Source: an uncultured Candidatus Binatia bacterium
GTDB taxonomy: Bacteria > Desulfobacterota > Binatia > Bin18
Direction of reading: 5' to 3'
DNA length: 64,000 bases
Assembly (NCBI GenBank): GCA_965214605.1
Contig: OZ243961.1
Location: 3,392,001 to 3,456,000 of the forward strand
The position numbers and the translations under genes were made by a program. The notes beneath the pieces were generated by a model. The model was not told where the DNA came from and searched no databases. It saw only the letters and a list, made by a program, of their open reading frames with translations. Below are positions 1-64,000 of the stretch, one piece after another. Numbering within the stretch: position 1 is the first letter of the stretch; each line of letters begins with the position of its first letter.

Positions 1-1872
1 CCCGTCGCCTTGTGTCCTCTTCGATGCATCTGGTTGTGGAAGGGCTGCAGGAAGACCCTGAGCGAAGTTCCAGTTACACATGTTGTTGGTTACCCCTGAG
101 CGACCTGTAGCGTTGTATTGCATCAGCCACTGGCCGGTCAGGAAGGATTGCTGGACGCCGAACTGCCCGGGCAGGATGCGTGTCCAGCCCATGCCGGGGT
201 AGCTCATCAGGGACTGGATCAGGTCAAACCCGAACATGCTGCGCCACACGGCACCGCTGTTCAGGATCCGGCCCCGGCGCCGAGCGCGGGAGTTAGGATC
301 TGCCTCTCCGTTGATTGTCACGGTCTTTTTGTTCAGAGCTTCTTTGGTGCTGTAGCTCTGCTCTAGGCGGAACACTGCCCCGGTGTAGTCGAAGTCGTTG
401 TAGGTCATGGTAAAGCCGACCACATTCGAGTAGCGCCGCTGGTGGCTGAAACCGTTGGTGCAGTAGGTAACGTTTGGCCGGGCGGCGTGCCGCTGCCTCG
501 CTGCCCCGGTCGGGAGGCCGTTCTCGTCGAGATGGCGCTCTCCCCAGTTGTAGCCGAGCAGGTCGGTCCCGTGCAGGGCGCCAAAGAAGTTTCCATTAGT
601 CCGGCCGTTGCGGGCCACACCCTGTTTGCCGCTCTCTGACAGGCAGCGCAGCAACCCCTCACGAAAGCTACCGGCGGCCTCAACCGCTGTCCCGTCTATC
701 ATGCCGTCTCCATCCATGTCCGGCCCATACTGACTGAAGTCGCTGACAGTGTTCCCGTTGGCAAAGGTGTAGGGGATGTACATGTAGTTGAGGGAGAAGT
801 CGAGGTTGAAATAAGTGCTGCCGGTAAAGCGGACTCCGGCCGAATGCCAGTGACCTCGGCTGTGGTGATGCGAGTTGCCCTTGGGCAGGTTAACCACAAC
901 GCTCGTGCGGTCCATAGGCACGTCGGCCGCACACCGGGCGTTGGTCAAACACAGGAAGTCGACCGAGTCGGTTCTGGCGTTGTTGCCGGTGATCTGGAGC
1001 GACCAGGGATGGTCAGAACGCCGGCTGCCAATCCAGGCCGGTCGGTAGGGCAGCATGCGGATTGTTCCGTCGGACCCGACCGTTCCGCAGTCGTCGACAG
1101 ACCAGTCATAGTACATCCCGTCCTTTTCACAGCCGCGCACCTGAAACTGATTCCGCCAGCCATCTTCGAGTACCAAGTCAGTCGCACCAGTGCGGTATTT
1201 GGGGGTGTAGAATGCTTCCACACCTGCCCCCGAAATCCAGGTGCCGATGTTACCGATGTCGTAGAGAGCCTTGAGGGCCAGAATTGGGCTGCGAAATTCG
1301 TCGAATTTCTCACCCACCCCAAAGTTCTGGTCAATCCGTAATGGGTTGACAATATCAATAGAGCGGAACAGGTCAGACTCACCCCACACGATCTGATGAT
1401 ACCCCCAACGGGTGAACAGCTTGCCCGGCCCGATATAGCCGTGGTCAATATCGACGTACAAATCCCGAAAGCCATTCTCCGGCACCAGCCAGTTCTGGGT
1501 GTGCTCTTCGTCGTACAGGTCTTTGTAGTGGTCACGAATCACATAGACCGGATCAACCCGTGAACGCCAGCGGGCACTCAGCGAGGCGCTTTCCACTGTC
1601 GGCACCGGGATTTCGAATTTGCCGAAGAGCTTGCCCCGGCGGTAAAAATTGTCATAAGTCAGCCAGATAAAGCCTTCATTGCGCCACTGCACCCAGTCGA
1701 AATGGTCGCTGTCGGTCTGAAAAGTGTGACGCATGCGATACCAAGTCTGAAGCTCGATGTCTGGTGCTAAGCGGACCGAAGCCCAGGCGTCCGCGCCCCA
1801 GACAAGCAGTCCAAGGGTGCCTACTAGCACGCCGAGGACGAGACGTTGTCCCAGTGTTGTTATTCTTCTCAT
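1..1872 (-). CDS. DUF1302-family outer-membrane beta-barrel protein (3' end beyond window)
   Basis: Hand translation gives 624 open codons from ATG 1872 (RBS AAGGAGGG) to the window edge. Signal peptide MRRITTLGQRLVLGVLVGTLGLLVWGADAWA and family-like motif QIVWGESDLFRSIDIVNP. Absent from the ORF track because there is no stop in the window. Confidence 0.8.
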   Translation of the reverse strand, partial: MRRITTLGQRLVLGVLVGTLGLLVWGADAWASVRLAPDIELQTWYRMRHTFQTDSDHFDWVQWRNEGFIWLTYDNFYRRGKLFGKFEIPVPTVESASLSARWRSRVDPVYVIRDHYKDLYDEEHTQNWLVPENGFRDLYVDIDHGYIGPGKLFTRWGYHQIVWGESDLFRSIDIVNPLRIDQNFGVGEKFDEFRSPILALKALYDIGNIGTWISGAGVEAFYTPKYRTGATDLVLEDGWRNQFQVRGCEKDGMYYDWSVDDCGTVGSDGTIRMLPYRPAWIGSRRSDHPWSLQITGNNARTDSVDFLCLTNARCAADVPMDRTSVVVNLPKGNSHHHSRGHWHSAGVRFTGSTYFNLDFSLNYMYIPYTFANGNTVSDFSQYGPDMDGDGMIDGTAVEAAGSFREGLLRCLSESGKQGVARNGRTNGNFFGALHGTDLLGYNWGERHLDENGLPTGAARQRHAARPNVTYCTNGFSHQRRYSNVVGFTMTYNDFDYTGAVFRLEQSYSTKEALNKKTVTINGEADPNSRARRRGRILNSGAVWRSMFGFDLIQSLMSYPGMGWTRILPGQFGVQQSFLTGQWLMQYNATGRSGVTNNMCNWNFAQGLPAALPQPDASKRTQGDG

Positions 1873-2430
1873 CCTATACCCTCCTTGAGATCAGGTCTCT
1901 CATGCAAATGCCCTTTTCCTCCATCCTCTTCGCGCGCAGAGAAAATAGCCCTCCTGTAGCTGGGTACCTCCTTTCCTAGATGTGTGCATTCAGCAGGAAG
2001 AATACGCCTGCCCTCCTTCCGTTCGTGCGTGGCTAAGTTGTATCTCCTGCCTCTCAATTGTGAGAGATGCCTCCTGCGCTCTGGCCTTATACAGAAAAGC
2101 GTATCCTTGTGCAAGTTTCTCTCCTGCTTTTTATCCAAGCCGGAAAACAGGGGAATATCAGCGGAGCCCTCATGACCTAGCGGGAATTGGTAGTGTGCCG
2201 GCTTGCTCTGTCGCGGCTTAGGGAGCCTCCTCTACAAAACTCCTAGACAGCCGGTAAGGGCACTTCCGTGAGCTCACACACATCTCTGGGGTCTCTCCAA
2301 TTCCTCCATAGGTCAAGAATTTCAAGCGAGGGTGCAACATACTTCCCCCATGAAGCCTAATCCCCAGACTACATCTGATTCTGGGCTGGCAGCTTACGCT
2401 CATGATTATCCTTAATTGTTCTCCTTCCTC
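1873..2430 (-). promoter_or_regulatory. Long upstream/leader region with an array of AGGAG (SD/CsrA-like) motifs
   Basis: CTCCT on the + strand (AGGAG on -) at 1881, 1951, 1968, 2013, 2044, 2071, 2121, 2227, 2240 and 2421; none in the opposite orientation. Confidence 0.6.
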
Positions 2431-2685
2431 AATGCTCTCTCTGTCTCTTCACCGCGGCGGCGACGCGGACATGGCTCTGCCCCAGGCCGAGCGTCGGACA
2501 AGCGCTTGAGCTGGGCGGCTATGCACTGGTGGTGTCAATCAGATGCGTATGGACGGCGTTAAAGCAGTGGCGCAGTTCGTGCTGCTCAGTACGCAATCCG
2601 CCGAGTTCGGCACGTAGACCCTGCTCGCTGGCAAGGATGACACCGACTAATGACAAGCCCGGTCTCGTAAGCACTTCTTGCTGTT

Positions 2686-3225
2686 CTATGCGATCAAAGC
2701 TTCGCTAGGTGTTGATAACTCAGCCGACGCTGGGTCAGCCGGGCCGGGAGTGTAGAGGCCGGCTCGTTCGGCCAGTTGATTCAGGGTGGCGTTGATGTGC
2801 AAGACGATCTGCTGCGCCCGGAAAAGATCATTCGTGGCGTTGGAAAGCTGCACGTAGTCTTTGCGCTCGGTGGCATCAACCGCGGCCGCAAGGGCAAATT
2901 GATGCGCCCGCCAGCCTTCAATGTACTGCTGATGGATATTTAAGATCTGCGGGGTCCGGGGCTGATACCCCTCGAGTTCCCGAATATAGTCCTGGCTCAG
3001 ACCAATCAGCGGCCTCAGCACGTTAATCGTCAGATCATCATGGACAAACTGATCGCGACGGACCGTTTCGATGGCGGTATTCACGCGGTTCTCGGTCGGG
3101 AACCAGTTCCGTTTTTGTTCAAGATACTGCTTGAGGTCATCTTGGATGCTGTACTCTTGGGATGGCGAGCAGGCGCTCAACAGCACACAACACAGTACGA
3201 AAAAAGACACGGTTTTGTAAGGCAT
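2686..3225 (-). CDS. Hypothetical helical lipoprotein
   Basis: Lipobox VLLSA-C after a hydrophobic stretch; 15 bp downstream of the DUF4340 gene. Confidence 0.75.
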   Translation of the reverse strand: MPYKTVSFFVLCCVLLSACSPSQEYSIQDDLKQYLEQKRNWFPTENRVNTAIETVRRDQFVHDDLTINVLRPLIGLSQDYIRELEGYQPRTPQILNIHQQYIEGWRAHQFALAAAVDATERKDYVQLSNATNDLFRAQQIVLHINATLNQLAERAGLYTPGPADPASAELSTPSEALIA

Positions 3226-3240
3226 GGATGATAGCAAGGC

Positions 3241-3849
3241 TTAGTCTTGGGCAAGGGCTTGGCTTTCTGCTGTGTCCCGCGCCGGCTCGACGGCTTCAGG
3301 GCTGCCGTGTGTGGTCTCGGTGGCGGCTTCAAACAGCAGTTCTTCATAGTAGAACGCGCTATAGCCTAATAGCACCACCTCGGGGGATCCCTCTTTGCTT
3401 GCGTACACGGCGGTTGAGGTGGGGTTGCGGCCACCAATAAAAACGGTGGCCAAATCGCTCTCGGTCTTACCCTTGAGGATAATCGTGGCATGCGGAGGCT
3501 TGAGGCCATAGACGGCCGGATCGTCGGCCGCTTCCTCTACCACCTGGGTCTCTTGTTCCATGGTCAGGTTTTCAATCAGGCTCGTCACCAGCGATGAGGT
3601 AGCGTAGCCCCCCTGGGGTTCAACCACCTGCCAGCTGTCTCCGTCAAACAGACACCGAACCACCTGCCCGTCACGGTGGAGTTGAAGCTCTTGGATAGAC
3701 TCCCGTGAAAAGGGTAAAAAACGACTCTGGGTTGGCGCGTATTCTCTGAGGTGGGGCCTCTCACCGACTGGGTCCCACACAAAGGCAAAAAAATACACGC
3801 CAAACACGGCCGCCAGGCTGTAATAGACGCCAATTCGCAGCCAGCTCAT
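3241..3849 (-). CDS. DUF4340 domain protein
   Basis: N-terminal TM segment; motifs YGLKPP and IGGRNPTSTAVYA; ATGA overlap with the GldG-like gene, which is its usual position. Confidence 0.8.
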   Translation of the reverse strand: MSWLRIGVYYSLAAVFGVYFFAFVWDPVGERPHLREYAPTQSRFLPFSRESIQELQLHRDGQVVRCLFDGDSWQVVEPQGGYATSSLVTSLIENLTMEQETQVVEEAADDPAVYGLKPPHATIILKGKTESDLATVFIGGRNPTSTAVYASKEGSPEVVLLGYSAFYYEELLFEAATETTHGSPEAVEPARDTAESQALAQD

Positions 3850-5219
3850 CCGCGCTGCCTCCGCCACATGAACACGCCGATACCTATTAGCAGAAAGGAA
3901 CCCGGCAGGATGGCTGTGCTGACGAGGAGGATCCGCTGGCCTTGTTCATCGGTCAGGTAAAACTGTTTCTCTCCAGCTGGCTGTTTGGTAGCCCGTTCGC
4001 CAGTCTGACCGATGTCGTCGGCCAGCCAATTGACGGCGTTGATAAAGAGGTCCCGGTTGCCGCCCTGCTCAAGCAGACCGTTGTGGGCAAAGTCGACATC
4101 GCCAAAGACTATGATCCGGCCGGGACTTTCCCCCGGCTGCTCTCTATTGGCAAGAATGACTTCTCCGGCAATCGGGACAGGGCCGCGTAAGTCTCGGCCG
4201 ACAATAAACTGAATTTCGCGCTGGGCTGAGATACGCTGCTCGGCGCTGCCAAAGCCCGACCCTGAGGTTGCCAGAATAGGCGCCGCTCTGATGCCTTTGT
4301 CGAGGTCTTGGCGCACTTCAACGACCCGCGACAGGGAGAAGATCGGCGGAGCGTTAACCGCTTTGATCATATCGTGGGTGGTGGCGGTCCGTGAGGCCCG
4401 AAAGGTAATGGATTCCCCGGCATAGATCCGCTTTGAGGGATCGACAGCGATATAATCTAATGGGTAGACTCCGTATTGCTCCAGAAAGGAGTCAAGATTC
4501 GATGTACTGTTGGGATCGATCATCACAAACAGAGCGCCCCCCCGTTTCAAATAGGCGTCAAGGGCTTGCAGTTCAAAGGGCAGGAACGAATCCGTAGGGC
4601 CGAGCAGGACGATCACCGCGGCATCGTCCGGTACCCCGCCGGCGTCTACCAGCGAGATCTGTTTGGCAACGTAAAACTCGTCCGCCATGGCGCCCCGGAG
4701 TTTGGTGTAGCCGTCTTCGGGTTGAGGGTCGCTGAGATCTCCTTCGCCATGGCCGATCGTAAAATAGATAATCTTTTCCGCGCTGCGGGTGACGTGCAAC
4801 AGGGCTGCGATAACGTCGTTCTCACCGGAATGTAGGGAAGAATGGCGTCTGCGTCCGGCTGACTCAAACACAATTGTGCCATACCGGCGTGCGTCGTACT
4901 GTTGGGCCGTGGCCGGGCTGCGGTTCATGTCGACAATGGTATAGCGAAAGTGCTGGGACAGGCCGTCCATACGGCCTAGCATATCGGCCAGAAAAAAATT
5001 CTCGGGGCGGTCCGGATGGATAAAGGCGATGGCGTGGACATCTTGCTGCAAGTTCGATACCACATGCTGAGTGCGGGGGGCGAGAGTGAACTTCTTCTGC
5101 AGGGTGAGGTCGATCCGTTGGTTATAGTGGACGAGGACCGCTTGAATAGCGATCAACATGGCGAGAAATCCGACTGCTCCAATAAGGAGCTTGAGTGTGT
5201 TGCGTAGGTTGCTACTCAT
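3846..5219 (-). CDS. GldG-family ABC transporter auxiliary component
   Basis: Motifs RIDLT..KKFTL, IYFTIGHGE, IIVFGDVDF and GNRDLFINAVNWL; TM segments at both termini. Confidence 0.9.
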   Translation of the reverse strand: MSSNLRNTLKLLIGAVGFLAMLIAIQAVLVHYNQRIDLTLQKKFTLAPRTQHVVSNLQQDVHAIAFIHPDRPENFFLADMLGRMDGLSQHFRYTIVDMNRSPATAQQYDARRYGTIVFESAGRRRHSSLHSGENDVIAALLHVTRSAEKIIYFTIGHGEGDLSDPQPEDGYTKLRGAMADEFYVAKQISLVDAGGVPDDAAVIVLLGPTDSFLPFELQALDAYLKRGGALFVMIDPNSTSNLDSFLEQYGVYPLDYIAVDPSKRIYAGESITFRASRTATTHDMIKAVNAPPIFSLSRVVEVRQDLDKGIRAAPILATSGSGFGSAEQRISAQREIQFIVGRDLRGPVPIAGEVILANREQPGESPGRIIVFGDVDFAHNGLLEQGGNRDLFINAVNWLADDIGQTGERATKQPAGEKQFYLTDEQGQRILLVSTAILPGSFLLIGIGVFMWRRQRG

Positions 5220-5983
5220 CGGCGCCCCTTCCACTGGCGGGATTCGAGCGAACGGAGGGTCAAAAAGCTAAAGAACAGCACAAAGGCAAGGAAGAAGGTA
5301 ACCTCTTTGAGGTCAATAAATCCCTGGGCAAAACCCTGAAAATGGGTGACCATGGAGGTCTGGGATAACCAATACAGAAAGCCCTCGCGAGTGGCGCCCT
5401 CATTCCAGCTCAGGATCCAGAAGAACAGCAGCGTACACAGCGCGGCAAAGCCGGCCACCACCTGGTTGTCGGTCAGCGAGGAAATGAATAGGCCGCACGC
5501 GATGCAGGCCAGGGCAATGAGCACCAGTCCGCTATAGCCGGCCAGGACAAGCGTCCAGTTAAACGGCTGAACCCAGTAGACCAGAAGGGGATAGATCGCG
5601 GTAAAGGACAGCATGAACAGGGTGGCAAGGCTACAGGCGACGAATTTGCCCAGATACAACTCGGCGTCCCGCATCGGATAGGTCAGCAGAAGCTCAATCG
5701 TTCCCAGCCGTTTTTCTTCGGCGAACAACCGCATGGTCAAGAACGGAATCGCCAGCAGCAGCATCAGGCGGATATCGGTAAAAACGAGCTGCCAAAAATT
5801 TTCAATGATATTGAGGCCAAAACCGAACTGAACGTAGAAGATGAGGTCGGTATAAAAATAATAGCCGCTGACCAGCAGAAAGACTGCGGTGACAAGATAG
5901 ATAAACGGCGACAGAAAGTACGAGCGGAGTTCTTTGGCGACAATGGCCTGAAAATTTATCAAGAAGGTCCCTGCCTGTCCCAT
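5216..5983 (-). CDS. ABC-2 type permease (GldF-like)
   Basis: Motifs KELRSYFLSP and LTMRLFAEEKRLGTIELLLT; about 6 TM segments; ATGA overlap with the next gene. Confidence 0.9.
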   Translation of the reverse strand: MGQAGTFLINFQAIVAKELRSYFLSPFIYLVTAVFLLVSGYYFYTDLIFYVQFGFGLNIIENFWQLVFTDIRLMLLLAIPFLTMRLFAEEKRLGTIELLLTYPMRDAELYLGKFVACSLATLFMLSFTAIYPLLVYWVQPFNWTLVLAGYSGLVLIALACIACGLFISSLTDNQVVAGFAALCTLLFFWILSWNEGATREGFLYWLSQTSMVTHFQGFAQGFIDLKEVTFFLAFVLFFSFLTLRSLESRQWKGRR

Positions 5984-6036
5984 TTCCCGTCTCCTTCGGA
6001 GGCATCTATCCTGAACTGATCGCAGGATGTCGCCGG

Positions 6037-6996
6037 CTAGGCCGCTGAACGGTGTCCCTCTTTTGTCAGGCGCACAAATAATTCTTCTAAGCCGGCGGTG
6101 AGCGGATTGAGTTCGTGCAGGGACCAACCTCGGTTGACCACGAGCTTGGCGAGCTGGTGGCTGAGGGCGCGGTCTTGCGAGTGGACAAGAAAGAGCCGGC
6201 CCGGCTGTTCATCCTCCTCTTCCGGGGGGTCTTGAAGGATAACTTCACTCACTCCGGGCAGGGCTTTGAGCGCGTTTTGAACCTCCTGTACCGGACCTAC
6301 AATCCGCATCCGCGTCTGGGTGGCGGAGCGCAGTCGTTCACCGAGTCCCGCCGGGGTATCCTCGGCCAGGATTTGGCCTTTATCGATAATCACCACGCGG
6401 TGACACACCTGGGCGACTTCAGCCAGAATATGGCTCGATAGTAAAATGGTCGTTTTTCCGCCCAGACTCTTGATCAGCTGGCGCATATCGATCAGCTGAT
6501 GGGGATCAAGACCGATCGTGGGTTCGTCGAGAATCAAGACCTGGGGATCACACAGCAGGGCTTGGGCTAGGCCGACCCGCTGGCGATAGCCTTTTGATAA
6601 GGTGCCGATATGGCGACGGGCCATGTGACTGAGGCCACAGAGGTCGAGCACGCGCTCGACCTGCTTGTGCCGTTCCTTCCCAGCAGCCGTTTTCACTCGT
6701 ACGCAGAAGGCCAGAAAAGCACGGACCGTCATATCTGGATACAGCACGACATTTTCGGCCAAATAGCCGAGCTTGCGGCGCATCTCCAAAGACGCGGTTT
6801 CGACATCGTAGCCGGCCACCACAACCCGGCCCTCGGTCGGCGGGAAGAACCCGGTCAGAATGCGCATGAGTGTAGTTTTGCCCGAGCCGTTTGGGCCTAA
6901 CAACCCGACGATCTCTCCTTCTTGGACGTCGAAGGAAACCCGGTGCAAAGCCCGCACCTGACCGTAGTATTTGGTAATGTTATGGACTGCGATCAT
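6037..6996 (-). CDS. ABC transporter ATP-binding protein (GldA-like)
   Basis: Walker A GPNGSGKTT, signature LSKGY, Walker B LILDE, H-loop SSH. Confidence 0.93.
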   Translation of the reverse strand: MIAVHNITKYYGQVRALHRVSFDVQEGEIVGLLGPNGSGKTTLMRILTGFFPPTEGRVVVAGYDVETASLEMRRKLGYLAENVVLYPDMTVRAFLAFCVRVKTAAGKERHKQVERVLDLCGLSHMARRHIGTLSKGYRQRVGLAQALLCDPQVLILDEPTIGLDPHQLIDMRQLIKSLGGKTTILLSSHILAEVAQVCHRVVIIDKGQILAEDTPAGLGERLRSATQTRMRIVGPVQEVQNALKALPGVSEVILQDPPEEEDEQPGRLFLVHSQDRALSHQLAKLVVNRGWSLHELNPLTAGLEELFVRLTKEGHRSAA

Positions 6997-7023
6997 ACTG
7001 CCTTCTGCATCTCTGGGGCAGTC

Positions 7024-7389
7024 TTATTCGGCCGGGACTCGGGACGGGGCAGCCTTGAGTTGGTCGAGCTCGGTTTGCAGCTCTGCGGCTCTGTTCTCTG
7101 CCTGTTCAACTTGCCGTCTAAACGTGTCGGCGCGTCGGCTGAGCACGTCCCTGTCTTTGGTAACGGTTTTGAGATTTACTTCATATTCGGCGTTTTGTAG
7201 ACGCAGAATGCCGACTTCTCCGGGCAGGATTCCGGAGAAAAGGGCCGAGGTGAGTCCTAAGCGCTCAAACGCGATGCCAGCCAGGACTAGGGCAAGCCAT
7301 AAGACTCCGACGCCAACATAGCCCCAAGTAAGCTTGGCAAGTGATTCGTCTTCTATGCCCTGTTGTTCTTCTGTTTTTTCTTTCGCCAT
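7024..7389 (-). CDS. Hypothetical membrane-anchored coiled-coil protein
   Basis: ATG 7389 with RBS GAGAGGG; one TM segment followed by a heptad-rich C-terminus. Confidence 0.7.
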   Translation of the reverse strand: MAKEKTEEQQGIEDESLAKLTWGYVGVGVLWLALVLAGIAFERLGLTSALFSGILPGEVGILRLQNAEYEVNLKTVTKDRDVLSRRADTFRRQVEQAENRAAELQTELDQLKAAPSRVPAE

Positions 7390-7481
7390 AAGTCCCTCTC
7401 TATTATTGTGAAGATGAAGGATTACATAGCAAAGAACTGGAGAGGAGAAAAGGCGAGGGTCCTTATCTATGGGTCGCATGT

Positions 7482-7515
7482 CGGTGAACAAGGTGCCGAA
7501 GCACCTTGTTCACCG
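7482..7515 (-). terminator. Perfect 15-bp stem-loop (cUUCGg loop) after the DUF1329 gene
   Basis: CGGTGAACAAGGTGC-TTCG-GCACCTTGTTCACCG on the - strand; no U-tract follows. Confidence 0.7.
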
Positions 7516-7522
7516 CCGAACT

Positions 7523-8887
7523 TTAGCGAGCGCTACGGATCAGGAAGTTGACCGAGAACGCTTCTGGCGTGTTAATCGGAGTGGCCTCGTTGAAGTACCA
7601 TTCCTGGGTCCACTCATTCTTTGACCGGGCGTAGCCAGACGGTGCGTCCCACTTGGTCGAGTGGGCCAGCTGCACGTCAGCGCCCATCCCATGCGGGGTG
7701 AAGGCCCACACGTCTTGGTAGTCGTACTTGGCCCCTTCCAGTTTGTTGACCGGATAGCCCTTGTACGGAGTGCTCACGTAGTTGAACAGGTTGAACCAGA
7801 ACTTCCACAGCTCTCCACCCTGGTCATACATCTCGGCAAAGCTCATCCCCCAGAAGTCCTTGTCGATGTACATGATTCGCTTGGAGTAGGCATACTGGCT
7901 GTAGGCCGACGGAATCCCTTCGACCACATACACCGGCCGCCGCTCCCAAGGGACATTACAGGGGATGAAGGCCGTTATTCCAGTCGTGCCGTCAGGCTCT
8001 GCGCACCACACCTTGCGGGTGCCGTACAATCCAATGTGAACCGGGGCTAGGATGTCTTTTTCCGACAAGACCCGGAAGGTCCAGTAGGAGTGCTTGGAGT
8101 TGAACCCCCACAGCGAGTCCAGATCCATGTCCGTCCCCCAGAAGGCGTCACTGCGGTTGGCCACGCTGATGCGGCGCACCCGGCGTAACTCGGGCAGGTA
8201 CATGTAGGAGTCATCCGGGACGTCCATCCCCAGATAGCGATTGTTGAGCACCCCCGCCCCCTTAAGGTCGTTGGGGATAAACAGCGGTCCGAACTGCTCC
8301 GTATAGCGCATCGGCGGATTGTTCGCCACGACCGGCTTTGGATCGGTGTACAAACGACCCGTCCACATCATGCGCCGCCAGAACTGCGACCCGTAGGTCC
8401 GCTCCAGCTCCCCCTTGCTGTTGACGAGCTCGGTGATCCACTCGGTGCCCACATTGTCCACATACTGGGGCTTTTGTTCCTGGTTCCACATGACCTTGGC
8501 CCCGGCCAGCGGATCGTTGAGATCGATGTTGGGAAAGGGCACCCCGGACACATAGTTGAACATCTCCCGGCCGTCTGGGGAGATCTCAACCTGACCAGAG
8601 TATTTCTCGGTCGCCTCTTGGAAGAGGCGGGGCAGTGGGACCTTGATCGTCTTGATGACCCGGATCTCCATGCCTTCGTTGACGAACCACTGAATCCCGG
8701 GGATAAGCAGGTCGCCGGCCTCCGCCATATTATCTTTCGTAAATACCTCGCCGGTGTATTCGTGCTCAGGGCCGATACATTCGACTAGCGTACAATCGGA
8801 GTACGCTGCGTTGGCTGGATCTGCCGGACTGAACGCGCCAATGGCTAGTCCAGTACAGGCGATTCCAAAGAGTTGCTTCAGTTTCAT
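7523..8887 (-). CDS. DUF1329-family periplasmic protein
   Basis: Signal peptide MKLKQLFG..., motifs GVPFPNIDLNDPLAGAKVMWN, YLPELRRVRRIS, WERRPVYVVEG, YSKRIMYID and YDQGGELWK. Confidence 0.9.
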   Translation of the reverse strand: MKLKQLFGIACTGLAIGAFSPADPANAAYSDCTLVECIGPEHEYTGEVFTKDNMAEAGDLLIPGIQWFVNEGMEIRVIKTIKVPLPRLFQEATEKYSGQVEISPDGREMFNYVSGVPFPNIDLNDPLAGAKVMWNQEQKPQYVDNVGTEWITELVNSKGELERTYGSQFWRRMMWTGRLYTDPKPVVANNPPMRYTEQFGPLFIPNDLKGAGVLNNRYLGMDVPDDSYMYLPELRRVRRISVANRSDAFWGTDMDLDSLWGFNSKHSYWTFRVLSEKDILAPVHIGLYGTRKVWCAEPDGTTGITAFIPCNVPWERRPVYVVEGIPSAYSQYAYSKRIMYIDKDFWGMSFAEMYDQGGELWKFWFNLFNYVSTPYKGYPVNKLEGAKYDYQDVWAFTPHGMGADVQLAHSTKWDAPSGYARSKNEWTQEWYFNEATPINTPEAFSVNFLIRSAR

Positions 8888-8925
8888 AGTATTTCCTCCC
8901 TGTGAGACCGTAGTCTGCGTGAGAA

Positions 8926-8971
8926 TATAGTCTGCAACCACGACATGTTATAATCTGCAACCACAACATGT
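8926..8971. repeat. Tandem 23-bp direct repeat upstream of DUF1329
   Basis: TATAGTCTGCAACCACGACATGT followed directly by TATAATCTGCAACCACAACATGT (21/23 identical). Confidence 0.9.
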
Positions 8972-8989
8972 ACTGTTCACATCACTTCA

Positions 8990-9835
8990 TTAGGGTGGAC
9001 CACGTTCCATTTCATCCTCTCCATACTGCCCAAATGACAGAAAGCGAGGGAAAAGGTCAATAGCCTGATCAGAGGCTTTTTTGACCTCCAGAGGGAGAGG
9101 GGCTGGTGAACCACTATTTTTTTGGCTGAGCTTCCGTTCCAGAATGCCGTCGATAATGGTTTCAAGGTTGGTCTGGGAAGTGGTCTTGACCCGAATCCAG
9201 CCATCAAGAATGAAGCCAGGTACGGAATCGAGCTGGTAGCGACGTCCTAAGGCTACACTGCGGGCGACCTCCGCCTTGCCGTCTTCGCCTGCTAGGCGGG
9301 TGAGCAGCAGGTCTGGATCAAGACCGATCCTGTCCGCCACTCGGGCCAGGCCGTCCCGGCTGGTAATATCGAGCTGCTCTTCGAACTGGACCTGAAAGAG
9401 CGCCTGTTGCATCTCTTTGCGGAGACCAAACTCGTCGGCCAAGACGTAGGCACGGGCCGGGATAGAGGATTTTTGGTCGACAATCGGGTAGCTGAGGAAC
9501 TCGACTCGCAAGCGGGTGCCATATTTTTTTTGGAGCTCGGGGATGAGTTGAGTAACCGCTCGGTAGCAGGCCGCGCACAGAAAGTCCTCAAAGACGGTCA
9601 GTCTGACCGAATCCGGCCCAGCCTCCTGGGGGGCACGCCGGACGAAGTCATAGGAACCGGGTATGGAAAAGTAGCGGTCAAGGAGGTCCTCTGCGGCTGA
9701 ACTCAGCTGAGGTAGGCAGAAGACGCTCAGCAGCCCGAGGCCGAGTCCGAGATGTTTCAGCCGCCGCCCTCTCCGGTATGGTCGAGCCGTCTTCATGAAT
9801 GATCGGAGTTTCTTGCGTGGGTGGGAGTGAGTCAT
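8990..9835 (-). CDS. DsbA-family thioredoxin-fold protein
   Basis: FEDFLCAACY (CxxC) and cis-Pro loop SVPGF; export signal present; start uncertain (9835 or 9796). Confidence 0.8.
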   Translation of the reverse strand: MTHSHPRKKLRSFMKTARPYRRGRRLKHLGLGLGLLSVFCLPQLSSAAEDLLDRYFSIPGSYDFVRRAPQEAGPDSVRLTVFEDFLCAACYRAVTQLIPELQKKYGTRLRVEFLSYPIVDQKSSIPARAYVLADEFGLRKEMQQALFQVQFEEQLDITSRDGLARVADRIGLDPDLLLTRLAGEDGKAEVARSVALGRRYQLDSVPGFILDGWIRVKTTSQTNLETIIDGILERKLSQKNSGSPAPLPLEVKKASDQAIDLFPRFLSFGQYGEDEMERGPP

Positions 9836-9946
9836 GCTTGAAGCCCCCCCAGCAGCCCCGCGCAAGAGGCGGACAGGGCACGGGTGGAGCTGGCGCCTAG
9901 GCGTCTGATGAGGGGCGGGCCACATAAAAAAGAACGACGCTGTCCT

Positions 9947-10039
9947 TGTCTGTCTCTGGGTTGGCGGGCTATAGTCACCGTCGTGGCGTCCCCACCTGGT
10001 TTTTGGGGGGTGTTTGTCTCTGCGTTGGCGGGCTATAGT
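9947..10039 (+). repeat. Two 29-bp direct repeats (duplicated promoter-like element) upstream of skp
   Basis: 9947-9975 and 10011-10039 are 27/29 identical and both end in TATAGT; the first copy has TTGTCT 18 bp upstream of its -10-like hexamer. Confidence 0.85.
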
Positions 10040-10079
10040 ACGGAAGTGCTCGTAAGTCTTTGTGTAGGAGGAGGATATC

Positions 10080-10646
10080 ATGCGTCGGCTGTCCTTTGTC
10101 ATGTTGTCAATATTCTTGGCTTTTGCCTTTTTTCTGGTCGCCCTCGGAGGGGCAGCTCAGGAGGAGGGCCAGGACGACCTGAGAAACATCAAAATTGGCT
10201 ACGTCGACCTGGTGCGGGCTATGGCTGAGTGCGAGGCGGGCAAAAAGGCCCAAGACCAACTCAAGAAGGATCTCGAAAAGTCGGAGGCTCGTTTGCGGCA
10301 GCAGAGAGATCGGGTCGAAAAGCTCAAAGAGGAGCTTGAAAAGAAGGGCATGGTCCTCCGTGAAGAAGAACGTGACGCGTTGGGACAGGATTACCGTCAG
10401 AGCCTGCGAGATTTTGAACGACGTTATAAAGATGCCGAGGAAGATCTCAAGATCAAAGATCGCCAGCTGACCAGTCGGATCATGGTGCAGTTGCAGCAGA
10501 TTGTGGCCGAGCTAGGCGAACAAGGCGCATATACGGTTATTTTAGAAGGCAATAACACTGTCGTCTTATATGGCAAGCAAGATATTGATCTGACCGATCA
10601 GGTCATTCAGGAACACAATAAGCGTTTCCCCCAGAAAAGAGGCTAG
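10080..10646 (+). CDS. skp: OmpH/Skp periplasmic chaperone
   Basis: Signal peptide, KIGYVD, long coiled coil, C-terminal IDLTDQVI. Confidence 0.92.
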
Positions 10647-10653
10647 CTCGTTG

Positions 10654-10673
10654 GGGCGGTTTATACACCGCCC
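10654..10673. terminator. Hairpin between convergent skp and acnA
   Basis: GGGCGGT-TTATAC-ACCGCCC. Confidence 0.55.
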
Positions 10674-10681
10674 TCTCTGCT

Positions 10682-13396
10682 CTAGGCCTGGGCAATCAAC
10701 TGTCGCAGCACGTAGTGCAAAATTCCACCCTGCCGATAGTATTCGACTTCTATCGGCGTATCGATCCGGACGCTTACCGTAACGTCTTGACTCTCTCCAC
10801 TCGTCCGGTGAATTGTCAGGGTCGCGTCTTGCTGGGGTCTGAGGTCGTCGGCGATGCCTGTCAGATCAAAGGTCTCACTGCCGTCCAGATTCAGCGCCCC
10901 AACGCTGGTGCCGTCTTTGAACTGACACGGCAACACGCCCATGCCGACCAGGTTACTGCGGTGAATCCGCTCAAAGCTCTGGGCAATCACCGCCCTCACA
11001 CCGAGCAGGGCGGTGCCCTTGGCTGCCCAGTCGCGTGAGCTGCCCGTCCCGTATTCTTGGCCGGCAATCACGACTAGCGGAGTACCGGCGACCTGGTATT
11101 GGACCGCCGCGTCATAGATGTCCATCTGCTGGCCAGGCCCGTTGGCGTAGGACAGGGTCACCCCGCCCTCAGAGCCTGGGACCATCAGGTTTTTAATCCG
11201 GATATTCGCAAACGTTCCCCGGGTCATCACCCGATCATTGCCCCGCCGTGAGCCGTAGCTGTTAAAGTCGGCGACATTGACCCCGTTGTCCTGCAAATAT
11301 TGACCGGCGGGCGAGGTTGGTTTGATCGCCCCGGCCGGACTGATGTGATCGGTGGTCACCGAATCGCCTAACACGGCCAGCGGACGAGCGCCTATAATCG
11401 TGCTGATTGTACCGGGCTCAAGTCCAAACGCCTCAAAGAACGGGGGCTCTTGAATATAGGTCGAAGCTGGGTCCCAGCTGTAGAGATTGCCAGTGGTACT
11501 GCGGATCTCATTCCACAGGGGGTTGTCGGCGTTGAGATCAGCGTACAAATCGCGATACGTCTGGGGCTCGCGTGCGGCCTGGATCAACGCCTGGATTTCT
11601 GAAGAGGTGGGCCACAGATCGCGCAGATAGACCGGCTGCCCATCTTTGCCGTTGCCCAGCGGCTCGGTGTTCAGGTCAATGTCGACCCGACCGGCTAGCG
11701 CAAAGGCCACAACTAGAGGTGGGCTCATCAGAAAGTTGGCTTTAATATTCTGGTGTACCCGCGCCTCAAAGTTGCGATTGCCGCTCAACACGCTGGCGGT
11801 GATAAGGTCGTTTGTGGTCACCGCGGCCTCAATCTCGGGGTCGAGCGGACCTGAATTGCCGATGCAGGTGGTACAGCCGTAGCCGACCAGATAAAAGCCG
11901 AGTTGATTGAGAGAGACCTGCAGGCCGGTTTTTTCCAGATATTCGGTGACGACACGCGAACCTGGGCCTAAAGACGCTTTGACCGTCGGACGGAGCGTTA
12001 AGCCTTTTTCGACCGCTTTTTGGGCCACTAGGCCAGCCGTCAGCATAACGCTCGGGTTTGAGGTGTTCGTGCACGACGTAATGGCCGCAATCAGCACATC
12101 GCCGTGGCCGATATCGCTTGGTCCGCGTGAAGAACCCGAGCCCTTGAGGGGATAACGTTTCCCAAACTCGTCCGGCGACTTGTCATACCCGTTCTCACTC
12201 GCCGGCTTCTGAAACAGCTCGCCAAAGGTCTGTTTCAACTCTGGCAGATTAATCCGATCCTGGGGACGTTTCGGACCGGCCACAGCGGGCTGTACATCGG
12301 CTAGGTCGAGTTCTAAGACCTGACTGTAGGCACACTGATCTTTCCCCGGAATGCCGAACATGTCCTGGGCCTGGAAGTAGCGCCGAAACGCGTCGACCTG
12401 CTCCTCACTTCGACCGGTTGCTTCGAGATAGCGGCAGGTCTCTTCATCGACAGGGAAAAAGCCCATTGTTGCGCCATATTCCGGAGCCATATTGGCAATG
12501 GTGGCGCGGTCGGTCAGTGGCAGCTGAGCAGCACCCTGGCCGTGGAACTCGACAAACTTGCCCACGACTTTTGCCGCCCGCAGCATCTCGGTGCAGTGCA
12601 GCACCAGGTCGGTTGCGGTCACGCCTTCCCGCAACGACCCCGTGAGATGCACCCCTACCACATCCGGGGTAAGAAAGTAGACCGGCTGACCCAGCATGCC
12701 GGCCTCAGCCTCAATGCCGCCAACACCCCAACCGACCACCCCCAGACCGTTGATCATGGTTGTGTGTGAGTCGGTCCCGACCAGCGTATCCGGGTAATAC
12801 ACTCCATCTTTTTCCAGCACTCCCTTAGCCAGGTATTCGAGATTGACCTGGTGCACGATGCCGATACCGGGTGGCACGACTTTAAAGCTGTCAAAGGCTT
12901 GCATACCCCATTTGAGGAATTGATAACGTGCCTGATTGCGCTCAAATTCTTTTTGCATGTTTCGCTGCAGAGCGTTGCCGACCCCGGCATAATCGATCTG
13001 GATCGAGTGGTCGACGACCAGATCGACAGGGACCAGTGGCTCAATCAGTTTCGGGTCTTTGCCCAGCTTGGCAACCGCAGAGCGCATGGCCGCCAGGTCG
13101 ACCAGCAGGGGCACGCCGGTAAAGTCCTGCAAGACAATCCGGGCAACGGTGAACGGAATTTCTGCAGTCCGGGTCTCGTTCGGCTCCCAGCCCGCGACAT
13201 TACGCACGTCGCGCTCCTCAATACGCGTCCCGTCGTAGTTGCGCAGCACCGATTCGAGCACGATGCGGAGGCTGATTGGCAGGCGCGAGATGTGTCCTAG
13301 GCCGTGGTGCTCCAGCTGAGGCAAGGAGTAGAACTGAGCCGTCCGACCGTTTCCCAGCTCGAATGTTTGCACGCTATTAAAAAGATTATGTGGCAT
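10682..13396 (-). CDS. acnA: Aconitate hydratase A
   Basis: Motifs [40 protein letters not shown] and [10 protein letters not shown]. Confidence 0.97.
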
Positions 13397-13561
13397 GGCT
13401 ATTCCTCTTCTAGACGATGATGCAATACAAGTGGCAAAGCCACCTGAGCTCGGCACGTTTTGTATACGGCTTGGGGGGCAAAAGGCAAGCCGGCGGTCTT
13501 TCCCCCGGTCTGGATTTCGCATACATCAGATCCCAGTGTTGAGCCGCGCGAAGGACGCTTG

Positions 13562-14104
13562 ATGAAAGTCTGTTCTACTGCTCTGCCCGAGGTTCTCGTT
13601 GTTGAACCTGAGGTCTTCCAGGACAAGCGAGGATTTTTCCTGGAAACCTACCACGCCCGGAAGTACGCTGAGATGGGTATTCCTGCGGTCTTTGTCCAGG
13701 ACAATCATTCACGCTCGCAGCACAACACCCTGCGCGGGCTGCACGCTCAAGGTCGGCATCCGCAGGGCAAGCTCGTGCGCGTGATTCAGGGTGAGATCTT
13801 CGATGTTGCGGTTGATATCCGTCCCGTCTCAGCCACATTTGGGCGTTGGGTTGGCGTGTGGCTGTCCGCCCAAAATTTCCGCCAAGTCTATGTGCCGCCC
13901 GGCTTTGCTCACGGCTTTTGCGTGCTCAGCGAGAGTGCCGAGGTGGTCTATAAGTGCACGGACTTCCACGATCCAGCCGACGAAATCGGGATTGTCTGGA
14001 ACGATCCTGAGATTGGTATTGCGTGGCCGGTTGCGGAGCCGATTTTGTCGGACAAGGATCGACGCGCGCCGCGCTTGGCCGAGGTGGTCAAAAGGTTCGG
14101 CTGA
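13562..14104 (+). CDS. rmlC: dTDP-4-dehydrorhamnose 3,5-epimerase
   Basis: Motifs [27 protein letters not shown] and GFAHGF. Confidence 0.96.
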
Positions 14105-14114
14105 CAGAGCGGGA

Positions 14115-14189
<75 letters not shown>

Positions 14190-14213
14190 TTCTGGAGGGG
14201 CAGATAGAGGGTG

Positions 14214-14286
14214 TGAGCCGACCGGGGCTCGAACCCGGGACCCTCTGCTTAAAAGGCAGATGCTCTACCGACTGAGCTATCGGCTC
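14214..14286 (-). tRNA. tRNA-Lys(TTT)
   Basis: GAGCCGA...TAGCTCAGTCGGTAGAGC, anticodon loop CTTTTAA, GGTTCGAGCCC; no encoded CCA. Confidence 0.96.
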
Positions 14287-14359
14287 GGTCTGGCCAGGAA
14301 CATAGCTGATGACAACAGAGAACTCAAACCCCTGCAGCGAGTTTCCTGTCCGTCTGGCG

Positions 14360-14389
14360 TTGACTTGCTCCTCAGCCGCCTGTTAGCGT
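14360..14389 (+). promoter_or_regulatory. Sigma70-like promoter of gltX
   Basis: TTGACT-18 bp-TAGCGT, ending 6 nt before ATG 14396. Confidence 0.5.
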
Positions 14390-14395
14390 TTGGTT

Positions 14396-15808
14396 ATGAC
14401 AACGGTTCGTTCACGTTTTGCCCCTAGTCCAACCGGTTACCTGCACATCGGCGGCGCGCGCACCGCTCTCTTTGCCTATCTGGCCGCCAAGGAACACGGC
14501 GGCACGTTTGTGCTCCGTATTGACGATACCGATCGGCACCGCTCGACCCCGGAATTTCAGGCCGATATCCTGGACGCGCTGCACTGGCTTGGGCTGGACG
14601 GGGATGAAGGCCCCTATTTGCAGAGCCAACGCACCGCCCTATACCAGGAGGCTGGCGAGCGCCTGCTGCGCCAGGCCAAAGCCTACCGCTGCTACTGTAC
14701 TCCCCAAGAATTACAGACCAAACGCCAAGCCGCCCTGGCCGCGGGTCGCCAGCCGATGTACGATGGAACGTGCCGCAACTCCACCCCTCAGCCCGGCGAC
14801 CGGCGGACGTTTACCATCCGTTTTAAAGGGCCTAGAGGAGGGCAGACGGTCGTTGACGACCTCATCAAGGGGCGGATCGTTTTTCAGAATCAGGAACTGG
14901 ACGATCTAATCTTGGTTCGTTCGGACGGCTCGCCCACCTATAACTTCTGTTCGGTCTTTGACGACGCCGATCTACGGATTAGCCATATTATACGCGGGGA
15001 CGATCATCTGACCAATACCCCGCGCCAAGTCCTGATTTTTCAAGCCCTGGATGCCGCTCCGCCCGCCTTTGCTCACCTGCCCCTGATTCTCGGCCCTGAT
15101 CGCGTTCGGCTCAGTAAACGGCACGGGGCCACTGCAGTGCGGACCTACCGTGAGATGGGCTATCTACCTGAGGCCTTGGTCAATTTTATTGCCCGGCTAG
15201 GCTGGTCATACGGCGATGACGAAGTCTTCTCGCGGGCCGATCTGCTCGACAAGTTCCGTCTTACCGACGTCGGTAAATCGGCCGGAGTGTTTAATGCTGA
15301 GAAACTGGAATGGCTCAATTTTCAGTATCAGCAGGCCCGCCCGTTGGCCCAAATCATCCAAGAGGTGAAACCTTTCCTAGCCGACAAAGGCTATCGTTTG
15401 CCCGACGAAGTGCGGCTCGGGCGGATGCTGAAGACGCTCCAGCCCCGGGCCAAAACCTTGCGGGAGTTGGCGGCGGCGGCGCATTTTTATCTTACCGAGA
15501 AAGTGACCTTTCAGGAAAAGGCGGTCAAAAAATTTCTGACATCAGACGGCTTAGCCCTCCTTGAACAGGTCCGCCACAGGCTCAGCCTTACGCAGGACTG
15601 GACCGAACAAGGCCTACATCTCGTCTTTAGCGGTCTGATGCAAGACCTTGATCTTAAGTTGGGCAAGATTGCTCAACCGGTGCGGGTAGCGTTGACCGGC
15701 GGGACGGCGAGTCCGGGAATTTTTGAGGTCATGGTCGCCCTAGGACAGGACCAAACACTCACCCGTCTGGATACTGCTCTGACGACTCTGGGAGCTGGAA
15801 AAGGGTAG
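14396..15808 (+). CDS. gltX: Glutamate--tRNA ligase
   Basis: RFAPSPTGYLHIGG (HIGH motif), RLSKR (KMSKS motif), CYC zinc site. Confidence 0.97.
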   Translation: MTTVRSRFAPSPTGYLHIGGARTALFAYLAAKEHGGTFVLRIDDTDRHRSTPEFQADILDALHWLGLDGDEGPYLQSQRTALYQEAGERLLRQAKAYRCYCTPQELQTKRQAALAAGRQPMYDGTCRNSTPQPGDRRTFTIRFKGPRGGQTVVDDLIKGRIVFQNQELDDLILVRSDGSPTYNFCSVFDDADLRISHIIRGDDHLTNTPRQVLIFQALDAAPPAFAHLPLILGPDRVRLSKRHGATAVRTYREMGYLPEALVNFIARLGWSYGDDEVFSRADLLDKFRLTDVGKSAGVFNAEKLEWLNFQYQQARPLAQIIQEVKPFLADKGYRLPDEVRLGRMLKTLQPRAKTLRELAAAAHFYLTEKVTFQEKAVKKFLTSDGLALLEQVRHRLSLTQDWTEQGLHLVFSGLMQDLDLKLGKIAQPVRVALTGGTASPGIFEVMVALGQDQTLTRLDTALTTLGAGKG

Positions 15809-15854
15809 GTTTCAGCTTGACTTCAGCCTGTAGGTTCTTTATTTTTTAGACTGT

Positions 15855-15927
15855 TGAGGTGTGGGCTAATTGGTAAGCCACCTGACTCTGGATCAGGCGA
15901 TTGTAGGTTCGAGTCCTACCACCTCAG
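15855..15927 (+). tRNA. tRNA-Gln(CTG)
   Basis: TGAGGTG/CACCTCA acceptor (U1-A72), anticodon loop CTCTGGA; upstream TTGACT-17-TATTTT promoter-like sequence at 15817-15845. Confidence 0.94.
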
Positions 15928-15933
15928 CTCCTG

Positions 15934-16005
15934 GGTCCCATCGTCTAGCGGTTAGGACGCCGGCCTCTCACGTCGGTAGCACGGGTTCGAGTCCCGTTGG
16001 GACCA
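15934..16005 (+). tRNA. tRNA-Glu(CTC)
   Basis: GGTCCCA/TGGGACC acceptor, anticodon loop CTCTCAC, GGTTCGAGTCC. Confidence 0.95.
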
Positions 16006-16162
16006 TCTTCCTAGGGCTTTTTGATACGAGTCCCATCAAAATTTGCCTCCTGGCTCCTCGCCCGCCCTGGTAATCCTCTCCCGCTATGCTAATTGGTAGA
16101 GGAGAGACACTAGAAGGACGAACAGACAACTCGGAACATAACCATTCACCAGTGTTTAGGGG

Positions 16163-18103
16163 ATGGAGATGGATGAGAACAGCAGGCATACCTTTGAACG
16201 ATTGATCAAAGAAGACCGTGAGAACCGCGAGAGGAAGCACTGGAGCGGAACCTTTATCGACTATTTGGAAAAGGTCAGAGAAGACCCTTCTCTCGTTAAG
16301 CACGCCCACGCGCGTATCTACGATATGATCAGGCAGGAGGGGGCGTCGGATATTAACGACACCGATGATCCTCGCATCCGCCATTTATTCAAAGACGAGT
16401 CCCTGAGAGTGTTCAATTTCTTTCGGGAGGAATTCTTCGGAATTGAAGAAGCGCTCGCCGAGATTGTCCGCTACTTTCAATCTGCGGCCATGCGGGGCGA
16501 AGAGAACCGTCAGGTCCTGTATCTGATGGGACCAGTTGGAGCGGGCAAAAGCTCGCTAGTCGAAAAATTGCAACGGGGACTTGAGAGCCTTGATCCGATT
16601 CATACGATTGAGGGTTCTCCGATGTTTGAAGAGCCGCTGCTCTTGATTCCCCGGCATCTGCGTCAAGAGTTTGAAAAAATGCTTGACGTGCGTATTGAGG
16701 GCGACCTGTGTCCGGTGACCCGTTGGCGGCTGCGCGAGGAGTTTGATAACGCCTACGAGAAGATGTCGGTGACCACGGTCGGGTTCTCAAAGCGCAACCG
16801 GCGCGGCATCGGCATTGTGCCGCCGGTCGACCCGAATAACCAAGACACCTCGGTGCTGATCGGCTCGGAAGATATTTCCAAGCTCGACCGCTACTCCGAG
16901 GGCGACCCACGCGTGCTAGAACTCAACGGGGCGTTTAACGTCGGCAACCGGGGCATGGTGGAGTTCATCGAGGTCTTCAAAAACGAGACCGAATACCTGC
17001 ACGCCATGATTACGGCCACCCAGGAGAAGTTTGTTCCCGCCCCAGGTCGTCATGGCACCGTGTACGTAGACACGGTCATTGTCGCTCACTCTAACGAGGC
17101 CGAGTGGCAGAAGTTTAAGGCAGATCATACCAACGAGGCGATTTTAGACCGGATCGTGGTGGTCAAGGTGCCCTATAATCTGCGTCTGTCCGAAGAGGTC
17201 AAGATCTATCAGAAGATGCTGCACAACTCGGACTTTCGGGCTAGCGTCGCGCCGCATACGCTGGAGGTGGCGGCCATGTTCGCCATTCTGTCGCGTCTCG
17301 AACCCTCGGCAAAGTGTGATCTGATGACCAAGCTGCACCTGTACAACGGGGAAGAAGTGGTCGAAAAGGGTCGGACCAAGAAAATCGCGATCAAGGAATT
17401 ACGCGAGGATGCCAAGCGGGAGGGGATGTTCGGGATCTCGACCCGTTTTATCATGAAGGCGCTCGACAACGCGCTGTCCGAAGGAGGCTCGTCGATCAAT
17501 CCGATCACCGTCCGTGAAGCCCTGATCCGGATGGTCAAGGCGATGGACGCTCCGGACGACACCCGCAAACAGTATCTCGAATTCCTGCAGGATGTGATTC
17601 ACAAAGAGTATCTCAAGCTGCTCGAAAAGGAGATCACGAAGGCGTTTGTCTACTCCTATCAGGAACAGGCTGAAACGCTTTTCCAGAACTATCTTGATCA
17701 TGCCGAAGCGTACGTGAACCAGACAAAAGTCATGGATCGCAATACCAGAGAAGAGCTGCTGCCGGATGAGGGTTTTCTGAAGTCTATCGAAGAGCAGATC
17801 GCCATCATCGGCTCGGCCGCCGACGGCTTTCGCCAGGAGGTGATCGCTTATTTGTGGGCCTCGTCACGGCGCGGCGAGCGGGTGACCCACGAAAGTTATG
17901 AGCCGCTCAAGGACGCGATCGAGAAAAAGCTGATGGGCTCGGTCCGGGATATTAGCCGGATTATTACCAAGGCTCGAACCAGAGACCAAGACCAGCAGCA
18001 GAAACACGACGCAATGGTCCAACGGCTGATTGAACTCGGTTACCCTGAGGACAGCGTTGATATCGTGCTGAAGTACGCGGCGAACCATTTGTGGAAGGAC
18101 TGA
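16163..18103 (+). CDS. prkA: PrkA/YeaG-family AAA+ protein (annotated as serine kinase)
   Basis: Walker A GPVGAGKS; motifs DPNNQD, GNRGMVEFIE, AHSNEAE and NEAILDRI. Confidence 0.95.
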   Translation: MEMDENSRHTFERLIKEDRENRERKHWSGTFIDYLEKVREDPSLVKHAHARIYDMIRQEGASDINDTDDPRIRHLFKDESLRVFNFFREEFFGIEEALAEIVRYFQSAAMRGEENRQVLYLMGPVGAGKSSLVEKLQRGLESLDPIHTIEGSPMFEEPLLLIPRHLRQEFEKMLDVRIEGDLCPVTRWRLREEFDNAYEKMSVTTVGFSKRNRRGIGIVPPVDPNNQDTSVLIGSEDISKLDRYSEGDPRVLELNGAFNVGNRGMVEFIEVFKNETEYLHAMITATQEKFVPAPGRHGTVYVDTVIVAHSNEAEWQKFKADHTNEAILDRIVVVKVPYNLRLSEEVKIYQKMLHNSDFRASVAPHTLEVAAMFAILSRLEPSAKCDLMTKLHLYNGEEVVEKGRTKKIAIKELREDAKREGMFGISTRFIMKALDNALSEGGSSINPITVREALIRMVKAMDAPDDTRKQYLEFLQDVIHKEYLKLLEKEITKAFVYSYQEQAETLFQNYLDHAEAYVNQTKVMDRNTREELLPDEGFLKSIEEQIAIIGSAADGFRQEVIAYLWASSRRGERVTHESYEPLKDAIEKKLMGSVRDISRIITKARTRDQDQQQKHDAMVQRLIELGYPEDSVDIVLKYAANHLWKD

Positions 18104-18139
18104 GCCCGTGCATACGTTCACAGGCCGGGGTGGAATACC

Positions 18140-19369
18140 ATGTCAGACACGATCATTCGTCCCTACTCATCCTCTGACTCCTTACGGTCCGACCGAAGCG
18201 CAACAGACCGCCAGCGCCATCGTCAGAAGGTTCGTGAGGCGGTTAGAGAAAATATTGCCGACCTGATTGCCGAGGAGTCCATCATTGGCAAGAACAAGGA
18301 CAAGATCATCAAAGTCCCAATCCGGGGGATGAAGGAGTACCGTTTCATCTATGGCGAAAACATCCCCGGGGTCGGACAGGGGGACGGCAACTCCGAACCC
18401 GGTCAGGTGGTCGGCAAGGCAAATGGCGAAGGGCAGGGGCCGGGCGAAGGGCAGGCTGGGGATCAAGCCGGGGTCGATTATTATGAGACCGATGTGACAC
18501 TCGAAGAGCTGATCGACATCATGTTCGAAGACCTCGAACTGCCCGACCTCGAACGCAAGACCCTACGGGAAATTCCGTCCGAGCGGGTCAGTAAACGCAA
18601 GGGGTTCCGCAAGACAGGGGCGCGGGTCCGGCTTGATAAGCGACGGACGGCGGTGGCCCGGATTCGGCGCAAGGTGGCGGTGATGCGGCGTGATGGTAAA
18701 ACCGACAGGGACCCCGAACAGCGCTTTCCGTTTCACACCGACGATCTGACCTATCGACACCTCGTCGAGGCCAACCGCCCCGACTCAAATGCGGCAGTCG
18801 TGTGCATCATGGATACCTCAGGGTCTATGGATACGATGAAGAAGTATCTGGCCCGCAGTTTCTTTTTTCTCCTCTATCAGTTTGTGAGTACAAAATACGA
18901 CAAGGTTGAGCTCGCCTTTGTGGCGCACCATACCGAGGGTCGGGAGGTGACCGAAGACGAGTTCTTCTACAAAGGCGAGTCGGGCGGGACGTTTATTTCC
19001 TCGGGCTATAATAAGGCGCTCGAGATCATCCAGGAGCGCTACCATCCGAGCCTGTGGAACGTCTACGCGTTTCACTGCTCGGACGGAGACAATTTCGAGT
19101 CCGACAATCCGGCCACGCTCAGAGCCGCCCAACAGCTGTGCGAGATGTGTAACCTGTTTGGCTATGGTGAGATCAAACCCTTGGGCTCGCGTTATTATGA
19201 AAGCTCAATGCTCAATATTTTCCGCCGCCTCGAAGCCGACAACTACCAGACGGTCCTCATCGAACGCAAAGAGGACATTTGGCCGAGTTTTCGGGCCTTC
19301 CTGTCAAAGGAAGAGGGGGAGCGGATGCAGACCAGTGTAAAGTCGGCCGAGGAGCGCGCGGCTGAATAG
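18140..19369 (+). CDS. yeaH: YeaH/YhbH (DUF444) vWA-domain protein
   Basis: MIDAS-like motif MDTSGSM; ESGGT; HCSDGDN; follows prkA. Confidence 0.93.
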   Translation: MSDTIIRPYSSSDSLRSDRSATDRQRHRQKVREAVRENIADLIAEESIIGKNKDKIIKVPIRGMKEYRFIYGENIPGVGQGDGNSEPGQVVGKANGEGQGPGEGQAGDQAGVDYYETDVTLEELIDIMFEDLELPDLERKTLREIPSERVSKRKGFRKTGARVRLDKRRTAVARIRRKVAVMRRDGKTDRDPEQRFPFHTDDLTYRHLVEANRPDSNAAVVCIMDTSGSMDTMKKYLARSFFFLLYQFVSTKYDKVELAFVAHHTEGREVTEDEFFYKGESGGTFISSGYNKALEIIQERYHPSLWNVYAFHCSDGDNFESDNPATLRAAQQLCEMCNLFGYGEIKPLGSRYYESSMLNIFRRLEADNYQTVLIERKEDIWPSFRAFLSKEEGERMQTSVKSAEERAAE

Positions 19370-19414
19370 GGACCGGGGGAAGGTTCTGTCTGCGGCCGCT
19401 GAGCGGGAGAGACT

Positions 19415-20845
19415 ATGGTAGATTGGAACGTACAAGAGCTCGAAAGCTGGGACGAAAGGATCCGGGAGAAGGTCGAGGCCTTCGGTCTGTCTTGCTATCC
19501 CCAGGAGTTTGAGGTGTGTGACCATTTTCAGATGCTGGGCTATATGGCCTATCACGGTATGCCGTCGCACTATCCGCACTGGTCGTTCGGCAAAAGCTAT
19601 GAGAAGCTGAAGACGATGTACGACTATGGGGTGTCCGGCCTCCCCTACGAGATGGTCATCAACTCCAGCCCGGCCATCGCGTATTTGATGCGTGATAACT
19701 CCCTGTGTCTACAGATCCTGACGATTGCCCACGTGTACGGCCACAACGACTTCTTCAAAAATAATTTCACCTTCCGGCAGACCGGGGCGGCCTCCACGAT
19801 TAATCGCTGCAAAATCCACGCCGAGCGGGTGCGGGCGTATATTGAGGATCCGTCGATCGGGGTGGAGAAGGTCGAGGGGGTTCTCGACACCGCCCACGCC
19901 CTGTCCATGCAGTGTCGGCGCAACCTGGCTATCAAAAAGTTATTGCCCGAAGAGGAACGCAAGCGGGCGTTCGAGGAGGCGCAGCCAAAAGAGGACCCGT
20001 TCCAAGCCATTCATAAACCGCAGGTCTATATCCAGCCCGACCTGCGCAAGGTCCCACTTTCTCCCGAAGAGGACCTCCTATTGTTCATCCGCGACTATAA
20101 TCCTTATTTGAGTGAATGGGAGAAAGACCTGTTGACCGTCGTTCATGAAGAGGCGCAGTACTTCATTCCCCAGATGGAAACCAAGATCATGAACGAGGGC
20201 TGGGCCAGCTTCTGGCATCGCGAGATCATGAACAGCTTGAAGCTGCCCCAACAGCTCTACCTCGAATTCTTGGTCCGTCACAATCAGGTCGTCCGGCCCC
20301 ATCCGCAGGGTATCAACCCCTATCACCTCGGCCTGAAGCTGTGGGACGATATCAAACGCCGCCATGACGATCCCACGCCGGAAGAGATCGAGAAGTACGG
20401 CCAGCCAAAAAAAACGGGTATGGAAGCAATTTTCGAGGCCCGGGAAGTGGACCGGGACGTCTCTTTCCTGCGTCGCTTTTTGACCGAGGAGCTGATGCGT
20501 GAGTTGGATATGTTCCAGTATGAGCCGCGTGGCGATGATTTGGTTATCTCACATGTGTCTGACAAAGAGGGTTGGCGGGCCGTCAAAGAGACCCTGCTGA
20601 GAAGCGTTGGTATGGGTGCCGTCCCGATTCTCAAGATTGAGGATGCCGACTACAGTCAGAACCGAGCGCTGTATTTGAAGCACTACCACGATGGCCGAGA
20701 CCTCCAGCTTGAGTATGCCGAGCGGTGTTTGTCGTATCTAAACCGGCTGTGGGGGCACGAAGTCCGACTCGAAACCGTGGTGAACGGCAAACGGGTCGTG
20801 CTGTCCTACAGCGAGAAAGGCTTTGCTACCCGACCGCTCAAATAG
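19415..20845 (+). CDS. spoVR: SpoVR/YcgB family protein
   Basis: Motifs YPHWSFGK, YEMVINS, AHVYGHNDFFKNN and TKIMNEGWASFWH. Confidence 0.95.
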   Translation: MVDWNVQELESWDERIREKVEAFGLSCYPQEFEVCDHFQMLGYMAYHGMPSHYPHWSFGKSYEKLKTMYDYGVSGLPYEMVINSSPAIAYLMRDNSLCLQILTIAHVYGHNDFFKNNFTFRQTGAASTINRCKIHAERVRAYIEDPSIGVEKVEGVLDTAHALSMQCRRNLAIKKLLPEEERKRAFEEAQPKEDPFQAIHKPQVYIQPDLRKVPLSPEEDLLLFIRDYNPYLSEWEKDLLTVVHEEAQYFIPQMETKIMNEGWASFWHREIMNSLKLPQQLYLEFLVRHNQVVRPHPQGINPYHLGLKLWDDIKRRHDDPTPEEIEKYGQPKKTGMEAIFEAREVDRDVSFLRRFLTEELMRELDMFQYEPRGDDLVISHVSDKEGWRAVKETLLRSVGMGAVPILKIEDADYSQNRALYLKHYHDGRDLQLEYAERCLSYLNRLWGHEVRLETVVNGKRVVLSYSEKGFATRPLK

Positions 20846-20904
20846 CCCAGCAGCCTCACGCGCAGGATGCCGCTCGCGCCTCTCAGTCCGGCCGTCCGCG
20901 TTTC

Positions 20905-21390
20905 TCACACCTCTCCCGCCTCCAGCAACACGACCGCCTCGGCCATCATGCCCTCCCCGCGTCCGATATAGCCCATTTTTTCACCCGTCGTGGCTTTAAC
21001 ATTGACGAGCGATGGGGCGGCTTCGAGGGCCTCGGCTAGCCGCTCGCGCATCGCCTGTCGATATGGTGCCAGCTTGGGCCGTTGGGCAAAGACCGTAATA
21101 TCGGCGTTGCTCAGACGAAAGCCGCGTTCTTTTACCAGCGCCATGACGATGCGCAGCAGCCCGAGGCTTGACGCCCCGGTATACTGGGGATCAGAGTCGG
21201 GAAAATGTTGGCCGATATCGCCCGCCCCAATCGCGCCTAACAGGGCGTTGCTCAGCGCGTGACACACCACGTCGGCGTCCGAGTGGCCGAACAGTCCCTT
21301 GTCCCACGGGATATGGATGCCGCCCAGCATGAGTTTGCGGCCCGGCTGGAGCCGGTGAATGTCTGCGCCGTGACCAACTCGAAATTGCAC
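20905..21390 (-). CDS. ispF: 2-C-methyl-D-erythritol 2,4-cyclodiphosphate synthase
   Basis: Motifs RVGHGADIH, GHSDADV, GDIGQHFPD and VKATTGE; GTG start. Confidence 0.96.
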   Translation of the reverse strand: MQFRVGHGADIHRLQPGRKLMLGGIHIPWDKGLFGHSDADVVCHALSNALLGAIGAGDIGQHFPDSDPQYTGASSLGLLRIVMALVKERGFRLSNADITVFAQRPKLAPYRQAMRERLAEALEAAPSLVNVKATTGEKMGYIGRGEGMMAEAVVLLEAGEV

Positions 21391-21400
21391 CGACCGGCTC

Positions 21401-23353
21401 CTATAAGCTGCGGACCATCAGCTCCGCGACGCGCTGGTTGAAAGCCACCGGGTCGGGGAGTTCTGAGCCCTCGGCCAACAGGCCATAGCCAAACAGCAGC
21501 TGGGCATATTCGTCTAGCGCGCCATCCTGACTATTGGTTTGATAACGCTCATAGAGCTTGGTCAGGATCGGATGCGTGGGGTTTAACTCCATGATCCGTT
21601 TTTGTTTGGGCATGTCGGTCTGCGTCTGGGATAAGAGCCGTTCGAGCTGCGGGCTATGGTCGTGTTCCGCGCCGACTAGGCACACCGGCGAGGTAGTCAG
21701 GCGGGCCGACAGGCGGACTTCCTTGACGTGCTCATCGAGCCTTTTCTGGAGCGTTTCGAGCAGACCGGCGTAGTCTTGTGCCTGCTCTTTGAGGGCTTTC
21801 TCAGCCTCTTGTTTTTCTGTTTCGCTCCCCAACTGAACCGTGCCTTTCCCGACCGACCGCAACTTCTTGCCCTCAAACTCGGTCACGGCCTGGACGACTA
21901 ATTCATCCACCGGTTCAACTAAGTACAGGACCTCATAGCCTTTGTCTTTGAACGCTTCGAGGTGGGGCGAGTTTTCAACGCTCCGCCGCGACTCCCCGGT
22001 CAGATAGTAGATATCGGTCTGCTCGGTTCGCATACGCTCAACATAATCCTTGAGACTAGTGAGCTTTTCCAGATCGTGCGAAGACGGGAAACGCAACAGC
22101 GGCACCAAGCGGTCCTTGTTTTCGAGGTCCGAACTCACGCCTTCTTTGAGGGTGCGGCCAAACTGCTCCCACACCTTTGCAAACACGGTGCTGTCGTTTT
22201 CGGACAGGTTGCTCAGGGTATCAAGAATCCGTTTGCTCAGCCACTGGCGGATCTGGCCGAGGTGCCGATCCTGCTGCAGCCGTTGGCGCGAGATATTGAG
22301 CGGCAGGTCGGCCGAGTCAACCACGCCCTTGAGGAAGCGCAAATAGCGCGGCAGCAAGTCCTCACAGCGCTCCATGATCATCACCCGTTGGGCGTACAGT
22401 TGGAGGCCAAACGGGGCAGTATGGTAGTATAGATCAAAGGGGGCCTGGGACGGGACAAACACCAAAGCTTGGAACTCAAAACGTCCCTCGGCTCGGAAGG
22501 TTAGCGTCTTCAGCGGCGGGTTCCAGTCATGGGCAATATGCGTGTAGAACTCGGCATACTCCTCCTCGCTCACCTCTGACTGGGGTCGCGTCCAGATCGG
22601 CTTCATGGAATTGAGGGTGGTATCCTCAATAACGACGCGTGTTTCGCCGCCCTCTTTGGGGTTACCGTCCGCATCACGTTCAGGCTCGTGGCGCTCCTGC
22701 TTCATTTTGATCGGGTAGGACACAAAGTCGGAGTGACGTTTGACAATGCTGCTGAGCGTCCACTGCGTGGTGAAGTCTTCCAGGCCGTTTTCAGGATCGG
22801 CGGGTTTCAAATGCAGGTGAATAGAAGTGCCGTGTTGCGAGCGTTGGGCCGGGCTGAGGGAATATTCCCCGTCGCCACTCGATTCCCATGCAGTGGCGCT
22901 TTCCTCACCGGCTCTGCGGGTGACGAGGCGGACTTTGTCGGCCACCATAAAGGCTGAATAAAAGCCTACCCCGAACCGTCCGATCATCTCGGCTATGGCC
23001 TGACTAGACTGTGCCTCGGCCTTGACCTGTTCTAGCAGGGTGCGGGTGCCGGAACTGGCAATTGTGCCGATGTTGGCGATAAGTTCCTCACGGCTCATAC
23101 CGATGCCGTTGTCGTGAAGAGCGAGGACGCGCGCATCGCTATCCACCTCAATCCGAATCTCGGGGGTATGGTTGTCAGCTACGAGCTCCGGCTGAGTCAG
23201 GGCCTCGAAGCGCAATCGGTCGATTGCGTCTGAGGCGTTTGAGATCAGTTCACGCAGGAAGATCTCCTTGTCGGTATACAGGGAATGGATCATGAGCTTG
23301 AGTAGTTGGGTGGTTTCTGCCTCGAAACGATGGGTTTCGGCCTGAGCTTCCAC
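21401..23353 (-). CDS. htpG: Chaperone HtpG (Hsp90)
   Basis: Motifs EIFLRELISNASDA, IGRFGVGFYS and DLPLNISR. Confidence 0.97.
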   Translation of the reverse strand: MEAQAETHRFEAETTQLLKLMIHSLYTDKEIFLRELISNASDAIDRLRFEALTQPELVADNHTPEIRIEVDSDARVLALHDNGIGMSREELIANIGTIASSGTRTLLEQVKAEAQSSQAIAEMIGRFGVGFYSAFMVADKVRLVTRRAGEESATAWESSGDGEYSLSPAQRSQHGTSIHLHLKPADPENGLEDFTTQWTLSSIVKRHSDFVSYPIKMKQERHEPERDADGNPKEGGETRVVIEDTTLNSMKPIWTRPQSEVSEEEYAEFYTHIAHDWNPPLKTLTFRAEGRFEFQALVFVPSQAPFDLYYHTAPFGLQLYAQRVMIMERCEDLLPRYLRFLKGVVDSADLPLNISRQRLQQDRHLGQIRQWLSKRILDTLSNLSENDSTVFAKVWEQFGRTLKEGVSSDLENKDRLVPLLRFPSSHDLEKLTSLKDYVERMRTEQTDIYYLTGESRRSVENSPHLEAFKDKGYEVLYLVEPVDELVVQAVTEFEGKKLRSVGKGTVQLGSETEKQEAEKALKEQAQDYAGLLETLQKRLDEHVKEVRLSARLTTSPVCLVGAEHDHSPQLERLLSQTQTDMPKQKRIMELNPTHPILTKLYERYQTNSQDGALDEYAQLLFGYGLLAEGSELPDPVAFNQRVAELMVRSL

Positions 23354-23530
23354 GGTATCTGCCTCCTGTGCTCTGCTAGATCAGTCAGAGCGGTGTTTTC
23401 CTTCTCTGAATAATCATTCCTCCGCTCACGTCAATCGCTGTCCCGGCCGATCTTTCTTTCCCAGGCCGCTTCCTGCTATGAGCAGAGCATCAAGACTGTC
23501 GCAATCTGGTAGGGAAAAAAGGGGAAGCCA

Positions 23531-24544
23531 ATGCGCAAAGCGGTCCAAAACCTCATAGGTATTGCCGGTGTAGTTATCGCGGTCAGCGGCTATGGACAGG
23601 ACAAAGAGCCGGGTGTGGAACAGACCAAGGAGTACGATATCACCAAACCACAGATGGGTTGTGATGAGGCGCACCAGATAACTCGTCGGGCGCTTGAGCG
23701 GCTGTACTACAAGGTGGCTGACACGCCTCCGGCGGCTGACACCGGTAGCATAATGAAAGCCCAACGCATGGGCTTCTGGGGAGAGACGGAGCCGGTATCG
23801 GTCGAGATATCGTGTACGGCCGACGGCGTCCACCTCGCTCCTCGGGCTGTTATTCCGCCGTGTGAGCAGGCCAACCGGGTCATGCGCAAAGCCGTTGAAA
23901 AGGTCGGGTATACGGTGACGACCTATCAGCCTGCGTCTCTGGGAGGAGTTGGCCGGATTCGGGGTGAGAAGCCTGAACGGGAGCCGTTGGACCTGACCAT
24001 CGTCTGCGAAATGGAGCGCAATCGCGTTATCATCGATACCAGCTCCGAGAGCCCGCTGATGGCTGCTGGCGCTGGCTTCTATGACGCCTTCTCGGACTTC
24101 CAGCGCGGCTTTTACGCCATGTTCTGGGCGGTGGTGGATGAGTTTGCGTATCGTCAGTCTCCCTACCATCAAACTCAGGTCGCCAACATGGATCAGGTGC
24201 AGATTGGCGTCGTGCCTTTGATCCCGGGAGATGTGAAACGCCAGTTTGGCGAGATGCTGACCGAACTGCTCCCTGTCCGGGTTACGGTTTTTAACTCAAC
24301 CACCAACGTCTACCTTTTAGAGACCAACAATATTGTTCTGCTGGCCGATTCGGGTCAGCGGGTAACGCCGGCCACCGCGTCTGAGCACGCCCTCCCCGGG
24401 CCGCCTTTAGCCAACCAGATGCTGACTCCTGGTAGCTATGTTGAGGGCTATCTCTTCTATCCAGCCGGGGTATACACGGGTGCGCGCGGCTTCCTGATTG
24501 AGCAGAGGCACCAAGAGCGCGAGGGATTTAGCGTGCTATTCTAA
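23531..24544 (+). CDS. Exported hypothetical protein with an internal two-fold repeat
   Basis: 337-aa ORF with RBS and signal peptide; repeated C-x-E/Q-A-x-x-I/V-x-R-x-A-L/V-E module. Confidence 0.75.
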   Translation: MRKAVQNLIGIAGVVIAVSGYGQDKEPGVEQTKEYDITKPQMGCDEAHQITRRALERLYYKVADTPPAADTGSIMKAQRMGFWGETEPVSVEISCTADGVHLAPRAVIPPCEQANRVMRKAVEKVGYTVTTYQPASLGGVGRIRGEKPEREPLDLTIVCEMERNRVIIDTSSESPLMAAGAGFYDAFSDFQRGFYAMFWAVVDEFAYRQSPYHQTQVANMDQVQIGVVPLIPGDVKRQFGEMLTELLPVRVTVFNSTTNVYLLETNNIVLLADSGQRVTPATASEHALPGPPLANQMLTPGSYVEGYLFYPAGVYTGARGFLIEQRHQEREGFSVLF

Positions 24545-24635
24545 GGGTCTGTATTGATCGTCCGCTTTTTTTCACATATGCTGGCAGACCGACCAAGCAC
24601 GCTCCGCCATTTTATCTTGGCGACGACATACGCCC

Positions 24636-26441
24636 ATGAACGAAGCAAAAAACGACGTCCCGGACAGTTCGCAGAGTCTCCCAAGCGAGTCTCACGAGTT
24701 AGAGCGCAAGGATTTTGCCAGCACGCAGGACTATGAGCTGCACTGCTTACGCCACTCCTGTGCTCACGTGCTGGCCCAGGCGGTGCTGGAACTTTTTCCG
24801 TCCAGCCGGCTGGGGGTCGGGCCAGCCGTTGAAAACGGTTTTTATTACGACATTGAAACGCCCCAGCCTTTATCCGACGAGGATCTGGCGCGGATTGAAG
24901 ATCGGATGCGTAAGAACATTGCGGCCGATCTTCCGTTTGTACATGACAGCTGGTCCCGGCAAGAGGCGGAGGACTATTTCAGCCAGCATGGCCAGACCTT
25001 TAAGCTGGAGATCATGCGCGATCTGGGGCTTGATACCTGTTCGATCTATAAACAGGGCGATTTTGTCGACCTGTGTCGCGGTCCGCACGTTCAACAGACC
25101 GGCCAGCTCCCTCATTTCAAGCTGCTCAAGATTTCCGGTGCCTACTGGCGAGGGGACGCCAATAGGGAGCAGATGCAGCGTATTTATGGTACGGTGTGGC
25201 AGACAGAAAAAGATCTGCAAGAGCATCTCGAACGGCTTGAGGAGGCCGAGAAGCGGGACCACCGGAAAATTGGCCAGGATATGGAGCTGTTTGCCCTGTT
25301 TCCCTTTAGTCCTGGCTCTCCGGTCCTGCTGCCGAACGGCTTAACCGTCTACAGGCTCCTACAGGACCGTATGGGCAAACTGCTCAAGGCAGAGGGCTAT
25401 CAAGAAGTGCGGGGTCCAGTGCTGTGCCACCAGAGCTTATGGGAGACCTCGGGGCACTGGGAGAAATTCAAAGACAATATGTTTTTGCTTGATCAAGAGG
25501 GGGGCGCGTACGGGCTGAAGCCGATGAACTGTCCGGTCCACATGAGCATCTTTAAGATGAAGACCAAGAGCTACCGCGACCTCCCGTTGCGTATCCATGA
25601 TGAGAGTACCTTACACCGCAACGAGCTATCCGGTAGCTTAGCCGGCCTGGCACGTTTGCGCATGTTTCATCAGGACGATACGCATATCTTTGTCGCTAAA
25701 GAACAAGTCCCGGCTGAGATTGAACGGCTGCTCAACATGGTTGACCGGGTCTATTCTGCCTTTGATCTGGAATATTCCTGCAAATTCTCAACCCGGCCTG
25801 AAAACTTCATGGGTGAGCAGAGCCTGTGGGATGCTGCGGAAACCACCCTCCAAGCCTTGTTAGAAGACAAGAAGATTCCCTACCAAGTCGACAAAGGCGG
25901 AGGGGCCTTCTACGGGCCAAAGATCGATATTGATGTCAAAGATACTCTAGGCCGGGCGTGGCAACTGGCCACGACCCAAGTCGATTTTCAGATGCCGCAA
26001 CGCTTTGATCTGAAATACGCTGACGCCGACGGCTCTCTGCAAACGCCGGTCGTGATCCACTCCGCCATCTATGGCGCGATTGAGCGGTTCATGGCCCTGC
26101 TGATCGAAAATTGCGCTGGCCGCTTCCCGGTCTGGTTGGCTCCCGAACAGGCCAGAGTCTTGCCGGTCAGCGACCGCTTCCAAGACTACGGCGACGGGGT
26201 GTGTCAGCGCCTGGTGGCACGTGGTTTGCGGGCGACTCTAGACACGAGCTCTGAGACGCTGTCAGCCAAGATTCATAAAGCGCACCCCTATCGAATTCCC
26301 TATCTGCTGATTGTCGGTGGCAAAGAAGCCGACAACAGCACCGTGTCAGTACGCAAAAGGATGGCGCGCAAGAACGAGGTGGTGGGCGTTGAGCAGTTTA
26401 TCGATCGACTCCAAGAAGAAGACGCCTGTGGCTTTGCGTAG
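24636..26441 (+). CDS. thrS: Threonine--tRNA ligase (TGS-less, divergent)
   Basis: Editing domain RHSCAH and DLCRGPH; KPMNCP, HRNE, AFYGPKID and IERF. Confidence 0.95.
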   Translation: MNEAKNDVPDSSQSLPSESHELERKDFASTQDYELHCLRHSCAHVLAQAVLELFPSSRLGVGPAVENGFYYDIETPQPLSDEDLARIEDRMRKNIAADLPFVHDSWSRQEAEDYFSQHGQTFKLEIMRDLGLDTCSIYKQGDFVDLCRGPHVQQTGQLPHFKLLKISGAYWRGDANREQMQRIYGTVWQTEKDLQEHLERLEEAEKRDHRKIGQDMELFALFPFSPGSPVLLPNGLTVYRLLQDRMGKLLKAEGYQEVRGPVLCHQSLWETSGHWEKFKDNMFLLDQEGGAYGLKPMNCPVHMSIFKMKTKSYRDLPLRIHDESTLHRNELSGSLAGLARLRMFHQDDTHIFVAKEQVPAEIERLLNMVDRVYSAFDLEYSCKFSTRPENFMGEQSLWDAAETTLQALLEDKKIPYQVDKGGGAFYGPKIDIDVKDTLGRAWQLATTQVDFQMPQRFDLKYADADGSLQTPVVIHSAIYGAIERFMALLIENCAGRFPVWLAPEQARVLPVSDRFQDYGDGVCQRLVARGLRATLDTSSETLSAKIHKAHPYRIPYLLIVGGKEADNSTVSVRKRMARKNEVVGVEQFIDRLQEEDACGFA

Positions 26442-26443
26442 GC

Positions 26444-27367
26444 GTGTCCGCAGTGAAGCCGCTACGCAAACCTCCTCGGCTGCGACCCGGTGATTGTATC
26501 GGTGTCATTTCTCCGGCCGCTGGGGTGGACGCGGAACAGCTCCGGCGGGGCTGTCAAGCCTTGGAAGAGCTAGGGTTTGTCGTCCGGCGCGGCAAGCATG
26601 TCCTGGACCGCCACCGCTTCTTAGCCGGGACGGATACGCAGCGTGCCCAAGAGTTGGTGGAGATGTTTGGGGACCCCACGGTTGGGGCAATCTTTTGTTC
26701 GCGGGCTGGCTATGGCAGCGGGCGATTGTTGCCGTGGCTTGATTTTCGGCGTTTGGCCCCAAAGATTTTTCTCGGCTATAGCGATGTGACGCTGTTGCTG
26801 AACGCCTTTATCCAACGGGCGGGTTTTGTCTGTTTTCACGGTCCCTTGGTAGCACACGAGTTTGCCAACGGTTTATCGTCCCGCTCTCAATCCCATCTGA
26901 TACGCCTACTCAGCCAGGGGACCGGTCAAGAGTGTCTGCTGTTTCCCACGGTTGTCCGGCCAGGCGTGGCCGAAGGGCGGTTGCTGGGGGGCTGTCTATC
27001 CACTCTGACGGCGACACTCGGCACGCCGTTTGCGGTCGATACAAGGGCGTGTGTGTTGTTTCTTGAGGACGTTGGCGAGCGGCCGTATCGGGTGGACCGG
27101 ATGTTAACCCAGCTTAAACAGGCGGGTCGGCTTGAACGGCTAGCGGGGGTGATCTTCGGCCAGATGAGCCGCTGCTGGGAAGAGGAAGGCGAGTCTGGTC
27201 CACTGCTGGCCGTTATTGAGGATATTTTTGCCGACTACGCCTATCCGGTCGGGTTTGGACTGCCGGCCGGACACGGGGGAGAGAATTTTGTCCTCCCGCT
27301 CGGAACGTGGGTTTGCCTTGATACAGAGCGGCAGGAGTTGCGGTTTTTGGAGCGGGCGGTGGTCTGA
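26444..27367 (+). CDS. ldcA: LD-carboxypeptidase (S66)
   Basis: GYSDVT nucleophile, LFLEDVGE, PAGH. Confidence 0.92.
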   Translation: MSAVKPLRKPPRLRPGDCIGVISPAAGVDAEQLRRGCQALEELGFVVRRGKHVLDRHRFLAGTDTQRAQELVEMFGDPTVGAIFCSRAGYGSGRLLPWLDFRRLAPKIFLGYSDVTLLLNAFIQRAGFVCFHGPLVAHEFANGLSSRSQSHLIRLLSQGTGQECLLFPTVVRPGVAEGRLLGGCLSTLTATLGTPFAVDTRACVLFLEDVGERPYRVDRMLTQLKQAGRLERLAGVIFGQMSRCWEEEGESGPLLAVIEDIFADYAYPVGFGLPAGHGGENFVLPLGTWVCLDTERQELRFLERAVV

Positions 27368-27417
27368 GGGGGGGACACCCTTCGTGCCGGAGCGGCTCCA
27401 ATCTCATAGGGTGTGGG

Positions 27418-28539
27418 GTGGATTTTTCTGCGGTTGATAGACTGCTAGAAGGCGCGCTCCGGCAGGCCGTTTTCCCCGGCGCTGCACTATTGGTGAAACA
27501 GGCGGGTGCGGTCGTCTATCGTCGGGCGTGTGGGTTTCGGTGTCTTGAGCCACGCCCCGTTCCTCTGACCGCCGAGACCCGGTTTGATCTTGCGTCGCTT
27601 ACCAAATCGTTGGCGACAAGCCTGGCCGTCTTCCTCTTAATCATCCAGCGGAAGCTCCGTTTTGACGTCCCGGTCAGCAGCTTCCTGCCCGATTTTCGGG
27701 GTGGAGAAAAAGACCGGGTAACAATCCGTCAGCTGCTGAGCCACACGTCTGGTCTGCCGGCCTGGCGCCCCTACTTTGCGGCTCTCAGCGGCCCGGAACA
27801 CCGCGCCGACATAGCTACCCGTCTGGCGCGCGAGTGGGTATACGGCCAAATCCAACGCGAACCGCTCGACGCCGCACCTGGCGAGCGGGTGGTCTATAGC
27901 GACCTCGGCTTTATGTTGCTCGGCGCTCTTGTTGAACGGCTGAGTGGACGAACTCTCGATGCCTACTGTCAGCGGTATATTTTCGCTCCTCTGGGGCTAC
28001 ACTCCACGACCTTCGCGAATCTGGACAACTCCGACCAGGCTGCTCTTTTTTTGGCACACGACTGTGCCGCAACCGAATGGTGTCCGTGGCGGGGGCGGGT
28101 TGTATGCGGGCAGGTGCACGACGAGAATGCCTACGCCATGGGCGGGGTGGCGGGCCATGCCGGAGTGTTTTCAACGCTGGATGATGTAGATCGTTTGGTC
28201 AGCTGCTTGGTAGACAGTTATCATGGCCGGCGTGCTTTTCTGCCCGCCGGACTGCTCCACGAGTGCTGGACGCGTGACGGACGGGTCCCTGGCTCGAGCT
28301 GGGCGCTCGGTTGGGACACTCCGTCGGCCCAGGGCTCAAGTGCCGGCGAGCTGTTCTCTGCTCACTCGGTCGGCCACCTCGGGTTTACCGGAACCTCGGT
28401 CTGGATAGATCTGGAACGTGAGGTCCATGTTATCCTCCTTACCAACCGGGTTCATCCCAGCCGGGACAATACTGCTATCCGATCTTTCCGCCCGCGCTTG
28501 CACGATGCCGTGATGCGAGCCGTGTTGGGAAAAAAATGA
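27418..28539 (+). CDS. Serine hydrolase, beta-lactamase/AmiE-like family
   Basis: SxxK (FDLASLTK), LLSHTSG, YSDLG, VHDENA, GHAG and GHLGFTG. Confidence 0.9.
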   Translation: MDFSAVDRLLEGALRQAVFPGAALLVKQAGAVVYRRACGFRCLEPRPVPLTAETRFDLASLTKSLATSLAVFLLIIQRKLRFDVPVSSFLPDFRGGEKDRVTIRQLLSHTSGLPAWRPYFAALSGPEHRADIATRLAREWVYGQIQREPLDAAPGERVVYSDLGFMLLGALVERLSGRTLDAYCQRYIFAPLGLHSTTFANLDNSDQAALFLAHDCAATEWCPWRGRVVCGQVHDENAYAMGGVAGHAGVFSTLDDVDRLVSCLVDSYHGRRAFLPAGLLHECWTRDGRVPGSSWALGWDTPSAQGSSAGELFSAHSVGHLGFTGTSVWIDLEREVHVILLTNRVHPSRDNTAIRSFRPRLHDAVMRAVLGKK

Positions 28540-28559
28540 TGAAGGCCGAATGCTGAACG

Positions 28560-30017
28560 ATGAATGCAACAACTCCCCAGCCTCTGCCTCCCCCCGCTCA
28601 CATCCACCTGATTGCCGTTGCCGGTGTCGGCATGGCAACCCTGGCTGCTATGCTTAAGGAACGTGGCTATCGGGTAACGGGTTCGGATCATGGGGTCTAC
28701 CCGCCGATGAGTGACTTTCTGGCCCAAGCCGGTATTGCCGTGAGGCTGGGTTATCATGCCTCCAATTTAGATCCTGCTCCCGATCTAGTCGTTGTTGGTA
28801 ATGCGGTGTCGCGTACTAACCCGGAAGTCCACAGACTGCTCGAAACTCAGATTCCATATCTCTCCTTTCCGCAAGCGCTTGCTGAGTTTTTTCTGGCCGA
28901 CAAGCAATCCCTGGTGGTTGCCGGGACACACGGCAAGACAACAACAACGGCTCTGCTGGCCTGGGTGCTAGAACGGGCCGGGCTCCAGCCCAGCTTCTTG
29001 CTCGGCGGGGTCAGTCAGAATTTCGGACGAGGTTATCAACTCGGGGCTGGCGCATACTTTGCGATTGAGGGCGATGAGTACGACTCGGCCTTTTTTGACA
29101 AGGGTCCCAAATTTCTACACTACCGACCCGAGGCGGTGTTGCTCAACGCTGTGGAGTTTGATCATGCCGATATTTACGCCGATTTAGCCCACATCCAGTC
29201 GGCTTTTCGTCGTCTGCTCGCAATTGTTCCGACCACCGCCCCGGTCCTGATCTGCCACGACTTTCCCGCCGCCCTAGAGCTTGCCCACTCCTCTCAGGGC
29301 GAGTATGCCAGCTTTGGATTTCATCCTGAGGCCGACTGGCAAGTCCGGGGCGCTGTTGACGACGGAAGCCGGTTTACCTTCGGCGTGACTTATCACGGTC
29401 GGGAACGCGGCCGCTTTTCCCTGCCTTCGATGGGCCGGATGAACGTGCGCAACGCCCTGGGCGTAATTGCCCTGACCTCCACGCTTGGCCTGTCCGGTGA
29501 GCAGATTGCGCGGGGTCTGAGCAGTTTTAGCGGTGTGGCACGCCGCCAAGAGCTGGTCGGAGAAGCGCACGGTGTGACGATTATTGATGACTTTGCCCAC
29601 CATCCCACCGCGGTCGCGGTAACGATCGAGGCCGTCCGCCTGCGCTATCCCCAGCGACGTTTATGGGCGGTCTTCGAGCCGCGCTCCAACACCTGCCGAC
29701 GGCGTATCTTCCAGCAGCCGCTCACCCGGACTCTAGCCGCCGCCGACCAGGTTGTGATTGGTCCCGTTTTTAGCAAACCCCAAGATCCGCTCGCCACCCA
29801 AGATCTGTTCTCTCCGGCGGAACTCGTCGCGGATCTCCACGGGGCCGCAAAGAGCGCTCATCAGGGACTGAGCGTAGACGAAATTTGCTCCTTTCTGACC
29901 GCCAACTGCCGACCGGGAGACGTGGTGCTGATTATGTCGAACGGGGCGTTTGGCGGACTGCCGCACAAATTGTTGGCCACACTGAGGGAGAAGACAGCGG
30001 ACAAAGGGGATCGATAA
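28560..30017 (+). CDS. mpl: Murein peptide ligase
   Basis: Motifs GTHGKTTT, IEGDEYDSAFFDK, DDFAHHPTA, FEPRS and MSNGAFGG. Confidence 0.93.
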   Translation: MNATTPQPLPPPAHIHLIAVAGVGMATLAAMLKERGYRVTGSDHGVYPPMSDFLAQAGIAVRLGYHASNLDPAPDLVVVGNAVSRTNPEVHRLLETQIPYLSFPQALAEFFLADKQSLVVAGTHGKTTTTALLAWVLERAGLQPSFLLGGVSQNFGRGYQLGAGAYFAIEGDEYDSAFFDKGPKFLHYRPEAVLLNAVEFDHADIYADLAHIQSAFRRLLAIVPTTAPVLICHDFPAALELAHSSQGEYASFGFHPEADWQVRGAVDDGSRFTFGVTYHGRERGRFSLPSMGRMNVRNALGVIALTSTLGLSGEQIARGLSSFSGVARRQELVGEAHGVTIIDDFAHHPTAVAVTIEAVRLRYPQRRLWAVFEPRSNTCRRRIFQQPLTRTLAAADQVVIGPVFSKPQDPLATQDLFSPAELVADLHGAAKSAHQGLSVDEICSFLTANCRPGDVVLIMSNGAFGGLPHKLLATLREKTADKGDR

Positions 30018-30034
30018 GCCCTCCTACGGTCAAG

Positions 30035-30937
30035 TCAGACACTCTCCGGTCGGGCCTGTTTGCAAAATGCCTCTTCTTCGCTCCGTTCAATCTGTAAGGT
30101 TGCGTGGTCAATACCAAAGCGATCGTGCAGGCAGTGCGAGATCCGGTGCACGAAGCTATCATCGGCCCACAGCTGGGGAACGACCAGATGGACGGTGAGG
30201 GCCACTTCGGTCGTGCTCATCGCCCAGATATGCAGGTCGTGGATTTTTGCTACATCCGGCAGTCCGGTCAGATAGGATTCGACCGCCATTGGATCAATAT
30301 TGTCGGGCACCGAATCAAGGGCCAGATTCACCGAGTCACGGAACAGGCCCAAAGTACTGATCAGAATAATAGCACTAATGACTAGACTGATCGTCGGGTC
30401 CAGCCATAACCAGCCTGTGGTCATGATAGCCATACCCCCAATGACCACTCCTAGCGACACTCCGGCATCGGCCGCCATATGCAGATAGGCGCCCCGAATG
30501 TTCAGATCGCGTTTGCGGTCCGACAGAAACAGCAACGCAGTTGCCCCATTAATCAGTACTCCAACCCCGGCCACCACAATAATCGTGCCACCACTCACCG
30601 GTCGTGGAGCATACAGCCGCCCAAACGCCTCCCAGGCAATAACGCCCAGGGCCATGAGCAACAGGATGGCGCTGAGGAGTGAGGCCAAAATTGTCCCTCG
30701 TCGAAAACCATAGCTACGCCTCGGCGTAGGCTTACGGACGGCCAAGACGTTCGCCCCCCAGGCCAGCAGCAGGCTTAACACATCGCTCAGATTGTGTCCG
30801 GCGTCTGCTACCAACACGAGCGAACCGGTCACCATGCCATACGCCGCTTCAATAATCACAAAGACGACATTGAGCGACACCCCGATGCTAAAGGCCCGGT
30901 TGTAGTTGGAGACTTCGGAGTGATGAGTATGCACCAT
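30035..30937 (-). CDS. Cation diffusion facilitator (CzcD/ZitB-like)
   Basis: Motifs ADAGHNLSD, NIRGAYLHMAAD, HDLHIW and HATLQIE. Confidence 0.93.
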   Translation of the reverse strand: MVHTHHSEVSNYNRAFSIGVSLNVVFVIIEAAYGMVTGSLVLVADAGHNLSDVLSLLLAWGANVLAVRKPTPRRSYGFRRGTILASLLSAILLLMALGVIAWEAFGRLYAPRPVSGGTIIVVAGVGVLINGATALLFLSDRKRDLNIRGAYLHMAADAGVSLGVVIGGMAIMTTGWLWLDPTISLVISAIILISTLGLFRDSVNLALDSVPDNIDPMAVESYLTGLPDVAKIHDLHIWAMSTTEVALTVHLVVPQLWADDSFVHRISHCLHDRFGIDHATLQIERSEEEAFCKQARPESV

Positions 30938-31011
30938 GCCGGCCGCTACGGGACTCTGAGATAAACAGGAGTGCAAAGATGCTCCCGCGTGTGAGCACAG
31001 CTTCGGTCGGG

Positions 31012-31833
31012 TCAGTGGAGTTCCATCCCGCCGTCCACATTCATGGCCTGACCGGTGACATTTTTGGCCGTGGCTAAATACACAGCCAGTTGGCCGATGT
31101 CAGCCGGTGTTTGGGCTCGCCCCATGGGAATGAAGGTCTTGAGATAGCGCTGCCAAGCCTCTTCTTTTGTTTCGTCGCCGTGCTTCATGGTCTCGGCCAG
31201 GTACTCCCACATCTGGGTGCGCAAAATACCGGGGCAAATCGCGTTGACTCGGATGTTGGCCGACGCGAGTTCTTTGGCCAAGGAGTTGGTAAAACCCACC
31301 ACCGCGAACTTCGATCCACAGTAGTGCGATAAGCCTGCCGCTCCGTTCTTACCGGCCACCGAAGCAATATTAATAATACAGCCATCTCCCCGAGCTTTCA
31401 TAACCGGGATGGCGGCCTGGCAGGACAGAAATACGCCTTTGACATTGACGTTGAACGTTAAATCCCATGCCTCTTCGGTCATGCTTTCGACCTCGGTGAT
31501 ATTCACCACACCGGCGTTGCAGACCAAGATGTGGATATCGCCCAGCTGCTCAGCCGTCTCGGCAACCATACGCTGGGCGTCGGCTTTTTTGGTCACGTCG
31601 GCCTGTAGGGCGATTGCCCGTCGGCCCAGGGTTGTGATATCTGTGACGGTCTCTTGGGCTGCGGCTAGCCCACCGACGGCTGTGCTCTGGTACTGCTGGG
31701 CGGTACTACTCAGCTGTTCGATGTCGGCAATCGCCACATCGGCTCCGGCCTCGGCCAGGGCCAGGCTAATCCCTCGTCCAATGCCCCGGCCGCCGCCAGT
31801 GACGAGAGCAACTTTTCCGTTTAATTGTGCCAT
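31012..31833 (-). CDS. SDR-family oxidoreductase
   Basis: Motifs TGGGRGIG, CNAG and YCGSK. Confidence 0.93.
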   Translation of the reverse strand: MAQLNGKVALVTGGGRGIGRGISLALAEAGADVAIADIEQLSSTAQQYQSTAVGGLAAAQETVTDITTLGRRAIALQADVTKKADAQRMVAETAEQLGDIHILVCNAGVVNITEVESMTEEAWDLTFNVNVKGVFLSCQAAIPVMKARGDGCIINIASVAGKNGAAGLSHYCGSKFAVVGFTNSLAKELASANIRVNAICPGILRTQMWEYLAETMKHGDETKEEAWQRYLKTFIPMGRAQTPADIGQLAVYLATAKNVTGQAMNVDGGMELH

Positions 31834-31860
31834 GCGGTCTACCTCCTGTGATGTGAGGGC

Positions 31861-33918
31861 TTAAGCCTGTGGGCCCAGCGAGATGACGACATCTGTGGGT
31901 TCGTACAGGCGTCGATAGGTGCGATAAGTGCGGAGCACTTTTTTGACATAATTGCGGGTTTCACGATAGCTGATATTTTCAACAAATTCGTCAGCCTCGG
32001 CGTGCGGGAAGCGGGCTCGCCACTTTTCAACTGCCTTTGGTCCGGCATTATAACCGGCAAGACCCATAATGAGATTGTCATCGTAACGGTCGAACAACTG
32101 GCGCAGGTAGCGGGTGCCGAGATCGATGTTCCGGTCGGGGTCTGTGAGGCCGAATCCTGCGTCCATGGCAGTTTGGGCCAGACTTACCGCTGTGCTTGGC
32201 AGCAGCTGCATCAGGCCGTAAGCTCGGGCCGAAGACACGGCCTGAGGGTCGAACAGACTCTCTTGGCGTATCAGGGCTAGGACCAGATACGGATCGAGCC
32301 GCTGTGCCTGGGCGTAGGGTTGGAGGACCTCCCAGTAGGCCCGCGGAAAATCGTAACGGCGACGTTCGCCGACCGCCAATGGTTGGGCGAGGCGCAGAGC
32401 TTGGTGGTGGTCTTCCAGCCTGTGGTACTCGACCAGGAAAAATCGACGAAAAGCCGGTCTACTCGGGGCGGTTGCTCTGAGACGGTCGAGTTCGCGTCGG
32501 GCAAAGTCTAAGAGTCCGAGTTGGGAGAGGGCTTGGCTGCGTTGGTAGTAGGTACTGAGGGGCGCAGAGAGTGCTGGGGGACCGACCCTGGGTTGGGCTC
32601 CTAAGGCCAGTGGCTGGGGCGTCAGGCCCAGGCGTTTTTCCGCCCATAGGGCGTAATAGCCCTCAGCGTCGTCCTGCAATAGCCTATGGTACAGCGCCTT
32701 CGCTTGGGTGTGTTTGGCCTGTTTGTCGAGGCTGCGCGCCTGCCAGTACAGGGCGCTGGCCGCCTCTGGACTGTCGGGGGCCAGATGGATAAGACTGGCA
32801 AAGTGCTGCTCGGCTTGGTCGAACTCTCCGCGTTGATAGGCCATCCAGCCCTGATGCCAACGGCCGTCCCGGGCTGCTGTGCTCGCGGGAAAACGCTTGG
32901 CTAGCTGCTGGTAGACGTGGCTGGCACGCGTCTCGTCCTTGTATGATTGATGGATGCGACCGATAGCGTACAGGACCTCGGCTGCCAGAGTGTGGTGAGG
33001 AAATTTGTCAACGAAGCTCTCAAACAGGTCAAGCGCCCGCTCGTCCTGATCGGTATTCCACAGCAGTCTGGCCCACCGGTATAAGGCTCTGGCGCTGCTT
33101 GGGGAGCGCGCGACCAGTATTTGCAGAGCCGTGGACGCGTCTTGGGTTCGCCCCTGGGCGCGATAGATTTTCGCCATGGCCCGGAGATCTTGAGCCGAGA
33201 GCTGGGTGAGCGAAAATCGCTGCTCGAACTGCTGACCTAGGGCTGTCAGTGCTGGATGGTCAGCCTCCAGGGCCAGCAGCTGCATTTCTTCGACATAGGC
33301 AGCCGGCTCTTTGGGGTGAAACCGCTCAGCCGTTTGGCGTAGCCGCAGGATGTGTGTCTTAGCGGTTTGAGCAGCGGCAGACAGAGAGGCGGTGCGGCGG
33401 AGCTGTTGATACAGGACATAGGCTTTGTCGGGTTGGCCGGTGTGTTCTTGAGCGTGGGCCGAAATGAGCGTGGCCGCCTGCCGGACCGACTCCATACCAG
33501 AACTGCGGGCGTGGTCGGCATAGCGCATCGCCTTGAGCCAGTTTTTTTCTGCCTGGGCCAGCCGGGCCAAAGCCAGGTTGGTGGGTGCGTGCCAGGGGCT
33601 GCCGGAGTGCTCTTTGAGCAGGCGGAGCCAGGTCTTCTTTGCCCGGACGGGCTGGCCTGTCTTGAGCTGAGCCTGGGCCAGATAGTATAGGCTGTAATCG
33701 GCCAGGAGGGGGTAGACTTCTAACGCCTGTTGCAGCAGACGCTGAGCCCGGGCGAACTGGCCGTCTTGGACCGCGTTGTAGCCCTGCAGAAAAATCTCGC
33801 CAGGGCTGGCTGGTGTCTCAGCGTGAACAGCGGGAGCCCCAGCCGATATCAGACAGCTCAGACACACTAGGCCAAGACACATCCCCATTTTTTGTTGGGA
33901 TGTTGAGGAATGTGACAT
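31861..33918 (-). CDS. slt: TPR-containing soluble lytic transglycosylase (Slt70-like)
   Basis: Motifs IRQES, GLMQL, GYNAG and ETRNYV; TPR-like N-terminus; signal peptide. Confidence 0.92.
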   Translation of the reverse strand: MSHSSTSQQKMGMCLGLVCLSCLISAGAPAVHAETPASPGEIFLQGYNAVQDGQFARAQRLLQQALEVYPLLADYSLYYLAQAQLKTGQPVRAKKTWLRLLKEHSGSPWHAPTNLALARLAQAEKNWLKAMRYADHARSSGMESVRQAATLISAHAQEHTGQPDKAYVLYQQLRRTASLSAAAQTAKTHILRLRQTAERFHPKEPAAYVEEMQLLALEADHPALTALGQQFEQRFSLTQLSAQDLRAMAKIYRAQGRTQDASTALQILVARSPSSARALYRWARLLWNTDQDERALDLFESFVDKFPHHTLAAEVLYAIGRIHQSYKDETRASHVYQQLAKRFPASTAARDGRWHQGWMAYQRGEFDQAEQHFASLIHLAPDSPEAASALYWQARSLDKQAKHTQAKALYHRLLQDDAEGYYALWAEKRLGLTPQPLALGAQPRVGPPALSAPLSTYYQRSQALSQLGLLDFARRELDRLRATAPSRPAFRRFFLVEYHRLEDHHQALRLAQPLAVGERRRYDFPRAYWEVLQPYAQAQRLDPYLVLALIRQESLFDPQAVSSARAYGLMQLLPSTAVSLAQTAMDAGFGLTDPDRNIDLGTRYLRQLFDRYDDNLIMGLAGYNAGPKAVEKWRARFPHAEADEFVENISYRETRNYVKKVLRTYRTYRRLYEPTDVVISLGPQA

Positions 33919-33970
33919 TTCCGATTACCCTACAGTCCTTCATACCAAAAAAAGTCTAGGACGCGAACAC

Positions 33971-34393
33971 ATGCGGACACAAAACGGTTGGCACAAGCAG
34001 TACGTAGGCTGGCTAGTGGTGGGAGGTTTGGCTACCCTGCTGAGCTGTAGCTCAATCCCGGGTTTCCGATCCGACTCTGAGGAGAGTGAAGCGGGGCAGA
34101 GGCTATATCTGCAAGTCTCGCCGGAAGAGGCCCTTGATATTCTGACCGCGCTTGCCCCGGAACACGGCTGGGAGATCAAAAGCGTTGGCAACCAGTATGA
34201 TCTTACCGGTCTACGCGGAAAGTATTTTCGCCTGGAAACCCGTCGGCTGATTGGCGGGGCGTCTGAAATGAGCGGAGTGTTTTTCAGCGACCTCAAAGGC
34301 TCCTACGTCCTGGTCGGCAAGCGGGAGATGGGCTTGCCCGAAGACTTGGTCGATCCACTCAAGTCAGCCATTCAGGAGCGGAACGGGAGCTGA
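33971..34393 (+). CDS. Hypothetical lipoprotein
   Basis: Lipobox TLLS-C; 140 aa. Confidence 0.7.
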   Translation: MRTQNGWHKQYVGWLVVGGLATLLSCSSIPGFRSDSEESEAGQRLYLQVSPEEALDILTALAPEHGWEIKSVGNQYDLTGLRGKYFRLETRRLIGGASEMSGVFFSDLKGSYVLVGKREMGLPEDLVDPLKSAIQERNGS

Positions 34394-34394
34394 T

Positions 34395-36623
34395 TCAAGC
34401 CGCCCCAAAGCGCCGCAGCCGAAGCGAGTTGGTAATGACCGACACGGAGCTGAGGGCCATGGCTAGGGCGGCCAGCATCGGATTGAGCAAGACCTGGAAA
34501 AATGGGTACAGCACGCCCGCCGCAATTGGGATGCCGGCAACATTATAAAAAAAGGCCCAGAACAAATTCTGTTTGATCAGTCGCATGGTGCGGCGAGACA
34601 GACGCAGCGCCGTGACCACCGAGCTGAGGTCGCCCCGCACCAGAGTAATATCGGCGGCGTCCATCGCCACATCCGTTCCCGTGCCTAGGGCGATTCCAAC
34701 ATCGGCTTGAACCAGAGCGGGGGCATCGTTAATGCCGTCTCCGACCATGCCGACGATTTGTCCATCCGCCTGCAAGCTTTTGATCTGGGCGGCTTTGTCT
34801 TGGGGTAGGACCTCGGCCACGACATGGCGAATGCCGGCCTGGCGGGCAATCGCCTCGGCCGTGGGTTGCTTGTCCCCGCTGAGCATCACGATATCAAGGC
34901 CTAGCTGACGGAGCTGCTGCAGGCTGCCAGCGGCCTCAGGTTTTAGTCTATCAGCCACGCCAATGAGGCCGACGGCCTGTCCGGCGATGGCTAGAAACAG
35001 GGGGGTTTTTCCCGATTGGGCGAGGTGTTGGGCGTCCGCCTCGAGCCGACCGGTATCAATCGCTCGCTCTTGCAGCAGGCGTTGGGTCCCGAGGAGGACG
35101 GGGTGTTCTTCAAGTCGGCCGCTCACACCCTGACCCGGAAGGGCTTCAAAAGCATCGACTTCGGTCAGAGCCAGGTGCTGTGCCTGGGCTCGACGGACAA
35201 TCGCCTGGCCAAGTGGATGTTCGCTCGTGCGTTCCAGGCTGGCCGCCACGCGCAACAGCTCAGTTTCCGCCATGGTCGGGGCAATCACGTCGGTCACCTC
35301 CGGCTGGCCGGTGGTCAGGGTGCCGGTTTTATCGAACACCAGCGTGGTCAAAGCCTGGGCCTGTTCGAGGGCGTCGCCGCTCTTTATCAGTACCCCGTGC
35401 TGGGCGCCTCGACCGGTGCCGACCATGATTGCGGTTGGTGTTGCCAGACCAAGGGCGCAGGGACAGGCAATAATCAGCACGGCGACAAAATTCATGAGGG
35501 CAAAGGGCACTACGGGATGCGGGCCCCACACCAGCCAGACGAGCAGGGTGAGGGCGGCCAGGACGATGACGCTCGGCACAAAGTAAGCGGCGATGGTGTC
35601 GGCCAGTCGCTGGATAGGGGCTTTGGTGCTCTGGGCGTGGCGGACGAGGCGGACAATTTGGGCCAGGCGGGTGTCTTGCCCGACATGGGTAGCTTCGAGT
35701 GTAAAAGCGCCCGTCTTGTTCAGAGTCGCCCCCACCACCGGCTCTCCGGCTCGCTTGTCAACCGCAAGACTCTCGCCGGTCAACATGGATTCGTCAACCA
35801 CAGAGCTACCGCTGAGGATAAGGCCGTCGACCGGGATCTTTTCACCAGGGCGGACCGCGATATGGTCACCAACCCGGACCTGGGCCAGCGGGACTTCGAT
35901 CTCGCGTCCGTCGCGAACGATGCGGGCCGTCGGCGGCTGCAAATTCAGCAGGCCACGGATTGCGTCCGCCGTCCGCCCTTTGGCCCGGGCTTCCAAAAAA
36001 CGGCCGAGCAGGATGAGGGTGATAATCATGGCCGCGGTTTCAAAATAGACCTGGGGGACCTGGCCGGTGGCGACGAACAGGCCGGGAGCCAGGGTGGCAA
36101 CCGCGCTATACCCGTAGGCCGCCGAGGTTCCGACTGCGATCAACGTGTTCATATCGCTCGTGCCGTGGCGGGCTGCGGTCCAGGTACTACGATAGAACGG
36201 CCAGCCAAGCCAGAACTGGACTGGTGTGGTCAGTATCAACAGCACCAGCGGTTGACTGATAAGCGGCAGGCTCAGCATGGAGCCCAACATGACCAAGCTG
36301 GTCAGGCCGGCACTGAGACCGAGTTTCTTTTTCAGCTGGGACAGTTCGACCCGCTGCTGTTGGTCCTGACTGTCTTGGTCCTGTCTTTCCAGCGCTTCAT
36401 AGCCGACTGACTGAATGGCCCTGCTGAGGTCGGCCGGACTGGTCTGGTCGGACCGATATTCAATCAGCGCGTCTTCGCTAGCCAGACTGACGCTAGCCCG
36501 CACTACCCCGGGGGTTGCCACCAGAGCACGTTCGACCTTGCCCACACATCCGGCGCAGTGCATCCCACGGATACCGACAACCGTCGTTGTTGGCTTGGGC
36601 TCCATACGGGGTTCGACTGGCAT
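34395..36623 (-). CDS. copA: Copper-translocating P1B-type ATPase
   Basis: HMA motif [32 protein letters not shown] and MALSS; RBS GAGGAG before ATG 36623. Confidence 0.96.
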
Positions 36624-38226
36624 GGCGATACTCTCTCCTCTGTATACATCTCGCTTCTCAGCACCAAGGTCAAGGGATGGCCCGCGTTTGATCTGGACCT
36701 TGGGACTATGCCGGACTGCCGTTTCGTCCCGGATTGAGGCCAATCTTGAGTGCTGCCCTCTTTCCCTCACAGTGGCGCCTCTGCCAGAGCTTGCCATGTC
36801 ATGATGATAGGAGGCTTACGCCGGTCTCCCACTACCCTACGGGATTGAGGTCGAAGAAGAACGCGGTGACGGCGGCACAGAATGCAGTGAGTGCAGACGG
36901 CGGCACTGTGGTGGCACTTTGCTGAGCCGCATCAGGACAGCTCACACTAGAGGGGAATCTGAACGCAAAGCAGCCCGTGAGTTGAGCCACCTGCTTGAGC
37001 CACACAGGTACGTTGGCGCCCTCATCAGCTATGATACTGCCGAGTGATTCACGATCGGCTAGGAACAGGATGTCGGCAGTGTTCCTCACGGATGCTTGTT
37101 GCTCGCTCCGAGAATGCGGCTAGACAGCGAGTCACTAGACCCCAACGACGCCCTTGATTTTGCTGGGTGCCCTGAGAGTTAGTCCTCTTCCCAACGACGT
37201 GGAGCTGAAACACCCGGCTGGAAGCGGGACAAAGAGCGATGCAGACCAGCGATAACCGGGATGAGGATGGCACTCCTAGACCAGATGCGCTATGCCGGGG
37301 CCGCATACTAGGCACCTCTTCCAGTGTTGCTCCTCAGGCAAAGTGCGGGAGTTTTTGCGCGCGGTCCGCGAAAAACTGGACTGGCGGCGAGACCAAGTAA
37401 ACCACCCCCTGCTGACCCTTGTCCCCATTCGCTTCCCGGAAAAATCGGTCGCTCCTTCGTCTAACCGAACGGGCCGGACTACCGCGTACGGTGGTGGCAT
37501 GAAACAGGGAGATAAGCCCACCAGATATCAATCCCAGGCGCATTTATGAGCATGCGTGACCGCGCCGGTCGTCCGCAGAGAGGCAGAGGTGTTGCTGGGG
37601 AGCAGTGCTTAGCAACCACTTGACTTGGCCAAGAGGTCAGGGAAGGCAGAGGGGCTCAAGCGAAACTCCTGCTTGCCTCTTCACCCTACCACAAGGTGAC
37701 GGACGCCTACTCCGATCAATAGCTCGTTGTGGTTGTTGGGCGGCGGGCCTGCACGTGCTGATTCGCGAACGAGCAACCAGATATAGCGGCAAGTCCAGCG
37801 ATGAACACCAACACCGGCAATTATTGATCGGGGATTCGCTAGGCTCAATCCCATTCTCAGCACGGACGCGGTAGTCTACGGCGGAACCGATCGTCGGGAA
37901 TCACCATATCAGGATGCCTTGGCCGTGCTCACTCGTCATTTCCCGGAAAAGAGCATCACAGAGATGCTCCATCCCCCGAACCCAGACCACCAACCGGACA
38001 ACCGTGGCGGGGAGCACCGGGACAAGCCAACTGTGAGGTAGATCTCATCCTCAAACCAGGTTAGAGCTAAGGAGCGGGCGCGGCAATGAGCGGCTTCTTG
38101 TCGCGACAGCCAAGAAAGGCGTACGATCTTGAAGACACGACTGAGTCTGGGAGCAATGCCCGCTGCTCAACATCGTTTTGCGACTTTCCATATGAATACA
38201 GCGCTGTTCTGAACGGAGGAAACACC

Positions 38227-39660
38227 ATGGCCAATACCAAAACCGTCTCTGTCGTATGTGGTGATACACGTGTTAATGCTCAACTGCCGGACCGGACATC
38301 GATCTTGCGATCCCCGGCTCCACTGCCCGCGCTTGCCGACCCCGAGGCCGCGATCCGGGCGGCCTTGGCCGCCCCGATTCAGCATGAGCCGATCGCCAAA
38401 CTAGTCGGTCCGGCCTCGAAGGTCACGATTGCGTTTGATGATCCCGTTATCCCCCAAATCCCGATGACCCCCCCCGACTTTCGCGCCATGGCCATTCCGA
38501 TTCTCCTCCAAGAACTCGAAAAGGCCGGTGTTCAGCGCCATAACGTCACCCTGATCTGTGCCAACGCCTTACACCGCAAATGGACGACGAGCGAGCTGGA
38601 AACCATCCTCGGACCCCAGGTCACAAACACCTTTGGGCCGAGTCGTCTCCTGTGTCACGACGCCGAAGACCGGGAGAACTTGGTGGCCTTGGGCGAAACC
38701 CACCGCAGCATTGAGGTGGAGATCAACAGGGCCGTCGTGGACTCCGATCAGGTCTTTTACGTCAACATCACCAGTTTGCCGTTTCACGGAGGCTGGAAGT
38801 CGGTGGCGATTGGCCTGAGTTCCTTTCGTTCGATTCGACATCACCACCGGCCGTTTCGGGCCGCTAGCGGCAAGTCGGTCATGGATGCCAAGCGCTCGTC
38901 ATTCCAAAAGCTGGTGGGAGAAATTGGGACGATTATCGACCAAGCCCTGGCCGAAAAGGGGCGCCGTATCTTTACCCTTGAATCAGTGCTCAACAGCAAC
39001 CAACCGGCCGAACTAGTGGCGGTCTTTGCCGGACATATTCCTGAGGTGCACGAGCGGACCTTAGCCAAGCTCTACGAGCAGCAGGTCCTGCCCGTGTCCC
39101 GGCAGACCGATGTCGGCATCTTTGGCATTCCTAACCAGACCTACTATGCCAACCTCTCCCAAACCAACCCGATCTTGGTCCGCAACCAGGCTCTGTCGTA
39201 CAGTTTTGGTCTGTACCAACAGCGTCCTTTGATCCGTGAGGGGGGGATTGGGATTTTCGTCAATCCGTGCATGCCGCGCTTCCACGCCCGCCATCATCCC
39301 TCTTATATCGAGCTGTATGACGAACATCTGTCCGAGACCCAGGACCCGTTTGAGCTGTGGGAGTTGTTCGCCGACGATTTTGCCCATCGGCCCGAATATG
39401 TGCACAAATACCGCTATGCGTACGGGTTTCATGGCTCGCACCCGCTGATTCTCTGGGGGCAGGGTGCATTTCCACTCAGACATATGGGACGCGCCTTTTT
39501 GGCCGGGGCCCAAGACCCCGACGCCGCCCGGCGGATCGGCTTTGAGCCCTTTGCCACGCTTGAAGAGGCCGTTGCCGAAGCTGAGGCGTGTTTGGGGAAA
39601 GACTGTACGATTACCCATCCTTCGATGCCGCCGATGTTTGTCACCTCAGTAGACGCCTAA
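38227..39660 (+). CDS. Lactate racemase (LarA/DUF2088) domain protein
   Basis: Motifs VTIAFDD, ANALHRK, CHDAED and GGWKS; RBS GGAGG before ATG 38227. Confidence 0.82.
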   Translation: MANTKTVSVVCGDTRVNAQLPDRTSILRSPAPLPALADPEAAIRAALAAPIQHEPIAKLVGPASKVTIAFDDPVIPQIPMTPPDFRAMAIPILLQELEKAGVQRHNVTLICANALHRKWTTSELETILGPQVTNTFGPSRLLCHDAEDRENLVALGETHRSIEVEINRAVVDSDQVFYVNITSLPFHGGWKSVAIGLSSFRSIRHHHRPFRAASGKSVMDAKRSSFQKLVGEIGTIIDQALAEKGRRIFTLESVLNSNQPAELVAVFAGHIPEVHERTLAKLYEQQVLPVSRQTDVGIFGIPNQTYYANLSQTNPILVRNQALSYSFGLYQQRPLIREGGIGIFVNPCMPRFHARHHPSYIELYDEHLSETQDPFELWELFADDFAHRPEYVHKYRYAYGFHGSHPLILWGQGAFPLRHMGRAFLAGAQDPDAARRIGFEPFATLEEAVAEAEACLGKDCTITHPSMPPMFVTSVDA

Positions 39661-39670
39661 GCAGGATGCC

Positions 39671-40441
39671 TTAGTCGAACTGAGCACGATAAATCCGTTG
39701 GCGTCGGGAGCTGTCGGACAGCTTGCGGAACAGGAGGCCCCGAAAGACCATCAGGACGTACAGCAGCCCGGCGTTTAGGACGGCCACCAGCAGCGCGGCG
39801 GGTGAGCCCGACAGCAGGCCGCTCAACAGCGTCGGAAAAGACAGCTGTCCAATCTCTAGCGGAGCGGTCAAGATTGACAGCGGCAGGATGACCGCTGAAA
39901 CCAGCGCTAGAACAACTAGCGGGGCAAACCACTCAACTCCGTTCTCCCACAGAAAATCTAGGCTTTCCTGGAGCATGGCGAACCCGGCGCTGCGGCCCTG
40001 ATAGATGATCTCCGGGATCGGGTTCAGAATGATTAACAGGACGAGGTCAATAATAGACAAAACCGTTTGTGAGGACTGACTCGGAACGACCAGGATGCCG
40101 AGTATGATGCGCAGGACGAACATGAAAAACAGCATGCTAATGACCGGGCCCCAGTACGGCCGCCAACTGTTGACTAACTCCCGGGGCCGAACCCGGTTTC
40201 CCTGCACGACCTCGGAGATGAAATATAAATACGAGCCGCTACACATGGCCAGCATAAACCCCAGGATGAAACCGCCGACTATGCCCAGCAGAGAGGCGAA
40301 TCTGGCCACCACGAGCAGGATCAACAGATACACGAAGGGCAGCAGGGCCACCCACCAGGAGCGCTGGATTTTTTGCCAGGTTTCGAGAGCGGCGGTGTAA
40401 TACAGGTGCAGCGTGGCTCGGATTAGGGCAGCCCAGTCCAT
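39671..40441 (-). CDS. Hypothetical integral membrane protein
   Basis: About 6 hydrophobic segments; NPIPEIIYQ; 12 bp from the nitroreductase gene. Confidence 0.8.
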   Translation of the reverse strand: MDWAALIRATLHLYYTAALETWQKIQRSWWVALLPFVYLLILLVVARFASLLGIVGGFILGFMLAMCSGSYLYFISEVVQGNRVRPRELVNSWRPYWGPVISMLFFMFVLRIILGILVVPSQSSQTVLSIIDLVLLIILNPIPEIIYQGRSAGFAMLQESLDFLWENGVEWFAPLVVLALVSAVILPLSILTAPLEIGQLSFPTLLSGLLSGSPAALLVAVLNAGLLYVLMVFRGLLFRKLSDSSRRQRIYRAQFD

Positions 40442-40453
40442 GGTCCGTCCTGT

Positions 40454-41098
40454 CTATTTGTACGGCGTGCCCCAGCGGTCTTGAAAGGTCACGGCTTCGA
40501 GCCCCAGCCGTGATACCGGGCCGAACCGCCCGACCGGATAGCCGATCGGAAGAATGGCAAATGTCTCCGCATTGTCGGGCAGTCCCAGGATGTGGTTGAC
40601 CTCTTTTTCAAATAACAGGTGGCGCGTTGTCAGGGTGGCACCCAGACCGAGGCCACGCGCGGCCAACAGCATATTCTGGAGGGCCGGATAGATAGACGCG
40701 CCAGACATTTTTTCCAGGCCGATAGATGCGGCAAAGTCGCCCACCAAGCAGCCAACAATCAGGACTGGCGCCTCATGAAAGTGCTCGGTCAGATAGACTA
40801 CCGCTTTGAGCATACGCCGTTTTTGTTGCTCGGTTTTGCCCGGCGGAGGTGGATTGGATTCGTAGCGCTTCAGGACCACCTGGTCAAGCGCCTTTTTGTA
40901 CAGGACCTGGATCTGCTTTTTGATCTCGGCGTTTTTCGCCACAATAAACCGCCAGTGTTGGGCATCACCTCCGCTTGGGGCGCCTAGTCCGGCGGCAATA
41001 ATCTGCCGAATAAGCGCATCGGGAACCGGAGTCGGTTTCAAGCGACGCATCGCCCGCATCGTATGCATGGCTTCAAACAGTCCAATTTCGTCCGCCAT
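40454..41098 (-). CDS. Nitroreductase family protein
   Basis: Motifs RAMRR, APSGG, QNMLLAARGLGLG and PIGYP. Confidence 0.92.
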   Translation of the reverse strand: MADEIGLFEAMHTMRAMRRLKPTPVPDALIRQIIAAGLGAPSGGDAQHWRFIVAKNAEIKKQIQVLYKKALDQVVLKRYESNPPPPGKTEQQKRRMLKAVVYLTEHFHEAPVLIVGCLVGDFAASIGLEKMSGASIYPALQNMLLAARGLGLGATLTTRHLLFEKEVNHILGLPDNAETFAILPIGYPVGRFGPVSRLGLEAVTFQDRWGTPYK

Positions 41099-41245
41099 AA
41101 AAGGCCCTCCTTTGCCTGCGCTTGTATCATGCAGACTAGCGGAAAGGAATTGCCATGCCTGTCTCCCTCCACCGGATTGAGCGGCTGCACCAAAATGCTC
41201 GTGACGGCAATCGGCGAGATAGAGCGAATCAGGAAGAGCTAGCTG

Positions 41246-42260
41246 TTATACGCCCTCTGACTTGGCCCTCCAGACAAAAGCTCCCGGAGACGCACGGGTG
41301 AGCATCTGGCTGCTAAAGATCACGATTAGCAGGGCGTCCGTCGACAACACGTCATTGGGGACGCTAGGGTCGGCCAAGCCAAAGAACTGTGCGCACGGGT
41401 CGCAGGGAATGCCAGACGGAAAAATCACCCCGCCTCCAGGTCGCCTAGGTCGTGTCTTTAGCCCTTTTCGTCAATACAGCAGTGTGGCAAAGCTCGGCAG
41501 CACGAAGAAGACTAGCGTGCCAAAGCTCATCGGCAGGGGCCGAAAGATCAGTCCCGACCCTAGCAGTAGGCTCTAGCGGAAAAGCACAAAGCCGAATAGG
41601 GCAGAGCGGCCGGCGCGGCGCTAGCCGCATAGAAACGTGGCACGGCCGCTGTCTGTCTCCGTTTTCTAGGGAACTCCGCTAGGTCTCCATAATCCCGGAC
41701 GCGCTCAGGCATGAAAAAGGGGCCTGGCCCATGTCCTCTAGCCCGGATCGGGCGGTCAGTTACTCCCAGGTCGGACTCAGCAAAAAGGCAAGGCCCACCC
41801 GCAGTACATCAGCAGCCCGCACAGCATAACAGCAGCATTATGATCTGTTGCTCAAGACCGCTCGTCCCTCCCGGCGTGACAACCATCATAAAAACGGTGT
41901 ACCGCTACCACATTCGCGTCAGCCGGCTCGTGAACAGAGCCCCCATGGCCTCGGCCGACTGTCCGGCAAAGCTGTCTATCGGAGATGGTAACGCTGGAGT
42001 AAAGCCCCGGGGCCACCGACAACGGTGGAGGAGGATAGCGCCACAAAGCCGAAGCCACTCAAAGCCCCGGCTGAGTGTGGCCTCAGAGCTTAAAAGAGCG
42101 GCTGACGACGTCACGAGATCGATCAGAGATTCGGCCTGAAAGACCTACGGTCCGTACAGCGTAGGGAGACCACAACGAACGAGAAGCGCCGGATATTGCC
42201 GAACTCAATTGCCGTTAAGAGAAAGCCAAATGAGCCTGACTTGTCACGGGACCGTACCAG
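41246..42260 (-). pseudogene. Probable decayed membrane-protein gene
   Basis: No credible intact ORF in about 1.2 kb; hydrophobic minus-strand fragments interrupted by stops (LLLGSGLIFRPLPMSFGTLVFFVLPSFATLLY*..., DALLIVIFSS). Confidence 0.3.
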
Positions 42261-42354
42261 GCGAGTCTCTCTCTGCTCGCCTGGCCTACCGTGGCTGCTG
42301 CTGGACAGGTGGGCAGTCCGGAGTGTGACGCTGTCTGGCCAGCAGCCAGGCTCT

Positions 42355-42840
42355 TTACTCGGCTGGCCCGTACTTGATCAACACGCGGGAGCCGTCCTGA
42401 AAACCTGACCGAAAGCCTTTTTCATACGACCTCCAGCCGTCGGGATATTTCTGCGCCAAGCGTTCAAACAGGAGTGCGATCAGCTCGACGTCCTCGACAA
42501 TTGAGCCGGTGGCATCGAAGGCCGGCCCGTCGGGTTTACCTAGGGCGACCTTGGCTTTTGTGCGGCCTGCTACGATTCGTTTGGCCCGGTGGGTCGTCTT
42601 TGGCGTCCCAACCCACACCGCTCCATCGTGATACATGTACCAGATCTCAGCCGGGCGACCCAAATCACCGCTCTTCCGTTCGCTCGCAATATAGGCGTAT
42701 TTGCTGGTTTTGAGGGCTTCTTCAAGCTCTGCCGGGAACTCGGTCGCTGACACGCGCTGCGACAGGGCTAGTAGACCGCTGAGCGCAATAACGGCGCTTA
42801 CGAAAAGTGCGAGGTGTCGCATAGTCTTCCTCCTGCTCAT
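42355..42840 (-). CDS. Exported pyridoxamine-5'-phosphate-oxidase-like (split barrel) protein
   Basis: Signal peptide; [15 protein letters not shown] and ...KYP pattern; ATGA overlap with the upstream cyclophilin gene. Confidence 0.65.
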
Positions 42841-43346
42841 TGTGAGTCCTGCTCTTCGGCCCTAATCTCTTTGGCAGAGTGAATCACTACCGGAGTGAGG
42901 GGCACGTCATCGTGCATCCCTTTGCGCCCGGTGGTCACGCCCTCAATCTGGTGCACCACGTTGAGGCCCTCGACAACTTTACCAAACACGCAATAGCCAA
43001 AGTTGGCCTGCCCCTGGTGGTTCAGAAAGGCATTGTCCTTGACGTTGATAAAGAACTGGGATGTGGCCGAATCGACCATATTGGTACGGGCCATAGCAAT
43101 GGTGCCTAGCTCGTTTTTGATCCCGTTGGTGGCTTCGTTCTTAATAGCTGGCTTGGTGCTCTTCTGCTGCATCTCCGGGGTAAAGCCGCCCCCCTGAATC
43201 ATGAAGCCGGCAATCACCCGGTGAAAAATCGTGCCGTCAAAGAACCCGTCGTTGACATAGCTCAGAAAGTTGCTGACGGTCTGGGGCGCTTCTTTTTCGT
43301 ACAACTCAATCTTGATCTCGCCCATTGAGGTTGACAGGAGTACCAC
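42837..43346 (-). CDS. ppiB: Cyclophilin-type PPIase, cytoplasmic (PpiB-like)
   Basis: Motifs [28 protein letters not shown] and GYCVFG; GTG start, no signal peptide. Confidence 0.93.
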
Positions 43347-43377
43347 AAATCCTCCTTTGTGTGTGTATGGCTAATCG

Positions 43378-43986
43378 TCAACCTGCTTGAGTTGACTCAA
43401 TGGTTGCCGATTGGATCACAATTGGCTCCAAGGGGACGTCATCATACATGCCACGGCGTCCGGTTTGGACAGCTTCGATCTTTTCAACTACATCTAAACC
43501 CTCGACAACTTTGCCAAACACGCAATAGCCAAAGTTGGCCTGCCCCTGGTGGTTCAGAAAGGCGTTGTTTTTGACGTTGATAAAGAACTGGGATGTCGCG
43601 GAATGGATGGCGTTGGTGCGTGCCATAGCGACCGTTCCCTTTTCGTTCTTGATGCCATTGTCGGCCTCGTTTCTAATCGGCCGCTTGGTCGTTTTTTGTT
43701 GCATGTCTTGGGTGAAGCCACCGCCCTGGATCATGAAGTCGGCAATCACCCGGTGAAAAATTGTACCATTGTAAAAGCCGTCGTTGATATAAGCCAGAAA
43801 GTTTTTGACCGTCTCGGGCGCTTCTTCTTCGTACAGGCCGATCTTAATATCACCCACTGAGGTTGCCAGGACGACAACCGGTCCGCTTGGCGGATCGGCT
43901 TCGGAACAGGCGGGAAAAGTGATGAGCAAAACACCGGTAAAAGCAATGATCCAGGCAGCACTCCGCATCTTCGGTTCCCCTCTCAT
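43378..43986 (-). CDS. ppiA: Cyclophilin-type PPIase, exported (PpiA-like)
   Basis: Same motifs plus an N-terminal signal with possible lipobox (ITFPA-C). Confidence 0.92.
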
Positions 43987-44098
43987 TTCAAGCTTGCAGT
44001 GCGCCGCTTCTTGTATCCTAGCCGCTAGAGGAAGAAAAGACCCCGGCTAGGGGGCGGGACGCTCGTTTCTCAAGGCAAAGGTTCAGACCAAGCATGCC

Positions 44099-44731
44099 CT
44101 AGAGCTGCTCCAAGTAGGCAATCACGTCGCTGGCGTGGACCACATCGCCGTATTTCGCCCCAATGTCAAACACGTTGGCCTCGTGCGGCTCTTGGGCGCG
44201 GTCGCCGATGGCTTCGATGGGGACGATCGGGCGGAAACCATGGGCGAGTGCGTCCATAACGGTTGCCCGGACACAGCCGCTGGTCGTGCAGCCGGTAACA
44301 ATCAGGGTATCGACGGCTTTCATTGTGAGCGTTGAGGCCAGATAGGTACCAAAGAAGCCCGATGCATACTTCTTGACGATGATCAGATCATGGTCCTGGC
44401 GGTCGAGACGTGGGTCGAGTTCAACCAGCTTACTGCTCACGGTCAGTAAACGCAGAGACGGCACCTTCTCTGGCCATAAACCGGCGTCGTCCTGACGGTG
44501 GGGATCATAGCCGACAACGGTAAAGATGATCGGCACGTCTTTTTTGCGGGCGGCTGTAATGAGCTGGTTTGTGGCCATCACTTCGGCGTCGAGATTGCCG
44601 GCCAAGGGCGATTGCTCCGGGGCGGTGAAACCCAGCTGAAAATCGACCACAATCAGCGCGGGTTTTTGGCCGTAGCCAAGGACATGGCCGAGTTGGGCGT
44701 GTTTGTAGATGGTGTGTTTATCTTGTGCCAT
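44099..44731 (-). CDS. Isochorismatase-family amidohydrolase (N-carbamoylsarcosine/maleamate amidase-like)
   Basis: Asp-Lys-Cys triad: VVDFQ, KKYAS, TTSGCVRAT. Confidence 0.9.
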   Translation of the reverse strand: MAQDKHTIYKHAQLGHVLGYGQKPALIVVDFQLGFTAPEQSPLAGNLDAEVMATNQLITAARKKDVPIIFTVVGYDPHRQDDAGLWPEKVPSLRLLTVSSKLVELDPRLDRQDHDLIIVKKYASGFFGTYLASTLTMKAVDTLIVTGCTTSGCVRATVMDALAHGFRPIVPIEAIGDRAQEPHEANVFDIGAKYGDVVHASDVIAYLEQL

Positions 44732-44741
44732 AGCGTGTGCC

Positions 44742-45062
44742 TTACGGTTTTGGAGCCATGAAGACCAAGACGGTGAGGCGGTCCGGACCCAGGTTGCGGA
44801 AGCCGTGTTCAGAGCCGGACGGAGCAAGGGTGATATCACCCGGACCGATATCTTTCGTTTCGTTGTCAACCTGAACACAGCCGTTTCCCTCGAGCACATA
44901 GTAGACCTTGTCCGAACCCTCGTGGGTGTGGGGAGTTTGTTCCTGACCGGGCTCAAAACAATACACGTCGCAGAACATCCGCTCGGTGGTAAACAGGTTG
45001 ACCTTCTTCATCTTCTCGGCCGCAAACGTGACCTGGGCCGGTACGTGTTTAACATTCTCCAT
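44742..45062 (-). CDS. Cupin domain protein
   Basis: Motifs PHTH...YVLEG and GPGD...PSGSEH. Confidence 0.88.
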   Translation of the reverse strand: MENVKHVPAQVTFAAEKMKKVNLFTTERMFCDVYCFEPGQEQTPHTHEGSDKVYYVLEGNGCVQVDNETKDIGPGDITLAPSGSEHGFRNLGPDRLTVLVFMAPKP

Positions 45063-45079
45063 AGGATGCGCCCTTTCCC

Positions 45080-46498
45080 TTATAGGCCGCGGGGTTGGAC
45101 CACCTGCCCGACAAATTGACCGCTCGGCGCTTGGCCCACAATCTCCCCATCTTCCATGACCAAGACGCCCCGCAGAAAGGTCATCACCGGAATGCCTTTA
45201 ACCTGGCGTCCTTCCCACAGTGAGTAATCCGCTCGGGAACGCATACGGTCTACGCCGAGTACGGCTTCTTTCTCGGGATCAATGATGACGATATCGGCAT
45301 CCGCTCCGAGAGTCAGCGCGCCTTTCTTTGGGTAGACGCCGTACAGCTTGGCGGCGTTCTCGGACAAGACTTTGGCCAGTGTCACGAGATCAATCCGTCC
45401 GGTGTTTATCCCCTCGTTGAACATCAGGGGCAGCGTATCGGCTACCTGCAAATTGATGCCCACCCGGCAATCCCAGAAGTCTCCGTCCGTCTTAAACGAC
45501 GCCGAATAGGTTAGGCTATCCGTACCAACAGTGGACAGGCTGCCTTCCTGAAGACCCTGCCACAGGCGTTCTCTGTCGGTCGCAAACCGAATCGGAGGTT
45601 GGATTTTGGCTTTGCCGGCCATGCCTTTGGCATCCATCTCGGGCGCTGTGGTGTTGAGAAAACAAGCCACGGTTTCGCCAACGACATTCAAGCCCTGGCT
45701 ACGCAGCCGCTTGACCGTCTCTACTGTGTGAGCGGAGCTGATGTGAACCGGATAGAGCGGCACCCGCAGCTGGTTGGCAATCAGCCCATAGGTGTAGACC
45801 TGTACGCTTTCAGCCCAGGCCGGGCTTGACTCTGCCCAGGCGGTGAGTTGGTCGGCCCGGCCCGTCTCCCGCAGACGGTCAATCAGGATACCCCGCACAT
45901 AGGGGTCTTCGGCGTGAATCTTGGCAAACGTTGGCGGGCCGCAGCGGGCTAGCTGTTCACACGCCTGATGAAAAAATGCCGGGGTGATGCCTTCGGGGTT
46001 CATGCCGAACGCCTCGGCCTGGGAGCCGGCATAGCCGGTAAAAAATTTGTAGGACACGCTGCCTTTTTTAGCCGCGGCAGGGATGTCCGCCACTTGATTG
46101 AGAGTATTGACCACACTGGTGATCTTAAAGTCGCACCACGAGTGGCCGGTTCCGCACTGGAGGGCCTGATCGAACAGGTCCGGCAGTGGCTGTTGGCCAA
46201 TCAGGGTCGTGGTGGCGATCGTCGTTACCCCGCCGATTAGACAATCCTTCGTATCACGCAGGAAATCCTCGGTCATGGCGTCATCCCCAAAGCGGTCGGC
46301 AATACCGAAGTGGACATGTGGATCAAAGGTACCTGGGAAAATAATTTTTCCCTGCACGTCAATAGTCCGTTTTGCTTGACCTAGGCTTGAGCCTGCCCCT
46401 ACGGCGACAATCTGTTCGCCCTCAATGGCGAGTCCGCCTTGAATCACCCCGTTTGGAGTCACGACTAAGCCGTTCTTTACAACGATGTCATGCGCCAT
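45080..46498 (-). CDS. Cyclic amidohydrolase (hydantoinase/dihydropyrimidinase-like)
   Basis: Motifs PGTFDPHVH, GGVTT, SYKFF (carbamylated Lys), HAE, HIS, PPIR, GTD and GADAD. Confidence 0.9.
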   Translation of the reverse strand: MAHDIVVKNGLVVTPNGVIQGGLAIEGEQIVAVGAGSSLGQAKRTIDVQGKIIFPGTFDPHVHFGIADRFGDDAMTEDFLRDTKDCLIGGVTTIATTTLIGQQPLPDLFDQALQCGTGHSWCDFKITSVVNTLNQVADIPAAAKKGSVSYKFFTGYAGSQAEAFGMNPEGITPAFFHQACEQLARCGPPTFAKIHAEDPYVRGILIDRLRETGRADQLTAWAESSPAWAESVQVYTYGLIANQLRVPLYPVHISSAHTVETVKRLRSQGLNVVGETVACFLNTTAPEMDAKGMAGKAKIQPPIRFATDRERLWQGLQEGSLSTVGTDSLTYSASFKTDGDFWDCRVGINLQVADTLPLMFNEGINTGRIDLVTLAKVLSENAAKLYGVYPKKGALTLGADADIVIIDPEKEAVLGVDRMRSRADYSLWEGRQVKGIPVMTFLRGVLVMEDGEIVGQAPSGQFVGQVVQPRGL

Positions 46499-46611
46499 GT
46501 GCTTCTCCCCTTTTGCCCCTGGGCAGAATGATTATCCTGCCACGCCAGGTCCGATGTCAACAAAGTGAACGAGGATAATCATCCCATGCCGGAGACATCA
46601 TCTTGGCGGAG

Positions 46612-47343
46612 CTAATAAGTCACCTTCACCAAAAACAGCCCTTGGGGCGGAGCCGTCCGGCCCGCCCGTGTCCGATCATGGGCGGCAAATATCCGGGCGA
46701 AGTCCCTAACGCTCAGCCCGCCGCGTCCGACATCATACAGCGTGCCAACAATATTGCGGACCATGTGACGAACAAAAGAGCGCGCTTCAACATCGTACAC
46801 GAGCACCTTATCGGCGTGACGGACTGTGCTGTGCAGCACAGTCCGTACGGGATCGTACTCGACCGAATCTGCGCCCTGAAAAGACGAAAAATCGTGTCGG
46901 CCAACTAACAGGCCGGCCGCCTGGTTCATGGCGTCGACGTCGAGGGGAAACGGCACATGCCAGCTATAGCGGGTCCACACGGCCGAACGAGTGGACCGAT
47001 TCCAAATCTGGTAGCGATAGACGCGGCTCCGCGCGTCGCGACGGGGGTTGAACGTCTCGCTCGTGCTCTCAAGCTGCTTGATGGCCATGTCTGTGGGCAG
47101 CAGGGCATTGAGGCTGTGTTGGAGCCGCCAGGGGTTACGCGCCTGGCGGGTTCGAAAGACCACGACTTGGCCTAGGGCGTGCACGCCGGTGTCGGTTCGG
47201 CCGGCCGCCCGAACGCGGACAGGTTCGTTGAAGAGACGGACTAAGACGGCTTCTAGCGTGCCTTGGAGGGTCACCGCGTTGGCCTGCCGCTGCCAACCAT
47301 GATAGTTGGTGCCATCGTATTCGAGAGTGCACCTATACTGCAT
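46612..47343 (-). CDS. truA: tRNA pseudouridine(38-40) synthase
   Basis: Motifs YDGTNYHGWQRQ, AGRTDTGVHA, HMVRNIVG and TAPPQGL. Confidence 0.96.
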   Translation of the reverse strand: MQYRCTLEYDGTNYHGWQRQANAVTLQGTLEAVLVRLFNEPVRVRAAGRTDTGVHALGQVVVFRTRQARNPWRLQHSLNALLPTDMAIKQLESTSETFNPRRDARSRVYRYQIWNRSTRSAVWTRYSWHVPFPLDVDAMNQAAGLLVGRHDFSSFQGADSVEYDPVRTVLHSTVRHADKVLVYDVEARSFVRHMVRNIVGTLYDVGRGGLSVRDFARIFAAHDRTRAGRTAPPQGLFLVKVTY

Positions 47344-47508
47344 GACTCACCTCATCATACTTAATTCCCCCTCAGGCTGATAGCGTCCAAACCGGCCGAG
47401 CCACTTTCCCTCAAGCCGTCTTGTCTTGTGGGATTTGCAAATTTCCGACAAAGTAGCATAGTGAGGCTGCTGCTTGAGCCGGATGCAGCGGAATAGAAGG
47501 GAGAATAT

Positions 47509-48660
47509 ATGGGCGTTTTATCCGGATATAAGGTCGTTGAGTTTGCGGGTATTGGTCCTGCTCCGATGTGCGCGATGTTGCTCTCAGACATGGGCGCTGA
47601 GGTCCTGCGGATCGACCGGGCTGAGGATGCTAGTCTAGGGATCCCAACCGACGCGAAGTTTAATCTTCTCGGGCGCGGACGTCGCTCGGTGGCACTTGAT
47701 CTGAAGAAAAAGGACGGTGTCGAGGTCGCCCTCAGACTGGTTGAGCAGGCTGATGCGCTGATCGAGGGCTTCCGGCCTGGGGTGATGGAGCGCTTAGGAC
47801 TTGGACCGGAGGTGTGTATGGCCCGTAACAAGCCTCTCGTCTACGGTCGCATGACCGGCTGGGGCCAGGAGGGGCCGCTGGCTTCTGTTGTGGGCCACGA
47901 TATCAATTACATCTCTCTGGTTGGCGCCCTGCATTCGATTGGCCGCAAGGGCGAAGCCCCGCTTCCTCCGTTGAACCTCGTTGGCGACTTTGGTGGGGGT
48001 GGGGTGTATCTTGCCCTTGGCGTGGTCGGGGCGCTCTTGGAAGCCCACAAGTCGGGGAAAGGTCAGGTTATTGATGTAGCCATGATTGACGGCGCAGCGT
48101 CGTTGATGACGGCGATTTTCGGACTCCGAGCGGCCGGTCGTTGGACCGACGAGCGGGGGGATAACATCCTTGATACCGGGGCTCACTATTACAATGTTTA
48201 CGAAACCAGTGATGGGAAATACATCGGCATCGGGTCGATAGAATCGAAGTTCTACGCTGAACTCCTGCGGTTGACCGGTCTTGAGGGGCAGGAGTTGCCG
48301 CGCCAAAATGATAAGGCAGCCTGGCCGGCCTTCAAAGACCGCCTGGTGGCCATCTTCAAGAGCAAGACGCGGGACGAGTGGGACCAGATCCTGGAGGGCA
48401 GCGACGTGTGTTACGCGCCTGTCCTGAGTATGGAAGAAGCCCCGAATCATCCCCATAACAAGGCGCGAGGGACTTTTGTGGAGATTGACGGAGTTCCGCA
48501 ACCCGCCCCGGCTCCGCGTTTTAGCCGCACGCCCAGTGCCATACAGCGGCCGCCTGCCAGCCCTGGCGAACATACCGAGGAAGCCTTAATTGATTGGGGT
48601 TTTGAGAGCGCGGATCTTGAACGGCTGCGCAACAGCGGCGCGCTCGGAGTCCGCGGTTAA
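47509..48660 (+). CDS. CaiB/BaiF family (alpha-methylacyl-CoA racemase-like)
   Basis: Motifs FAGIGPAP, EGFRPGVMERLGLG, GHDINY, NLVGDFGGG and PAPAPRFS. Confidence 0.93.
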   Translation: MGVLSGYKVVEFAGIGPAPMCAMLLSDMGAEVLRIDRAEDASLGIPTDAKFNLLGRGRRSVALDLKKKDGVEVALRLVEQADALIEGFRPGVMERLGLGPEVCMARNKPLVYGRMTGWGQEGPLASVVGHDINYISLVGALHSIGRKGEAPLPPLNLVGDFGGGGVYLALGVVGALLEAHKSGKGQVIDVAMIDGAASLMTAIFGLRAAGRWTDERGDNILDTGAHYYNVYETSDGKYIGIGSIESKFYAELLRLTGLEGQELPRQNDKAAWPAFKDRLVAIFKSKTRDEWDQILEGSDVCYAPVLSMEEAPNHPHNKARGTFVEIDGVPQPAPAPRFSRTPSAIQRPPASPGEHTEEALIDWGFESADLERLRNSGALGVRG

Positions 48661-48742
48661 CGCCGTGCGGGGCGGCCTCAAGATACAAGGGGGACACTCG
48701 CCACGCAAAAAGAGAACACGCAAAGATAGACCCAACGACCCG

Positions 48743-50884
48743 ATGTTCGGATCGATGCTCGGACCAAAGCGCCTCGCTCTGCACTGTCTGTGCTGTGTTA
48801 TCGTGCTGGTGTGGACGGCAGATATAAGCTACGGCCACGACACAACCGACCCCCAAACAGCCGCGCAGGTCCTCGCCGATTCACCCTACCAGATGCCTCT
48901 TCTGACTGTCACCGAGCGCCGTTCGGTCAGCGCGGCTACCGAAAACAGGGTGCGCGAAAAAGACTTTGCCGTCCGGCCGCATAATACGGCCTCGGAAATG
49001 CTGAACAATCTGCCCGGATTTGTGGCCGGTCAGCACGCCGGGGGGGGCAAAGCCATGCAATACTTCTTGCGCGGTTTCGATAATGATCACGGTACTGACG
49101 TGGCGATTAGCGTTGACGGCCTGCCCGTCAATATGGTCAGTCATGCCCACGGTCAGGGCTATGCGGACCTCAATTTTTTGATCCCCGAGGTGGTGGAGTC
49201 TATTGATTACCGTAAGGGACCATATTTTGCGGACTCTGGGAATTTTGCCAACTCGGGTTCGGTCAACTTTATTACCAGAGAGGATACTGCTCAAAACTCG
49301 CTCCGCGCCGTCGGCGGGTCTTTTAACACCATGCGCTATGTCGGTATCCTGTCGCCTCGTCTTGGTCCGGCACAAAGCTTGATCGCCAACGAGATCTTCT
49401 TCACTGATGGGCCGTTCAAGCGTAGCGAGAATTTCGTCAAATATAATCTCTTTGGCAAGGTTACCCTCGAGCCGACCCCAAGCTCGAAGCTGAGTCTGTG
49501 GACCTCGTTGTATACTGGAGATTGGGACGCCTCGGGCCAGATTCCACTCCGAGAGGTCAGGAGTGGTCGGCTCGATCGCTTTGGTTCGCTCGACCAAACC
49601 GAGGGCGGGCGCTCTGACCGGGAAAACGTCAATGTCCTCTACACGGCAGCCCCCAATCCTGAGGAACGCTGGGCTGTCCAACTGTACTTCAGCCGCTACC
49701 ATCTTTGCCTGTTCTCCAACTTTACTTTTTTCAGCGGTGACCCGGTGCGGGGCGACGGCATTGAACAACTCGATAGCCGCGTCCTCTTTGGTGGCCAGGC
49801 GCATTATCATCGGGGGTGGACGCTCGGTACTCTTTTTCTTGAGAGTACCGTTGGTTTTGAGACGCGCAACGATAATGTCGATGTCGGTTTATTTCGACAG
49901 CAGCGCCGACACCGGTTTTTTACTACCCAGAAAGTCGAGGTCTGGGAGAATGCCTTGAGCGGCTACACCCAGCACGAGCTGTTTGTACGCGAGTGGCTGC
50001 GGTTCATCGTTGGCCTGCGCGGCGACTTCTTTCTCTTTGATGTTGATGACCGGTCTCCCCATGGAGCGACAGACGCCCCGCGGCTCCAGGGCAATACGAC
50101 CGACGGTATTGTCAGTCCAAAGGCCAGTCTGATTGTGTCACCCTTCACCCCCCCTTCGAGCCTCTGGCACCAGACCGACTTCTTTCTCAATTTTGGTATG
50201 GGCTATCATTCCAACGATGCTCGGGATGCGGTCGAGGCGAAAGGAAATGGGCTTGCCCGCTCAACCGGCGGAGAAATCGGGACCCGCACGAATCTGTATA
50301 ATCGGGTTGAGCTGGCCTCCTCGCTGTGGTGGCTCGACCTGGGCAGCGAGCTGATTTTTGTGGGTGATGAGGGGACGACAGCACGGCGCGGTCCCACGCG
50401 CCGATGGGGCGTTGATATTGAGATACGGGTCGAAGCGTTACCCTGGTTGCTGTTTGACTATGACCTGACCTATACCGATCCCCGTTTTCGCGTGACGGGC
50501 ACGGCGATTCCCCTAGCGCCAACTCTGCTGATGAACGGGGGGGTGATGGCCTACCCGGTTGAGCATTTCTCTGCCGCTCTACGGGTGCGCTTCCTTGACG
50601 ACCGGGCCGCCAATGAGAGCCGCAGCATGGTTGCGCGGGGATACACCCTCATTAATCTGCTCTTGCGCTACCGGTGGCGCGACATTGAGGTGTCTTTCGA
50701 TGTGCTCAATCTCGCCAACACTGATTGGCGAGAGACGCAGTTTGCAACGGCGTCCTGTCTCAGACACGAAGTCGGCAGAGACAGCCGATGTCCTCGAAAC
50801 GGGGGCGGACCGGGGATTGTGGATATGAACGTGGTATCAGGCTACGGCATCAATATCCGCAGTGGGGTGACGGTGTTTTTCTAG
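48743..50884 (+). CDS. TonB-dependent receptor
   Basis: Signal peptide; plug GQHAGGGKA..LRGF..DHGTD and SHAHGQGY; C-terminal Phe; start at 48743 or 48755. Confidence 0.9.
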   Translation: MFGSMLGPKRLALHCLCCVIVLVWTADISYGHDTTDPQTAAQVLADSPYQMPLLTVTERRSVSAATENRVREKDFAVRPHNTASEMLNNLPGFVAGQHAGGGKAMQYFLRGFDNDHGTDVAISVDGLPVNMVSHAHGQGYADLNFLIPEVVESIDYRKGPYFADSGNFANSGSVNFITREDTAQNSLRAVGGSFNTMRYVGILSPRLGPAQSLIANEIFFTDGPFKRSENFVKYNLFGKVTLEPTPSSKLSLWTSLYTGDWDASGQIPLREVRSGRLDRFGSLDQTEGGRSDRENVNVLYTAAPNPEERWAVQLYFSRYHLCLFSNFTFFSGDPVRGDGIEQLDSRVLFGGQAHYHRGWTLGTLFLESTVGFETRNDNVDVGLFRQQRRHRFFTTQKVEVWENALSGYTQHELFVREWLRFIVGLRGDFFLFDVDDRSPHGATDAPRLQGNTTDGIVSPKASLIVSPFTPPSSLWHQTDFFLNFGMGYHSNDARDAVEAKGNGLARSTGGEIGTRTNLYNRVELASSLWWLDLGSELIFVGDEGTTARRGPTRRWGVDIEIRVEALPWLLFDYDLTYTDPRFRVTGTAIPLAPTLLMNGGVMAYPVEHFSAALRVRFLDDRAANESRSMVARGYTLINLLLRYRWRDIEVSFDVLNLANTDWRETQFATASCLRHEVGRDSRCPRNGGGPGIVDMNVVSGYGINIRSGVTVFF

Positions 50885-51068
50885 GTGAGTCCTTGAGAGC
50901 CCCTGAGCGTCTCGTCCCCTTTTTGTGTCCGGGGGCCTATACTGCCAATCGTGCCAACTCCTTAAGCGACGCGTCCAAGCCTGTCGCGGGCTGTAACGGC
51001 ATCCACTCGTAGAGGCCATATGGGATTGACACACAGAAACTCTGTCGGCTAATACATTCTGCGACTGG

Positions 51069-51152
<84 letters not shown>

Positions 51153-51160
51153 TATTATAT

Positions 51161-51195
51161 GGGGCCACTCTCGGATCGAGGCAGGCCCTTTTTTT
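51161..51195 (+). terminator. Rho-independent terminator after tRNA-Leu
   Basis: GGGCC...GGCCC stem with inner CTCG/CGAG, followed by a T7 tract. Confidence 0.7.
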
Positions 51196-51286
51196 GTCTA
51201 TTTTGTCTATACTGAAGGGAGGCGATGTACGCGTCGCCCTTCATCAGAGGTGAAACACCTGACCCGCTTCCCCGAGGAGGCTCGGC

Positions 51287-54200
51287 ATGCCACAAGAACT
51301 TGCGCCCCAATACGATCCGTCCGGCCTTGAGCAACAGATATCCGAGCGGTGGGCCGAGGCCAAAGCCTTTGCCGCCACCCCCGACGACAACCCGCGCCGT
51401 TATGTGATTATGATGCCGCTGCCCAACGTGACTGGTGCGCTGCACCTGGGCCATGCCATGGATAATGTCATGCAGGATATGCTGACCCGCTGGCACCGCA
51501 TGATGGCCGACAACACGCTGTGGATGGCCGGGACCGATCATGCCGGTATCGCCACTCAAGCGGTGGTTGAGAAACGGCTGTTGGAGCTGGAAGGAAAAAC
51601 CCGTCACGATATTGGTCGGGACGCTTTGGTGGAAAGAATCTGGGACTGGAAAGATCAGTACCAAGCTCGCATTGTCAGCCAACAGCAGGCCATGGGCTGC
51701 TCATGTGACTGGGACCGGCAGCGGTTTACCATGGATCCGGTCTGCGCGCGGGCCGTGTCCTGGACCTTCTTTCGGCTGTTTCAGGACGGATTGATTTTTC
51801 GGGGGACGCGTCTGGTCAACTGGGACTGTCACCTGCAGACCGCTGTGGCGGATGATGAAATTGTATATGAAACCGTGCAGGGCCATTTCTGGCACTTGCG
51901 CTATCCGATTATTGATCCCCAGCCGGACGAGCCTCAGCACGTTGTGGTGGCTACCACCCGACCCGAAACCATGCTCGGCGATACCGCCGTGGCGTGTCAT
52001 CCCGATCCTCGCGGTGCGCTAGAGCAACACATCGCAAAGACGCAGGCCCGCTTGGCCACGGCTGGTCAGAAGGATCGGGCCGAGATCGAAGCCGAACTCG
52101 CCCGGCTCATGCAACGTCGCCAAACCCATCTTCCGTGGTTGGAGCGGTTAACCGCTATGGCCAAGGCGGGTCGAAGGGTCCGTCTGCCGCTCCTCAACCG
52201 TCCGATTCCACTCTTGTGCGATGAATGGGCAAAGCCCGAGTTGGGCAGTGGCTGTGTCAAGATTACCCCCGCCCACGACCCGAACGACTACGACGTGTGG
52301 ACGCGCCATCGCGAGACGATTGACCTGATTAATATTTTGAGCATGGACGGCTCGCTAAATGATAATGCCGGTCCCTACCGAGGGCTGGACCGCTTTGCCG
52401 CCCGCGACAAAATTGTGGCCGATCTGGCCTCTCAGGGGTTGTTGGAGCAGGTCGAAGACCGCGAAACCGAAATCGGCCATTCCGACCGCTCTAAGACCCC
52501 AATTGAGCCCTATCTGTCCGAGCAATGGTTTGTCCGCATGGGTGACGTTGAGGGTGGGGTCGTGTGTGGACGCGGCACGGACAAAGAGTTCAGCACCCCG
52601 GGTCTGGCCCAAGCCGCGATTGATGCGGCCCAACAGTCATGGCGCTCGCCGTCCGGACGCTACGTCTCGTTTCACCCCGATGAGCGCTATCGCAATACCT
52701 ATATCACCTGGCTGGCCGAAAAACGTGACTGGTGCATCAGCCGCCAGCTGTGGTGGGGGCACCGCATTCCGATCTGGACCGCACGCCTGAGTGGCCAGAC
52801 TGTGGCCGATAAGCTGGCCTGGCTCGAACCCTATCTCGGCCGAGCAGACCTGGTGGCCCGTTTGCTCTATGCCAACGGATTGAGCGAGCTGGTCCGGCCG
52901 GGAGCCGCCCGGCGTTGGACTGGGGACGACGAGGTTCAACTGTTGGTGTGTTTACGCGAGCCGCCCGACGATGAACAGCTGGTCCAAGAACTTGAGGCGG
53001 CTGGCTTTGAGCGCGATCCCGACGTGCTCGACACCTGGTTTTCCAGCGGGCTGTGGCCCCACAGCACGCTGGGCTGGCCCAATCCGAACACCGCCGCAGT
53101 AGAGCCCGGTCAGACCCCTCTGGGTCAACACAACGGAGCTACCGACTGTCTGTCTTTTTACTATCCTGGTAGCTGCTTGGTGACCGGGCGCGATATCATC
53201 ACCCTGTGGGTCGCCCGGATGGTCGTCATGGGGCTCTATAACCTGGGTGACGTTCCGTTTACCGACGTCTTTATTCACGCCACTATTCTGGACGGCAAGG
53301 GTGAGCGGATGAGTAAATCCAAGGGCAACGGCATTGACCCGGTCGATATTATTGACCGCTACGGCTGCGATGCCATGCGCTACGTGCTGTGTGAGATGCA
53401 GACCGGATCGCAGGACATTCGGCTGCCGGTCCAAGCCCTGTCTCCGTATACCAATCAGCTGGTCGACTTAGCCAAAGCTCAACACGGCCGAACGATTTTT
53501 ACTTATCTGTGTCCCGAGACCGGTAAAGAATTCGATGTGTTGGGCACGATGCCCGATATCCCTGCGGCAAAACTGGTCAGTGAGCGTTTTGAGGTCGGCC
53601 GTAATTTTTGTAACAAGGTGTGGAACGCGACCCGGTTTGCGTTACTCAATCTGGAGGGAGCGGCATTTCGACCGCTGCGCCTCGCAGACCTGGTGCTTGA
53701 GGACCGCTGGCTGTTGTCACGGCTGTCACGGGCGACTGCCGAGGTGCAGGCACAGCTCGACGCGTATAATCCGGCGGCGGCTATTACGGCCGCCCGCGAG
53801 TTTTTCTGGGCTGAGCTGTGCAACTGGTATGTCGAGATGATTAAACCCCGCCTGCGCCAGGGCGGGGAGGCCGATACGGCCCGCCAAGTCCTGGCCTTCG
53901 CCATTGATCAGGTCCTGCGCCTGCTGCATCCGTTTATTCCGTTTTTAACCGAGTTTCTGTGGCAGCGGCTCAACGAACAGGTGCCGCAGCGGGGAATTGA
54001 CCGTGCCCTCCCGACTCCACACCTGCTGGCCCAGGCACCGTGGCCTCGCGCCCAAGAGGACTGGCAGGAGCCCCGGTTAGAACACGAGCTTGACTTCTTG
54101 CGGGAGGCGATCCGTGCTATCCGTGATATTCGCAGCCAGTACACGGTCGTCCCCAAGCAAACGCTTGCGGTCCGGATCAAAGTCGATACGGCGGATGCAG

Positions 54201-54550
54201 CGGCCGCCCGCATTCTCAGCGCCGGGTCAGCGCATCTGCGTTACTTGGCGGGCGTCGAGTCCCTCCAGATTGGTCCCGACGTTGAGCGAACGACCGATGC
54301 GGCGACAGCCGTGGTAGGCGAGAGCGAGGTCTATGTGTTGGGGGTGGTCGATGTTGAGAAAGAACGGACCCGGTTGACCGGCCAAATCAAGAAACTGACC
54401 GGCACCCTTGAAGGGACGCGGAAGAAACTGGCCAATGAGAAATTTGTCTCTCGCGCCAAGCCTGCGGTCGTCGCCAAAGAACGCGCCCGGTTGGTGGATA
54501 TAGAGTCACAGCTGGCAACTCTGAATGCGAATCTGAATGCACTGGGATAA
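51287..54550 (+). CDS. valS: Valine--tRNA ligase (with insertions)
   Basis: PNVTGALHLGH, DHAGIATQ, TTRPET, DWCISRQLWWGH, RMSKS and a C-terminal coiled coil. Confidence 0.97.
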   Translation: MPQELAPQYDPSGLEQQISERWAEAKAFAATPDDNPRRYVIMMPLPNVTGALHLGHAMDNVMQDMLTRWHRMMADNTLWMAGTDHAGIATQAVVEKRLLELEGKTRHDIGRDALVERIWDWKDQYQARIVSQQQAMGCSCDWDRQRFTMDPVCARAVSWTFFRLFQDGLIFRGTRLVNWDCHLQTAVADDEIVYETVQGHFWHLRYPIIDPQPDEPQHVVVATTRPETMLGDTAVACHPDPRGALEQHIAKTQARLATAGQKDRAEIEAELARLMQRRQTHLPWLERLTAMAKAGRRVRLPLLNRPIPLLCDEWAKPELGSGCVKITPAHDPNDYDVWTRHRETIDLINILSMDGSLNDNAGPYRGLDRFAARDKIVADLASQGLLEQVEDRETEIGHSDRSKTPIEPYLSEQWFVRMGDVEGGVVCGRGTDKEFSTPGLAQAAIDAAQQSWRSPSGRYVSFHPDERYRNTYITWLAEKRDWCISRQLWWGHRIPIWTARLSGQTVADKLAWLEPYLGRADLVARLLYANGLSELVRPGAARRWTGDDEVQLLVCLREPPDDEQLVQELEAAGFERDPDVLDTWFSSGLWPHSTLGWPNPNTAAVEPGQTPLGQHNGATDCLSFYYPGSCLVTGRDIITLWVARMVVMGLYNLGDVPFTDVFIHATILDGKGERMSKSKGNGIDPVDIIDRYGCDAMRYVLCEMQTGSQDIRLPVQALSPYTNQLVDLAKAQHGRTIFTYLCPETGKEFDVLGTMPDIPAAKLVSERFEVGRNFCNKVWNATRFALLNLEGAAFRPLRLADLVLEDRWLLSRLSRATAEVQAQLDAYNPAAAITAAREFFWAELCNWYVEMIKPRLRQGGEADTARQVLAFAIDQVLRLLHPFIPFLTEFLWQRLNEQVPQRGIDRALPTPHLLAQAPWPRAQEDWQEPRLEHELDFLREAIRAIRDIRSQYTVVPKQTLAVRIKVDTADAAAARILSAGSAHLRYLAGVESLQIGPDVERTTDAATAVVGESEVYVLGVVDVEKERTRLTGQIKKLTGTLEGTRKKLANEKFVSRAKPAVVAKERARLVDIESQLATLNANLNALG

Positions 54551-54556
54551 CACACT

Positions 54557-55405
54557 ATGGGCCCTTTTGATCATCCTGCTACAACTCGTCTGATCGCCAC
54601 CGCCCTTGAGGAAGACCTTGGTCGGGGCGATGTGACTACCCTGGCGACCATTCCAGCTGACTGTTCGGCCGAGGGAAAAATTACTGCCAAAGCGGCGCTC
54701 ACAGTTGCTGGTCTGCCCCTGATTGAGCGGGTGTTGCACGCGGTAGACCGAGGCGTCACGGTCGCTCTGCGCGTTGACGAAGGAACGACGGTCCAAAAGG
54801 GGGAGGTGGTAGCGGAGGTGTGGGGTACGGCGGGCAGTCTGTTGATTGCCGAGCGCACGGTGCTGAATTTCCTCCAACATATGTGCGGCGTTGCAACGCT
54901 GACCCGGCGGTTTGTTGAGGCCGTTGCCGGCACTTCATGTACGATCATTGATACGCGCAAAACCCTCCCTGGGTTTCGTTTGCTGGATAAATACGCCGTG
55001 ACCCAGGGGGGGGGGACAAACCACCGTATGGGCTTGGACGACGGCGTGTTGATTAAAGATAACCACATCAGCGTATGCGGTGGGGTGGGAGCAGCCGTCC
55101 GCCAGGCCAAGCAACGGGCCTCGGCTCTGCTGCGGATTGAGGTCGAGTGTGCCAGCCTCGACCAGGTCAGCGAGGCGCTTGTGGCCGGGACCGATATCTT
55201 GCTTCTGGACAATATGACGACCCGAGAAATGCGGGACGCGGTGCAGCTGGTGCAGGGCAGAGCCCTGCTTGAAGCCTCGGGCAATATGAGCCTGGAGCGG
55301 GTTCGAGAAGTCGCCCGGACAGGGGTGGATTTTATATCAGTTGGGGCACTAACCCACTCCGCTCCGGCCGTTGACCTGAGCATGACCGTATCGTCTCAGA
55401 CCTGA
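54557..55405 (+). CDS. nadC: Quinolinate phosphoribosyltransferase
   Basis: Motifs DTRKT, HRMGLDD, IKDNH, LLDN, EASG and GALTH. Confidence 0.96.
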   Translation: MGPFDHPATTRLIATALEEDLGRGDVTTLATIPADCSAEGKITAKAALTVAGLPLIERVLHAVDRGVTVALRVDEGTTVQKGEVVAEVWGTAGSLLIAERTVLNFLQHMCGVATLTRRFVEAVAGTSCTIIDTRKTLPGFRLLDKYAVTQGGGTNHRMGLDDGVLIKDNHISVCGGVGAAVRQAKQRASALLRIEVECASLDQVSEALVAGTDILLLDNMTTREMRDAVQLVQGRALLEASGNMSLERVREVARTGVDFISVGALTHSAPAVDLSMTVSSQT

Positions 55406-55441
55406 GGCGTGCTCCAGTCCTATCGTCAGGAGTCTTCAGCC

Positions 55442-56281
55442 ATGTCTGAACAAGACTTTGTTGTTGCCGTTGGAAGCCAACTCAAGACACGTTTTCTTGG
55501 CAAACCGCTCCATTTTTTTGAGACGATCGACTCAACCAATACCTACGCCGCACAGCTGGCCGAAGGGGGGGCCGCCGAGGGGACGGTTGTGATTGCCGAT
55601 GCGCAGACTGGCGGTCGAGGCCGCCTGGGCCGCAGCTGGGTCTCGCCAGCCGGGGTGAACCTGTACTGCTCTGTGCTTCTTCGACCCCATATCGCCCCCG
55701 GTTTAGCCCCCCAGATCAATCTGGTGGCCGCCGTGGCGGTGGCCGATACGATCGCTGGGCTAAGTGGACTGAGTCCGACTATCAAATGGCCCAACGATGT
55801 GTTGCTCAAGGGCAAAAAGGTCTGCGGTATCCTGGCTGAGATGCAAACAAGCGGAGAGCGCTTGCAGGCCATAATTCTTGGCATCGGGGTGAATCTAAAC
55901 GCCGAGTTAGAGGTGTTTCCCGAAGAGCTGAGAGAGAAAGCCTCCTCGCTCCTTTTGCTGACCGGTACGCCGGTTGAGCGCGCCACGTTCACCGCCCGCC
56001 TCCTGACCCACCTTGAGCAATCTTATCTTCTTTGGTTACAAAAGGGGCTCCCGGCCCTGCGCGCGACCTGGGAGCGGTATGCCGGTGCCCTGATTGGCCA
56101 GCAGATCGCCGTGGCCGCCCAAGGCGAGGCGATCAACGGCACGATAGTGGGCCTGGATACGGATGGAGCTTTACTGGTGCGAGAGCAAACAACCGAGACG
56201 CTCCGCCGGGTACTGACGGGTGAGGTGAGCGTAATCGGTGGCTATCGAAAGGGTGGGACAGACCATGATCCTCGTGATTGA
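55442..56281 (+). CDS. birA: Biotin--protein ligase (no N-terminal HTH)
   Basis: Motifs DSTN, QTGGRGRLGRSW, KWPND and KVCGIL. Confidence 0.94.
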   Translation: MSEQDFVVAVGSQLKTRFLGKPLHFFETIDSTNTYAAQLAEGGAAEGTVVIADAQTGGRGRLGRSWVSPAGVNLYCSVLLRPHIAPGLAPQINLVAAVAVADTIAGLSGLSPTIKWPNDVLLKGKKVCGILAEMQTSGERLQAIILGIGVNLNAELEVFPEELREKASSLLLLTGTPVERATFTARLLTHLEQSYLLWLQKGLPALRATWERYAGALIGQQIAVAAQGEAINGTIVGLDTDGALLVREQTTETLRRVLTGEVSVIGGYRKGGTDHDPRD

Positions 56282-57029
56282 CGTGGGCAATACCCATACC
56301 GTGATTGGCATATACCAGGATAAAACACTGAGCCACCATTGGCGTCTGACGACCGATTCAGGACGCACTTCGGATGAGTACGGCGTGGTGCTGAGCAGTG
56401 TCTTTGCTGCCTCAGACATTTCTTTTCGGGCGATTGAGGGCATTGCCGTGTCGTGCGTGGTGCCGCCGATGATCCGGGTTGTCGAAGACCTGGCCCGCTC
56501 CCTCTTTCAACGTGCTCCGCTGATTATCGGGCCCGGTACCAAAACCGGCATGCCGATCCTGTATGACGCACCGCGCGAGGTGGGAGCGGACCGGATTGTA
56601 AATGCCGTGGCTGCCTATGATCGCTATCACGAAGCCACGATTGTGGTTGATTTTGGAACCGCGACGACATTTGACTATGTGACTGCCGACGGCGAGTACT
56701 TGGGCGGAGCGATCGTGCCTGGTATCGGTATTTCACTCGAAGCCTTGTATACCAAGACAGCCAAGCTGTACCGGGTAGAGCTGATCAAGCCCCCCAAAGT
56801 GGTTGGCCGCAACACAGTGCACGCCATTCAGTCGGGCATCTGTTATGGATATACCGCGCTTGTCGATGGCATGGTAGACCGGATTCGCAAAGAGAACACC
56901 AGCCACGCCCGGGTGATTGCCACCGGGGGATTTGCCGAGTTGATTGCCGGCGAATCGACGACTATCGAAGCGATAGATGAGTTCTTGACCCTTGATGGGC
57001 TGCGTATTTTGTATGAACGAAATCACTGA
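56265..57029 (+). CDS. coaX: Type III pantothenate kinase
   Basis: Motifs IDVGNT, VGADRI, VDFGTATT and IATGG. Confidence 0.95.
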   Translation: MILVIDVGNTHTVIGIYQDKTLSHHWRLTTDSGRTSDEYGVVLSSVFAASDISFRAIEGIAVSCVVPPMIRVVEDLARSLFQRAPLIIGPGTKTGMPILYDAPREVGADRIVNAVAAYDRYHEATIVVDFGTATTFDYVTADGEYLGGAIVPGIGISLEALYTKTAKLYRVELIKPPKVVGRNTVHAIQSGICYGYTALVDGMVDRIRKENTSHARVIATGGFAELIAGESTTIEAIDEFLTLDGLRILYERNH

Positions 57030-57079
57030 CTCGGGGCGACGCGTACGTCGTCCCGCCTGCGAGACACAGGAGGGCTCCG

Positions 57080-59155
57080 ATGGCTGATGACATCCGCCGT
57101 ATTCGTACTATTGGTCTCTTGGCTGAGGGGGGAGCAGGGAAAACGACCCTGGCTGAAGCGCTGCTGTACGCCGCCGGCGCCACGACCCGCCAGGGCCGGG
57201 TCGATGACGGCAACTCACTGTTCGATTTCGAGCCTGAGGAGATCCGCCGCAAAGCCTCACTGTCCACTGCTCCCCATTCCATCAGCTGGCAGCGCCACGA
57301 TGTCTGCCTCCTCGATCCGCCCGGTATGGCCAACTTTTTGTCTGATACGCGCTATGCCATGGAAGCCATGACCGGGGCGGTGTTTGTAACGAGTCCGACC
57401 GGTCAGCTCAAGGTCGAGAGTGAACGCGTGTGGGACTGGGCGAATCTGTTGCAGCTGCCCCGTTTGGTATGTCTCTCGCGTATGGACCGTGAAGAGGGTA
57501 GTTTGGACACCGCCCTCGGTGGACTGCGCGACACCCTCGAAGGCCAGTTTGTGCCAGTGCAGATCCCGATTGCCTCCCAAGCTGACTTCAGAGGCGTTGT
57601 CGACCTGCTAACGATGAAGGCTCTCCTGTTTAGTGGGGATAATGGGGCGGTTGAAGAGCAGGCGATTCCTGACGAGTTGCAGGCTGAGGCGGACGCCCGG
57701 CGGGAGCAGCTAGTTGAGGCGATTGCCGAACTTGACGACGACTTACTCAACCGCTACCTCGAAGGCGAGGACATCACGACCGGTGAACTCAAAGTGGGCT
57801 TAAGCAAAGCCGTTGCCGCCCTCCAGCTCTTTCCCGTGTTGTGCGTGTCAGGTGGACAGTGCGCCGGTGTCCAGCCCTTGCTCGACGCCATGGTCGGCTA
57901 TCTGCCCTCGCCCGATCAGGGGCCTGCGGTTGCCGGCAAACATCCAAAAAGCCAAGAAGATGAAGAGCGGCTGCCCGACCCGGCCGCTTCGTTTTCGGCT
58001 CGTGTATTCAAAACGCTTGACTCACCAACCGGCCGCCTCTCCCTGATGCGGGTGTGTTCGGGCACGCTCACGAGTGACTCGGTGGTGTATAATTCGAGCC
58101 GTGATGTCAGGGAGCGACTCGGCCAGCTGTTTCGTCTGGACGGGAAAAAACAACAGCCCGTGGCGTCGGCCTTGCCCGGTGAGGTGGTTGCCGTGGCCAA
58201 GCTCAAGGAGACCCACACCGGGGACACCCTGTGCGACGAGAAATCGCCGATTGTTCTCCCGCCGATGGTGGGGTTTTCCCCCTCTATTTCTTTTGCTCTC
58301 GGTCTCAAAGCCCGTGGCGACGAAGAAAAGATCCTGTCTTCCCTCAACCGCTTGGCCGAGGAAGACATGGCCCTGAAAGTCGACCGTGATTCCCAGTCGA
58401 ACGATATTCTGATTTCCGGAGCCGGCCAACTCCACATTGAGGTCGTCGTGGAGAAGCTCAAGCGGCGCTACGGGGTCGAGGTTGAGCTCAAAGCCCCCAA
58501 AGTGCCGTACCGCGAAACCATTAACGGGACTGCCGAGGCTCAGGGTCGGCTGAAAAAACAGTCGGGTGGACGTGGGCAGTTTGGTGACACCTGGATCAGG
58601 CTGGAACCCCTGCCGCGTGGTGCCGGATTTGAATTTGTCGATCAGATTCGCGGCGGTGCGATCCCGCGCCAATACATCCCGTCGGTGGAAAAAGGGGCAA
58701 TTGGCGCCTTAGCCAAAGGGTTTGTGGCCAACTATCCCATTGTCGATGTCAAGGTGACGCTGTACGATGGTTCGTACCATGAGGTGGATTCGTCCGATAT
58801 GGCCTTTCAGATTGCCGCTTCGATCGGCATTCAGAACGCCCTAGAAAAGGCCAAGCCGGTTATTCTGGAACCGATCATGCAAATGGAGATCACCGCTCCT
58901 GAGGAGTATACCGGCGACATTACGGGCGACCTGAACCGTCGCCGGGGACGGTTGAACAACGTGGATGCCAAAGGCAACAATCAGGTCATTCAAGCCTCCG
59001 TACCGATGTCCGAGATTCTGTCCTACGCGCCAGACCTACGGTCGATGACCAGTGGCCGAGGGACCTTTGAGATGGCGTTTTCGCACTACGAAGAACTCCC
59101 CCACCATCTGACCGAGAAGATTGTCCAGGAGTCCAAGCAGGCCCAAGAAGAATAG
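57080..59155 (+). CDS. Elongation factor G paralog (EF-G2) with degenerate GTPase motifs
   Basis: All five EF-G domains (PKVPYRETI, KKQSGGRGQ, GSYHEVDSS, LRSMTSGRG); not in an rpsL-rpsG-tuf context. Confidence 0.92.
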   Translation: MADDIRRIRTIGLLAEGGAGKTTLAEALLYAAGATTRQGRVDDGNSLFDFEPEEIRRKASLSTAPHSISWQRHDVCLLDPPGMANFLSDTRYAMEAMTGAVFVTSPTGQLKVESERVWDWANLLQLPRLVCLSRMDREEGSLDTALGGLRDTLEGQFVPVQIPIASQADFRGVVDLLTMKALLFSGDNGAVEEQAIPDELQAEADARREQLVEAIAELDDDLLNRYLEGEDITTGELKVGLSKAVAALQLFPVLCVSGGQCAGVQPLLDAMVGYLPSPDQGPAVAGKHPKSQEDEERLPDPAASFSARVFKTLDSPTGRLSLMRVCSGTLTSDSVVYNSSRDVRERLGQLFRLDGKKQQPVASALPGEVVAVAKLKETHTGDTLCDEKSPIVLPPMVGFSPSISFALGLKARGDEEKILSSLNRLAEEDMALKVDRDSQSNDILISGAGQLHIEVVVEKLKRRYGVEVELKAPKVPYRETINGTAEAQGRLKKQSGGRGQFGDTWIRLEPLPRGAGFEFVDQIRGGAIPRQYIPSVEKGAIGALAKGFVANYPIVDVKVTLYDGSYHEVDSSDMAFQIAASIGIQNALEKAKPVILEPIMQMEITAPEEYTGDITGDLNRRRGRLNNVDAKGNNQVIQASVPMSEILSYAPDLRSMTSGRGTFEMAFSHYEELPHHLTEKIVQESKQAQEE

Positions 59156-59167
59156 CCAGATGTGACG

Positions 59168-59197
59168 TTGACAAGCCAAGTCTGCCTGTATTACAGT
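59168..59197 (+). promoter_or_regulatory. Sigma70-like promoter of the DUF465-ilvN operon
   Basis: TTGACA-18 bp-TACAGT. Confidence 0.5.
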
Positions 59198-59229
59198 CGG
59201 CACGTTGCCTAATGCTCAGGAGGGCCCGT

Positions 59230-59463
59230 ATGGAAGTCAAAGAAGAAGAGTTGATTCGCTCGTTGATCGCTACCGATCCCGAGCTGCGTCAATGCTACGA
59301 AGAACACCAGCAGCTTAAGCAACGCCTTGAGCTACTCCGCCAACAATCCCACCTCACCGAACAGGAGGAGCTTGAGGAGAAACGGATTCAAAAACAAAAA
59401 CTAGCTGGCAAAGACCGGATCATGCAGATTCTGGCCCGCTACCGGCAACAGACCGCAGCATAA
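59230..59463 (+). CDS. DUF465/YdcH family protein
   Basis: EEHQQL...QKQKLAGKDRI pattern; usual position before ilv genes. Confidence 0.85.
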   Translation: MEVKEEELIRSLIATDPELRQCYEEHQQLKQRLELLRQQSHLTEQEELEEKRIQKQKLAGKDRIMQILARYRQQTAA

Positions 59464-59569
59464 AAAAGCGCCGCGCTTTCTCTTTCCAGATGAGTCTTTT
59501 CACGAGGGGCGCGGCAGTCGCGCGCCCCTCATTTCTCCCCGCCGCGGCGCCCCGTGCGTTGAAAATTCC

Positions 59570-60121
59570 ATGCGCCACACCATCTCCATACTTGTCGAAA
59601 ACGAAGCCGGCGTCCTAGCTCGGGTGGCTGGTTTGTTTAGCGGCCGTAATTTCAATATCAGCAGTCTGTGTGTCGCCGAGACGACCGATGATACCGTCTC
59701 CAGGATTACCCTAGTCACCGAGGGTGACGATAAGATTGTCGAGCAGATTACCAAGCAGCTGCATAAGCTGATCTGCGTCATCAAAGTGGTCGATTTTCAG
59801 GAAAGCCCGCACGTCGAGCGTGAGATGGCACTCATTAAGGTGGCCTCGGATGAGCGGGTGCGCAGCGAGGTGCTCAACATCGTCAATATTTTCCGGGCCA
59901 AGGTCATTGATGCGGGCCCTCGTTCCTATGTCATTGAGGTGACCGGAGATGAGGGCAAGATAACGGCCATCTTAGAACTGCTCAGACCGCTCGGCGTCCG
60001 AGAAGTAGTTCGCACCGGTAAAGTCGCTATCCAGCGTGGCGTGCAAGTGCTGTCGGCCACAAACGAGAGCGAGACGCTAGAACTTAGCAAGAGAAAAATC
60101 CACAAGGAGAAGGCAGCATGA
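59570..60121 (+). CDS. ilvN: Acetolactate synthase small subunit
   Basis: Motifs [34 protein letters not shown] and EVVRTG. Confidence 0.96.
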
Positions 60122-61134
60122 ATATCTACTACGATAAAGACGCCGATCTGTCCCTGCTCAAAGACAAGAAGATTGCAATTGTTGGTTACGGCAGCCAAGG
60201 ACACGCCCACGCGCTCAATCTTCGTGACAGCGGCATGGACGTCCGGATTGCCTTGAAGCCAGGGAGCGGCTCGTGGCCCAAGGCGGAAAACGCCGGTTTT
60301 CTAGTCCAGGAAGTCGCCCGCGCGGCCAAAGAGGCCGACATCATTATGATCCTGACCCCGGATGAGGTTGCCAGTGAAATATATGAGGCCGATATCAACG
60401 ACGGGCTGCGGCCGGGCACCTACCTCGCCTGTGCCCATGGCTTCAACATTCATTTCGCAAAGATTGTCCCGCCGGCCGACGTAAATGTCTTTATGGTCGC
60501 GCCAAAAGGGCCGGGCCATTTGCTGCGCAGCGAGTTTGAAAAAGGCCAGGGGGTGCCTTGCCTTATCGCCATTGCCCAGAACCCGTCGGGCAATACCAAA
60601 GATGTCGCCCTGGCCTACGCCTCGGCTATTGGCGGTGGCCGGGCGGCTATTTTAGAGACATCTTTCAAAGAAGAGACCGAGACCGATCTCTTTGGTGAAC
60701 AAACCGTGCTGTGTGGCGGCGTCACCGAACTCATGCGGGCCGGGTTTGAGACGTTGGTCGATGCCGGTTATGCTCCGGAGATGGCCTTCTTTGAGTGCAT
60801 TCACGAAATGAAACTGATCGTCGACCTAATCTATGAGGGCGGGATCACCAATATGCGCTACTCGGTCAGCAATACCGCCGAATACGGTGACATGACCCGT
60901 GGGAAGCGGGTCATTGGCGAAGACACACGCGCGGCTATGAAGGCGATCTTAGCTGATATCCAGTCCGGCAGATTTGCCGACGAATGGATTGCCGAGCATC
61001 GCTCCGGCTCGCCAAACTTCACCGCGCTACGGGAGGCGGCCAAGGGGCACCAATCCGAGGTGGTCGGTGCCCATCTACGGAACATGATGCCGTGGATGCA
61101 GCAGAACCGTCTGGTTGATAAAGCGAGAAATTAG
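60118..61134 (+). CDS. ilvC: Ketol-acid reductoisomerase
   Basis: Motifs [27 protein letters not shown] and SNTAEYG. Confidence 0.97.
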
Positions 61135-61196
61135 GGATGGAGTGCTGGGCGTGAGACGGCAAACGCCTCATGCCTCCTCTACCCCACGCCTGACAT

Positions 61197-61847
61197 ATGC
61201 ACTTCGCACCACAAGGATATCCCTGGATCTTCGGCCTTGGCACGACGTCGCTTTTCCTCGGCCTGCTCGATTTTCGCACTCCCAGCCTGGGTGTCTTCTT
61301 TCTGTGCCTGTTTGTCGCCTATTTCTTTCGTGATCCGGACCGTACGCCTCCCGAAGGCCAGCACCTCATCCTAGCACCTGCCGACGGGAAGGTCGTGACT
61401 ATCGAGCAACCGTGCCACGATCCCCGTTTTTTGCGGGCTCCGACAACCCGAGTGGGTATTTTTATGTCTCCTCTAGACGTGCATGTGAATCGGCTATCGG
61501 TGTCGGGTCAGATTGAGGCAGTTCGCTATCAGCCCGGAAAATTCCGCCCGGCCTTTGCCGAAGAGGCAACTGAGGTCAACGAGCAGAATGTTGTGACCAT
61601 CCAAGACGAGCAGGGATACAGAATCGCCCTGGTTCAGATTGCCGGTCTCTTGGCCCGACGGATCGTGTGTCGGCTGAAAGGCGGTGAGCGGGTGGAACAA
61701 GGCGCACGATATGGCATGATTATGTTCGGCTCTCGGGTCGATGTGTACTGTCCGGCCCAGGTCGATCTCAGGGTTGAGGTTGGACAGCGGGTGAAGGCCG
61801 GTGAGACGATTCTGGCGACTTATCTCCCGGCCCCAGTGAAGACGTGA
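61197..61847 (+). CDS. psd: Phosphatidylserine decarboxylase (short type)
   Basis: Motifs FFRDPDR, APADG, HVNR and the FGS cleavage site. Confidence 0.93.
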   Translation: MHFAPQGYPWIFGLGTTSLFLGLLDFRTPSLGVFFLCLFVAYFFRDPDRTPPEGQHLILAPADGKVVTIEQPCHDPRFLRAPTTRVGIFMSPLDVHVNRLSVSGQIEAVRYQPGKFRPAFAEEATEVNEQNVVTIQDEQGYRIALVQIAGLLARRIVCRLKGGERVEQGARYGMIMFGSRVDVYCPAQVDLRVEVGQRVKAGETILATYLPAPVKT

Positions 61848-61860
61848 GAAGCGAGACGGT

Positions 61861-62715
61861 ATGCCTCCCGGAAACCCTCAGACAAAGATCCGTTCCCTTC
61901 CGAAGCGGCGCAAAATAAGCCCTCCGCTGCGGAAAGGGGTCTATCTACTGCCCAACCTGTTTACCACCGGTGGGCTGTTCTGCGGCTTCTACGCCATCAT
62001 TGCCACGCTGGGCGAGAACTATGTATTTGCCGCGATTGCGGTGCTGATTGCCATGGTCTTTGATGGGCTTGATGGTCGTATCGCCCGGCTGACCAAGACC
62101 TCGAGCAAATTCGGCGTTGAGTATGACTCGTTGGCCGATCTGGTTGCTTTCGGGGTGGCGCCCGGCGTTCTGGCCTACTGTTGGGCGCTTGAGCCGTGGC
62201 AGGCCTGGGGCTGGCTTGCCGCCGCGCTGTACGTCACGTGCGGAGCGCTGCGGCTGGCCCGGTTTAATGTCAAATCTGAAGCGACGGATAAAACCCATTT
62301 TATCGGCCTACCGATTCCTGCTGCTTCGGCGGTAGTGGCAACGACCGTTCTGCTGGATGATTTTCTGGGTGGAGAATGGGGAACTGCCAAGCATATTACC
62401 CTGCTGTTGTTGGTCTATACCCTAGCCGGTCTGATGGTCAGCAATATTCGTTACTATAGTTTTAAAGAACTCAATCTTCGTGACCGTCAGCCTTTCTGGT
62501 TACTGTTGCTGTCCATTATTGGCATTCAAGTGACGATCGCCCAACCACACCTCATGCTGTTCAGCTTTTTTTGGTGCTACGCCCTCTCCGGGCCTGTCCG
62601 GCTCATGGTCCGGCTCATCAGACCTGATGTGGCAAAAAAGACCCCACTAGCTCCCCCCCCTGAAAACGTCCGCCCCCTGCAGACGCTTGACACGGACAAG
62701 GAAGGTCCGTTATAG
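61861..62715 (+). CDS. pssA: CDP-diacylglycerol--serine O-phosphatidyltransferase
   Basis: DGLDGRIAR...FGVEYDSLAD and RLARFN. Confidence 0.95.
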   Translation: MPPGNPQTKIRSLPKRRKISPPLRKGVYLLPNLFTTGGLFCGFYAIIATLGENYVFAAIAVLIAMVFDGLDGRIARLTKTSSKFGVEYDSLADLVAFGVAPGVLAYCWALEPWQAWGWLAAALYVTCGALRLARFNVKSEATDKTHFIGLPIPAASAVVATTVLLDDFLGGEWGTAKHITLLLLVYTLAGLMVSNIRYYSFKELNLRDRQPFWLLLLSIIGIQVTIAQPHLMLFSFFWCYALSGPVRLMVRLIRPDVAKKTPLAPPPENVRPLQTLDTDKEGPL

Positions 62716-62753
62716 GTAGGAGGGAAAACAAAGTCTGTAACAGGATGACTGTG

Positions 62754-62858
62754 ATGACGCACCACGTGACTCTTGGGCTATTCGGGGAGCTGGGGCGCGG
62801 CCTGCTGCTAAGCCTGCTGCTTAGCACCCCGCCTGCTGGTTCCAAGAGACACGCCTAA
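62754..62858 (+). CDS. Leucine attenuator leader peptide (34 aa)
   Basis: MTHHVTLGLFGELGRGLLLSLLLSTPPAGSKRHA*, 9 Leu; promoter-like TTGACA-18-TATAGG at 62687-62716. Confidence 0.8.
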   Translation: MTHHVTLGLFGELGRGLLLSLLLSTPPAGSKRHA

Positions 62859-62912
62859 AAAACAAGAACTCTAAGGGGCCATGGGCGGGATTTTCAGCCT
62901 GTGGTCTTTGTC

Positions 62913-62947
62913 AAAAGGGCTGCGGGGTACCTCGTAGCCCTTTTTTT
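62913..62947 (+). terminator. Attenuator terminator upstream of leuA
   Basis: GGGCTGCGGG-GTAC-CTCGTAGCCC followed by T7. Confidence 0.85.
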
Positions 62948-62969
62948 ATGACGTTGAAGGAGGACGGAT

Positions 62970-64000
62970 ATGGAACGGGAAATTGTCCAGATTTTTGACA
63001 CCACACTACGCGACGGTGAGCAGTCGCCTGGCGCTACCATGAACATCGAGGAGAAGGTCATGGTGGCCCGTCAGCTTGAGAAGCTCAACGTTGATGTGGT
63101 CGAAGCTGGGTTTGCCGCTTCGTCAGAGGGCGATTTTGAGTCGGTCAGACGGGTCGCCGAACTGATGCCGACGCCAATTGTGCTGAGTCTGTCGCGCACC
63201 AAGGAAGACGATATCCGGCGTTCGATTCAGGCGGTGGAACGCGCTAAAAACCCCGGTATCCATATTTTTATCGCGACTTCGGATATTCACCTTGACCACA
63301 AGCTGATGATGAGCCGCCAAGAGGCGCTCGACGCCTCGGTCTGGGCGGTGAGCTACGCAAAAAAATATCTCGATTATGTTGAATTTTCGGCTGAGGATGC
63401 ATCTCGGACCGATCCCAATTATCTGGTCGAGATTTTTGGCGAGGTCATCAGAGCCGGCGCGGTTACCATCAACGTGCCGGATACCACGGGCTATGCGGTG
63501 CCGGAGCAGTATGGCCAACTCTTTACCTTTCTGCGCGAGAACGTGCCCGACGGACAGACGGTCAAGTGGAGCGCCCATTGCCACAATGATCTAGGTCTGG
63601 CGGTGGCCAACTCGCTGTCCGCCATTGAACATGGCGCCCGTCAGGTCGAGTGCACGATCAACGGCATTGGTGAACGCGCCGGGAATACCTCAATGGAAGA
63701 AGTGGTAATGGCGCTCAGAACACGCCAGGACATCTTTGATAATGTGACAACCTGCGTCGTCACCGAGCAGATTTATCCGTCCAGCCAGCTGCTATCACAG
63801 ATTACGGGTATCTCGGTTCCCCTCAACAAGCCGGTGGTCGGTGCTAACGCGTTTGCCCATGAGGCTGGCATTCATCAGGACGGGGTACTGAAAAACAAAC
63901 TGACCTATGAGATCATGCAGCCCCAGACCATTGGTTTGGCCAGCAATAAGCTGGTCCTGGGCAAACATTCTGGCCGCCACGCGTTTGTCGATCGGTTGAA
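62970..64000 (+). CDS. leuA: 2-isopropylmalate synthase (3' end beyond window)
   Basis: Hand translation: IFDTTLRDGEQSPG, HCHNDLG, GERAGN and HEAGIHQDG; RBS AAGGAGG. Confidence 0.96.
   Translation, partial: MEREIVQIFDTTLRDGEQSPGATMNIEEKVMVARQLEKLNVDVVEAGFAASSEGDFESVRRVAELMPTPIVLSLSRTKEDDIRRSIQAVERAKNPGIHIFIATSDIHLDHKLMMSRQEALDASVWAVSYAKKYLDYVEFSAEDASRTDPNYLVEIFGEVIRAGAVTINVPDTTGYAVPEQYGQLFTFLRENVPDGQTVKWSAHCHNDLGLAVANSLSAIEHGARQVECTINGIGERAGNTSMEEVVMALRTRQDIFDNVTTCVVTEQIYPSSQLLSQITGISVPLNKPVVGANAFAHEAGIHQDGVLKNKLTYEIMQPQTIGLASNKLVLGKHSGRHAFVDRL

Follow-up and report, generated by a model that had tools for sequence, protein, structure and literature searches.

Conserved upstream Shine-Dalgarno motifs in the predicted leader of a DUF1302-like outer-membrane protein operon of an uncultured Binatia bacterium

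We analyzed a 64,000-nucleotide stretch of DNA (the window) from an uncultured Candidatus Binatia bacterium, in which an array of AGGAG motifs lies upstream of a gene for a DUF1302-like outer-membrane protein. The array is read on the minus strand, all coordinates are those of the window, and the genome to which the window belongs is referred to as G000 (4.37 Mb, 58% G+C, 99.99% complete). The DUF1302-like gene runs past the window start and encodes a full protein of 738 aa with a signal-peptide-like N-terminus. Its family assignment is weak, since the 624-aa part within the window matches Pfam DUF1302 at E 2.8e-7 and the full 738-aa protein matches no family at E up to 0.001. The gene is the first of an operon that continues, outside the window, with a BNR/Ycf48-like gene and an MMPL/RND gene (family matches PSII_BNR and MMPL), and orthologues occur in 51 of the 55 genomes of the family. 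In Pseudomonas, DUF1302, BNR and RND genes show cofitness, according to a preprint (bioRxiv 10.1101/2020.07.04.188060). On the 5' side, the minus strand carries the 3' end of an ABC-2/GldG-like/DUF4340 operon, whose last ORF (183 aa) occupies 3237-2686. A 51-aa ORF that may be a decaying gene in G000 takes up 2519-2674, so that the true intergenic space is 1873-2518. Small ORFs homologous to it are found upstream of DUF1302-like genes in relatives, with two to three tandem copies in G006. The features of the locus are as follows.

1-1872, minus strand: 5' part of the DUF1302-like outer-membrane protein gene (ORF; Pfam DUF1302).
1879-1887, minus strand: true Shine-Dalgarno (SD) sequence CAAGGAGGG, 6 nt before the ATG (1872-1870); conserved in at least 8 of the 9 rows of alignment A1.
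1949-1956, minus strand: orphan SD number 2, CAGGAGGG, 83 nt before the ATG; conserved in the genus, with no start codon at +3 to +12.
1966-1975, minus strand: orphan SD number 1, GAAAGGAGGT, about 100 nt before the ATG; exactly complementary to the 16S tail over 10 nt, conserved family-wide, with no start codon behind it.
2011-2018, minus strand: orphan SD-like site AAGGAGGG; GGGAGGG in relatives, absent in G006 and G007.
2044-2048, minus strand: AGGAG within GCAGGAGA; specific to G000, relatives having GGCAGGGAAT or GGCAGGGGGT.
2051-2066, minus strand: hairpin CTCTCA-caat-TGAGAG; specific to G000, relatives being able to pair AAGAGA with TCTCTT.
2071-2075, minus strand: AGGAG within GCAGGAGG, at about +5 of the predicted transcript; specific to G000.
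2086-2114, minus strand: promoter-like TTGCAC-N17-TATAAG; an invariant block in the genus alignment.
2115-2518, minus strand: spacer unique to G000, with four non-conserved AGGAG (2121, 2227, 2240 and 2421) and no match in relatives.
2519-2674, minus strand: 51-aa ORF, a shortened homologue of the relatives' small ORF (tblastn against relatives' loci, E 1.4e-12; DNA match).

AGGAG starts at ten minus-strand positions (1881, 1951, 1968, 2013, 2044, 2071, 2121, 2227, 2240 and 2421), and the plus strand has none before 3925. This recount agrees with the original prediction, which had reported ten copies in about 550 bp, seven of them within 1881-2125, and none on the opposite strand; the octamers that it quoted are also present in the sequence. 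Its estimate that chance would give fewer than one copy per strand is right for the genome-wide rate (1.10 per kb per strand, or 0.6 expected in 558 nt) but too low for the local composition. Because the span is purine-rich (sense strand A 27.6%, G 30.1%; G/C ratio about 1.5), its dinucleotide-preserving shuffles contain 2.67 AGGAG on average, and ten copies were reached by 1 of 5000 shuffles. The density of AGGAG was then ranked in 550-nt sliding windows across the whole assembly, a comparison close to the intergenic count that the original prediction had proposed, and the array is unmatched outside CRISPR arrays in G000: all other windows with at least 9 copies are CRISPR arrays, and the next non-CRISPR windows hold 8 and 7. 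The DUF1302-like gene is also the sole outlier among 913 SD-led gene starts (crude calls), with 6 five-mer clusters and 4 six-mer clusters between -250 and -21, compared with 4 and 2 for the next best. The AGGAG enrichment is real and unique in G000.

The ranking brought up a few other loci. The large CRISPR array at 3.923-3.928 Mb of contig C1 and on contig C2 accounts for the other top windows, because its 37-nt repeat contains AGGAG. A CRISPR-like array at about 612.9-613.7 kb of contig C1 has the repeat CCAGTTCTGAAGGGGAATTAGAGG and carries one 20-nt spacer in about 10 identical consecutive copies. The second-densest non-CRISPR cluster, at about 3,133,977 of contig C1, has 8 copies in 550 nt and extends from upstream of a gene start into it.

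The array is not one unit. The genus alignment contains an invariant block, GAAACTTGCACAA...GCGCTTTTC.GTATAAGGC, which we read as TTGCAC-N17-TATAAG at 2114-2086, and conservation breaks off sharply just upstream of it. DNA matches to the spacer are found in 6 of the 7 same-genus genomes, covering only about 2154-1879 and lying directly upstream of the orthologue. This motif recurs 130-349 nt ahead of the orthologue ATG in genera g1, g2, g3, g5 and g10, with variants in g4 and g8, and occurs only two to three times in the whole of G000. A generic sigma-70 scan missed 2114-2086, since its -35 hexamer agrees with the consensus at 3 of 6 positions; it did flag an unconserved promoter-like site at 2432-2405 and a plus-strand terminator-like site inside coding sequence. 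Going by the alignment, 2114-2086 is probably the conserved sigma-70-type promoter of the operon, and we infer a transcription start near 2079-2082 and a predicted leader of about 207 nt. The sequencing runs listed as containing this DNA are five from 2 studies, all of DNA or of unspecified type and none of RNA, which makes the start, the leader and its abundance predictions.

This promoter splits the array, leaving four AGGAG upstream and six in the leader. The predicted leader (1873-2079) has its six copies against a shuffle mean of 1.23, and 2 of 5000 shuffles reached six. The four copies in 2115-2518 compare with a shuffle mean of 1.58, and 315 of 5000 shuffles reached four, which is not significant. 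This part of the spacer further contains the promoter-like match at 2432-2405 and an unconserved 61-aa ORF (2218-2403) that has no homologue in the fetched loci. The four upstream copies are most likely due to chance in purine-rich spacer DNA. The proposal of a multi-SD leader is thereby reduced but survives in part: six motifs lie in the predicted leader behind a conserved promoter, and two orphan sites and the true SD are conserved, whereas the four motifs upstream of 2114 are neither conserved nor above local chance. Three other candidates were rejected. An ECF-type promoter (GAAC...CGTA, about 2026-2005) has a spacing that is too short by eye and lies in a segment deleted in G006 and G007; GCAGGAG[AG] (2121, 2071 and 2044) was considered as a direct-repeat transcription-factor site, and none of the three copies is conserved; and a dispersed repeat was dismissed, the 813-nt spacer being single-copy in G000.

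We aligned nine leaders, eight from genus members and one from genus g3. Only three blocks of at least 5 columns are the same in 8 or more of the 9 rows: AGGAGGT at 1972-1966 (identical in 9/9 rows), CAGGA at 1956-1952, and the true SD at 1887-1879. Three of the five orphan leader copies in G000 (2013, 2044 and 2071) are not conserved, and the site at 2011-2018 is part of a weak 20-nt direct repeat with the 1966-1986 unit (family D1, spacing 45). The leaders of relatives show tandem duplications and a deletion of about 80 nt, and the distance between the two conserved orphan sites ranges from 15 to 42 nt across loci. Within G000, the only orphan copy with a start codon at SD distance is the AGGAGG at -203 (TTG at +12), which bears out the earlier remark that most orphan copies lack one.

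The 3' end of the G000 16S rRNA is GGATCACCTCCTTTCT, and GAAAGGAGGT at 1975-1966 is its 10-nt exact complement. Across 29 orthologous loci from 8 genera, 28 of which had enough upstream DNA to be counted in bins, a strong SD hexamer falls in the bin from -81 to -155 in 18 of 28 loci and 6 of 8 genera; the other bins contain one in 0-5 loci, and the antisense strand in 0-4. In 14 of the 29 loci, exact complementarity between the orphan site and the 16S tail extends over 9-12 nt; the true SDs reach 5-8 nt. With the 16S tails of relatives taken as equal to that of G000 and G.U pairs allowed, a complement of 9-13 nt is present between -86 and -153 in 25 of 29 loci, a count that overstates independence because the loci are kin. 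For 24 of these 25 sites, at most 5 of 300 shuffles reached an equal match. All six g8 loci carry the site when G.U is allowed (GGAAAGGGGGTGA), and it was not found in the remaining four of the 29 loci (L027, L028, L031 and L033). This orphan site is kept across the family. A 10-nt complement is not rare within a single genome, G000 holding 46 complements of at least 10 nt (one of them the 16S gene and most in coding sequence), and the argument therefore rests on conservation.

None of the 29 loci has an ATG, GTG or TTG at +3 to +12 behind the orphan sites at -83 to -153. Extended 16S pairing at a place where translation cannot start is what defines an upstream, or orphan, SD. In sequence terms, the site is an SD-like complement of the 16S tail that lies inside a predicted 5' UTR and lacks an initiation signal, as STAB-SD sequences do, and it is also a conserved SD-like motif far upstream of the translation start, as in the upstream ribosome-binding sites (uRBS) of E. 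coli. What appears to have been selected in the leader are linear motifs that can pair with the 16S 3' tail, set in a purine-rich sequence that shows no conserved fold.

Could the motifs be there for no specific reason? In a purine-rich, C-poor leader, composition and copying by small tandem duplications might yield AGGAG, an explanation that we regard as improbable. Local dinucleotide content does lift the expected count from 0.6 to 2.7, conservation is lacking for three of the six copies in the leader and for all four upstream, the weak 20-nt direct repeat carries two of the sites, and relatives have both tandem duplications and the deletion of about 80 nt. Composition itself may also have been selected, for example against Rho loading on untranslated RNA, and G000 encodes Rho and has a sense-strand G/C ratio of about 1.5. 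These processes do not readily produce the observed count, however, which so few shuffles of the span or of the leader attained. Nor do they explain why SD motifs are the only conserved islands in a fast-changing leader, or why one site keeps its position and its extended 16S complementarity family-wide.

Another reader than the ribosome is slightly less probable still. The motifs are conserved and strand-specific and 30S binding is a prediction here; they might serve as a transcription-factor operator downstream of the promoter, as a site for an RNA-binding protein, or as the target of an sRNA with a CCUCC seed. The variable spacing of the two conserved sites argues against a dimeric operator and is more in keeping with RNA motifs that act independently than with an operator fixed in the DNA. 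In addition, some 100 nt separate the conserved site from the promoter, a search of G000 did not find Hfq (for which reason (ARN)n binding by Hfq was likewise discarded), and the conservation tracks the 16S tail over 9-13 nt.

It seems very unlikely that the upstream SDs serve instead to translate a regulatory upstream ORF or leader peptide through which the operon would be controlled by coupling or attenuation. In G000, one frame is open through the whole leader, forming an 89-aa ORF (1869-2138, minus strand) that includes the TTG found 12 nt beyond the AGGAGG at -203 and whose TGA shares an ATGA with the DUF1302 start codon. In relatives, this picture dissolves: the conserved orphan SDs have no start codon behind them in any locus, the open frame differs from one relative to the next and none is open through all of their leaders, and no frame at all is open through the leader in L018, L019, L021, L022 and L024. 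Indels between leaders do not come in multiples of three, and the ATGA overlap is absent in relatives.

We give marginally less credence to a structured cis-regulatory RNA (a riboswitch, a thermometer or an SD-sequestering switch), in which the SD-like tracts would pair with the pyrimidine tracts CUUCCUGC and UUUCUCUG. Hairpins can indeed be drawn, and the three that the original prediction had described as interleaved with the motifs exist as sequence, but the fold, RNAalifold and the alignment lend them no structural role. Two of them (2051-2066 and 1887-1899) are specific to G000 in the alignment. The third, the GCAGG...CCTGC pair, is partly kept in 5 of the 7 same-genus leaders aligned; in L018 and L019 its pairing is disrupted, and G006 and G007 have lost it by deletion. 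Folding energy does not set the weakly structured leader apart from its shuffles (z +0.28; 111 of 200 at least as stable). RNAalifold on the nine leaders gave 3 pairs at -0.97 kcal/mol with no covariation or compensatory change, and no conserved structure, including over the true SD. A search of Rfam at E up to 10 returned nothing but two chance snoRNA hits outside the leader (E 0.93 and 1.5), which fall far short of their gathering scores.

The original prediction had also raised a cis-encoded sponge RNA that binds CsrA, and asked whether csrA and RNase J are encoded. A search for the CsrA family (PF02599), which detected the positive controls E. coli, B. subtilis and T. maritima, gave no match in G000 or across the eight genus genomes; CsrA turned up in only 5 of the 55 family genomes, which belong to two other genera. 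A scan of the sense strand found no terminator-like site between the array and the ATG. A Csr/Rsm-type element, whether a GGA-rich sponge titrating a CsrA-family protein or a leader bound by CsrA at several GGA, is therefore already largely refuted and the least credible of the explanations: it would account for the many GGA/AGGA motifs on one strand, and for ACAAGGAT and CACAGGAG, which we take to resemble CsrA sites loosely, but no CsrA protein was found in the genomes of the genus, the motifs lie outside conserved hairpin loops, nothing terminator-like defines a separate sRNA, and the conserved motif extends beyond the GGA core as a complement of the 16S tail (GAAAGGAGGTG). G000 encodes both RNase J (530.8 bits against a 400-bit cut-off) and RNase E/G, and RNase J is found in 52 of the 55 family genomes.

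We are left with a reading to which we give moderate credence, namely that this is a leader with conserved upstream SD sites that dock 30S subunits, in the manner of STAB-SD and the E. coli uRBS. The STAB-SD precedent, named in the original prediction, stays the best analogy. The STAB-SD of Bacillus thuringiensis cry3A binds 30S and blocks RNase J1 (PMC4113751), and the 5' stabilizer was studied by Agaisse and Lereclus (1996) and Mathy et al. (2007), as described in PMC4113751. Our leader resembles it in having, in silico, a 5'-UTR SD, some 100-130 nt ahead of the start codon, that can pair with the 16S 3' end without initiation, and in belonging to a host that encodes RNase J. The core motif GAAAGGAGG is presumably common to both. 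Unlike the STAB-SD host, G000 represents a diderm, uncultured lineage (Binatia) that also has RNase E/G. A STAB-SD is a single site near the 5' end of a stable transcript, whereas the sequence of our leader shows two conserved and up to five orphan sites, and the family-wide one lies about 100 nt from the predicted transcription start.

The second close relative comes from E. coli. According to a recent preprint, SDs lying over 100 nt upstream of the start bind 30S there independently of initiator tRNA, and the upstream SD of focA at -213 raised expression about 10-fold (bioRxiv 10.1101/2025.04.04.647229). Common to both cases are a strong, conserved SD more than 80 nt upstream, the lack of a functional start codon, and a place in the leader of an envelope-protein gene. 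They differ in that E. coli is without RNase J and the uRBS effect is discussed as ribosome recruitment; complementarity (9-13 nt) and copy number are higher in our leader than in what is described there, and 30S binding is a prediction. Ribosome standby, as described by de Smit and van Duin and for the MS2 coat and tisB messages, likewise holds a 30S subunit upstream, about 100 nt in tisB (PMC5934652, PMC7708055). The predicted likeness is a 30S held on an accessible upstream stretch, ready for the real ribosome-binding site. A classical standby site is an unstructured tail that makes up for structure in the ribosome-binding site and works without an SD motif, whereas the true SD here is strong and no conserved inhibitory structure was found over it. 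The CsrB/RsmZ sponges and CsrA-bound leaders share the many GGA motifs on one RNA strand; in contrast to them, no CsrA gene was found in the genus of G000, and the locus has no repeated GGA hairpin loops and no separate sRNA unit.

From the 16S pairing, the STAB-SD and uRBS precedents and the presence of genes for RNase J, RNase E/G and Rho, we infer that a 30S subunit could dock on the upstream SDs at 1975-1966 and 1956-1949 without initiating. Once docked, the subunit would protect the long, exposed leader against 5'-end-dependent attack by RNase J and RNase E/G, and could stay on standby near the true ribosome-binding site and feed it. The outcome would be high and stable expression of the outer-membrane protein operon, and the DUF1302-like/BNR/RND envelope operon is probably highly expressed in these organisms. 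The extra copies at 2013, 2044 and 2071 would have arisen as this G-rich leader, prone to duplication, underwent small duplications and changes of single bases, the small duplications and deletions explaining how copies multiply. Being lineage-specific, these copies may be added docking sites or may be neutral.

A bolder version holds that the leader is a multi-site 30S docking strip in which the number of sites, ranging from about one to five between species of the genus with G000 at the extreme, is a tuned variable, shifted by small duplications, deletions and single-base changes. We think this rather unlikely. If it were true, the docking-site count would set the mRNA half-life and the ribosome loading of the outer-membrane operon, and would amount to a ribosome-based substitute for Csr/Hfq-style post-transcriptional control in G000 and its genus; the setting for this version is that CsrA was not found in the genus and Hfq was not found in G000, with RNase J found.

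The kind of element is already known, and the mechanism is not new; this is a well-conserved member from a new lineage, with more copies than usual. A role for orphan SDs in 5' leaders has been demonstrated in Firmicutes (STAB-SD) and, by a recent preprint, in E. coli (uRBS), and the present locus adds a conserved, sequence-based example from an uncultured diderm lineage. The comparative evidence is unusually clear, with SD motifs as the only conserved islands of a fast-evolving leader and one of them in place family-wide, and it lends support to the idea that docking ribosomes at a distance from start codons is a common means of protecting or boosting abundant mRNAs. Our literature search was directed at DUF1302, and no leader is described among the matches listed.

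Four members of the genus have two tandem DUF1302-like paralogues, G000 having a single copy. In the three of them whose upstream DNA was read (G004, G005 and G001; loci L045, L046 and L047), the upstream paralogue has a long leader of its own that contains GAGAAAGGAGGGCAGG. The same three leaders share a CTCTCTCA-TC-GAGAGG hairpin, which echoes the one at 2066-2051 in G000.
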